Source: an uncultured Gammaproteobacteria bacterium
GTDB lineage: Bacteria > Patescibacteriota > Patescibacteriia > UBA2591 > PGYQ01
Reading direction: 5' to 3'
DNA length: 25,114 bases
Assembly: GCA_964358215.1 (NCBI GenBank)
Contig: CAYHOD010000001.1
Location: forward strand, 866-25,979
Shown here piece by piece: positions 1 through 25,114 of the stretch. The notes beneath the pieces were generated by a model. That model searched no databases. It saw only the letters and a program-made list of their open reading frames with translations, and had not been told where the DNA came from. A program made the translations under genes and the position numbers. Within the stretch, counting starts at the first letter, position 1, and each line of letters starts with the position of its first letter.

Positions 1-61
1 AAAAATTTCCTGTGCCATTTACATCTAATTTATATTCTGGACTTGTTGTTCCAATTCCAAC
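1..61. repeat. Intragenic direct repeat, copy 2 (60/61 identical to 661-721)
   Basis: aaaaatttcctgtgccatttacatctaatttatattctggacttgttgttccaat(t/a)ccaac occurs at 1 and at 661, 660 bp apart. Confidence 0.95.
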
Positions 62-1534
62 TTTGCCAGAAGCTAAAACTGTAATTGCTTCAGTTCCTGC
101 GGCTGAAACATGAAATGGCTTTAACGTTGAACCAGTAGCAGTGGTAAGATTTAATAAATAACCAGCGCCAGTATTATTTATAGTATCAGTTAAATTAAAG
201 AGATTATTTGCGCTAGTTGCGTTGCCATAAGTAAAAGTGGTAGTAAAATTATTATGTGAAAGAGAAAGATTAGTTGTAGGCGCAACAAGACTTGACCAAG
301 CAGATGAACTAGTGGGAATTGCTTGCCAAGTTCCAACGCCTGAAGTATTAGTTGTTAAAACATATTTATCAGTAGTTGATGACCCCAATTGAAAACCAGT
401 CATTTTAACTGTTCCATTAACATCTAATTTCGTTCCTGGCGTTGTTGTTCCGATTCCAACATAGCCGGTGCCATTTGGCATAATTGCTATGTGTTCATTT
501 GTTGCTGAGGAGGTAATATCATTTGTTACTCCTGAAAAATTAAGCGTCCCAGTCATTGTATCTCCTGTTTTTGATACTTTAGTACTCATTGCTGAATCCA
601 TATATCCTTTAGTTGCCGCATTACTATCAGCTATAGGAGTAATGACATTGAGCGCGCCAGAAAAATTTCCTGTGCCATTTACATCTAATTTATATTCTGG
701 ACTTGTTGTTCCAATACCAACATTGCCATTAGTTATTCTCATTTTTTCTCCATCATCTTCAGTAAAAGTAATATATCCATCAGCCGTGTCTGTTACTGTA
801 ATATTACTATCTAATTGAGAAATACTATTTCCGCTACCACTTCCGCCTGTTGTTGTCCAAGACAATATTCCATTTCCGTCATTTTTTAAAAAAGTATTAC
901 TTGTGCCTTGTGTTGTTGGTAAAGTGTAAGTAATATCTACTGATTGATTACCGCCTTGAAAAATAGTATAAAAAGTTGGAGAAGTTCCTCCTTCTAAAAT
1001 ACCCATTGTTCCGGCAACAGAAAGTTTTTGTTCTGGACTTGCTGTTCCGATTCCAACGTTGCCATTTCCTTGATTATAATAAATGTCATTCCCTGTTTGA
1101 GTCCAATAACCGCCTCCTACTTCTGCCCAACTTGATTTGCAATCATTATTTTGAAAACAAAGTTCGCCATTATTGCCTATAATAACTTTCCCATCTTTAT
1201 CAACTGTAAATTTAGCATTTCCACTTCCTATTTCTAAAAGCAATAAATTAGCATTACCAGTACCAGAAAGAATATTTCCATAAATTAAATTTTGATTTCC
1301 AGTTAAAGTAAGTTCAGAACTTCCAATTGTTAAACCTTTATCATTTCCTTTGCCAGTGGTAGAAACTGTTAACATGCCTTGTTTTGTTTGAGTTTCATCG
1401 CTTATTGTTATTACCTTCAAAGTACCTGCAATAGGTGGATCATTTGCGGGTTCTTGCCATTCTGCTAAAACTGGAATAATAAAAATAATAAAAAAAGTAA
1501 GAGATAAAATTGTTTGAAAAATATTTTTTTTCAT
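2..1534 (-). CDS. Large secreted/surface repeat protein with GxVGIGT(T/A)xP modules; 3'-partial, runs off the window
   Basis: Hand translation from ATG 1534 gives MKKNIFQTILSLTFFIIFIIPVLA-EWQEPANDPP (signal peptide-like). The frame at the window start reads GIGTTSPEYKLDVNGTGNF and is in phase with that ATG. Four GxVGIGT modules are visible. It is probably absent from the ORF track because it has no stop in the window. Confidence 0.85.
   Translation of the reverse strand, partial: MKKNIFQTILSLTFFIIFIIPVLAEWQEPANDPPIAGTLKVITISDETQTKQGMLTVSTTGKGNDKGLTIGSSELTLTGNQNLIYGNILSGTGNANLLLLEIGSGNAKFTVDKDGKVIIGNNGELCFQNNDCKSSWAEVGGGYWTQTGNDIYYNQGNGNVGIGTASPEQKLSVAGTMGILEGGTSPTFYTIFQGGNQSVDITYTLPTTQGTSNTFLKNDGNGILSWTTTGGSGSGNSISQLDSNITVTDTADGYITFTEDDGEKMRITNGNVGIGTTSPEYKLDVNGTGNFSGALNVITPIADSNAATKGYMDSAMSTKVSKTGDTMTGTLNFSGVTNDITSSATNEHIAIMPNGTGYVGIGTTTPGTKLDVNGTVKMTGFQLGSSTTDKYVLTTNTSGVGTWQAIPTSSSAWSSLVAPTTNLSLSHNNFTTTFTYGNATSANNLFNLTDTINNTGAGYLLNLTTATGSTLKPFHVSAAGTEAITVLASGKVGIGTTSPEYKLDVNGTGNF
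661..721. repeat. Intragenic direct repeat, copy 1
   Basis: See 1-61; encodes VGIGTTSPEYKLDVNGTGNF. Confidence 0.95.
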
Positions 1535-1605
1535 ATTTTTGAAAAAAAACAAAATAAATAAAACCAAACTTATAGATAGAATATACTAAAATTATAAAAA
1601 AGCAA

Positions 1606-1944
1606 CTATAAAATTCTAATTTGCTTTAAGGCTTCTTCAATTTTTTCTTTCATTTCAGAAAATTTTAATTCTTTAATTTCAGGTCTAGCCATTATTACAA
1701 CATCAAACCCCGTTGCAATATTAGGCAAATTTTTTCTAATTATTTCTCTTAATCTCCTTTTGATTAGATTTCTTTTATTTGCTTTTTTAGCTATTTTGTT
1801 AGAAATAACAAATCCAAAACGAGAAATATCCAAATTATTTTTTAAAAATTTTATTCCAAATTCTTTAATAAAAAAACTTCGTCCCCTTTGGAAAATAATC
1901 TTAAAATCTTTATCTTTAATAAGGCGATGCTGTTTTTGTAACAC
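1606..1944 (-). CDS. rnpA: Ribonuclease P protein component
   Basis: RLIKDKDFKIIFQRG, RFGFVISNKIAKKANKRNLIKRRLRE (RNR-type motif), DVVIMAR. Start placed at GTG 1944, 7 nt after TATAAT; the ORF track starts at 1962. Confidence 0.93.
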   Translation of the reverse strand: MLQKQHRLIKDKDFKIIFQRGRSFFIKEFGIKFLKNNLDISRFGFVISNKIAKKANKRNLIKRRLREIIRKNLPNIATGFDVVIMARPEIKELKFSEMKEKIEEALKQIRIL

Positions 1945-2020
1945 AAAATAAATTATAAACAATAATTATAATGAAAACATCAATCGCTAATTTATTAGCG
2001 TTAATTGACGTGAATAATAT

Positions 2021-2055
2021 TAAATTGCAAATTGTAAATTTCAAATTGCAAATTT
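2021..2055. repeat. Heptamer array (YAAATTG family)
   Basis: taaattg caaattg taaattt caaattg caaattt; same family at 25073-25100 and inside alaS. Confidence 0.85.
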
Positions 2056-2070
2056 TTATTGATTCAAAAT

Positions 2071-2601
2071 TTATAATTTAAAACTCTTATTATTTCTACA
2101 AGCTAAGAAGCTACTAGCTACAAGCTGATTAATTAATTTTTCGTCTTTTTCTTTATCTATTTTCTCTTTAAGTATTTTTTCAGTTGATAAAATTACCAAA
2201 TCAACAATTTGTTTTTTTGCGTCTTCTATTGCTTTTTCTTTTTCTTGTTTAATTTCTTGACGCGCTTTCAAAATTATTTCTTCGGCGTTTTGTTTTGCTT
2301 TAATATCCATTTCTATTTTTATTTTTTCTCCTATTTCTTTTGATTTTTCCAAAATTTGTTCCGCTTCTTTTCTTGCTTTTAAAATTTCTTTTATTTTTTC
2401 TTTTTCAATTTCTATTCTTTTTTCTTCTATTTCTTTCGCTTGTTTTAGACTTTCCTCTATTTTTTTTGTTCGATCGTTGAGCATGTTAATAACAGGATTG
2501 TATAAAAATTTTTTTAATATAAAAAGCAGTAAAAGAAAATTTACTATTTGAGCGATTAAAAGCAATGGTTCAATCCCTAAATTGTGAAGTAATTGAGACA
2601 T
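2071..2601 (-). CDS. atpF: F0F1 ATP synthase subunit b
   Basis: LGIEPLLLIAQIVNFLLLLFILKKFLYNPVINMLNDR followed by a long charged helix; directly downstream of atpE. Start at ATG 2601 (MSQLL). Confidence 0.93.
   Translation of the reverse strand: MSQLLHNLGIEPLLLIAQIVNFLLLLFILKKFLYNPVINMLNDRTKKIEESLKQAKEIEEKRIEIEKEKIKEILKARKEAEQILEKSKEIGEKIKIEMDIKAKQNAEEIILKARQEIKQEKEKAIEDAKKQIVDLVILSTEKILKEKIDKEKDEKLINQLVASSFLACRNNKSFKL
2087..2127. repeat. AGCTACA/AGCTAAA heptamer element inside the atpF 3' end
   Basis: ttattatttctacaagctaagaagctactagctacaagctg; matches the copies at 4251 and 10314 and the inverted copy at 6230. Confidence 0.85.
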
Positions 2602-2642
2602 AAAAACATTGTAACATTTTAACATTCTAACAAAATTTGCAA

Positions 2643-2909
<267 letters not shown>

Positions 2910-3033
2910 TTATGCGCAATTAAAATAAAATAAAAAAATTGTAAATTGCCCGCCTTGATTTGCCAAAGGCAAAGCCAAGACCCGCTTCTTACTCGCAAAG
3001 CAAGGCAAGTCGAGGAATCCCTTTAGAAAATGA

Positions 3034-3083
3034 AAAATGTAAATATCTCTGCCTACGGCAGATCTGCCGAAGGCAGAAAAAAT
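3034..3083 (+). repeat. CTGCC double-hairpin REP-like element (inverted relative to 18961 and 7800)
   Basis: aaaatgtaaatatctctgcctacggcagatctgccgaaggcagaaaaaat is nearly the reverse complement of 18961-19010. Confidence 0.9.
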
Positions 3084-3154
3084 CAAAATGGCAATGTAAA
3101 ATTCAAAATAAATTTAAATAAAAATCCAAAATCCCAAATAAATAAAAGTACCTT

Positions 3155-3250
3155 GTAACTCGTAATTAGTAATTAAATTAATAATTTGCCTTTGGCAAAT
3201 TATAGTTACGAGTTACGGATTACGGATTACTCTTAGTTAATTGTCATTTT
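3155..3250. repeat. Composite palindromic element, copy 1 (ATAATTTGCC-ttt-GGCAAATTAT core with inverted GTAAC/GTTAC heptamer arms)
   Basis: 3168-3250 vs 7715-7797 match at 81/83 nt; diverged copy at 6309-6410. Confidence 0.9.
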
Positions 3251-3280
3251 ACATTTTTCACTTTACGTTTTACGCTTTTA

Positions 3281-3326
3281 AAATTTCTCCATTCCGCTCG
3301 TTTCACTCGCTCCAGTCGAAATGACA
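3281..3326 (-). repeat. GC-rich REP-like element (tgtcatttcgactggagcgagtgaaacgagcggaatggagaaattt)
   Basis: GC-rich island in an AT-rich spacer. It resembles GTCATTTCGA...GGAGAAAT extragenic elements as I recall them; unverified, single copy here. Confidence 0.45.
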
Positions 3327-3389
3327 TCTTAGGTTGAATAATTTTTGCCAAAGTTTAGTTAATTCATAATTCGTAAATCTTGTTTAACA

Positions 3390-4121
3390 TTAATGTTCCT
3401 CATGAACTATAGTTGCCATTTTTAAAAATACAAGGGTTAACATTGCAAAAACCAAAGCTTGAACAAAACCAACAAATAATTCCAAGGCCATAAAGGGTAA
3501 AGGAACGATAAATGGAATTAAAAAAGCCATAACAACAAGTAAAACTTCGCCGGCAAAAACATTTCCAAATAATCGAAAAGAAAAAGAAATCAATTTTGCT
3601 ATTTCAGAAATTAATTCTAAAATTCCAACAAAAAATGATATTGGATTTTGAAAATTTATAAATTTTTTTGTATATTTAAAAAATCCGCAAGAAATAATTC
3701 CAAAAAATTGACACGCAATCACAGATATTAAAGCCAAAGCAATGGTCATATTTAAATCCGAATTAACCGAACGAAAAAGAGGAATAAATTTTTCTCCTTC
3801 TTTAAATCCAATCGTGCCAATTCCGGGAAATATTCCCAGCCAATTTGCCAATAAAACAAAAATAAAAATAGTTGCCACTAAAGGAAAAAATTTTTCTGCT
3901 TGTTTTTTATCATTAGTAATACTTTGAATTAAATTCAAAATATTTTCAATTAATATTTCTATTACATTTTGCAATCCTTTTGGTATAATTTGTATTTTTT
4001 TTGAAATTAAAAAAGCAATAATTATTAAAATAATCATTACCATCCAGGAGGTCAACAAAGTATTTGTGATTGGAAATTTTCCAATATGAAAAATTATTTC
4101 AGGAGATAAAGAAATATGCAT
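3390..4121 (-). CDS. atpB: F0F1 ATP synthase subunit a
   Basis: PKGLQNVIE, NWLGIFPG, FRSVNSDLNMT, SFSFRLFGNVFAGE (essential Arg), ELFVGFVQALVFAMLT. Confidence 0.96.
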   Translation of the reverse strand: MHISLSPEIIFHIGKFPITNTLLTSWMVMIILIIIAFLISKKIQIIPKGLQNVIEILIENILNLIQSITNDKKQAEKFFPLVATIFIFVLLANWLGIFPGIGTIGFKEGEKFIPLFRSVNSDLNMTIALALISVIACQFFGIISCGFFKYTKKFINFQNPISFFVGILELISEIAKLISFSFRLFGNVFAGEVLLVVMAFLIPFIVPLPFMALELFVGFVQALVFAMLTLVFLKMATIVHEEH

Positions 4122-4162
4122 AAAACATTATAACACAATAACATTGCAACATTATAACATTA
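4122..4162 (-). promoter_or_regulatory. Octamer array ending in an extended -10 box (TGTTATAAT) 5 nt before the atpB ATG
   Basis: Minus strand reads aatgttataatgttgcaatgttattgtgttataatgttttATG. Confidence 0.55.
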
Positions 4163-4250
4163 TTAATATAAAAATCAAAAAACAAAATTACAAAAATTCA
4201 AAGCTCAAATGTCAAAAGTCAAAACCATAACTGATTTTAATTTTTAATTT

Positions 4251-4294
4251 TTATTATTCCTACAAGCTAAAAAGCTACAAGCTAATTCCTGTTT
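4251..4294. repeat. Left arm of the inverted repeat bracketing PBP2 (contains the stop codon)
   Basis: 4260-4287 is the exact reverse complement of 6230-6257. Confidence 0.92.
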
Positions 4295-6219
4295 TCTACC
4301 CACCATTCTAAAACTTCTTTAGCAACCGGGACTGCGACAACAGATCCCCAACCACCCTCTTCAACCAAAATAGTTAAAACAATCTCGGGGTTTTTAGTTG
4401 GAGCGTAAAGAGTAAACCAAGAATGGGGATCTTTATTGGTAAGATGTTCAGCAGTTCCTGTTTTTCCCGCCACTTTTATTGGTAAATTGTTAAAAAGTTT
4501 AGTTTCGCCAGAATCTATCGCTTGCTCCATTCCTTTTTGAATTATTTTAATATTTTTTATTTTAATAAAATCTTTTTTGATTATTTTCGGAAAATTTTCC
4601 TGAACTAAATGTCCCTCAGAATTTACAATTTTATCTACCATTTGAGGCTGATAAATAATTCCATTGTTGGCAATTGCGGCTGTCCAAAAAGCTACTTGAA
4701 GAGGTGTTACCAAAAGATCTCCCTGGCCGATTGATAAATGATATGTGTTGCCTAAATACCATTGTTCATTTTTAATTTTTTCTTTCCACTCCGGAGTTGG
4801 AATAAATCCTTTTGCTTCATTTGGCAAATCAATTCCTGTTAAATTTTCTAAATTAAATTTTCTAAAATATTCAATAATTTTTTCTATCCCAAGTCCTTTA
4901 AAATTTTTATAACCGCCGCCTAAAGTATAAAAAAATATATCGGAAGATCTGGCAATGGCGCTAATAACATTCATTGGACCCAATCCGCTTCTTTGCCAGC
5001 CATGAAAATAATAAGTAATTTTAGGATTATATTGATTTGGAATGCCAATAACTCCATTATCTTGAATAATTGTATTTTGATTAATAATATTTTCTTCTAA
5101 TCCAGCTAAAGCCATAATTGGTTTGATTGTAGAACCAGGGGGATATTGCCCGGAAATAGCTCTATTTAAAAAAGGTTTATTGGGATTATTAACTAATTTT
5201 TGATAATTTTGTTCGGAAATACCGCGAGTAAAAAAATTATTATCAAAACTTGGAATGCTAACCATGGCTAAAATTTTCCCATTTCTAGGATCTAAAGCTA
5301 TTGCAATTGCTTTTTCTTTCTTATTTTTTTTTAAAACATTTATTAAAGCTTGATAAATTTTTTCTTGAAATTCTAAGTCTAAAGATAAAATAAGACTATG
5401 GCCTGTCTGGCTTGGTTTTTGAATTATAATTCTTTCTTCTTTACCTAAAGAATTAACTTCTATTTGTTTTTTTCCGGAAATTCCTCTGAGTATTTTTTCA
5501 TAAAAAAATTCAAGACCAGTCTTTCCAATATAATCATTTAATAAATATTCGGGATTTTGTTTTTTTTCAATTGGATCTATTTTGCCCAAATATCCCAAAA
5601 CATGAGAAGTTAATTGGCCTGTTAAATATTGCCGTTGCGTTTGTTCAATTAAATTTATTCCGGGCATATTTTGAATTTTTATTTTTAAAAGAATAGTTTG
5701 CTCTTGTGTAAGATTTTCTTGAATAAAAATTGGTTCAAATGAATAAAGTTTAGAATCACTTATTAATTTTCTAAAATAAATTGGATCTTGATTAATAATT
5801 TTAGAAACTTGAATAATAAGATCGTCTAATTGTCTTTTTTCTTTTGGCAAATCGGCCGGGATAAAAACCAAAGAAAAATTTAAAATATTTCTCGCCAATA
5901 TTTTTCCAAATCGATCAAGAATAACTCCCCTATTCGGAGAAATTGTTTGAATTCTAATTCTATTTTCTTCGGCTAATTTTTGATAAAAAACGCCTTTGAC
6001 AAATTGTAAAAAAAATATTTGTCCTCCTAAAATTATTAATCCTAAAAATAAAAATAAAAAAAACCAATTTATTTTTTTAGAATTTAAAATTAGTTTTAAT
6101 CGTTCTTTTATATCTTTTTGTAAAAATGGCGCTTCATTATCTTGTCGTTCTAACGCTTTTGAATAATTAAAAAGATTTTGAAATTTATTTTTTTTATAAA
6201 AAGAAAAAGGATCGCGCAT
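4282..6219 (-). CDS. mrdA: Penicillin-binding protein 2 (class B transpeptidase)
   Basis: N-terminal TM helix, RGVILDRFG dimerization domain, YPPGSTIKP (SxxK), SSDIFFY (SxD typical of PBP2), KTGTAE. Confidence 0.9.
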   Translation of the reverse strand: MRDPFSFYKKNKFQNLFNYSKALERQDNEAPFLQKDIKERLKLILNSKKINWFFLFLFLGLIILGGQIFFLQFVKGVFYQKLAEENRIRIQTISPNRGVILDRFGKILARNILNFSLVFIPADLPKEKRQLDDLIIQVSKIINQDPIYFRKLISDSKLYSFEPIFIQENLTQEQTILLKIKIQNMPGINLIEQTQRQYLTGQLTSHVLGYLGKIDPIEKKQNPEYLLNDYIGKTGLEFFYEKILRGISGKKQIEVNSLGKEERIIIQKPSQTGHSLILSLDLEFQEKIYQALINVLKKNKKEKAIAIALDPRNGKILAMVSIPSFDNNFFTRGISEQNYQKLVNNPNKPFLNRAISGQYPPGSTIKPIMALAGLEENIINQNTIIQDNGVIGIPNQYNPKITYYFHGWQRSGLGPMNVISAIARSSDIFFYTLGGGYKNFKGLGIEKIIEYFRKFNLENLTGIDLPNEAKGFIPTPEWKEKIKNEQWYLGNTYHLSIGQGDLLVTPLQVAFWTAAIANNGIIYQPQMVDKIVNSEGHLVQENFPKIIKKDFIKIKNIKIIQKGMEQAIDSGETKLFNNLPIKVAGKTGTAEHLTNKDPHSWFTLYAPTKNPEIVLTILVEEGGWGSVVAVPVAKEVLEWWVENRN

Positions 6220-6265
6220 AAACAGGTAAAATTAGCTTGTAGCTTTTTAGCTTGTAGAAATAATA
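6220..6265. repeat. Right arm of the inverted repeat bracketing PBP2 (abuts the ATG)
   Basis: aaacagg-taa-aattagcttgtagctttttagcttgtagaaataata. Confidence 0.92.
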
Positions 6266-6308
6266 CAAATGCAAAATAATAAAAATCCAAATGGTAAAAT
6301 AGATAAAA

Positions 6309-6410
6309 GTAACCAGTAACGTGTAACCAGTAATTAAAATTAATATTTGCCCTTGGCAAATTATACTCGTTACTCATTACTGGTTATTTTATTAATTGTT
6401 ATTTTGACAT
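6309..6410. repeat. Composite palindromic element, diverged copy 3
   Basis: tttgcc-ctt-ggcaaa core, gtaaccagtaac left arm, gttactcattactggtta right arm, ttaattgttatttt tail. Confidence 0.75.
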
Positions 6411-6483
6411 TTGATATTGGAATTTGAGATTTATTTTGCCTATTTGATATTTGGATTTTGGATTTTTATTTAATTTTGAATTT

Positions 6484-6517
6484 TGTTATAATGTTATAAT
6501 GTTATAATGTTATAATG
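6484..6517 (+). repeat. Perfect (TGTTATAA)4 octamer array
   Basis: Four exact copies 6484-6515, just past the stop of ORF 6523-7059. Confidence 0.95.
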
Positions 6518-6522
6518 ATTTT

Positions 6523-7059
6523 TCATTCTATACAACAATTAATCGCTTTTTTAACTAATTCGCCGAGTTTGCCCATAAATCCCTTTTTTTCTAGATCGTT
6601 TTTATTTAATGCATTTTCGTCTATTTTTTTAACATTTTCAATATTAATTAATTTCATATTAATGCCCCAAAAAAGAGAATAAAGATTGTGCGCTTTATTA
6701 AAAAAATCATACGCTTCATTTTTTTTATTCATTCCTAATTGTTTTGTTCCAACTTCCATTAAACGCATTGAAGCTGCGAGTAAATGTTTTGAAATGCACC
6801 AAATCTCGCCTTCTGGATCCTTGACAATTTTTCTTAAAAGTTCGCCGCGCATTGTTCGAACTTCTTGCAATAAATCAAAATATTCTAATTTGCCTGTTTT
6901 TTCAGCGGTAAAAAAAAAGTGCTCTTCAAGGCTAACTAAATTCATAATTGCGATTGATAAATCTTGATCTGATGATAAATCTATTTTGTCTTGCTTTTTC
7001 ATTTTATCTACTTTCTGAATAAATTCATCTAAATTTTTCATTGAATTTTCTTTTTCCAT
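6523..7059 (-). CDS. Hypothetical helical protein with a C-terminal CC pair
   Basis: 178-aa ORF co-directional with its neighbours; contains EEH, WCISKH and terminal NCCIE; starts 4 nt after the upstream gene. Confidence 0.8.
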   Translation of the reverse strand: MEKENSMKNLDEFIQKVDKMKKQDKIDLSSDQDLSIAIMNLVSLEEHFFFTAEKTGKLEYFDLLQEVRTMRGELLRKIVKDPEGEIWCISKHLLAASMRLMEVGTKQLGMNKKNEAYDFFNKAHNLYSLFWGINMKLINIENVKKIDENALNKNDLEKKGFMGKLGELVKKAINCCIE

Positions 7060-7063
7060 AATT

Positions 7064-7585
7064 CTATTTTGTTAAAAAATAAAAAACAATGCTCACAATA
7101 ATTAATAATAAAATTGGCATAATGACCTTTTGAAATGGAAAATAAGCGCGTCCATTATTTTTTTCTTTTAAATAAGAGTATAAATTAGCGCTCAATAAAA
7201 AAACGCAACTGCCAACAATAATTCCTAATAATAATTTATCTAAATAAAAATTACAAAAACACAATAAACTATTTTGTTTAGCGCCTAAAAGGCCTGTGAA
7301 ATACAGTGGAATTATCGTTAATAAGTAATATGCCAATGTTGTCGCAACAATTCTTGCTTTAAATTGAATATTTTTTTTATCAAACCAACTTTCTGTCCAA
7401 ATAATTAACGAAACTATTAGTCCTCCAATCCAAAGTCCTGAAATAATATCGTCAATTCCCAGCCACCTTGAAAGTCCAACTCCCGCGCTGACAGCAATTG
7501 TACAAACCGGACAAACAGCCAATGCTTGTTTGGCAAAAAACAAACTCGTTATTACAATTGAAAAAATGTAAATTTTATTTTTCAT
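7064..7585 (-). CDS. Hypothetical membrane protein with an N-terminal CPVC (CxxC) motif
   Basis: Signal-like N-terminus, ALAVCPVCT, and about four hydrophobic segments. Confidence 0.82.
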   Translation of the reverse strand: MKNKIYIFSIVITSLFFAKQALAVCPVCTIAVSAGVGLSRWLGIDDIISGLWIGGLIVSLIIWTESWFDKKNIQFKARIVATTLAYYLLTIIPLYFTGLLGAKQNSLLCFCNFYLDKLLLGIIVGSCVFLLSANLYSYLKEKNNGRAYFPFQKVIMPILLLIIVSIVFYFLTK

Positions 7586-7588
7586 AAT

Positions 7589-7674
7589 TTATTGTATCGG
7601 AAAGTGAATATTTAAAAAATAAGTAAGCTTTAATTTTAAAATAACAGTTATAATTATTGAGTCTTGCCAGTGCA
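7589..7674. repeat. Dispersed ~82-bp repeat, copy A
   Basis: ttattgtatcggaaagt(g/a)aatatttaaaaaataagtaag...attattgagt...ccagtgca is shared with 14588-14672. Confidence 0.88.
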
Positions 7675-7701
7675 ATTTTTCAAAGAAAAATTGCCTATCT
7701 G

Positions 7702-7797
7702 GTAACTTGTAATCAGTAATTAAATTAATAATTTGCCTTTGGCAAATTATAGTTACTAGTTACGGATTACGGATTACTTTTAGTTAATTGTCATTTT
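7702..7797. repeat. Composite palindromic element, copy 2 (contains the dus stop)
   Basis: 81/83 identical to 3168-3250. Confidence 0.9.
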
Positions 7798-8812
7798 CCA
7801 TTTTTCTGCCTTCGGCAGATCCCTGCCTGCCGAAGGCATGGTGCCGTAGGCAGAGATTTTTGCATTTTGATTTTTTAATTATTTTTATTGCTTCATCTGT
7901 GCTTTTCGTTTTCATAAGTTCTGCTCTAATGGCTTTTGCATCAGAAAATCCATTTACATAAGCTTTAAAATATTTTTTTAAAACAACAAAATTTTTTGTC
8001 TTTGAAAAATATTTATTAAATAAAATAATGTGTTTTTTTAAAGCCATTAATTTTTCTTTGGGTGAAATTAATTTATTGTCTTTTTTAGAATCAAATATCC
8101 AGGGATTGCCAATAGCTGCCCGACCAATCATTATTCCGTGCGCGCCTGTTTGTTTAATTTTTAATTTAGCCTCTTCAAGATTAGTTATATCGCCATTGCC
8201 AATAATTAAAGTTTTGCTTCCCTGAGCAATTTTTACAGCCTGCTTAATTGTTTCCCAATGAGCTGGCGAAGAAAATAATTCTTTTTTCGTTCTGGCGTGA
8301 ATAGCGATTGCCGCCGGAGTTTCAGTTAAAAGTTCGCGCAACCAGGTTGTTAAAATATTTTTTTCATAACCAATTCTAGTTTTTATTGAAACCGGCATTT
8401 TATCAGCGCCTTGTTTTGTCGCTCGAATAATTTCTTTTGCTAATTTAAAATTTTTCATTAAAGCCGCTCCAGCTCCTTGTTTTTCTATTTGTTTATCCGG
8501 ACATCCCATGTTAATGTCAATGCCATCAAAACCAAGCGATTTAATCAATTTTGCGGCTTTAAAAAAATTATCCGGATTAGCTCCAAAAACTTGAGCAACT
8601 ATTGGCTTTTCATTTTTTTTAAATTTTAAATAGGATAATAATTTTTCTTTACCTTGAGAACAAAGACCGTCAACTGAAACAAATTCAGTATAAAAAACAT
8701 CTGGTCGACCATATTTGACAAACATTTGTCGAAAAACAATATCAGTTATGTCGTGCATTGGAGCTAAAACAAAAAAAGGAATCTTTAATTTTCGCCAAAA
8801 TCCTTGAGACAT
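7784..8812 (-). CDS. dus: tRNA-dihydrouridine synthase (Dus family)
   Basis: LAPM, YTEFVS, INMGCP (catalytic Cys), VSIKTRIG, HART, GNGDI, GIMIGRAAIGNPW. Confidence 0.95.
   Translation of the reverse strand: MSQGFWRKLKIPFFVLAPMHDITDIVFRQMFVKYGRPDVFYTEFVSVDGLCSQGKEKLLSYLKFKKNEKPIVAQVFGANPDNFFKAAKLIKSLGFDGIDINMGCPDKQIEKQGAGAALMKNFKLAKEIIRATKQGADKMPVSIKTRIGYEKNILTTWLRELLTETPAAIAIHARTKKELFSSPAHWETIKQAVKIAQGSKTLIIGNGDITNLEEAKLKIKQTGAHGIMIGRAAIGNPWIFDSKKDNKLISPKEKLMALKKHIILFNKYFSKTKNFVVLKKYFKAYVNGFSDAKAIRAELMKTKSTDEAIKIIKKSKCKNLCLRHHAFGRQGSAEGRKMENDN
7800..7875 (-). repeat. CTGCC hairpin element with a 20-nt insertion, translated as the Dus C-terminus
   Basis: Equals 18961-19016 plus an inserted cctgcctgccgaaggcatgg. 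Confidence 0.9.
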
Positions 8813-8859
8813 AAAAACGCATTATAATATAATAACGAAAAATTTTAAAAAATAAAAAT

Positions 8860-8894
8860 TTAATATTATGGGAGTTCAACTCCCATAATATTAA
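8860..8894. repeat. REP palindrome, distal copy (17-bp perfect arms)
   Basis: ttaatattatgggagtt-c-aactcccataatattaa; contains the malic enzyme stop. Confidence 0.95.
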
Positions 8895-10171
8895 TAAATT
8901 AATAATTTTGCAATTTTTCTGCTTTCGGCAGATCTCCCGAAGGGAGACAATTTTTCTGCCTTCGGTAGATCTCCCGAAGGGAGACAATTTTTCTGCCTTC
9001 GGTAGATCTCCCGAAGGGAGACAATTTGCAATTTAATATTTCTTGCGATTACTTTTGGCACATTTTTATCTAAAACTCTTGGAAGTATTTTATTTGTATT
9101 TAATTCACTTTTTTTTAAATAATTTGCCAATGTTTCAGCAACAGTAATTTTTATTTCATTTGTGATTATTCTAATTCTATTGTCCAGTATGCCTCTAAAG
9201 AAACCCGGAAAAACCAAAGCGTTATTAATTTGATTTGGAAAGTCGCTTCTTCCAGTGGCTATAATATAAGCGCCTGCTTTTTTGGCTAACTTAGGCATAA
9301 TTTCTGGAATTGGATTAGCCATGGCGAAAATAATTGGTTTGTTTGACATTAATTTAATAAATTCTGGTTTTAATATATTTGGAGCGCTAACTCCAATAAA
9401 AACATCCGCTTTTTCTAAAGATTTTCCTAAATCGCCTTGAATATTTTCTGGGTTAGTTATTAATAATATTTTTCTTTTTATTTCATTTAAATCAGTTCTA
9501 TTTTTAGAAATAATTCCTTTAGAATCAACTAAAATAATATTTTTAATTCCGTATTGATAAAGCAATTTAGCTATCGCAATACCCGCGGCTCCTGCGCCGC
9601 AAATAACCATTTTAATATTTTCTTTTTGTTTTTTAACTAATTTTAAACTGTTAATTAGCGCTGCCAAAACTACAATTGCTGTTCCGTGCTGATCATCGTG
9701 AAAAACCGGAATATCTAATTCTTTTATTAATTTTTCTTCAATTTCAAAACACCGCGGAGACGAAATATCTTCTAAATTTATTCCGCCAAAACCAGGCGAA
9801 ATATTTTTTATTGTTTTAATAATTTCTTCCACGTCTTGAGTTGCGAGAACAATCGGATAGGCGTCAACATTGCCTAATTCTTTAAACAATAAAGCTTTGC
9901 CTTCCATAACTGGCAATGCGCCATAAGGTCCAATATTGCCTAATCCTAACACAGCTGAACCATCTGAAATAATTGCGACTGCGTTTGACTTAATTGAATA
10001 ATCATATGCCGCAATATTATTTTGAGCCAAAAGTAAAGATACAGCGGCAACACCCGGAGTATACGCAACGCTTAAATCGTGTTTTGTTTTTAATTTTCCA
10101 AATTTATTTTTAATTTCAATCTTGCCTTTAAATTTTAAATGTCGTTTTAATGATTCTTTGTTATAATCCAT
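8891..10171 (-). CDS. maeA: NAD(P)-dependent malic enzyme, short form, with a repeat-derived C-terminal tail
   Basis: AYTPGVA, SDGSAVLGLGNIG, VMEGKA, GGINLEDI, FHDDQHGTA, GAGAAG, ANPIPE, ATGRSDFPNQINN. Start at ATG 10171 (MDYNK). Confidence 0.93.
   Translation of the reverse strand: MDYNKESLKRHLKFKGKIEIKNKFGKLKTKHDLSVAYTPGVAAVSLLLAQNNIAAYDYSIKSNAVAIISDGSAVLGLGNIGPYGALPVMEGKALLFKELGNVDAYPIVLATQDVEEIIKTIKNISPGFGGINLEDISSPRCFEIEEKLIKELDIPVFHDDQHGTAIVVLAALINSLKLVKKQKENIKMVICGAGAAGIAIAKLLYQYGIKNIILVDSKGIISKNRTDLNEIKRKILLITNPENIQGDLGKSLEKADVFIGVSAPNILKPEFIKLMSNKPIIFAMANPIPEIMPKLAKKAGAYIIATGRSDFPNQINNALVFPGFFRGILDNRIRIITNEIKITVAETLANYLKKSELNTNKILPRVLDKNVPKVIARNIKLQIVSLREIYRRQKNCLPSGDLPKAEKLSPFGRSAESRKIAKLLIY
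8911..9021. repeat. Three tandem 37-bp double-hairpin units with no spacers
   Basis: Units start at 8911, 8948 and 8985: caatttttctgc(c/t)ttcgg(t/c)agatctcccgaagggaga. Confidence 0.95.
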
Positions 10172-10213
10172 AAAAAACATTTTAACATTTTAACATTTTA
10201 ACATGATAACAAT
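10172..10213 (-). promoter_or_regulatory. Octamer array (TGTTAAAA)n ending 7 nt before the malic enzyme ATG
   Basis: Minus strand reads tgttatcatgttaaaatgttaaaatgttaaaatgttttttATG. Confidence 0.55.
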
Positions 10214-10313
10214 TATACAAAATAAGTGTGCATGTATTTCATCTTTTGCGACAATGAAATTTTTAATCAAAAATAAAACCACAACTCAAATTCCATATCA
10301 CATATTCTTATTT

Positions 10314-10342
10314 TCCTAAAAGCTAAAAAGCTACGAGCTAAG
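10314..10342. repeat. AGCTACA element containing the aminopeptidase stop
   Basis: ttcctaaaagctaaaaagctacgagctaa, 27/29 identical to 4257-4285. Confidence 0.85.
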
Positions 10343-11758
10343 AAAAGTCTTATATCCTAAATAAGCGCAATAAATATCGGCTTTAGAAGCAATTTCTAAT
10401 GGCGCGTGTATATTGAATAAAGGTACGCCGGCGTCAACAACATCAATATTGCGATTAGCTAAATATTTAGCGATAGTTCCTCCGCCACCCTGATCAACCT
10501 TGCCAATTCCGCCAGAAAATTGACAAACAATATTTTTGTCTTTTTTGAAAATCATTCTTAATTTTTGCAAAAATTCAGCTGACGCTTCAGATGTGGAATA
10601 TTTACCGCCAGAACCAGTGTGTTTTTCTATTGCCAATCCAAATCCCATTCTGCAAGCGTTTCGCAAATCATAAACATCTTTATAATCTGGATCAACTGCT
10701 GTTGTTACATCTGCTGAAATTGCTTGACTAATGCCGTATGAATGATAAATTGCGTTTAAATCATTTTTATTTTGATTTAATTTTAAAATATCCAACATAA
10801 AACTTTCTAAAAATAATGACTGAATGCCTGTGTTGCCTTCTGATCCGATTTCTTCTCTGTCCACTAAGACACAAATTTGAGTTTGTTTAATAATTTTAGC
10901 GTCAAAAAAACTCATTAGCGCTAAATAAGAGCAAACCCTGTCGTCCTGTCCATAAGCCGAGATTAAACTTCTATCAAATCCTAAATCTCTGGCTTTTTCA
11001 CTTGGCACCGCTTGTATTTCCGCGCTAACTAAATCTACTTCTTTAATGCCATATTTATTATAAAGGTATTCTAATATTGCTAATTTAACTTTTTCTTTAA
11101 CTTTTGAATCATTAACTGGCAACGAGCCTAATAATAAATTTAAATCTTCTCCTTTAACTTCGCGAGATTCAATTTTACTGCCAGATCCAGATGGACGATC
11201 AAGCTGCGGCAATAAATCTGTAATCATAAAAATTGGCTCATCGTCTTTTTCTCCAATTTTAATATTTATTTTTTTGCCATTTTCTAAACAAACAATTCCG
11301 TGCAACGCTAAAGCAATGGTTGGCCATTGATATTTTTTAATTCCGCCATAATAATGAGTCTTGGCAAAAGCTAAATTTTCATCTTCATAAAGAGGCGTTG
11401 TTTTAAAATCTAAATGCGGCGAATCAATATGCGCCATAATTATTTTCATTCCCTGATTTAAGCCTTGATTGCCAATTTTAGCTAAAAATAAATTTTTATC
11501 GCGATTAACAGCATAAACTTTATCTCCTGTTTTTAATGATTTCATTTCTTTCATATTTTTAAAGCCTCTCATCTTGGCTAATTTTACACTAATTTCTATT
11601 GTTTCCCTTTCTGTTTTTGCTTCATTTAAAAATTTTTTATAGCCTTCACAAAAATCAAAAGCGTTTTTTTTAATTTTATCGTTCCAAACCTCCCAACAAC
11701 TTTTTTGTTCAAGTTTAAGTTCTTTTTCTAATTTTTGATAATTAATTTTTTTAGACAT
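10331..11758 (-). CDS. M18 family aminopeptidase
   Basis: AHIDSPHLD, HYYGGIKKYQW, AYGQDDRVC, DREEIGS, SADVT, GGGGTI, DAGVPLFNIHAPLE. Confidence 0.92.
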   Translation of the reverse strand: MSKKINYQKLEKELKLEQKSCWEVWNDKIKKNAFDFCEGYKKFLNEAKTERETIEISVKLAKMRGFKNMKEMKSLKTGDKVYAVNRDKNLFLAKIGNQGLNQGMKIIMAHIDSPHLDFKTTPLYEDENLAFAKTHYYGGIKKYQWPTIALALHGIVCLENGKKINIKIGEKDDEPIFMITDLLPQLDRPSGSGSKIESREVKGEDLNLLLGSLPVNDSKVKEKVKLAILEYLYNKYGIKEVDLVSAEIQAVPSEKARDLGFDRSLISAYGQDDRVCSYLALMSFFDAKIIKQTQICVLVDREEIGSEGNTGIQSLFLESFMLDILKLNQNKNDLNAIYHSYGISQAISADVTTAVDPDYKDVYDLRNACRMGFGLAIEKHTGSGGKYSTSEASAEFLQKLRMIFKKDKNIVCQFSGGIGKVDQGGGGTIAKYLANRNIDVVDAGVPLFNIHAPLEIASKADIYCAYLGYKTFLSS

Positions 11759-11800
11759 AAAAATAAATAAAATAGATAAAAATTTTCTAACCGCTCAAAA

Positions 11801-11824
11801 TGTTATAATGTTATAATGTTATTA
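11801..11824 (+). repeat. TGTTATAA octamer array
   Basis: tgttataa tgttataa tgttatta just past the GT2 stop. Confidence 0.85.
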
Positions 11825-11828
11825 TATT

Positions 11829-12863
11829 TTATTCTATCCATTTTCTCATTTCTTTAGCGGTTATTTTTTTGTGGCTCATAATAATTTTTCTTTTTTTTAA
11901 AATTATTGGCAATTGCTTAAAAAATTCAAACAAAGCTTTGGATGTTGAAAATTCAAAAAATAAAAGAAAAATAAATTTTTTAAGTTCATAGAAAAAAATC
12001 CAAGGAAAATGCAAGATAAAATTGCTTAAAAATTCATTTTTAATCAACATTAAAAGATGATTTTTATAAGAAAGATAATTAATTAATTTACTTTTATTTT
12101 TTTTGTTTAAAGCCGCGCTTATATCATTTAAACTTTTTTTTCTTTTTGTTGTTCGATCGTGATATGCCTTTGCTTGCGGTAAAAAAAATATTTTCCAACC
12201 ATAAATTCGTAAACGCAAAGAAAGATCTATGTCTTCTTTGTAGGCTGTAAAATCTTCGTCTAAATATTCTGTCATTTTGTCATTTAATTTAATTCCTATA
12301 TTTTTTAATGCTTGAGCGTTAAATATAGCGCATGCGCCAGTAATGCCAAATATTTCTTTTGTCTGATTGTATTGCTCATTATCCTTTTCTCCTTCTCCTA
12401 TATTAATCGCTCTTCTATTTTTAAACATTTTAATTCCGACTGAATCAATTATATCAGTTTTTTCATTTTTATCAAAATCCCAATAATAAATTTTAGGCAT
12501 TACAGCGGCAATATTTGAATTAGTTTTTAAAAATTTCATTGTTTCTTCTAAAAAATTTTTTTCTAAAATAACATCTTGATTTAATATTAAAATATATTCG
12601 CTGTCTTTAATAACTTCTCGAATTCCTTGATTATATCCTCCGCAAAATCCTAAATTTTTTTTGTTTTCAATTAATTTTAATTTTTTATTTGTTAAATATA
12701 AATTATAATTTGATTTAATAAATTTTATAGTATCGTCGGCTGACGCATTGTCAATAATTAAAATTTTAAAATCTTGAAAACTTTGATCAAAAATAGAATT
12801 TAAACAATGTGAAATATATTTTTTGCCATTTAAAGCGCAAAGAACAATTGAAATTTTAGACAT
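11829..12863 (-). CDS. GT2 family glycosyltransferase
   Basis: IIDNASAD, NLGFCGGYNQG, LNQD, GACAIF, EDIDLSLR. Confidence 0.92.
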   Translation of the reverse strand: MSKISIVLCALNGKKYISHCLNSIFDQSFQDFKILIIDNASADDTIKFIKSNYNLYLTNKKLKLIENKKNLGFCGGYNQGIREVIKDSEYILILNQDVILEKNFLEETMKFLKTNSNIAAVMPKIYYWDFDKNEKTDIIDSVGIKMFKNRRAINIGEGEKDNEQYNQTKEIFGITGACAIFNAQALKNIGIKLNDKMTEYLDEDFTAYKEDIDLSLRLRIYGWKIFFLPQAKAYHDRTTKRKKSLNDISAALNKKNKSKLINYLSYKNHLLMLIKNEFLSNFILHFPWIFFYELKKFIFLLFFEFSTSKALFEFFKQLPIILKKRKIIMSHKKITAKEMRKWIE

Positions 12864-12918
12864 AAAAACATTACATTAAAAAATAAAAAAAGGAAAAATC
12901 AAAAATTAGTTTGTAGCT

Positions 12919-14388
12919 TTATGGCTTTACGGCTTTTTTAAAAATCATTAAACAAAGCAAAATATAAAAAATGCCTGTTGGATAAAATAAAAATGGTCCA
13001 AAAATATGAATAACAAAAAGACAAAATAAGCCAATTAAAATTCCCAAATAAAAATCTTGATTAATTGTTGAATAATAAACTGTTTTAACTCCTTGCCAAA
13101 ATAATATTCCTAAAAACCAAAAATAACTTAAAAAACCAAATAATCCTAGGTCTGTCCAATTCTCTAAATAACCCCAATCAATGTGAGGGGTTTTTATAAT
13201 TTTTTTTGTTGGATAATCATAAGCAACAATTTCAGAACCCATGCCAGAACCAATTATTGGATATTCTTTAATTTTTTTTAAAGCGGCGTCAAGCCGTTCA
13301 AGTCTGGACATGGCGCTGGCTTCTGTTTCTGGAGTAAAAATTGTTTCTATTCTGTCGTTTAAAAACAAAAAATTAGTTTGAATGTTTTTATGATTGCATA
13401 AATAAAAAATCAAAAAACTTTCTAATAAAAAAATTACAATTAAACTTATAGAAAAAATTATTTTTCTTTTTAACGGAATTTTTAAAATTAAACATAAAAA
13501 AATTAAACTAATTACAAATCCTAAAAGAAAATTTCGGGTAAAACTGATTGTTAAAACAACGCTTGATAAAATTCCCAAAAAAATAAGCCAAGGCAATTGA
13601 GAATTTAACCAATAATTTTTTTTTGTTAATTTATAAATATTAAAAAGTAAAATTGAAATTATGATAAGAAAAAAAACTAAAGTTAAAATATCCGACGACA
13701 TAACGACCCTAAAAAAATTATTATTCATTGCGGCTATTTTGCCAATAACATATTCTCTAAACCATTGATAATAAATTCCACCATGAACTGCCGAATGGCT
13801 GGCAAATAAATAAAGCGTTGTTATGGTTAAAGCGCTTGTGGCAATTATTGTTCCGGAAAATATTTGAAATATTTTTTTTATTAATTGTTTATTATTAACA
13901 ATTAAATCAAAAAATGGAAAAATTAATGAGAGATAGCTATAACAAATTAAATCCGCAAAAATAAAATTCCAAGCGTTTCCTCTTATTATTCCTATAATTC
14001 CAGCTAAAGCGATAAAAAATAACGCGAAAGTAAAAGGCTTGAAAAAAAATGATTTTGTAAAATTTTCTATTTGTGATTTTAAAAATTGATAATTTCGTAA
14101 TTTTTGAATGAGCCAAATAAACATAAAAACGGCAAACAAAACAAAACGAATTGATAGACTTTTAAACTCAAAAAGATGTCCGTCAATGCCGGCTAAAAAT
14201 TCAAAAATAAGAAATAAAAGACAATATTCTATTTTCCAAAAACTTAATCCAATTAAAACAATCACCATTAAAAAAAATCCAAAAGTTTCCACATTTGGAT
14301 TTAAAAAGCCAAGGAAAGAAAGGAGATAAATAAAAATACAAGCAAAAAAAGTATAAAGCGTTAATTTTCCAACTGAAATAATGTTCAT
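12919..14388 (-). CDS. O-antigen ligase/polymerase-like (Wzy_C) membrane protein
   Basis: Many TM segments, ISFTRN, SAMSRL, PIIGSGMG and PHIDWGYLE loop motifs; sits among glycosyltransferases. Confidence 0.8.
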   Translation of the reverse strand: MNIISVGKLTLYTFFACIFIYLLSFLGFLNPNVETFGFFLMVIVLIGLSFWKIEYCLLFLIFEFLAGIDGHLFEFKSLSIRFVLFAVFMFIWLIQKLRNYQFLKSQIENFTKSFFFKPFTFALFFIALAGIIGIIRGNAWNFIFADLICYSYLSLIFPFFDLIVNNKQLIKKIFQIFSGTIIATSALTITTLYLFASHSAVHGGIYYQWFREYVIGKIAAMNNNFFRVVMSSDILTLVFFLIIISILLFNIYKLTKKNYWLNSQLPWLIFLGILSSVVLTISFTRNFLLGFVISLIFLCLILKIPLKRKIIFSISLIVIFLLESFLIFYLCNHKNIQTNFLFLNDRIETIFTPETEASAMSRLERLDAALKKIKEYPIIGSGMGSEIVAYDYPTKKIIKTPHIDWGYLENWTDLGLFGFLSYFWFLGILFWQGVKTVYYSTINQDFYLGILIGLFCLFVIHIFGPFLFYPTGIFYILLCLMIFKKAVKP

Positions 14389-14392
14389 AAAA
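14344..14392. repeat. 49-bp direct repeat, left copy (includes the ligase ATG and first codons)
   Basis: 48/49 identical to 15431-15479. Confidence 0.95.
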
Positions 14393-14397
14393 TAGAC

Positions 14398-14465
14398 AGA
14401 AATTTTTAATTACAAAACGCCATTAGAATTTTCAAAAATGCCTGCCAATGTACTCATCTTGTACA
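14398..14465 (+). mobile_element. Possible 3' remnant of an integrase-core (IS481/IS3/IS30-like) transposase and IS end
   Basis: Plus frame reads EIFNYKTPLEFSKMPANVLILY, resembling the YxTPxE C-terminal motif; the segment ends in TACA. Short, with no catalytic core. Confidence 0.35.
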
Positions 14466-14482
14466 ACTGTTAATAACTTCTA

Positions 14483-14511
14483 TTGATTTTATTTGCGGGA
14501 TTTGTTATATT
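14483..14511 (+). promoter_or_regulatory. sigma70-type promoter TTGATT-17-TATATT with TG extension
   Basis: TTGATT 14483-14488, TG 14503-14504, TATATT 14506-14511. Confidence 0.6.
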
Positions 14512-14517
14512 AATAAT

Positions 14518-14589
14518 GTCTTTCAGTTTTTATAAACTGAAAGGGTATTACATCCAAGGGCAATCCTCTTCGCGGAGGGTTGCTTTTTT
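14518..14589 (+). ncRNA. Candidate ~70-nt two-hairpin small RNA
   Basis: Follows the promoter; perfect hairpin ctttcagttt-ttat-aaactgaaag (14520-14543), then a terminator. No ORF. Confidence 0.45.
14556..14589 (+). terminator. Intrinsic terminator
   Basis: aagggcaatcctc-ttcgcg-gagggttgc followed by tttttt; the stem includes G-U pairs. Confidence 0.65.
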
Positions 14590-14672
14590 ATTGTATCGGA
14601 AAGTAAATATTTAAAAAATAAGTAAGTTAGAATTATAAAATAACCGCACCATTATTGAGTTTCACCAGTGCA
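14588..14672. repeat. Dispersed ~82-bp repeat, copy B
   Basis: Homologous to 7589-7674. Confidence 0.88.
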
Positions 14673-14709
14673 GGAATTTTCTTTTAGAACCCGCTCTTGA
14701 TATTCAATT

Positions 14710-14763
14710 CGACTTTGACACTTGCTATCCAAACTTGAATATTAAGTTTGGGTAGCAAAGTCG
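14710..14763. repeat. Long imperfect hairpin 3' of the NYN gene
   Basis: ttgctatccaaactt-gaatatt-aagtttgggtagcaa (14/15 arms); outer cgactttg/caaagtcg. Confidence 0.8.
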
Positions 14764-14800
14764 GGTTTCAAGTTCGAGTTAGAAAATTTTGCTTATCTGG

Positions 14801-15388
14801 TTATTTTTCCGGTCGATGATGCAATTCTCGGCCCCAAACATCTTCTGCAATGCACAAAACATCAGAATAACCATCACCGCCAGTTTTTAATTCTTCTGAA
14901 ATATTATTTTTTGATGAAAAAATATAAACTTTTTTACTCGCTCTTCTTAAATAAGATACTAAAGCTAAAAAATCCGAGTCGCCGCTAAAAAGTACGGCAA
15001 TGTTATATTTATTTATATTATGCAATGCGTCAATTGTTATTTCAACATCCATATTGCCTTTTTCTTCAATGCTTTCACCATTTTCTGTAATAATAAAAAT
15101 CCGTTTTAATTCCTTTTTTCTTACAATAAAACCAAGTCCTTTTTTGAGAAAAGTATAAAATTTATGCCGTCCATTCAGACTATAAACTCTTGTGCCTTCA
15201 GCGGGATAAGCAGTGTAATAAAAAATTTTTATAATAAAACTATGAAAATTTTCTTTAATAAATTTTTTTAGTTTTTCGTAATCAAAAAATTTTCCTTTTG
15301 CTTTTTGCGCTTCCCAAAGATTGGATGCATCAATAAAAACATAAACAATATTTTTATTTGCTATTTTTTGATTCAATTTATTATTCAT
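14801..15388 (-). CDS. NYN-domain (LabA/DUF88, PIN-like) putative RNase
   Basis: VFIDASNL, EKGNMDVEITID, LFSGDSDF acidic catalytic motifs, SEELK. Confidence 0.9.
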   Translation of the reverse strand: MNNKLNQKIANKNIVYVFIDASNLWEAQKAKGKFFDYEKLKKFIKENFHSFIIKIFYYTAYPAEGTRVYSLNGRHKFYTFLKKGLGFIVRKKELKRIFIITENGESIEEKGNMDVEITIDALHNINKYNIAVLFSGDSDFLALVSYLRRASKKVYIFSSKNNISEELKTGGDGYSDVLCIAEDVWGRELHHRPEK

Positions 15389-15403
15389 TTTATTTTTATT
15401 TAT

Positions 15404-15475
15404 TTAAATTATATCCTTATTTTTAAAACTAAAAAAAGTGTAAAGCGTTAATTTTCCAACTGAAATAATGTTCAT
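15404..15475 (-). pseudogene. Orphaned 5' fragment of the ligase gene (MNIISVGKLTLYTFF plus 8 unrelated residues)
   Basis: First 15 codons match the ligase N-terminus, then the sequence diverges and stops at 15404. Confidence 0.75.
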
Positions 15476-15479
15476 AAAA
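15431..15479. repeat. 49-bp direct repeat, right copy
   Basis: aaaaaaagt(g/a)taaagcgttaattttccaactgaaataatgttcataaaa. Confidence 0.95.
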
Positions 15480-15496
15480 ACATAAATCAAAAATTA

Positions 15497-16375
15497 TTAT
15501 TTTAAATTTTCTTTCTTCCCAAACTTGCCATTGCGATAATCTTGATAGCCTTGTATCATTGCTTTTATTTTTAATATTTTTTGATCTTCCCCAATTAAAA
15601 TTCTTATTAAATCTTTTAAAAATCCGATGCTTTCTTTTTTACAAAAATTAGGAAAATCTTTTTTATAATGATTAATAAGATAAAATCTATTTCGAGTTGC
15701 ATAATATCGTCTTATTGGAGGGTAATTTGTAGAAAAAAACCAAAAACATTTTTTCAAATTTCCAAGGTTATGTTCTAAAATTGCTCTATTTGCTTGTATA
15801 ACTAAAAAACCATTTTTATTAAGACGCAAACAATATTCATGATCAACGGAATCTATAAAAAATTTATCTATAAATGGCCCAATTTTTTGATAAACGTTTA
15901 AATTTAATAAATTTCCAGACATCATCGTGGTAAATACTTTTGATCCTATTTCATTTCTTTTGATATTTTTTTCTGAAAATTTATTAAATTTATTTTTATG
16001 AACGGGCGAAATAATTCCAATATTTTGTGAATCATAAAAATTTAAACATTCTATTAACATAGGAATTATTTTTGGAACGGCTTTACTGTCTGAATCAATT
16101 GTAAATAACCAATCATATCCATTTTCAATGGCTTTTTGCGCGCCAACATTAAGAGCGTTTGCAATCCCCTGATTTCCGTGATTATCAATATAATAAACTT
16201 TTTCTTTGGTTTTTAAAGCATTAATAATTTCTATTTCTTTTTTATCAGAATTATCAACAACAAATAAAATATCCAAATCTTCAATATAAGAATCAATGTT
16301 ATTAATAACATTTGAAGTTGGATTATATAATGCGACAACACCGGCGATTTTTATTTTATCTTTTTTCATAATCAT
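15497..16375 (-). CDS. GT2 glycosyltransferase (rhamnosyltransferase-like)
   Basis: VVALYNP, VVDNSD, NQGIANALNVG, TIDSDS, SGNLL, FFIDSVDHEYCLR, RRYYATRN. Confidence 0.9.
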   Translation of the reverse strand: MIMKKDKIKIAGVVALYNPTSNVINNIDSYIEDLDILFVVDNSDKKEIEIINALKTKEKVYYIDNHGNQGIANALNVGAQKAIENGYDWLFTIDSDSKAVPKIIPMLIECLNFYDSQNIGIISPVHKNKFNKFSEKNIKRNEIGSKVFTTMMSGNLLNLNVYQKIGPFIDKFFIDSVDHEYCLRLNKNGFLVIQANRAILEHNLGNLKKCFWFFSTNYPPIRRYYATRNRFYLINHYKKDFPNFCKKESIGFLKDLIRILIGEDQKILKIKAMIQGYQDYRNGKFGKKENLK

Positions 16376-17553
16376 ATAATTAATTTATCCAACATTTCCT
16401 TTACTTTCTTTTTCCAATCATGTTTTTTTACTTCTTCTATTCGTTTTATTTTTAAATTTTCATCTTTTTCTTCTAAACATTTTTTTAAAGCATTATTAAA
16501 TTCTTCTGCTGTGTTTACTATTTTAATGAAATTGGAAAATCTTTCTGCTCCACCGGTATTTGTCGCAATAATTGGTTTCCCTAAAGCTAAATATTCATAT
16601 ATTTTCATTGAATCTCCGCATTTTGTGTTTAAATTTACTTTATAAAAAGCAAAACAAACATCAAATTGATTAATATACGACGGAACTTGTTTAAAATGTT
16701 TTGATCCTAATAAATATACATTATTAAAACGAGATAATTTTTCTATCCCAAATTTCACAAATTTGTCTTGCCAAATTGGTCCAATAAAAACAAAATTTAC
16801 ATTTTGATTTTTTTTAATCACCTTTGAAATTAAATCAAAATCCAAACGATTAGTCATTACTCCGATGCAGCCAATTATTGGATGCGCAATTTTTTTAATG
16901 TCATCTGGACATATTAAATTTTTTTGAAATCTATTTAAATCAATACCCTGAGAAACACAATAAACATTTTGTCTATTTTGAAAAAATAAATTTATAAGCT
17001 CTTGAGAAACTGTAAAAATAATATTCGTTTTTTCTTTAATTAATTTATAATTTTTTTCAAGTTTTTGTTTTTGATTTTTATAAGCCGGAAATTCCGTCCA
17101 ATTATCAATGGCGTCAAAACAAGAAATACTCTCGCCTAATTTTCCAAAATATTCGCAAAACATTGGGTTACACGACCAAAGAATTATGTTTTTAAATTCT
17201 AATTTTTTAAGCAATTTATTTATTTTTTTTATTAATATTTTTTCTCCAAAAACAGAATCAATTGTGGAATAAACAAAAAATCCTTTTGATACATTTAAAA
17301 ATTCGGAAGTTTGAATTTCACGACAAATACTAAAAAAATCTCGATGAATAATTTTTCCTCGAGATGTTAAAATTTGATTTTTAATATAACTTTTAATTCC
17401 TTGCTTTGTTGTAAAAGGCAATAAATCAATATAAAAAATTTTTCCAATTCTTTCGTCTTCTAATAAATTTTTTAAAATATAAGCGCTGCGATTAAATGTT
17501 TCTTTTTCAAACCATCTTGAAAAATTATTCATTCCAAACATTATAATATCCAT
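16372..17553 (-). CDS. GT-B fold (GT4/TuaH-like) glycosyltransferase
   Basis: FDAIDNW, IFTVSQEL, QGIDLNRF, FIGP, SMKIYEYLALGKPIIAT; 4-nt overlap with the downstream gene. Confidence 0.88.
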   Translation of the reverse strand: MDIIMFGMNNFSRWFEKETFNRSAYILKNLLEDERIGKIFYIDLLPFTTKQGIKSYIKNQILTSRGKIIHRDFFSICREIQTSEFLNVSKGFFVYSTIDSVFGEKILIKKINKLLKKLEFKNIILWSCNPMFCEYFGKLGESISCFDAIDNWTEFPAYKNQKQKLEKNYKLIKEKTNIIFTVSQELINLFFQNRQNVYCVSQGIDLNRFQKNLICPDDIKKIAHPIIGCIGVMTNRLDFDLISKVIKKNQNVNFVFIGPIWQDKFVKFGIEKLSRFNNVYLLGSKHFKQVPSYINQFDVCFAFYKVNLNTKCGDSMKIYEYLALGKPIIATNTGGAERFSNFIKIVNTAEEFNNALKKCLEEKDENLKIKRIEEVKKHDWKKKVKEMLDKLII

Positions 17554-17601
17554 AAAACTAAATTAATAAAAAATCAATATTAAGATTCTCGCTTCGTTTA
17601 A

Positions 17602-17668
17602 AATAACAGAATGTTATTCTGTTACAATGTTATAATGTTAAAATGTTATAATGTTATAATGTTTTTTC
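17602..17668 (+). repeat. TGTTAnnn octamer array overlapping the serS stop
   Basis: Six to seven units from 17612; serS TAA at 17646-17648 lies inside. Confidence 0.9.
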
Positions 17669-18905
17669 CATTCATATAAGGCTGTAAGACTTCTGGAATT
17701 TTTATTGATCCATCTTTTTGTTGATAATTTTCTATAATTGCAATAATGATTCTACCAATAGCAAAAGCTGTTCCGTTTAAAGTATGAACAAAATTTAATT
17801 TGCCCTTTTTATTTCGATAACGAATATTTAATCGTCTGGCCTGAAAATCCGTGCAATTGCTTGTTGAAGTTATTTCTCTAAATTCATTTTGTCCTGGCAA
17901 CCAAGCCTCTAAATCAAATTTTTTAGCCGCTGAATCCCCTAAATCTCCGGTGCACATTTTTATCACCCGATAAGGTATTTTTAAAAGTTGGACTAATTTT
18001 TCTTCCATTGAAAGTAAAAATTGATGTTCTTTTTCTGAATCTTCTGGCTTGCAAAAACAAAACATTTCTAATTTATCAAATTGATGAACCCGCAAAATTC
18101 CTTTTGTGTCTTTGCCATACGATCCAGCTTCTCTGCGAAAACAAGATGAAAATCCTAAGTACCTTTTTGGTAAATCTTTTTCTTCAAAAATTTCATCACA
18201 ATGCATTGGGCCAATTGATTGCTCAGAGGTGCCGACTAAATATAATTCATCTTTTGGCAAATAATAAATTTCATCTTCTCCGCGAATTAAATATCCCATT
18301 GCCGCCATTGGTTGTCTTTTTATCATAACTGGTGGAATGATTGGAATAAAATTTTCTTTAATTAAATTAAAAAAAGTAAATTGAATTAAGGCAAATTCTA
18401 ATAGAACCGCTTCATTTTTTAAATAACCAAATCTACTGCCAGAAATTTTGGCCGCTCTTTTAGTGTCAATTAAATCTAATTTTTCGGCTAATTCAATATA
18501 GCTTTTTGATTCAAAATCAAATTTAGAAATTTTACATTCGTGTCTTAAAATTTCATTATCTTCTTCATTACGCCCTATTTTGACATCTGACAAAGGAAGA
18601 TTTGGAATTAAATACATTAATTTATTAAATTCTTTTTCTATTTCTTCTAATTCTTTTTCTAATTTCAATATTTCTTCTTTAATATTTTTCCCTTTTTCTA
18701 TTAATTCATCTTTTTTTGAAAAATCCATTTTGATTTTATCAGCAATCTCATTTTTTATTTTTCTTAAATCATCCACTTTTTGAATCAAATCTTTTCTTTT
18801 TTTATCCAATTCTAAAAGTCCGTCAATATCAACATTAACTCGTTTATTTTCACAAGCGCTTTTAATCAAATCTGAATTTTCACGAATAAATTTTATATCC
18901 AACAT
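17646..18905 (-). CDS. serS: Seryl-tRNA synthetase
   Basis: MLDIKFIREN, coiled-coil arm, LVGTSEQ, FRREAGSYGKDTKGILRVHQFDKLE, EITSTSNCTDFQARRL, HTLNGTA. Start at ATG 18905. Confidence 0.97.
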   Translation of the reverse strand: MLDIKFIRENSDLIKSACENKRVNVDIDGLLELDKKRKDLIQKVDDLRKIKNEIADKIKMDFSKKDELIEKGKNIKEEILKLEKELEEIEKEFNKLMYLIPNLPLSDVKIGRNEEDNEILRHECKISKFDFESKSYIELAEKLDLIDTKRAAKISGSRFGYLKNEAVLLEFALIQFTFFNLIKENFIPIIPPVMIKRQPMAAMGYLIRGEDEIYYLPKDELYLVGTSEQSIGPMHCDEIFEEKDLPKRYLGFSSCFRREAGSYGKDTKGILRVHQFDKLEMFCFCKPEDSEKEHQFLLSMEEKLVQLLKIPYRVIKMCTGDLGDSAAKKFDLEAWLPGQNEFREITSTSNCTDFQARRLNIRYRNKKGKLNFVHTLNGTAFAIGRIIIAIIENYQQKDGSIKIPEVLQPYMNGKNIITL

Positions 18906-18956
18906 AGAAAAACATTTTAACAAAATAACATTTTAACATTAAAACATTTTGTTATT
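18906..18956 (-). promoter_or_regulatory. Octamer array ending in TGTTAAAAT 8 nt before the serS ATG; inverted relative to the 17602 array
   Basis: Minus strand reads aataacaaaatgttttaatgttaaaatgttattttgttaaaatgtttttctATG. Confidence 0.55.
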
Positions 18957-20219
18957 TTACATTTTTCTGCCTTCGGCAGATCTGCCGTAGGCAGAGATTT
19001 TTGCATTTTGATTTTTCAACGCTTCTAACGCTGGCAATTTTTTATCAGCAAGAAATTCTAACATTGCTCCGCCAGCTACACAAACATGACTAATTTTTTT
19101 ATTTAAATTAAATTTATTAATCGCTTCCTCTGTATCTCCGCCGCCAATTATGCTATAAGCCTTAGAATTTGCAATTGCTTGAGCTATTTTTTTTGTTCCT
19201 TGGCTAAATTTTTCTTTTTCAAATAATCCCATCGGGCCATTCCAAATAATTGTTTTTGCTTTTTGAATATATTGAGAAAATAAATCAATTGTTTGACGTC
19301 CTATGTCTAAAATCGAAATTGGCAAATTATAAGAATTTAAAAATGCAATATCTATTTCTTTTGATTGTTTTTTTAAACCAATAGTTTTTTCAATGACTCC
19401 GTCAATTGGCAAAATAATTTTTTCTCCCACAAATGGTAATAATTCAACTAACATTTTTTTTATCGTATCATTTGTTTGGCTATTTAAAAAACTGCCTGGC
19501 AATTCTCCTACTTTATATCCTAATTCTTTTAAAAAAATCAATCCGATTACGCCGCCTATTAAAATTAAATCCGCTTGTTTAAGAAAATTTTTAATTACAT
19601 CTATTTTAGAATCCATTTTTACTCCTCCGATAATAATAACTAAAGGCTTTTTGGGATTTGTTTTAATTTTAGTTAAAATTTTTATTTCTTTTTCAAAATT
19701 TAATCCCATTGCGCTTGGCAAAAATTTTGTAATTCCAACCGTAGAGGCATAATCCCTATGACTTTGAGCAAAAGCGTCATTAATAAAAATTTCGCCTAAA
19801 TCAGCAAGTTTTTTAGCAAATTTTAAATCATTTTTTTCTTCTTCTGGATAAAAACGAGTATTTTCCAAAAGAATAATCTCATTTGATTTCATATCTTTTA
19901 TTGTGTTTTCAACCTTCTTTCCGATACAATCTTCTAAATAACTTACTTTTTCTTTTTTAAATATTTGCTTTAATTTTTTTGCAACCGGCTTTAAACGTAA
20001 ATCTCCCACTATTTTACCATTGGGTCTTCCTAAATAAGAAACTAAAATGATTTTACAATTTTGTTCTAAAAGATATTCAATTGTAGGAATTGAAATTTTT
20101 ATTCTGCTATCGTCAACGACTGTCCATTCATTTCCATTTTTTTTCAACGGTACATCATAGGCCACTCTCAAAATAACTTTTTTATTTTTTAAATCTATAT
20201 CTTTGATGGTTTTGTACAT
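18957..20219 (-). CDS. pgk: Phosphoglycerate kinase (divergent substrate-binding motif)
   Basis: LGRP, LLENTRFYPEE, INDAF..HR, IIWNGPMGLFE, IGGGDT, GGAMLEFL. Confidence 0.88.
   Translation of the reverse strand: MYKTIKDIDLKNKKVILRVAYDVPLKKNGNEWTVVDDSRIKISIPTIEYLLEQNCKIILVSYLGRPNGKIVGDLRLKPVAKKLKQIFKKEKVSYLEDCIGKKVENTIKDMKSNEIILLENTRFYPEEEKNDLKFAKKLADLGEIFINDAFAQSHRDYASTVGITKFLPSAMGLNFEKEIKILTKIKTNPKKPLVIIIGGVKMDSKIDVIKNFLKQADLILIGGVIGLIFLKELGYKVGELPGSFLNSQTNDTIKKMLVELLPFVGEKIILPIDGVIEKTIGLKKQSKEIDIAFLNSYNLPISILDIGRQTIDLFSQYIQKAKTIIWNGPMGLFEKEKFSQGTKKIAQAIANSKAYSIIGGGDTEEAINKFNLNKKISHVCVAGGAMLEFLADKKLPALEALKNQNAKISAYGRSAEGRKM
18961..19016 (-). repeat. CTGCC double-hairpin element translated as the PGK C-terminus
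   Basis: atttttctgccttcggcagatctgccgtaggcagagatttttgcattttgattttt. Confidence 0.9.
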
Positions 20220-20266
20220 AAAATAAGCAAAAATTTAAACTTTAATCTCATATTATTATTGTGATA

Positions 20267-20294
20267 ATTTTATATTAAATAATATGTATGTCAA
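20267..20294 (-). promoter_or_regulatory. Candidate pgk promoter TTGACA-16-TAAAAT
   Basis: Minus strand reads ttgaca tacatattatttaata taaaat, about 47 nt upstream of the ATG. Confidence 0.55.
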
Positions 20295-20338
20295 GATTGG
20301 ATGAGTATAAAAAATATTTTTACACCATTTACTAAGCT

Positions 20339-20377
20339 GAATAATATTATGGGAGTTGAACTCCCATAATATTATTC
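20339..20377. repeat. REP palindrome downstream of the RAYT (19-bp perfect arms; contains its stop)
   Basis: gaataatattatgggagtt-g-aactcccataatattattc. Confidence 0.95.
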
Positions 20378-21091
20378 TAAAATTATTTTTTTGATTTTCT
20401 CTATATTTATATTTCTTCCATCTATTCCACTTTTTTCACGAAGCCATTTTTTAGTTTGCTGATAATATTCTTTTTCTCCTCCAAAAAAATCTAAAATAAA
20501 ATCTCTTGAAGTTAGCGATGGAAAATTTTTTTTGCCAATATAATCTAAATAAGAACTCCATCGATAATTTTCTAAAAATTCTATTTGTGTTTTCCAATCT
20601 ATGGGAGTTGAACTCCCATAGATTAAATCTATTGGGTTAGTATGGATATAAAATGGAAGAATGGAAAAATAAATTTCTTCATTAACAAAAATTGCTTTAA
20701 ATCTGCCTTGAAATAGTCCGCCAACCCTCTCATATTTTTTATTAAAATAATTTGTATACCCAGTTCCTAATTTTTGCATAAATTTTACAATTCCATTTTC
20801 TTTTTTTTGTTTTAAGAGTAAGTGGAAATGATTTGGCATAAGAGTAAAAGCCAAAATTTCAACTAATAATTTTCTAGGCTTTTTTTGTTTTTTTATACGT
20901 TCTAATTCTGTCTTTTTAAATTTATTATTAAAATAATAAGCGACATTATAAACAAAATCCTCATTATTAAATTCAAAAAGATCATGAATAAATCTAAGAT
21001 AATCTTTGTCGTCAAGAAATGTTTTTCTTTTTTCTACCCCTCTATTAAAAATATGATAAATTTCATTTTCTACAAATTGTGGTTTTTGCAT
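20372..21091 (-). mobile_element. REP-associated tyrosine transposase (RAYT, Y1 HUH superfamily) CDS
   Basis: YHIFNRG, LMPNHFHLLL (HUH), YFNKKY, LFQGRF, YIHTNP, YRWSSY; flanked by palindromes. Start taken at ATG 21091 (MQKP). Confidence 0.9.
20596..20624. repeat. REP palindrome inside the RAYT CDS (14-bp perfect arms)
   Basis: aatctatgggagtt-g-aactcccatagatt; translated as LIYGSSTPID. Confidence 0.95.
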
Positions 21092-21102
21092 ATTTTTAAA
21101 TC

Positions 21103-21123
21103 TATGGGAGTTCAACTCCCATA
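21103..21123. repeat. REP palindrome upstream of the RAYT (10-bp core arms, hybrid flanks)
   Basis: tatgggagtt-c-aactcccata. Confidence 0.93.
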
Positions 21124-21133
21124 ATATTAATTT

Positions 21134-23011
21134 TTATTTCAAAATCGCTTTGATTCTTCTTACTCCGGCGCCGCTGGATTCTTCTTTTATAATTTTAAAA
21201 TGGCCTAAAGTTTCAGTTTTTTCAACATGCGGGCCGGCGCAGATTTCTTTTGAAAAATCGCCAATTGAATAAACAGAAACTTTTTCCGGATATCTTTCTT
21301 TAAAAAAAGCTAAAGCGCCGGATTTTAAGGCGCTTTCTAAATTCATTTCTTCTTTTTTAATGCTTAAATTTTCTTTAATTTTTTGATTGATTAAATCTTC
21401 AACTTTTTCAATTTCTTCGTCAGTCATTTTTTGAAAATGAAAAAAATCAAAACGAAGTCGTTCTTCAATAATATTGCTTCCCATTTGTTTAACGTGATCG
21501 CCTAAAATTTTTCGCAAAGCCGAATGCAAAAGATGGGTAGCTGTATGCAACTTTGGAAGTTGGGAGTTGGGAGTTGGGAGTTGGGAGTTTGAAACTCCAT
21601 GACCGCCGAATTTTTTTTCAGCTCCGGCGCGAGAAATTTCTTGATGTTTTATAAATTCTTTTTTAAATCCTTCTTTATCTACTTTTAATTTTTTTTCCAT
21701 TGCCAATTCTTCGGTTAATTCTAAAGGGAAACCATAAGTTTGAAATAAATCAAAAGCAATTTCTCCAGATAAAATTTTTAAATTTTTTAATTTGCAATTT
21801 TCAATTTGCAATTTTAAATTTTTTAATCCATTTTCCAAAGTCTTACTGAATTTATCCTCTTCTTTTTCTAAATTATTAGCAATAAAATTAAAATTTGTTT
21901 TTAATTCAGGATAAATTTCTAAATAATCATTTATTGCTATTTCAGCCATTTGTTTTGTCCAATATTTTTTTTCAATTCCAATTTGTTTTCCATAACGAAT
22001 AATTCTTCTAATTAATCGACGAACAATATATCCTTGATCAACGTTTGATGGCTCAATCCCCTTTTTATCTCCCATGATAAAAACAATCGCTTTGATATGA
22101 TCAACAATAATTTCAAATGGTTTTGGCGCTTCTTGATATTTAATCCCTGATAATTCTTCTAATTTTTTAATTAAATTCTTAAAAAGATCGGTTTCAAAAA
22201 CATTGTCTTTTTTTTGAACAATCATTGTTATTCTTTCTAATCCTCCGCCAAAATCAACATTTTTATTTTTTAATTGCTGCCAGCCGGTTTCAATTTTTTT
22301 ATATTGAATAAAAACCGAATTGCCTATTTCTATAAATCGACCGCAATCGCAATTTAAATGACAATATTTTCCAAATTTTAAATCATGTTTTCTGCCAGTG
22401 TCATAAAAAGTTTCTGAATCAGGCCCGCCTAATTCACCAATTGATTCGCCTCGTTGCCACCAATTTTTATCTTGGTAAGCAAAAATTCGAAATTTATTAA
22501 AATCAATTTCTATTCCAGGTCCTATTTTTCCATTTCCTTTGGTCTCGGATCCTTCTAAAGCTTTAATGTTATATTTTGAATAAATTTTTTTTAAAAATTC
22601 AATTGAATTATTGTCTTTTTTAATTTGTTCATTTCCTAAATAAATTGTTTGATAAATTTTTTGAGGATCTAATTTTAATTCTTCAATTAAAAATTCAAAC
22701 AACCAATTAAGTTGTTCTTTTTTAAAATAATCTCCCAACGACCAATTTCCCAACATTTCAAAAAAAGTATTGTGCCTGCCATCGCCAATTTCTTCAATAT
22801 CTTCAGCTCTAAAACATTTTTGACAATTTGTTAATCTATTTTTTTTAAAACATTTTTCTCCGGATAAATAAGGAACTAATGGCGACATTCCAGAATTAAC
22901 AAAAAGCAATGTTGAATCATTTTCCGGAATTAAAGAAGCGCTTGAAATTATCAAGTGCTCTTTTTTTTTAAAAAAATCTAAAAATTTTTTTCTTATTTCA
23001 TTTGAAGACAT
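21134..23011 (-). CDS. alaS: Alanyl-tRNA synthetase, short form without the C-Ala domain
   Basis: LLFVNSGM, QKCFR, HNTFFEMLGNWSLGDYFK, DFGGGLER, GYIVRRLIRR, TYGFP, HTATHLL, EICAGPHV. Confidence 0.96.
   Translation of the reverse strand: MSSNEIRKKFLDFFKKKEHLIISSASLIPENDSTLLFVNSGMSPLVPYLSGEKCFKKNRLTNCQKCFRAEDIEEIGDGRHNTFFEMLGNWSLGDYFKKEQLNWLFEFLIEELKLDPQKIYQTIYLGNEQIKKDNNSIEFLKKIYSKYNIKALEGSETKGNGKIGPGIEIDFNKFRIFAYQDKNWWQRGESIGELGGPDSETFYDTGRKHDLKFGKYCHLNCDCGRFIEIGNSVFIQYKKIETGWQQLKNKNVDFGGGLERITMIVQKKDNVFETDLFKNLIKKLEELSGIKYQEAPKPFEIIVDHIKAIVFIMGDKKGIEPSNVDQGYIVRRLIRRIIRYGKQIGIEKKYWTKQMAEIAINDYLEIYPELKTNFNFIANNLEKEEDKFSKTLENGLKNLKLQIENCKLKNLKILSGEIAFDLFQTYGFPLELTEELAMEKKLKVDKEGFKKEFIKHQEISRAGAEKKFGGHGVSNSQLPTPNSQLPKLHTATHLLHSALRKILGDHVKQMGSNIIEERLRFDFFHFQKMTDEEIEKVEDLINQKIKENLSIKKEEMNLESALKSGALAFFKERYPEKVSVYSIGDFSKEICAGPHVEKTETLGHFKIIKEESSGAGVRRIKAILK
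21553..21600. repeat. In-frame (TTGGGAG)n array plus a REP-like hairpin inside alaS
   Basis: ttggaag followed by 4x ttgggag, then ggagttt-g-aaactcc. Confidence 0.92.
21789..21823. repeat. In-frame AATTTGC-family heptamer array inside alaS
   Basis: aatttgc aattttc aatttgc aatttta aattttt. Confidence 0.75.
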
Positions 23012-23034
23012 ATTTACCTTGGATTACGAAATGA

Positions 23035-23119
23035 AGAAATTTTTTAATTTTTGCAGCGTGACTGTTGAGCAAATGCCTAGGCGAGCGAGTTTGGGCAGTA
23101 AAAAAAATAAAAAATTTCT
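23035..23119. repeat. Intergenic long hairpin with a GC-rich core between dnaK and alaS
   Basis: 23035-23052 and 23102-23119 are 17/18 inverted repeats. Confidence 0.6.
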
Positions 23120-23150
23120 GAATATTGTTGCATTTTGTAATTCAGGATAT

Positions 23151-25052
23151 TTATTTTTCCTCATCTTTCTTCTTGTCATCTTTTATTTCTTCATATTCTC
23201 CTTTTTCTTCTTTTTTATTATTTTCAGACGATTGTTTTTGTTCGTCAGTTGATTGCTGCTGATACATCGCTTGTCCAATTTTTTGCGCGACTTGAGTTAA
23301 TTCTTCTAAAGCTTTTTTTAAAGATTCAAAATCATCTTTATCTTTAACTTCTTTTAAATTTTTTATTTTTTCTTCCACATCTTTTTTATCAGATTCCGGA
23401 ACTTTGTCTCCGGCTTCTTTTAAAACTTTTTCAGTGGAATAAATTAAAGTTTCAGCCGCATTTCTTGCTTCAATTAATTCTTTTTTCTTTTTATCTTCTT
23501 CTGCGTGCGCTTCAGCGTCTTTTTTCATTTTTTCAATTTCTTCTTTAGAAAGTCCGCTTGAAGCGGTAATGGTTATTTTTTGTTCTTTTCCGGTTGCTTT
23601 GTCTTTAGCTTTAACGCTCAAAATTCCATTTGCGTCAATATCAAAAGTAACTTCAATTTGCGGAATTCCCCGGGGAGCCGGAGGTATACCGTCAAGAATA
23701 AATCTTCCCAAAGATTTATTGCCATTTGCCATTTCGCGTTCTCCTTGTAAAATATGAATTTCTACGCTTGGTTGGCTATCAGCCGCTGTTGAAAAAACTT
23801 GGCTTTTTGAAGTTGGAATTGTTGTATTTTTGTCAATTAATTTTGTGGAAACGCCGCCTAAAGTTTCAATTCCCAAAGAAAGCGGAATAACATCTAAAAG
23901 TAAAACATCTTTAACTTCACCTTGCAAAATTCCGGCTTGAATAGCGGCGCCAATCGCAACCACTTCATCCGGGTTAACTCCTAAATGCGGTTTTTTACCA
24001 AAAAATTTTTCTACTGTTTGAACAACTAAAGGCATTCGAGTTTGTCCGCCAACCATTACGATTTCCTCAATATTTTTAGGCTCTAGGCCTGCATCTTTTA
24101 AAGCTTTTTTGCATGGCTCTAAAGTTTCTTGAACTAAATCTCCAACAATTTCTTCCAATTTAGCTCTAGTTAATTTTAAAACCAAATGTTTTGGTCCCTC
24201 TGCATCGGTTGTGATAAATGGTTGATTAATTTCTGTTTCCATTGTTGTGGAAAGTTCAATTTTAGCTTTTTCTGCCGCTTCTTTTAATCGTTGCAAAGCT
24301 AATTTATCTTTTAACAAATCAATACCTTGATCTTTTCTGAATTCTTCAATAATCCAATGAATAATTCTTTGATCAAAATCATCTCCGCCTAAATGAGTGT
24401 TGCCATTTGTCGCTTTTACTTCAACAACATCTTCTCCAATATCTAAAATAGAAATATCAAAAGTTCCTCCGCCTAAATCATAGACCGCGATTTGTTGTCC
24501 CTTTTTCTTATCAAAACCATAGGCCAACGCCGCCGCGGTTGGTTCATTAATTATTCTTTTTACTTCAAGTCCCGCGATTTTTCCCGCGTCTTTTGTCGCT
24601 TGTCTTTGGCTGTCATTAAAATAAGCTGGAACAGTAATAACTGCTTCTGTAATTTTTTCTCCTAATTTTTCCTCTGCGTCGGCTTTTAATTTTTGCAAAA
24701 TCATTGCTGAAATTTCTTGAGGAGTGTATTCTTTTTCTTTCATTATTACCTTTACTCCTTCTCCGGCTTTAACAACTTTAAATGGAAAAACTTTTAAATC
24801 TCTTTGCACTTCTTCATCGCCAAAACTTCGTCCAATCAAACGCTTAATGGAAAAAAGCGTATTTTCCGCGTTAGTAACCGCTTGGCGTTTAGCTAATAAT
24901 CCAACTAAACGTTCATTACTTTTGGAAATAGCTGTCATTGAAGGCGTTGTGCGAACTCCTTCTTTATTTTCTAAAACTTTAGGCTCCCCTGCTTCAATAA
25001 TAGCCATGCATGAATTTGTTGTACCGAGATCGATACCAAGTATTTTTGACAT
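23151..25052 (-). CDS. dnaK: Chaperone DnaK (Hsp70)
   Basis: [63 protein letters not shown]. Confidence 0.98.
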
Positions 25053-25100
25053 AAAAAATATTATAACATTTCAAAATTTCAAATTGCAAATTGCAAATTA
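25053..25100 (-). promoter_or_regulatory. Extended -10 (TGTTATAAT) 7 nt before the dnaK ATG, preceded by a heptamer array
   Basis: Minus strand reads aaatttgcaatttgcaatttgaaattttgaaatgttataatattttttATG. Confidence 0.55.
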
Positions 25101-25114
25101 CATATTGAATGTTA

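What the first reader, a model, noticed from the sequence alone, without database searches (positions are those of the whole stretch)
4251..6265. PBP2 gene exactly bracketed by a ~45-bp inverted repeat spanning its start and stop
Seen: 4260-4287 is the perfect reverse complement of 6230-6257 (28 nt), extending to 35/36 outward. After a 3-nt gap it also extends inward: CCTGTTT directly before the ATG is complementary to AAACAGG in the last codons (ENRN*). The mRNA leader could therefore pair with the gene's own 3' end. Inference: either a long-range stem that loops out the cistron (RNase III-type excision, as with rRNA precursor stems, or translational occlusion), or terminal repeats of a mobile or invertible gene cassette. 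I know no named feature that describes this for a housekeeping gene.
Basis: partly seen in the sequence, partly recalled or inferred. Interest (0 to 1): 0.75.

Follow-up and report, generated by a model that had tools for sequence, protein, structure and literature searches.

The report
PBP2 bracketed by gene-facing heptamer repeats
The inverted repeat around this cell-wall gene is real, but its arms are two copies of a short repeat that is scattered across this tiny groundwater bacterium's genome and always turns the same end toward the nearest gene, so the bracket probably comes from repeat spread, not from a switch built for this gene.

Summary
Observation confirmed. Window 4260-4287 is the perfect reverse complement of 6230-6257. 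The match extends to 53 nt at 89%, and inward by 7 nt after a 3-nt gap. It encloses mrdA (PBP2, 4282-6219, minus strand), and the 3' arm supplies the gene's TAG stop.

The arms are not private to PBP2. They belong to family "X": arrays of CTACAAG, CTAAAAAG and CTACCAG units, 134 arrays in this 834-kb Patescibacteria genome.

X is not randomly oriented. The same end faces a gene boundary in 47-49 cases against 1, at starts, at stops and at tRNA ends.

All five congeners lack X at PBP2 but keep the gene order. Of 15 X-flanked boundaries in congeners, 14 have no X at the matching boundary here. A mobile or invertible PBP2 cassette is therefore not supported.

- All four X pairs that enclose one or two genes (PBP2, atpD, an unknown gene, dnaJ-like plus rpsM) are identical subtypes. 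Pairs within one spacer never are.
- The two arms could form a -68 kcal/mol RNA duplex, and the genome encodes RNase III.

Best reading: a by-product of repeat spread and local inverted copying. A processing stem is possible but untested. The closest known kind is intergenic heptamer direct repeats (TAACTGA). I class this as a new variant.

The parts
4282..6219 (-). mrdA (PBP2), 645 aa; the stop TAG at 4284-4282 comes from the repeat
   Evidence: Pfam. NCBIfam TIGR03423 equivalog. The N-terminus MRDPFSFYKKNK is shared with congeners. The C-terminal tail is 2-6 residues shorter than in 5 congeners.
4260..4287 (-). 3' arm: X array (two 10-mers CTACAAGCTA 15 nt apart on the + strand, plus ATT). 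On the sense strand it reads TAG-rich.
6230..6257 (-). 5' arm: the same X array in sense orientation, ending 10 nt before the ATG
6220..6229 (-). spacer TTA + CCTGTTT directly before the ATG; the heptamer is complementary to 4288-4294
   Evidence: chance about 3%
4288..4294 (-). AAACAGG in the last codons (E-N-R), partner of the heptamer before the ATG
4235..4259 (.). outer extension of the 3' arm (T-rich 'tail' of the element)
   Evidence: I2
6258..6282 (.). outer extension of the 5' arm
   Evidence: I2
4122..4163 (-). octamer array Y' (TGTTATAA-type units) ending 5 nt before the atpB ATG; looks like an array of extended -10 boxes
   Evidence: The promoter scan finds TTGATT-16-TATAAT with TG at 4178-4151.
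6484..6515 (-). the same octamer array in mirror orientation (CATTATAA x4 on the sense strand), directly after the stop of the upstream gene
   Evidence: (D2, I1, I9)
4164..4234 (.). A/T-rich 7-mer 'word' region of the downstream spacer; mirrors 6391-6483
   Evidence: I3, I8; alignment
6391..6483 (.). matching word region of the upstream spacer
6300..6390 (-). hairpin module H (core TTTGCC..GGCAAA with heptamer arms), present only in the upstream spacer; terminator-like
   Evidence: I6; terminator-like 6361-6345; 34 H cores in the genome
2096..2120 (-). another X array, read through in its one open frame at the 3' end of atpF
10316..10340 (-). another X array overlapping the stop of the gene 10331-11758

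Best explanation
The two arms are copies of a dispersed repeat that has expanded in this lineage. I call it X: arrays of CTACAAG, CTAAAAAG and CTACCAG units that end in ...CAAGCTA-ATT.

In this SD-poor Patescibacteria genome, X lies flush against gene boundaries, always with the same end toward the gene. It reads stop-free just before start codons and TAG-rich over or just after stop codons. PBP2 has one array at each end, so it is bracketed by an inverted repeat by construction.

The two spacers around PBP2 are the same modular composite in mirror orientation: octamer array, A-rich words, X array.

Inferred, not shown: one spacer end was copied or converted in inverted orientation across the gene. 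The likely source is the 3' side, because its octamer array faces atpB like a promoter and its X array truncates the PBP2 tail.

The bracket is therefore a by-product of repeat spread, not a device evolved for PBP2, and the gene itself is not mobile.

Also inferred: if transcription starts upstream of X, the mRNA could close into a 5'-3' duplex of more than 28 bp. RNase III could cut such a duplex, or it could cover the start codon.
For: Family and polarity:
- 298 units in 134 arrays.
- The head faces a gene boundary within 30 nt in 47-49 cases, the tail in 1 (p about 1e-13). 28-31 are at stops and 18-19 at starts.
- Heads also abut tRNA-Met and tRNA-Gln 5' ends and a tRNA-Cys 3' end.
- A second family, the CATTATAA octamers, is polar in the same way, 28 to 3.

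Turnover:
- None of 5 congeners (PBP2 74-81% identical) has X at PBP2. The neighbours are conserved, and the upstream spacer is 65 nt in two of them against 303 nt here.
- 14 of 15 X-flanked boundaries in congeners lack X at the orthologous boundary here.
- The 25-mer (up to 2 mismatches) has 60 copies here, 13 in one congener, 1 in another and 0 in three. Eleven of 400 other genomes of the class hold a few copies each.

Truncation: the PBP2 tail is the shortest of six, and it is the only one ending in TAG.

Local relatedness:
- Outside X, the downstream spacer's best partner among 29 X-bearing spacers is the upstream PBP2 spacer (score 47; that pair ranks 25 of 406).
- Nearby boundaries of every class share elements 2.4-3.8 times more often than random pairs.
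Against: - X pairs that enclose one or two genes are matched in 4 of 4 cases. The start-by-stop null is 0.085, and distance-matched pairs of other geometry are matched in 3 of 16 (Fisher about 0.007). Pure by-product does not predict this unless local inverted copying is common. Selection for pairing predicts it directly.
- No transposase, target duplication or other mechanism for spread was found. None of the five RAYT-like genes is flanked by X.
- The reason for the gene-facing polarity is not explained.
- No transcript-end data could be obtained.
Confidence: 0.58

Rival explanations
1. Functional long-range RNA stem. X before a gene and its complement after it pair in a polycistronic precursor. 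RNase III cuts the duplex, or the duplex covers the start codon. This would punctuate transcripts or limit translation of PBP2, atpD, rpsM and other genes.
For: - The arm duplex is -68 kcal/mol, and neither arm has a strong local partner (self-folds -9 and -6).
- RNase III is present.
- Arms around one or two genes are identical subtypes in 4 of 4 cases, while pairs within one spacer never are (0 of 11).
- No good sigma-70 promoter lies between hairpin H and the ATG, so read-through from upstream is plausible.
- SD-like motifs precede only 5.4% of genes, so the start region itself is the likely initiation signal.
Against: - About 80% of X arrays have no matched partner.
- The arms are absent at PBP2 in all five congeners, and X positions are not shared between species.
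- X also faces tRNA ends.
- The only RNA contig covers the gene interior, 4641-4893.
- Same-gene pairing of boundary elements in general is barely above other neighbour classes (3.8x against 2.4-3.7x).
Confidence: 0.2
2. Pure coincidence. Two independent insertions of a common element happened to land at both ends of PBP2, with no copying between them and no function.
For: - Given the polarity rule, about 0.8 genes are expected to carry X at both ends (21 starts x 30 stops / 754 genes).
- The 25-mer of the PBP2 arms is the commonest subtype.
- The inner 7-nt match has about a 3% chance.
Against: - Three single-gene brackets plus one two-gene bracket are seen, all with matched subtypes (p about 6e-4 to 5e-5 under independence).
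- At PBP2 the mirror similarity continues about 130 nt beyond X.
Confidence: 0.15
3. PBP2 is a mobile or invertible cassette, with the repeats as its recombination sites.
For: - Inverted repeats flank the gene exactly.
- A 28-bp perfect match is about the minimum for homologous recombination (general knowledge, not tested here).
- Both spacers would give the gene a similar upstream region in either orientation.
Against: - Gene order and orientation are conserved in congeners without the arms.
- PBP2 composition matches its neighbours.
- The two adjacent ORFs have no Pfam or NCBIfam recombinase hit.
- No strand-changing joint appears in three DNA runs. These are contigs only, so this is weak.
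Confidence: 0.03

Closest known systems
Intergenic heptamer direct repeats (TAACTGA arrays of Beggiatoaceae, Cyanobacteria, Bacteroidetes; MacGregor 2015, PMC4679880)
   Same: - Tandem 7-nt units in 2-6 or more copies.
- Mostly intergenic, ending a few nt before start codons that lack an SD.
- One orientation gives stops in all frames and so closes ORFs. The other is translatable and is found inside ORFs.
- Positions are not shared between strains, and the phylogenetic spread is patchy.
- No mechanism of spread is known.
   Different: - Different unit (CTACAAG and its variants).
- Here the stop-free orientation faces start codons and the stop-rich one follows stops. The paper reports the reverse.
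- The same-end-to-gene rule holds at both gene ends and at tRNAs.
- Matched inverted pairs around single housekeeping genes are not reported there.
REP/BIME elements and REPtrons (RAYT genes flanked by inverted REPs; PMC3733652, PMC3479197, seen only as search hits)
   Same: - Short, high-copy extragenic repeats, often close to stop codons.
- A gene bracketed by inverted copies is the REPtron layout.
- The genome has five Y1 (RAYT-like) genes, each with its own flanking hairpin.
- Each unit of the X complement contains GTAG.
   Different: - X is a direct-repeat array, not a palindrome.
- No RAYT gene is flanked by X.
- The bracketed genes are housekeeping genes, not transposases.
5'-3' UTR pairing of icaR mRNA in Staphylococcus aureus (PMC3868564, title and abstract) and the RNase III processing stems of rRNA precursors (general knowledge)
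   Same: Sequence at the 5' end of a transcript is complementary to sequence beyond its 3' end.
   Different: Those are locus-specific, experimentally shown interactions. Here the arms are a mobile multi-copy element that congeners lack, and no RNA evidence exists.
Modular intergenic mosaics such as pneumococcal BOX elements, and cyanobacterial STRR heptamer repeats (from memory; the STRR literature search returned only papers that mention the term)
   Same: Spacers are built from a small set of short modules, some tandemly amplified, in variable order and in both orientations.
   Different: Different sequences and hosts. Gene-facing polarity is not a described property, to my knowledge.

Membership tests
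Intergenic heptamer direct-repeat arrays (TAACTGA type) | Tandem direct repeats of a 7-nt unit, many sets per genome | tested here: met
   134 arrays, of which 83 have two or more 10-mer hits (CTACAAGCTA, up to 1 mismatch); pure CTACAAG runs and mixed 7/8-nt units
Intergenic heptamer direct-repeat arrays (TAACTGA type) | Mostly intergenic, ending a few nt before start codons without an SD | tested here: met
   18-21 arrays end 3-13 nt before an ATG. SD-like motifs precede 5.4% of genes. More arrays (28-31) sit at stops.
Intergenic heptamer direct-repeat arrays (TAACTGA type) | One orientation closes ORFs, the other is translated inside ORFs | tested here: met
   TAG falls in the frames of the complement. 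Arrays deep inside genes are almost all in sense orientation.
Intergenic heptamer direct-repeat arrays (TAACTGA type) | Unit sequence TAACTGA | tested here: not met
   The unit is CTACAAG or a variant.
MITE | Terminal inverted repeats at both ends of one inserted element | tested here: not met
   Most spacers carry one X only. Where two occur in one spacer they are different subtypes (0 of 11 tail-to-tail neighbour pairs matched, four of them within one spacer). Spacer termini are not enriched beyond other neighbour classes.
MITE | Target-site duplication | tested here: inconclusive
   Flanks beyond the ATT end show no direct repeat in the two-ended examples inspected. No systematic test was made.
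REP / REPtron | Imperfect palindrome of 20-40 nt | tested here: not met
   X is a direct repeat. Only 4-bp AGCT self-pairs are possible (weak self-folds).
REP / REPtron | Copies flank a RAYT gene | tested here: not met
   Five Y1_Tnp genes were found, each with other hairpins and none with X.
5'-3' UTR pairing / RNase III processing stem | Complementary sequences before the start and after the stop | tested here: met
   28 nt perfect, -68 kcal/mol
5'-3' UTR pairing / RNase III processing stem | Both arms on one transcript, with cleavage or regulation | not testable with these tools
   Only one RNA contig, inside the gene.
5'-3' UTR pairing / RNase III processing stem | Conserved in relatives | tested here: not met
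   Absent from five congeners
Invertible or mobile gene cassette | The gene occurs in other contexts or orientations | tested here: not met
   Same neighbours and orientation in congeners. No strand-change joints, but contigs only.
Invertible or mobile gene cassette | Adjacent site-specific recombinase | tested here: not met
   Neighbouring ORFs 6523-7059 and 7064-7585 have no family hit. The nearest Y1 gene is about 14 kb away with its own REPs.

The most novel reading that the evidence does not exclude
In this SD-less, largely leaderless ultra-small bacterium, mobile heptamer arrays are installed as matched inverted pairs around single essential genes (PBP2, atpD, rpsM). They form long-range duplexes that RNase III cuts, so that mRNAs are released from polycistronic precursors the way rRNAs are. 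This would be a transposable transcript-punctuation system.
Probability: 0.12. Interest if true: 0.8.

Novelty: new variant of a known kind. Interest (0 to 1): 0.5.

Why it matters
If the bracket is only a by-product, the case still shows how completely short repeats have rebuilt the spacers of a reduced CPR genome. They supply stop codons, trim protein tails and sit where ribosomes must start.

It also documents an orientation rule of 47-49 to 1 that no known repeat mechanism explains.

If matched pairs do act as RNA stems, this would be a mobile way to set mRNA ends in an organism without Shine-Dalgarno signals. A single stranded metatranscriptome could test that.

On the practical side, these arms break short-k assemblies exactly at gene boundaries. 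That matters for MAG quality in this group.

Tried and rejected
- MITE reading (spacer as the unit with X as terminal repeats). This was my first idea. I rejected it because same-spacer X pairs are never matched and spacer termini are not enriched.
- RAYT link. Five Y1 genes were found, but none is flanked by X. Only 8 of 83 X arrays have hairpin H within 200 nt.
- X as a sigma-70 promoter for leaderless mRNA. The hexamer positions do not fit, and the scan gives no site between H and the ATG (and reading).
- Metagenome scan with the first 21 nt of the gene. The single hit was an unrelated high-GC contig, so no strain variants were obtained.
- Public runs. Only Logan contigs were available.
  - The contigs break at the arms (pieces 3935-4287, 4263-6256, 6231-6325), so they cannot show the segment's orientation.
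  - The 'goes back' joint 6269>4184 and the 'skips' joints have 22-36-nt sides, some at higher depth. I read them as other loci built from the same modules.
  - The RNA run holds one 260-nt contig inside the gene and says nothing about transcript ends.
- Inner 7-nt extension as proof of copying. It has only about a 3% chance level, so I kept it as a hint.
- Literature search for repeats in Patescibacteria spacers found nothing relevant.
- No structure or complex prediction was run, because none bears on the question.

Full report
**1.

On the plus strand, 4260-4287 is the exact reverse complement of 6230-6257. The repeat finder extends the arms to 53 nt at 89% (4235-4287 / 6230-6282).

All genes in the window are on the minus strand. 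On that strand the 5' arm ends 10 nt before the ATG of ORF 4282-6219. The 3' arm begins inside the last codons and contains the TAG stop.

The ORF is mrdA (PBP2): Pfam PBP_dimer + Transpeptidase and NCBIfam TIGR03423 at 573 bits against a cut-off of 455.

After a 3-nt gap, CCTGTTT directly before the ATG is complementary to AAACAGG in codons E-N-R.

Weaker mirror symmetry covers both whole spacers. Examples are 4122-4188 vs 6455-6521 at 78%, and pairs I3, I8 and I9.

Read on the sense strand:
- Upstream spacer: CATTATAA x4, then A-rich 7-mer words, then a hairpin module H, then T-rich words, then the X array, then ATG.
- Downstream spacer: X complement, then T/G-rich words, then TGTTATAA-type units, then the atpB ATG.

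**2. The arms are family members**

The genome (834 kb, 139 contigs, 28.8% GC) belongs to a Kuenenbacteria-like Patescibacteria lineage.

The 10-mer CTACAAGCTA occurs 187 times, and the 25-mer of the arms occurs 21 times perfectly. Allowing one mismatch gives 298 units in 134 arrays.

The arrays are built from CTACAAG, CTAAAAAG, CTAAGAAG and CTACCAG units. They have a T-rich tail on one side and ...CAAGCTA-ATT on the other.

Several longer composites recur letter for letter. The copies therefore share a source and did not arise by independent slippage.

**3. Orientation is not random**

The ATT end (the 'head') lies within 30 nt of a gene boundary in 47-49 arrays. The other end does so in 1 (binomial p about 1e-13). 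Of these, 28-31 are at stops and 18-19 at starts.
- Before starts, the array reads stop-free and is followed by ATTTT-ATG.
- At stops, the complement reads TAG in two frames, or in all frames for pure heptamers, and often supplies the stop.
- Heads also abut tRNA-Met and tRNA-Gln 5' ends and a tRNA-Cys 3' end.

The octamer family (CATTATAA)n is polar in the same sense, 28 to 3. Any gene that carries X at both ends is therefore bracketed by an inverted repeat by construction.

**4. Is the bracket more than the rule predicts?**

I compared the 72-nt windows at all gene boundaries, each read into its gene.
- Same-gene pairs scoring 16 or more: 15 of 653, against 3.9 expected (p = 1.5e-5). PBP2 is the top gene.
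- Other neighbour classes are also enriched 2.4-3.7 times. These include same spacer, left-left and right-right.
- Much of the signal is therefore regional sharing of repeats.

Restricting to X arrays gives a sharper result.
- The four head-to-head neighbours that enclose one or two genes have longest common substrings of 28, 32, 26 and 26 nt.
- The null probability of 26 nt or more is 0.085 for start-by-stop pairs.
- Tail-to-tail pairs are never matched (0 of 11; the four inside one spacer score 11-17 nt). Tandem neighbours are matched in 3 of 11.
- At comparable distances this is 4 of 4 against 3 of 16 (Fisher about 0.007, my calculation).
- The enclosed genes are PBP2, atpD, an unknown gene, and dnaJ-like plus rpsM.
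- Only the PBP2 bracket extends beyond the array itself.
- The inner 7-nt match alone occurs in about 3% of random family pairs.

**5. History**

All five congeners (PBP2 74-81% identical) keep the upstream 'CCIE' gene before PBP2. The one whose sequence reaches far enough also keeps atpB after it. None has X there.

In two congeners the upstream spacer is about 65 nt, against 303 nt here.

The PBP2 tail here (…EWWVENRN) is 2-6 residues shorter than in the congeners. It is the only one that ends in TAG.

Of 15 X-flanked boundaries in two congeners, 14 have no X at the orthologous boundary here.

Copy numbers of the 25-mer (up to 2 mismatches): 60 here, 13 in one congener, 1 in another, 0 in three. 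Eleven of 400 other genomes across the class hold a few copies each, and the reversed-pattern control gives none.

This pattern indicates rapid turnover or mobility with a conserved sequence. It does not fit a locus-specific regulatory site, and it excludes PBP2 itself being mobile.

**6. What could not be settled**

RNA side:
- The arms could form a -68 kcal/mol duplex. The two spacers co-fold at -166 kcal/mol against -89 alone.
- RNase III is encoded.
- No sigma-70-like promoter lies between hairpin H and the ATG.
- Only 5.4% of genes have an SD-like motif.
- A stem that forms after the 3' arm is transcribed is therefore conceivable.

Public data gave no test. Logan contigs of three DNA runs break exactly at the arms. 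They show no strand-changing joint. The one RNA contig lies inside the gene.

**7. Mechanism of spread**

I found none.
- X is not a palindrome.
- It is not next to any of the five RAYT-like genes, each of which has its own REP hairpin.
- It is only sometimes near hairpin H (8 of 83).
- It does not behave as a two-ended MITE.

The closest described kind is the intergenic TAACTGA heptamer arrays (PMC4679880). They share the tandem heptamers, the position next to SD-less start codons, the ORF-closing and translatable orientations, the strain-specific positions and the patchy distribution. That paper likewise found no evident mechanism for their spread.

**8. Verdict**

The repeat is real and is the strongest of its kind in the genome. 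It is best read as two copies of a polar, mobile boundary repeat, probably related by local inverted copying.

A role as an RNA processing or occlusion stem is not excluded, and the matched-pair result hints at it. A mobile or invertible PBP2 cassette is not supported.

I class this as a new variant of a known kind. Earlier notes of this scan on the same window had already flagged the serS bracket, the octamer -10 arrays and the REPtron. My genome-wide tests agree with those notes and put the PBP2 case in the same frame.

Noticed in passing
window 17554-18956: serS (17646-18923) is bracketed by inverted octamer arrays of the TGTTAnAA family. It has the third-highest start/stop complementarity in the genome (score 28). 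The geometry matches PBP2, but the family differs.
   Followed up: partly
window 4122-4163; 10181-10215; 18924-18956: Arrays of TGTTATAA / TGTTAAAA units end 5-6 nt before start codons, which places a TATAAT-like hexamer where a leaderless promoter would sit. The mirror orientation occurs right after stop codons, where it would point antisense into the gene.
   Followed up: partly
window 2096-2120 (atpF 3' end): The atpF ORF runs through an X array in its only open frame and stops 25 nt later, so the repeat encodes the protein's last residues.
   Followed up: no
G000:C80:1092-1212, C39:421-496, C70:2108-2166 and about 6 more: X arrays lie deep inside long ORFs, almost always in the stop-free orientation. 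There, CTACAAG x3 would read LQATSYK-type repeats.
   Followed up: no
window 6300-6390, 7700-7775, about 3110-3190; 34 copies genome-wide: Hairpin module H has the core TTTGCC..GGCAAA, and its arms are themselves heptamer arrays (TAACNAG-type on one side, the complement on the other). It looks like a terminator.
   Followed up: partly
G000:C18:11385-11864, C20:3032-3667, C1:21237-21980 (window 20372-21115), C49:2700-3005, C31:7661-8176: There are five Y1 (RAYT-like) transposase genes in an 834-kb genome, each with a different flanking hairpin. Next to the C31 gene the hairpin's left arm is tandemly amplified in 10-nt units.
   Followed up: partly
window 10316-10340 and 12900-12915: A single X unit lies after the stop of gene 12919-14388 and points toward the next start. 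An X complement lies at the stop of gene 10331-11758. Together they enclose two genes, which may be a two-gene bracket.
   Followed up: no
G000:C19:3173-3541 and C77:1391-1783: Two '23S rRNA intervening sequence protein' (bAvd-like) genes are among the genes with the strongest start/stop complementarity (scores 26 and 22).
   Followed up: no
whole genome: Only 36 of 669 genes (5.4%) have GGAG, GAGG or AGGA within -20..-4. Start codons are typically preceded by TTTT.
   Followed up: partly
window 4182-4275 and 6156-6531: Contig depth in three groundwater runs rises 4-12 fold over the spacers relative to the gene. The spacer modules are therefore multi-copy in the community, and short-k contigs end at the arms.
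   Followed up: no

Follow-up and report, generated by a model that had tools for sequence, protein, structure and literature searches.

Dispersed 30-nt palindromes as the probable source of similar protein tails in a Patescibacteria genome

The window, that is, the whole 25,114-nucleotide stretch of DNA analysed here, belongs to a Patescibacteria (CPR) genome of 834 kb with 29% GC. It carries three minus-strand genes for unrelated enzymes, each of which continues beyond its last recognised domain. These are the phosphoglycerate kinase gene pgk (18957..20219; Pfam PF00162, 5.9e-127), whose PGK domain stops at residue 393 of 420 and whose exact 420-aa product is already present in the NCBI/ENA gene calls, the tRNA-dihydrouridine synthase gene dus (7784..8812; PF01207, 2.7e-64), in which residues 16-310 of 342 make up the Dus domain, and a malic-enzyme gene (8891..10180; PF03949 and PF00390), in which the domains end at residue 371 of 429. 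The open reading frames end in ...NAKISAYGRSAEGRKM (in short, ...SAEGRKM) for pgk, ...LCLRHHAFGRQGSAEGRKMENDN (...SAEGRKMENDN) for dus, and ...VSLREIYRRQKNCLPSGDLPKAEKLSPFGRSAESRKIAKLLIY (...SAESRKIAKLLIY) for malic enzyme, each followed by a stop codon. These ends confirm the original prediction that one element gives the three enzymes a shared SAEGRK-type peptide, and a fourth copy is indeed intergenic and inverted. The 18-mer TCNGCNGARRGNMGNAAR common to all four occurs at 7802-7819, 8915-8932, and 18963-18980 on the minus strand and at 3063-3080 on the plus strand, compared with no match in 100 shuffles of the window.

The four copies differ in architecture, so that what had been described as a single CTGCC hairpin is a hairpin element, as proposed, but a GC-rich one that takes the form of a 30-nt palindrome, a 50-nt nested version, or three tandem 37-nt units. 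The short palindrome lies inside the 3′ end of pgk (18966..18995, minus strand), where it is translated as (I)SAYGRSAEGR followed by K-M-stop, and it folds as one imperfect hairpin (-13.1 kcal/mol as DNA and -20.8 kcal/mol as RNA, z ~ -6 to -7). In dus, the 3′ end contains the nested form (7805..7854, minus strand), translated as LCLRHHAFGRQGSAEGR followed by KMENDN-stop, with fold energies of -19.3 (DNA) and -29.6 (RNA) kcal/mol. The malic-enzyme gene contains, within its 3′ end (8918..9021, minus strand), three tandem units, each composed of the 30-nt palindrome and the heptamer AAAATTG, which pass through all three frames one after another. The intergenic palindrome (3048..3077, plus strand), also delimited as 3049-3076, has a core identical to that of the pgk copy and is inverted relative both to the ATP-synthase genes around it and to the minus-strand genes. 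The final frame is indeed shared by pgk and dus, but the entry frame differs between them; without the additional 20 nt of its copy, dus would not arrive at the pgk exit frame. The shared peptide itself is not the C-terminus, as the true ends of the three enzymes are KM, NDN, and LIY.

The 30-nt unit follows the pattern T-CTSCC-TWC-GGSAG-AT-CTSCC-GWA-GGSAG-A and can fold either into two triloop hairpins of 5-6 bp or into one imperfect hairpin of 12 bp. In the 50-nt form, a 20-nt hairpin is nested at the centre of the 30-mer. Because the element is GC-rich within a genome of low GC content, it contains almost no stop codons: both the short and the long form stay open in five or six of the six frames, compared with 2.3% of random genomic 30-mers. 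Its length of 30 nt is additionally divisible by three. The copies are embedded in A-rich heptamer tracts (AAAAWKY), a kind of sequence frequent between genes, at the ends of genes, and in variable surface loops. The 7 nt flanking an element are identical on its two sides in 16 of 56 copies, where random pairing would give 3.1. Tandems of the 37-nt unit at the malic-enzyme, LeuRS, and TsaD sites represent local amplification. The motif GTAG/CTAC is contained in many copies.

Across the whole genome, 106 hairpin islands were found, two of which are chance look-alikes, leaving ~104, with 58 recognisable 30-mers among them. Approximately 87% lie outside genes; real genes hold only 13, compared with the 82.5% of the genome that is coding sequence (p~1e-54). 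Seven of these 13 are mid-gene, in TopA, LeuRS, TsaD, Fmt, RadA, a MiaB-like enzyme, and a methyltransferase, and the other six are at 3′ ends, where the tail genes also include a HAD hydrolase, a release factor, and HepT. The genes with intragenic copies are genuine housekeeping genes, with Pfam domains spanning the insert. This distribution does not bear out the proposal that the element targets stop-proximal sites, and the enrichment of intragenic copies in the last 15 codons (6/13, p=1.6e-5) is no proof of targeting because purifying selection alone would leave it. The same enrichment is nevertheless among the points in favour of a portable functional tag, a reading in which the element is selected at gene ends and the SAEGRK peptide or an mRNA 3′ hairpin controls degradation, localisation, or mRNA stability. 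Also in its favour, the hairpin is stable as RNA, and 3′-end REPs are known to influence mRNA decay (PMC12306157, PMC3733652). Furthermore, all four full-element tails in the same orientation (pgk, dus, malic enzyme, and HAD hydrolase) exit in the S-x-x-G/W-R-K frame, although with 4/5 same-orientation tails using the SxxGRK exit frame the trend reaches only p~0.14; weak frame-dependent selection may act on the tails. Against a tag, genome-wide use of frame and orientation is essentially unbiased, an outcome that the original prediction had itself named as counting against this function. Intragenic copies in the same orientation use the three frames 5:3:2 (p=0.50), the release-factor tail reads the element in another frame (...SLPTADPL-stop), and the element is inverted in LeuRS, TsaD, and HepT. 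The mild overall orientation bias (41:22) has its match in AAAAAT, which is in 2:1 excess on coding strands. The extreme C-termini of the tails also differ (CKF in addition to the three given above), and it is the DNA palindrome, rather than the peptide, that is conserved, whatever the frame.

Same-genus orthologues lack the insert at every comparable site, and 10 of the 13 intragenic copies have such empty sites. Orthologues stop 2-9 residues beyond the last conserved block: four PGK orthologues with a readable 3′ end finish as ...LPALEVLKK(S)-stop and similar, the dus orthologues in genomes G003 and G004 end in ...EAIKIINQCQKILN-stop, and the malic-enzyme orthologue (in G001, the only same-genus one found) ends in ...INNFK-stop and has no array. 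Orthologues of all three enzymes thus function without the element-derived tail, which speaks against a tag and suits the alternative of a neutral tail that had been offered alongside it. At internal sites, the inserts amount to +10 aa in RadA, +15 aa in Fmt, +20 aa in TsaD, and +20 aa in LeuRS, with net DNA insertions of 30, 45, 60, and 60 nt, and those in Fmt and TsaD match gaps in alignments to the solved structures 1fmt and 6n9a. Empty sites were likewise found for MiaB, the release-factor tail, and the TopA loop. Exact element boundaries or a target-site duplication cannot be fixed from these comparisons because the orthologues are ~20% diverged in low-complexity sequence. Sister species already carry heptamer arrays at the TsaD and MiaB sites, and two species of the genus have different inserts at the same RadA and LeuRS site. 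Among same-population contigs (~100 kb, 99-100% identical), the sole changes are in the copy number of heptamer and 16-mer arrays; no presence/absence polymorphism of hairpins occurs there, and recent mobility is therefore unsupported.

Strict copies number 34 in this genome and one in a single same-genus genome, with none in 39 other relatives and one among 400 genomes sampled across the phylum. The same 28-mer is present in at least 118 metagenome stretches, and about 60 of the 80 that were fetched are unrelated contigs with 31-52% GC that, among named relatives, come closest to Uhrbacteria, Harrisonbacteria, and Azambacteria. In these contigs the 28-mer again occurs within housekeeping genes, is often mid-gene (RecG, ValRS, MetRS, IF-2, GatA, MnmA, and TsaD), and is translated in all three frames (SPYGRSPEGR, LPTGDLPKGE, and SLREISRRE), a further point against selection for one peptide.

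Two copies of the 30-mer belong to a small cassette that splits tRNA-Cys within the anticodon. The order is a decoy tRNA 5′ half, a 30-mer, the gene for a GIY-YIG nuclease, an intact replacement tRNA-Cys, and a second 30-mer. The nuclease (G000:C9; 96 aa; PF01541, 1.1e-15) has one 30-mer 18 nt upstream and the other downstream, past the tRNA-Cys gene into which its reading frame runs. Its best PDB match is the UPF0213 protein BH0048 (1zg2, 6.8e-6) rather than a characterised Ssn, and against NCBIfam it gives only a sub-threshold match to a group I intron endonuclease. The published SRM consensus HGTCWYN(0-2)YYVSBRHN(0-5)WNVSBRGN(0-2)RNCYNB has no match on either strand of the whole genome. A like layout is found in at least eight other lineages, at tRNA-Cys in L123, L128, L139, L146, and L098, at tRNA-Ser in L114, and also in L126 and L075, and the only 30-mer of genome G268 sits in such a cassette as well. 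Within the genus, represented by just six genomes, copy number goes with the state of the nuclease: ~100 where it is intact, one where a decayed remnant is left, and none where it is missing.

Taken together, these observations make it probable that a palindromic mini-element, dispersed and either selfish or neutral, gave rise to the three tails as by-products and has its home copy at the GIY-YIG tRNA-Cys cassette. A copy placed a few codons ahead of a stop would be read through to the next AT-rich stop, one in a permissive loop would add 10 or 20 residues, and other intragenic copies would presumably be purged by selection. The tails themselves are probably neutral, with the 3′-end excess likely to reflect what selection has left. 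The hairpin at the cassette edge is apparently this home copy, and by analogy with Ssn and SRM repeats the nuclease may recognise this hairpin on single-stranded DNA, an activity that could underlie the multiplication of solo copies. A more specific version, which we put forward tentatively as possible but doubtful, is that the 30-nt palindrome serves as cognate site for a minimal GIY-YIG nuclease, the cassette of which homes into the tRNA-Cys anticodon while supplying a replacement tRNA, and that solo copies, spread by the nuclease within and between CPR genomes, are the smallest known non-autonomous mobile elements. If so, the element, owing to its 30-nt length and near lack of stops, would drive in-frame loop and tail insertion in CPR proteins quite generally, and the long-unexplained spread of RPE- and CGTC-type protein-coding palindromes would gain a mechanism that can be tested.

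Mobilisation of REP/REPIN-type hairpins in trans by one of the five Y1 (RAYT/IS200) transposases of the genome, with the GIY-YIG linkage being incidental, is improbable. The genome does contain five PF01797 genes of IS200/RAYT type that could act in trans, including a RAYT in the window (20372-21115) flanked by its own REPs, and a 30-nt imperfect palindrome with an internal mismatch and frequent GTAG/CTAC is of REP size; intragenic and 3′-end REPs are documented as well (PMC3733652). However, each Y1 gene is flanked by another palindrome (GGGAGTT-S-AACTCCC, GGAAGT..ACTTCC, GGAGGTCGGACCTCC, GGGGACWGTCCCC, and CTCCGC..GCGGAG), and the CTGCC/CTCCC element flanks none of the five. GTAG is located inside the stem-loop of GTA-loop copies instead of forming a terminal tag, and is missing from GAA-loop copies, and the companion of the 28-mer in other lineages is the GIY-YIG reading frame, not a Y1 gene. 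There is equally little to recommend the idea that nothing moves, with hairpins arising locally by template switching or slippage in heptamer arrays, or spreading by gene conversion only, and their likeness due to convergent constraints. The embedding of elements in heptamer arrays of strain-variable copy number, the tandem amplification at the malic-enzyme, LeuRS, and TsaD sites, and the lack of presence/absence polymorphism in the population sample all agree with it, but slippage of different heptamers cannot yield 28-mers that agree letter for letter between dozens of unlinked sites here and unrelated CPR contigs, and the clean 30- and 60-nt orthologue gaps resemble insertion of a preformed unit. 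Least credible of all is the portable tag, given the divergent C-termini, the use of every frame here and in unrelated lineages, the HepT tail on the opposite strand, and the largely extragenic distribution.

The mini-element interpretation bears on annotation, as identical end peptides on unrelated CPR enzymes are best taken as repeat read-through and not as a shared signal or domain. These minimal genomes accept a 30-nt palindrome in essential genes such as LeuRS, TsaD, RadA, Fmt, and TopA, and given such tolerated inserts and the independent reuse of loops in sister species, the element maps permissive sites and feeds protein length variation. The weightiest point is the physical linkage of the hairpin to a GIY-YIG cassette at tRNA-Cys, both here and at the only copy in G268, which offers a concrete candidate enzyme for protein-coding palindromes, whose spread has been unexplained since 2000.

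No published description of the element or the cassette was found for CPR, and several known systems share individual features with them. The SDR repeats of Nostoc and its relatives (Elhai et al. 2008 Genome Res 18:1484) are reportedly hairpin repeats of 21-27 nt, often in tandem heptamers and sometimes self-nested. The likeness to the CPR element, with its heptamer flanks and arrays and its 20-nt hairpin nested in the 30-mer, is one of behaviour only, with no sequence relation; to our knowledge, SDRs are cyanobacterial, have other sequences and no associated nuclease gene, and do not have in-frame residence in essential genes as a hallmark. SegB of phage T4 is a free-standing GIY-YIG homing endonuclease lodged among tRNA genes, and the cassette resembles it in combining a small GIY-YIG gene among or inside tRNA genes with the behaviour of a selfish cassette. 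As far as we know, Seg proteins are encoded by phages, carry additional DNA-binding domains, and lack a dispersed hairpin repeat family.

The GTAG/CGTC REPs (Di Nocera et al. 2013, PMC3733652) are also palindromes of 20-40 nt, mostly intergenic and near the 3′ ends of ORFs, and the CPR element, with its one internal mismatch, matches them in size, imperfect symmetry, and mostly extragenic dispersal. The different inserts at the RadA and LeuRS sites in two species of the genus parallel recB of two Xanthomonas species, which has different REPs at one site (PMC3733652). Unlike those REPs, the CPR element begins with TCT and ends with AGA, without a terminal GTAG/CGTC tag, and does not flank a RAYT gene as in a REPtron; CPR were outside that survey (PMC3733652). 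In the Ssn/SRM system (Chenal et al. 2025, PMC11893778), a small single-domain GIY-YIG gene lies between hairpin repeats of ~30 nt that are also dispersed in ~100 or more copies, and this repeat-gene-repeat arrangement, which recalls an insertion sequence, is found here with the 96-aa nuclease. The CPR cassette differs in its location within a tRNA gene that is split and in bringing along a replacement tRNA, with no role in natural transformation implied.

Together with the intragenic REPs and the Ssn/SRM pairs, the closest published parallels include the RPEs of Rickettsia (Ogata et al. 2000 Science 290:347, summarised in PMC10969869), which are dispersed palindromes with open frames that reside in-frame in unrelated housekeeping genes, are absent from orthologues, occupy fold-compatible positions, and occur in a reduced AT-rich genome. 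The 13 intragenic copies and 10 empty sites reproduce this behaviour. RPEs, in that account, measure ~100-150 bp, occur only in Rickettsia, and lack a known partner gene. The CPR element, of 30 nt or, in its nested form, 50 nt, resides in heptamer tracts, has the same letters in distant CPR lineages, and is physically tied to a GIY-YIG cassette at tRNA-Cys. With its length of 30-50 nt and its Patescibacteria host, it is an analogue of the RPEs (RPE-1 to RPE-10) and not a member of that family.

The C-terminal peptide shared by three unrelated enzymes of the window arises by read-through of a very small palindromic repeat that is almost free of stops. The window contains four copies of a degenerate 18-mer coding for S-A-E-[G/S]-R-K, as against none in 100 shuffles, and three of them fall within the last codons of genes, all window genes being on the minus strand. 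pgk (18957-20219, ending ...NAKISAYGRSAEGRKM before the stop) carries one 30-nt unit, dus (7784-8812, ending ...LCLRHHAFGRQGSAEGRKMENDN) the 50-nt form, and the malic-enzyme gene (8891-10180, ending ...SPFGRSAESRKIAKLLIY) three 37-nt units in tandem, with all three frames being read. The fourth copy (3049-3076) is intergenic and in the opposite orientation to the other three. The original prediction had placed one SAE[G/S]RK peptide near the ends of all three enzymes and an inverted copy between genes, and both observations hold; its description of a shared C-terminal peptide stands for the common stretch but not for the terminus, as the three copies differ in form and the common peptide is in none of them the true C-terminus. 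Mis-called ORF ends are ruled out by the unbroken reading frames and by the NCBI/ENA gene calls, which list the exact 420-aa PGK and 342-aa Dus products.

The source genome (834 kb in 139 contigs, 28.8% GC, 98.9% complete), whose relatives are Patescibacteria (CPR) MAGs, 'Candidatus Kuenenbacteria' among them, was scanned for CT[G/C]CC-NNN-GG[G/C]AG hairpins. The scan returned 106 islands, including two chance look-alikes, and 58 of the islands contain a recognisable 30-mer. This unit, T-CTSCC-TWC-GGSAG-AT-CTSCC-GWA-GGSAG-A, is a palindrome of two smaller palindromes with AGATCT at its centre, and ViennaRNA folds it into a single imperfect hairpin (7 bp and 5 bp on either side of an A·A mismatch), with energies of -13.1 kcal/mol for DNA and -20.8 for RNA (z about -6 to -7). 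In the 50-nt form, an extra 20-nt hairpin module is nested at the centre of the 30-mer in either orientation. Five or six of the six frames are open in the consensus forms, and the sole stop, if any, is the GTA loop read as TAG; among random genomic 30-mers, just 2.3% have no stop in any of the six. The element is flanked by A-rich heptamers (AAAAWKY), and the seven flanking bases are the same on both sides in 16 of 56 copies, where random pairing expects 3.1; such identity may stem from the array context or from flanks typical of a sub-family, instead of target-site duplication, the exact reading of target sites and duplications being limited by low-complexity tracts and by orthologues that are ~20% diverged. 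Long AT-rich inverted repeats, with arms of heptamer arrays (GTAACTC, GTAATCC and similar) around a central TTTGCC-WWW-GGCAAA hairpin, recur adjoining GC hairpin elements, as at window positions 7700-7780 and 3130-3260 and downstream of position 11046 on contig C18 of the same genome.

By crude gene calls, coding sequence makes up 82.5% of the genome, yet real genes hold only 13 of the ~104 islands (p~1e-54). Six of these lie at 3' ends (pgk, dus, malic enzyme, HAD hydrolase, HepT toxin and a peptide-chain release factor) and the other seven lie mid-gene (TopA, a methyltransferase, LeuRS, TsaD, Fmt, RadA and a MiaB-like radical-SAM enzyme), where the Pfam domains of the host genes extend across them; a few other overlaps with ORFs concern 5' leaders, such as the one preceding rplP, or doubtful short ORFs.

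Orthologues were compared in five genomes of the same genus, the 3' end of PGK being readable in four. There, PGK ends in ...LPALEVLKK(S), ...ALRQKNSV or ...LKIKK, Dus in ...IKIINQCQKILN (genomes G003 and G004), and the single malic-enzyme orthologue in ...INNFK. The orthologues thus end without the tail, and the proteins of the present genome are extended by the element plus whatever precedes the next stop. Internal inserts are likewise clean gaps in the orthologues, of 20 aa (60 nt) in TsaD and in LeuRS, 15 aa (45 nt) in Fmt and 10 aa (30 nt) in RadA, and the TopA insert and the release-factor tail behave in the same way; the HAD-hydrolase gene has no orthologues in the genus. As judged from gaps against solved homologues, the Fmt insert falls in a turn of the C-terminal domain (E. 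coli Fmt) and the TsaD insert takes the place of a six-residue linker (Thermotoga TsaD).

In the sister species, in-frame heptamer arrays are already present at the TsaD and MiaB sites (TTTTCAA x4 and GTCAAAT x4), and the 30-mer seems, from this sequence comparison, to have landed inside pre-existing arrays there. In one sister species, G002, the RadA and LeuRS positions concerned and the Dus tail hold different hairpin inserts, which makes these positions permissive sites, hot spots, or both. Its LeuRS insert (locus L034) is a double hairpin, CTCCGAC..GTCGGAG TCCCGAC..GTCGGGA, with TACAAGC heptamers at the flanks; its RadA insert in the same linker (L043) is likewise GC-rich and hairpin-like, and its Dus tail lies in L012.

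Within the population, no presence/absence polymorphism of the hairpin was found in ~100 kb of metagenome contigs, which showed only heptamer and 16-mer copy-number indels, and a strain variant of Fmt likewise contains the insert. Between near-identical variants (metagenome locus L079 vs contig G000:C39; L086/L113 vs G000:C19), indels of at least 6 nt involve tandem arrays only, namely of the heptamer AGCTTGT and the 16-mer GTAACATAATAACATT. Some variable arrays lie inside genes, such as TsaD, which also encodes LQATSYKLQA repeats.

A functional tag, or else a neutral tail, had been proposed from the apparently fixed frame and orientation of the tails and their proximity to stop codons. The same-orientation intragenic copies exit in all three frames, five as SxxGR (pgk, dus, malic enzyme, HAD and RadA), three as LPxxD (methyltransferase, MiaB-like enzyme and release factor) and two as LCLRQ (TopA and Fmt), which is no frame bias (5:3:2, chi-square p 0.50); among the tails alone the split of 4:1:0 is not significant (~0.14). 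Orientation, definable only via the A-rich flanks, is the same as that of the gene in 10 intragenic copies and inverted in 3, with 31:19 in co-directional spacers; AAAAAT is 2.06x commoner on coding strands than its complement, and the pooled 41:22 matches the resulting 2:1 expectation (p=0.79), leaving no orientation bias beyond flank composition. The excess near stops is itself real, as the last 15 codons hold 6 of the 13 intragenic copies against an expected 4.8% (p=1.6e-5), but it is exactly the pattern that purifying selection would leave, so that it does not single out targeting. Furthermore, the 30-nt unit is unable to shift the frame, and the 50-nt form, which does shift it, is confined to spacers and tails. 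Neither frame, orientation nor position therefore supports the tag hypothesis, and its neutral-tail alternative stands: the tails are a real finding, and a function for them is not supported.

Beyond this genome, which contains 34 copies of the strict 28-mer pattern, the pattern occurs once in one same-genus genome and once across 400 genomes sampled phylum-wide, and is absent from four further genomes of the genus and from 35 of the order. The single same-genus copy (G001) lies upstream of a nusB-like gene, which rules it out as an orthologue of the intergenic copy in the window. In metagenome contigs, the 28-mer was found in at least 118 places. Eighty of these loci were fetched: 19 belong to the population of the present genome (Hainich groundwater, 92-100% identity), one to a related species and ~60 to unrelated contigs of 31-52% GC. 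Proteins from two of the latter contigs have their nearest named relatives in Uhrbacteria, Harrisonbacteria, Azambacteria and Paceibacterota. Here the element often lies mid-gene (RecG, ValRS, MetRS, IF-2, GatA, MnmA, TsaD and a Mur ligase), translated as SPYGRSPEGR, LPTGDLPKGE or SLREISRRE. At the N-terminus of MnmA, the palindrome occupies one same position in the unrelated loci L118 and L141 (MLKEL-SPFGRSP[E/V]GR-KK...). A search of viral contigs for the 28-mer gave no match, and hence no phage carrier.

In several unrelated contigs, the 28-mer lies 11-20 nt upstream of an 81-84-aa GIY-YIG ORF. An intact tRNA-Cys(GCA) comes after this ORF, and before it stands a copy of the tRNA 5' half, cut inside the anticodon. 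The small ORF is present in 14 of the ~60 unrelated loci, in 10 of them with the 28-mer within 150 nt, vs ~0.2 expected for a gene present once per genome. The present genome has a cassette of exactly the same design (C9:13039-13560; locus L190:1300-1800, minus strand), with a 33-nt decoy tRNA-Cys 5' half, the 30-mer, an 18-nt spacer, a 96-aa GIY-YIG ORF (L190:1438-1725; PF01541, 1.1e-15) that extends into the intact tRNA-Cys(GCA), and a second 30-mer downstream. In the genome G268, the only 28-mer likewise sits at the junction of tRNA half, 28-mer and GIY-YIG gene. Within the genus, the present genome combines an intact nuclease with ~100 copies and G001 a decayed nuclease remnant with one copy, and G003-G005 have neither nuclease nor copies.

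At one locus recovered from three metagenome samples (L123, L138 and L143), the decoy half has an extra D-loop hairpin insert, and a second tRNA-Cys-like fragment downstream carries a solo 30-mer exactly at the anticodon (GGTCTG^CAAAACC). This arrangement suggests that the anticodon loop itself is a target of the hairpin. The nuclease is a candidate partner of the element, and the way in which the element spreads is inferred. A different GIY-YIG gene (MERQYFIYIMTNQ...) in L193 (G002:C124) has CGTCATTGCGAGGAGC...GCGACGAAGCAATC repeats on both sides, which bear the CGTC tag typical of SRM/NTS-type repeats.

A RAYT partner was considered and rejected, as none of five Y1 (IS200/RAYT) genes is flanked by the element and each has its own palindrome. 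The RAYT-like gene of the window (20372-21115, PF01797 7.8e-10; region 20349-21122) has ATGGGAGTT[G/C]AACTCCCAT palindromes at its flanks; a third one lies within it in frame (YGSSTPI), and a fourth at 8868-8886, just downstream of the malic-enzyme stop. These palindromes form a REP family separate from the 30-nt element. Four further Y1 genes in the genome (C18:11385-11864, C20:3032-3667, C49:2700-3005 and C31:7661-8176) each have a distinct GC-rich palindrome at the flanks, which for an 834-kb genome is an unusually large number of repeat-nuclease pairs. Cyanobacterial SDRs, described by Elhai in 2008, are said to reside in heptamer arrays and to nest, and the 30-nt element is similar. In-frame palindromes are given as the hallmark of Rickettsia RPEs (PMC10969869). 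The catalogue of Di Nocera et al. includes intragenic and 3'-end REPs, with different REPs at one recB site in two Xanthomonas species (PMC3733652); unlike those REPs, the 30-nt element has neither a terminal GTAG or CGTC tag nor a REPtron. Ssn GIY-YIG single-strand nucleases with SRM/NTS repeats have a repeat-nuclease-repeat layout (PMC11893778), as does the C9 cassette; the SRM search motif has no match in the genome, on which ground membership of the element in the SRM motif was rejected. A literature search on CPR found no description of such elements or of the tRNA cassette. The element is RPE-, REP- or SRM-like, but its length is 30 nt, different CPR lineages share it, and it is linked to a GIY-YIG cassette that splits a tRNA.

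Follow-up and report, generated by a model that had tools for sequence, protein, structure and literature searches.

Comparison with related genomes shows that the start of an O-antigen ligase-like gene in an ultra-small groundwater bacterium (genome 98.9% complete) has received a true insertion of foreign DNA. During the insertion 49 bases of the ligase gene were duplicated, and in consequence the gene stayed whole. In the account that we favour, to which we give a probability of about 0.62, a fragment from an island of the RadC-NYN-sRNA-methylase type in another Patescibacterium was inserted by illegitimate recombination, and its cargo would be a selfish module resembling toxin-antitoxin pairs. 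The new element of this case is the chimeric junction at the left end of the insert. The features of the locus are collected in Table 1, with positions referring to the window, that is, the whole stretch of 25,114 nucleotides that was analysed.

Table 1. Features of the insertion locus, in the order of window positions
Feature	Position	Strand	Basis
Wzy_C (O-antigen ligase-like) membrane protein gene, intact	12919..14388	-	PF04932 1e-14
Downstream copy of the 49-bp duplication, holding the start of the intact ligase	14344..14392	-	repeat search, translation
Host dispersed repeat A, between imported DNA and ligase start	14397..14466	.	at least 9 other intergenic copies, both orientations
Second imported block, directly 3′ of NYN in the nearest relatives	14467..14592	-	90% to L044 763-887; 77-82% to L038, L045 and L046
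Small RNA gene convergent to NYN	14483..14595	+	promoter/terminator scan, fold, covariation
Host dispersed repeat B	14584..14672	.	at least 12 other intergenic copies, one at window 7588-7674
Host dispersed repeat C, long palindromic hairpin between NYN stop and RNA gene	14710..14768	.	three other genome copies
Non-coding stretch, 412 bp, between NYN gene and Wzy_C gene			
NYN-domain (LabA-like, PIN-like) nuclease gene, 195 aa	14801..15388	-	PF01936 2.3e-22
RadC 3′-end remnant and RadC-NYN spacer, 48 bp, left end of imported DNA	15389..15436	-	nucleotide homology
Chimeric stub ORF of 23 codons, reading MNIISVGKLTLYTFFSFKNKDII and then stop	15404..15475	-	ATG at 15475, stop at 15406-15404
Upstream copy of the 49-bp duplication, at the site of the ancestral ligase start	15431..15479	-	repeat search; spacing from GT2
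GT2 glycosyltransferase gene (rhamnosyltransferase-like), last gene before the insertion	15497..16375	-	PF00535 2.7e-10; TIGR01556 1.2e-34, below its cutoff

All genes at the locus (GT2, stub, NYN and Wzy_C) lie on the minus strand. An earlier note on this DNA had described a pair of nearly identical direct repeats spaced by 1087 bp, and we found them again: 48 of the 49 bases match, with an exact stretch of 39, and the whole genome holds these two copies and no other. A repeat search of the window extended the pair to 14337-14392 and 15424-15479 (93% over 56 nt); by a rough estimate based on composition, the chance expectation for such a pair in the window is ~1e-15. Translation of both copies agrees with what the note had proposed for them. 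The upstream copy opens an orphan stub of 23 codons just after GT2, and the downstream copy opens the full Wzy_C protein, which begins MNIISVGKLTLYTFFACIF and has orthologues of 72-84% identity in four species of the same genus, so that the duplication does keep the targeted gene intact. The single base by which the copies differ is derived in the upstream one, which reads TAC where the ligase copy and 4/4 orthologues read TAT.

The empty site is preserved in two sister species (G003 and G004), where the order SerRS-GT1-GT2-ligase-GT2 is colinear with that of the window, GT2 and ligase are separated by an uninterrupted spacer of 22 nt and NYN is missing, which bears out the proposal that the islet was inserted in the region of the ligase start. 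The ATG of the stub lies 21 nt after the GT2 stop codon, and the stub thus sits exactly where the sister species have their ligase start. An NYN gene of this type occurs in 0/40 relatives and in 2 of 300 sampled Patescibacteria species (about 1%). The protein is 91% identical to its nearest homologue; identities range from 73 to 91% among the 120 best database homologues and from 54 to 82% at 80 species loci that carry the labels of many different Patescibacteria lineages. Might the arrangement nevertheless be ancestral, with NYN lost in the relatives, or be a chimera of the assembly? Metagenome-assembled genomes can be chimeric, and nothing else speaks in favour of either idea, which we find hardly credible: three independent ENA assemblies are colinear across the locus with 99.97-100% identity, the depth of the unitigs is even, the absence of this NYN type from all 40 relatives and the position of the stub at the sister species' ligase start argue against loss, and a duplicated gene start joined to a foreign RadC tail bears the marks of insertion. 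Logan contigs likewise have even depth over the insert and both flanks (run X1, insert 6.47 versus flanks 6.66 and 5.5; run X3, insert 8.06 versus flank 8.74). The locus is therefore a real arrangement and not a misassembly, since assemblies and depths agree. The differing GT2 end of L035 was considered as a variant and rejected, because it results from a gap in the scaffold, filled with N's.

The imported DNA carries the history of the event at its left end. Homology to the RadC-NYN loci L038, L044, L046, L048 and L049 begins at 15436/15437, and the genome of the window has no RadC gene. The stub is a chimera of the ligase start and the end of a foreign RadC gene, in which ligase codons 1-15 are fused in frame to the last RadC codons: the RadC protein of L045 ends in KDSFFSFKNKDII before its stop codon, and the RadC C-terminus in the stub reads FFSFKNKDII before its own. 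The ligase and RadC parts join within a TTTTTT(T) run that both share, and a chimeric stub joined in such a run points to microhomology-mediated illegitimate recombination rather than an att site or a transposon. The left joint thus combines a short shared sequence with an arbitrary breakpoint in the donor, whereas the right joint lies under host repeat A and is unreadable for that reason. In L044, the nearest relative, a methylase gene comes after the cassette, and its start has 9 nt, TTATGAACA, in common with the ligase start, which is only suggestive as a trace of this right joint.

According to this account, the donor fragment would have been inserted 45 bases into the ligase gene. On the left, illegitimate recombination would have taken place in the 6-7-nt T-run common to ligase codons 14-16 and the RadC 3′ end, and ligase positions -4 to +45 would have been copied again on the far side, leaving a dead chimeric stub and, 1087 bp downstream, an intact ligase. 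A replication template switch, or a similar join mediated by microhomology, seems to be the most likely route, although a template switch would look the same as other ways of duplicating the target. Homology-facilitated or microhomology-mediated illegitimate recombination and replication template switching are the processes with which the event compares best: there too one finds a joint of a few bases common to both partners, a break within a gene of the donor, an element lacking defined ends and target duplications of variable length. What sets our case apart from them is that the same cargo lands repeatedly just inside the ends of host genes, with duplications of 30-100 bp, and we know of no described pattern of this kind.

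Could a recombinase have put the cassette there? The model of the earlier note amounts to an integrative element that carries a copy of the ligase start as its att site, with a recombinase encoded elsewhere integrating and excising it and so switching the coupling of the ligase on and off. Indeed, the insert lies between direct repeats that restore the gene, as in many integrative elements, and the genome encodes one tyrosine recombinase; in addition, the assembly graph closes to a cycle of 1087 bp in two runs. The islet itself lacks an integrase, as the note had observed (there is no such ORF between the 49-bp repeats), and the recombinase, the single PF00589 protein of the genome, is encoded on another contig with no link to the islet. 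Nor do independent insertions have an att core in common, the flanking repeats at 12 other loci being unrelated and of 28-103 bp, and at the left end a truncated foreign gene continues the reading frame of the ligase. The cycle corresponds to two Logan contigs, from two runs, of 1117 bp with a terminal overlap of 30 bp. These apparently circular contigs arise because the exact repeat of 39 bp exceeds the k=31 of the assembly graph, and the flank contigs in the Logan runs correspondingly stop 30 bases into the repeat. A circular 1087-bp form was rejected since contigs of four runs give the insert the same depth as the flanks, which leaves the proposed excision, and with it the switch of glycan expression, unsupported; contigs built at k=31 are unable to show an empty site behind a longer exact repeat, which leaves room for rare excision. 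Altogether we regard this model as quite improbable. Islands at att sites in the 3′ ends of tRNA or protein genes resemble the locus in their flanking direct repeats and in the intact state of the interrupted gene, but differ from it in that here an integrase, a conserved att core and defined ends are all missing, and it is the 5′ gene end that is duplicated.

Other classes of element fare no better. No inverted repeat pairs both ends of the islet among the 25 longest pairs listed, the islet contains no transposase ORF and the duplication, 49 bp here and variable elsewhere, is not of a fixed short length, which argues against a transposon, IS or MITE and leaves the 'possible IS end' of the note without the terminal inverted repeats or transposase that would characterize it. 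No protein of the 98.9%-complete genome matches PF00078 (reverse transcriptase), as retro-insertion would require. The idea of a non-autonomous element with its own ends or att site is not supported either, given that the imported DNA starts on the left at a random breakpoint within a foreign RadC gene.

A different possibility is that a small circular DNA, made of the cassette and a piece of homology to the ligase start, was integrated by a single homologous crossover of the Campbell type. This geometry always yields direct repeats of the shared segment, and the copies at L116 and L110 consist of an identical core beside diverged homologous sequence, as if two alleles had recombined. It requires, however, that a ligase fragment had been joined to the cassette beforehand; 49 bp is close to the lower length limit for RecA-type recombination, Logan contigs contain no circular form, and the in-frame ligase/RadC chimera at the T-run is a typical illegitimate joint. 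We consider a crossover of this kind unlikely, and continue with illegitimate recombination as the preferred explanation.

Judging from the loci compared, duplications of gene ends around the cassette recur in several unrelated genomes. At L116, L122 and L110 the 5′ end of a host gene is duplicated with a stub around the cassette, and at L130 it is the 3′ end of the host gene. Tight flanking repeats were found at 5 of 77 loci, compared with 2 of 270 shifted controls (Fisher p = 0.007), and most NYN loci are without any flanking repeat. L101 and L122 hold three local copies each of their flanking repeat, so that they are not simple target duplications. L059 was rejected as a second clean target duplication, its 103-bp repeat being multi-copy in its genome.

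What does the insert carry? The NYN protein matches PF01936 with 80.5 bits (cutoff 24.2), covering profile positions 2-140 of 145, and weakly matches the solved LabA-like protein 2qip. Three acidic motifs, IDASN, GNMDVEITID and SGDSDF, were read by eye in the translation, and the last two align to 2qip. A catalogue of the PIN superfamily gives NYN.COG1432 (LabA-like, PF01936) as 'function unknown' (PMC5499597). Convergent to this gene, the window encodes a small RNA of predicted ~75 nt (about 14518-14593, plus strand), with a promoter TTGATT-17-TATATT at 14483-14511, a hairpin P1 at 14519-14545, the invariant linker GGGUAUUACAUCCAAGGG and a terminator with a U-run at 14556-14587. Its fold has a z of -7.2, and its structure comprises 22 pairs, with 97.1% of cells paired, compensatory changes in 14 of these pairs and G-U pairs that fit one strand only; none of 500 shuffles was as good. 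The -35 and -10 boxes, the hairpin and the terminator with its U-run are conserved across NYN loci. Taken together, promoter, terminator, fold and covariation show that the candidate sRNA of the earlier note is a real structured RNA gene with its own predicted promoter. Rfam contains no family for it at gathering or E-value thresholds, and the window has no tRNAs.

The small RNA gene directly follows the NYN stop codon in 79 of 80 other NYN loci, so that NYN homologues do carry the same flanking RNA, and in the phylum sample of 300 species the one genome with the small RNA has NYN adjoining. This linkage shows that NYN and the small RNA form a conserved cassette which behaves as one unit. The note's proposal of an RNase-plus-RNA module consequently stands as far as the linked unit is concerned, and not for a defined element with ends or an att site of its own. 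In L122 the small RNA has an AbiEii toxin gene as its convergent neighbour; it remains alone in G067 and G033 and has its core once among viral contigs, in one of 2.2 kb; no NYN relative was found when phage carriers were looked for in IMG/VR and INPHARED. A search of this genome for targets of the linker returned no complementary target, only matches at chance level. No NYN-small RNA module was described in the literature that we searched.

On the basis of this organization, the cassette is most likely a toxin-antitoxin-like pair, a self-contained selfish module of two genes. The RNA terminator normally abuts the NYN stop codon, and a read-through toxin mRNA would therefore be fully complementary to the RNA. 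NYN transcripts would run into the small RNA gene and be held in check by pairing with the RNA; alternatively, the small RNA might be bound or cut by NYN. In type I systems with a convergent antisense RNA at the toxin 3′ end (B. subtilis txpA/RatA and bsrG/SR4) a small RNA with its own promoter likewise points toward the 3′ end of its partner, and the pair travels as one small unit. Type I toxins, however, are small membrane peptides and the partner here is a nuclease of 195 aa; the RNA is nearly invariant across distant lineages, where it also accompanies AbiEii and an unknown ORF, and its overlap with the NYN coding region, unlike that in the two B. subtilis pairs, is only putative. Type III systems (ToxIN, CptIN and TenpIN) also combine an endoribonuclease with a structured RNA without a protein antitoxin, as would the present pair if it acts in this way, but their antitoxins are tandem repeats upstream on the same strand that the toxin processes, in place of a single convergent RNA gene, and their toxins are ToxN/Kid-like, whereas NYN/PIN-like is another fold family. 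With VapBC and other PIN-domain toxins the pair shares a PIN-like nuclease as the presumed harmful part of a small mobile module, yet no gene for a protein antitoxin lies upstream of NYN.

Alternatively, the cassette may serve mainly for defence against phages (abortive infection), with the RNA as a regulator, and be retained for the benefit of the host and not by addiction. PADLOC gave weak matches to 'LabA-like NYN nuclease' (4.9e-9) and HEC-09, the nearest NYN relatives have RadC on one side and DNA methylase, restriction or Fic genes on the other, and DUF3800 adjoins the cassette in L101 and AbiEii in L122. Nevertheless, the cassette stands here alone inside a glycan operon, and its decayed copies (NYN fragments on C20 and C55, a frameshifted NYN in L130 and the RNA-only remnants) fit a dispensable selfish gene equally well. 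A primary role in defence is thus possible but doubtful. It bears on the role of the cassette, not on its insertion, and overlaps with the toxin-antitoxin reading.

Around 280 of the 1087 bp are host repeats, which do not belong to the cassette elsewhere. The earlier note had listed a long hairpin in the non-coding stretch and a dispersed repeat; the former is repeat C (fold -22.9 kcal/mol, z -5.3), and the latter resolves into three families, A, B and C, each with 3 to 13 other copies in this genome. No repeat of these families is found between NYN and RNA gene in the other NYN loci displayed, and since they occupy positions that are free there, repeats C and B inside the insert and A at its right edge were probably added afterwards. 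In the window they push NYN and the RNA gene 208 bp apart, so that a purely cis-antisense mechanism might be uncoupled here. Repeat A contains a possible outward promoter, as far as its sequence tells (TTGAAA 14435-14430, TAATTA 14412-14407); as a promoter element in general it was rejected, because its orientation toward the neighbouring genes is inconsistent at other copies.

The locus provides a dated and base-resolved example of how a streamlined uncultured bacterium gains a foreign gene without integrase or transposase while the gene that was hit is kept, with the joint preserved in the chimeric stub and the empty site in the sister species. It adds an insertion anatomy to an NYN nuclease-small RNA pair that is absent from Rfam and from the literature searched. 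Should the pair prove to be a toxin-antitoxin system, it would represent a new class in which an NYN RNase is held by a convergent RNA. Besides, the insertion separates a surface-glycan gene from its operon and may alter the cell envelope of the strain. On a more speculative level, Patescibacteria may have an undescribed way of gene intake, in which cassettes without promoter enter a host gene close behind its first codons, or else at its end, and read the same way as that gene; 30-170 bp of the target would be copied, so that the host gene is rebuilt behind the cassette, which borrows its promoter. NYN-sRNA, an undescribed RNase toxin with a universal RNA antidote that would serve AbiEii and further proteins as well, would use this pathway with the greatest success. 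We put this forward as a tentative idea that is rather likely to be wrong.

A repeat-flanked AbiE cassette is also present on contig C5; when an empty site was looked for there, the synteny of the left flank proved not to be kept in the genus. At least seven more repeats of 35-170 bp, each in two copies, occur in this genome, and the five of them that were checked all enclose accessory genes.

The earlier note had proposed a mobile islet, which proved right in outline, as an insertion of foreign DNA, but not in mechanism: we conclude that a foreign toxin-like cassette, consisting of an NYN nuclease gene and a convergent small RNA gene, was probably captured via microhomology with target duplication and padded afterwards with host repeats. 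The genes here are all encoded on the minus strand, in the reading order GT2, stub, NYN and Wzy_C "ligase" (table). A repeat search confirmed the direct repeats claimed around the ligase start (15431-15479 and 14344-14392; 48/49 bases identical, 39 exact, 1087 bp spacing), as well as the orphan 23-codon stub and the intact ligase gene. The chance expectation of such a pair in the window is about 1e-15 by a rough, composition-based estimate, and the 834-kb genome holds these two copies and no third. Because the ligase copy and all four orthologues keep TAT, the sole mismatch, TAC in the stub, points to the stub as the copy that has started drifting.

Features of the insertion region and two-copy direct repeats elsewhere in the genome (C, contigs of the same genome)
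Feature	Position	Strand	Remarks
GT2 glycosyltransferase gene	16375-15497	-	
Stub ORF, 23 codons	ATG at 15475	-	MNIISVGKLTLYTFFSFKNKDII, then stop; 21-nt spacer after GT2 gene
NYN gene	15388-14801	-	PF01936, 80.5 bits
Stretch without long ORF	between NYN and Wzy_C genes		412 bp
Host repeat C, long palindrome	14710-14768		3 other genome copies
Host repeat B	14584-14672		dispersed intergenic family; at least 12 other genome copies
Small RNA promoter	-35 TTGATT 14483-14488; -10 TATATT 14506-14511	+	
Host repeat A	14397-14466		at least 9 other genome copies; between end of imported DNA and ligase ATG
Wzy_C "ligase" gene	14388-12919	-	starts MNIISVGKLTLYTFFACIF
Two-copy repeat	C44:634-802/2908-3072		
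Two-copy repeat	C76:1896-1951/3151-3206		
Two-copy repeat	C100:39-205/1839-2008		
Two-copy repeat	C20:9192-9269/10956-11033		
Two-copy repeat	C5:13430-13471/15937-15978		
Two-copy repeat	C88:1-132/1933-2062		
Two-copy repeat	C9:13156-13190/13500-13534		

The uninterrupted junction that the earlier note had suggested seeking in relatives is present in two species of the genus (G003 and G004), where SerRS-GT1-GT2-ligase-GT2 follow one another in the same order as in the window, with no NYN and with 22 nt from the GT2 stop to the ligase ATG. This comparison places the stub at the ancestral ligase start, from which the working ligase has been displaced 1087 bp downstream. The junction is altered also in the remaining genus species with an orthologous ligase: in G002 (locus L031) the GT2 stop and ligase ATG are 373 nt apart, with long palindromic AT-rich repeats of AAATCCCAA-type units, and in G005 the ligase is preceded by an unrelated gene. 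The GT2-ligase junction seems to be an insertion hot spot in the genus. The frame over the ligase match measures 541 aa in G003 and G004 (L029/L030) versus 489 aa in the window, with the extra residues near position 110, and 590 aa in G002.

The arrangement is no assembly artefact. It held up in three independent ENA assemblies (L033-L035, from two wells along the Hainich groundwater transect) at 99.97-100% identity, and word depth in Logan contigs of three sequencing runs is alike across ligase flank, insert and GT2 flank (6.66, 6.47 and 5.5 in X1; 7.23, 5.53 and 7.0 for two insert pieces, and 6.07 in X2; 8.74 and 8.06 for ligase flank and insert in X3). These depths argue against a surplus of circles; rare cells without the insert would not show in such contigs, and nothing observed speaks for the excision switch that the earlier note had proposed. 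Two 1117-bp Logan contigs self-close with a 30-base overlap, which is the expected k=31 assembler output for a 39-bp exact repeat and was discarded as evidence of a circle.

What was imported can be delimited, since nucleotide homology to other NYN loci is limited to two blocks, 15436-14801 and 14592-14467. The 48 bp ahead of the NYN start codon correspond to RadC 3' ends; RadC lies directly upstream of NYN in the nearest relatives (L038, L044, L045, L046, L048 and L049), whereas the genome of the window lacks RadC. The second block sits within a few bases of the NYN stop in other NYN loci, and here the 208 bp separating the blocks (14593-14800) hold repeat families B and C. The dispersed repeat claimed within the islet was borne out as three host families. 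Because the remainder around the imported blocks is host repeat sequence, the original cargo amounts to about 755 bp of the 1038 bp lying between the direct repeats, and the host repeats would have padded it later, after capture. Another repeat B copy lies at 7588-7674, in the gap before a dihydrouridine synthase gene.

How was the fragment joined to the ligase gene? The stub peptide runs through ligase residues 1-15 and then SFKNKDII to its stop, and RadC proteins of related loci finish ...FFSFKNKDII (L045) or in close variants. A run of six or seven T is common to ligase (...TATACTTTTTTTGCT) and RadC (...GGATTTTTTAGTTTTAAAAATAAGG), and the stub changes source within this run. The left joint thus reads as illegitimate, formed at microhomology with a donor broken arbitrarily inside a gene, and it is not a defined element's end. 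Repeat A covers the right joint. In the nearest relative (L044), the methylase gene 3' of the cassette starts with the nine bases TTATGAACA, identical to those at the ligase start, a match that is only suggestive. The likeliest route of insertion would be a template switch, in which the nascent strand switched at +45 from the ligase to the foreign fragment, copied it and re-entered the ligase at about -4, which would give exactly the observed product. The genome contains no reverse transcriptase, and its only tyrosine recombinase is on another contig.

Duplications accompany some other cassettes as well. A direct repeat lies within 2.5 kb either side of the cassette in 16/80 other loci, and tight flanking repeats occur at 5/77 loci versus 2/270 shifted control positions (p = 0.007); most NYN loci have no flanking repeat whatever. 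The flanking repeats are unrelated sequences of 28-103 bp with sharp edges. They include the duplicated start of a DHH-family gene, left as a 33-codon stub (L116), the promoter, ATG and nine codons of an mscL-like gene (86 bp, L122) and a 34-bp core within the start of a small membrane-protein gene (L110), and in all three NYN is co-oriented with the host gene, likewise in the window. At L130 the 49-bp repeat coincides exactly with a convergent gene's 3' end, and the site is empty in G075 and carries an RNA-only remnant in G067. The L059 repeat was rejected as a clean target duplication, being present in multiple copies in its genome. Three local copies of the flanking repeat occur at each of L101 and L122; at L101:1969-3928 three copies of a 50-120-bp repeat lie between DUF3800, the NYN-small RNA cassette and DNA methylase genes, a layout resembling a small array of cassettes.

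At least seven more direct repeats in two copies (35-170 bp) occur in the genome of the window, some containing the promoter and first codons of a gene. In all five scanned for enclosed genes, 1-3 accessory genes lie between the copies (AbiEii; an AAA_14-DUF4143 ATPase; a methyltransferase; PD40 and M23 peptidase; a weak DnaJ-like match). No empty site was confirmed for these repeats, which resemble the insertion scar at the ligase start, and because they bracket other accessory genes they hint that duplication is a host-level process and not a property of NYN. A 68-bp direct repeat, 97% identical, also lies within the partial 522-aa ORF that opens the window (1-68/661-728).

The candidate small RNA of the earlier note is well supported. 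Its gene occupies 14467-14592 on the plus strand, convergent to NYN, and the 75 aligned loci share a conserved TTGACA-type -35 box and TATAnT -10 box, followed by a 10-bp hairpin, the near-invariant linker GGGUAUUACAUCCAAGGG, a terminator hairpin of 12 bp and a U-run that usually abuts the NYN stop codon. Of the 22 pairs, 14 carry compensatory changes, and 97.1% of cells are paired; none of 500 shuffles matches the real alignment on any of five measures, and pairing drops to 40-64% when partners are shifted by one to three columns. Frequent G-U pairs are compatible with the plus strand only, and for the window RNA the folding energy is -31.8 kcal/mol (z -7.2). It matches no Rfam family. NYN homologues do carry the same flanking RNA, in 79/80 loci. 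The search model R1 also found it convergent to an AbiEii toxin gene (L122:899-1823), in diverged form convergent to a 184-aa ORF in G005 (L145:970-1597) that has no Pfam match and is known from Patescibacteria only, and alone, as a remnant, in G033 (L144:1501-1598) and G067 (L138:3257-3350). For this reason the RNA looks like the fixed partner and the protein like the one that is swapped.

NYN proteins are PIN-like RNases, and the window translation contains the acidic motifs IDASN, GNMDVEITID and SGDSDF. At E <= 1e-20, NYN of this type was not found in 40 relatives (5 congeneric, 35 from the same order); among 300 species drawn evenly from the phylum, 2 have it. The window protein is nevertheless 71-91% identical to its 120 best database homologues, and NYN is 54-82% identical in 80 species loci labelled from many Patescibacteria lineages; being rare yet so similar, its distribution fits horizontal spread. 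Two broken pieces of further NYN genes in the own genome (C20:413-849 and C55:3035-3217, the latter 88% identical in DNA to window 15008-15110), both without a small RNA copy beside them, are probably decayed earlier cassettes, and NYN is frameshifted in L130. Patchy distribution, high conservation, decayed copies and the same RNA beside AbiEii would fit a toxin-antitoxin-like selfish or defence module. Because NYN has no terminator of its own ahead of the RNA gene, the hairpin's U-run being on the opposite strand, its transcripts would be expected to read antisense through that gene, the arrangement of txpA/RatA and other type I loci. This genome yielded no trans target of the linker. A survey of the PIN superfamily lists the NYN cluster of this type as "function unknown" (PMC5499597), and the literature searched held no description of the NYN-small RNA pair.

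In 8/76 loci (L051, L054, L059, L063, L092, L096, L099 and L110), the -35 box of the small RNA has a perfect DnaA box (TTATCCACA) no more than about 40 nt away, far above chance for a 9-mer, usually a few bases beyond the -35 box and in L096 between the -10 and -35 boxes. By eye it is inverted in L077, L083, L090, L123 and L125, and another occurs at L145:1614-1622. The box may reflect a regulatory link to DnaA or mark the cassette's right end; the DnaA-like box of the window (14470-14478, TTATTAACA) has two mismatches.
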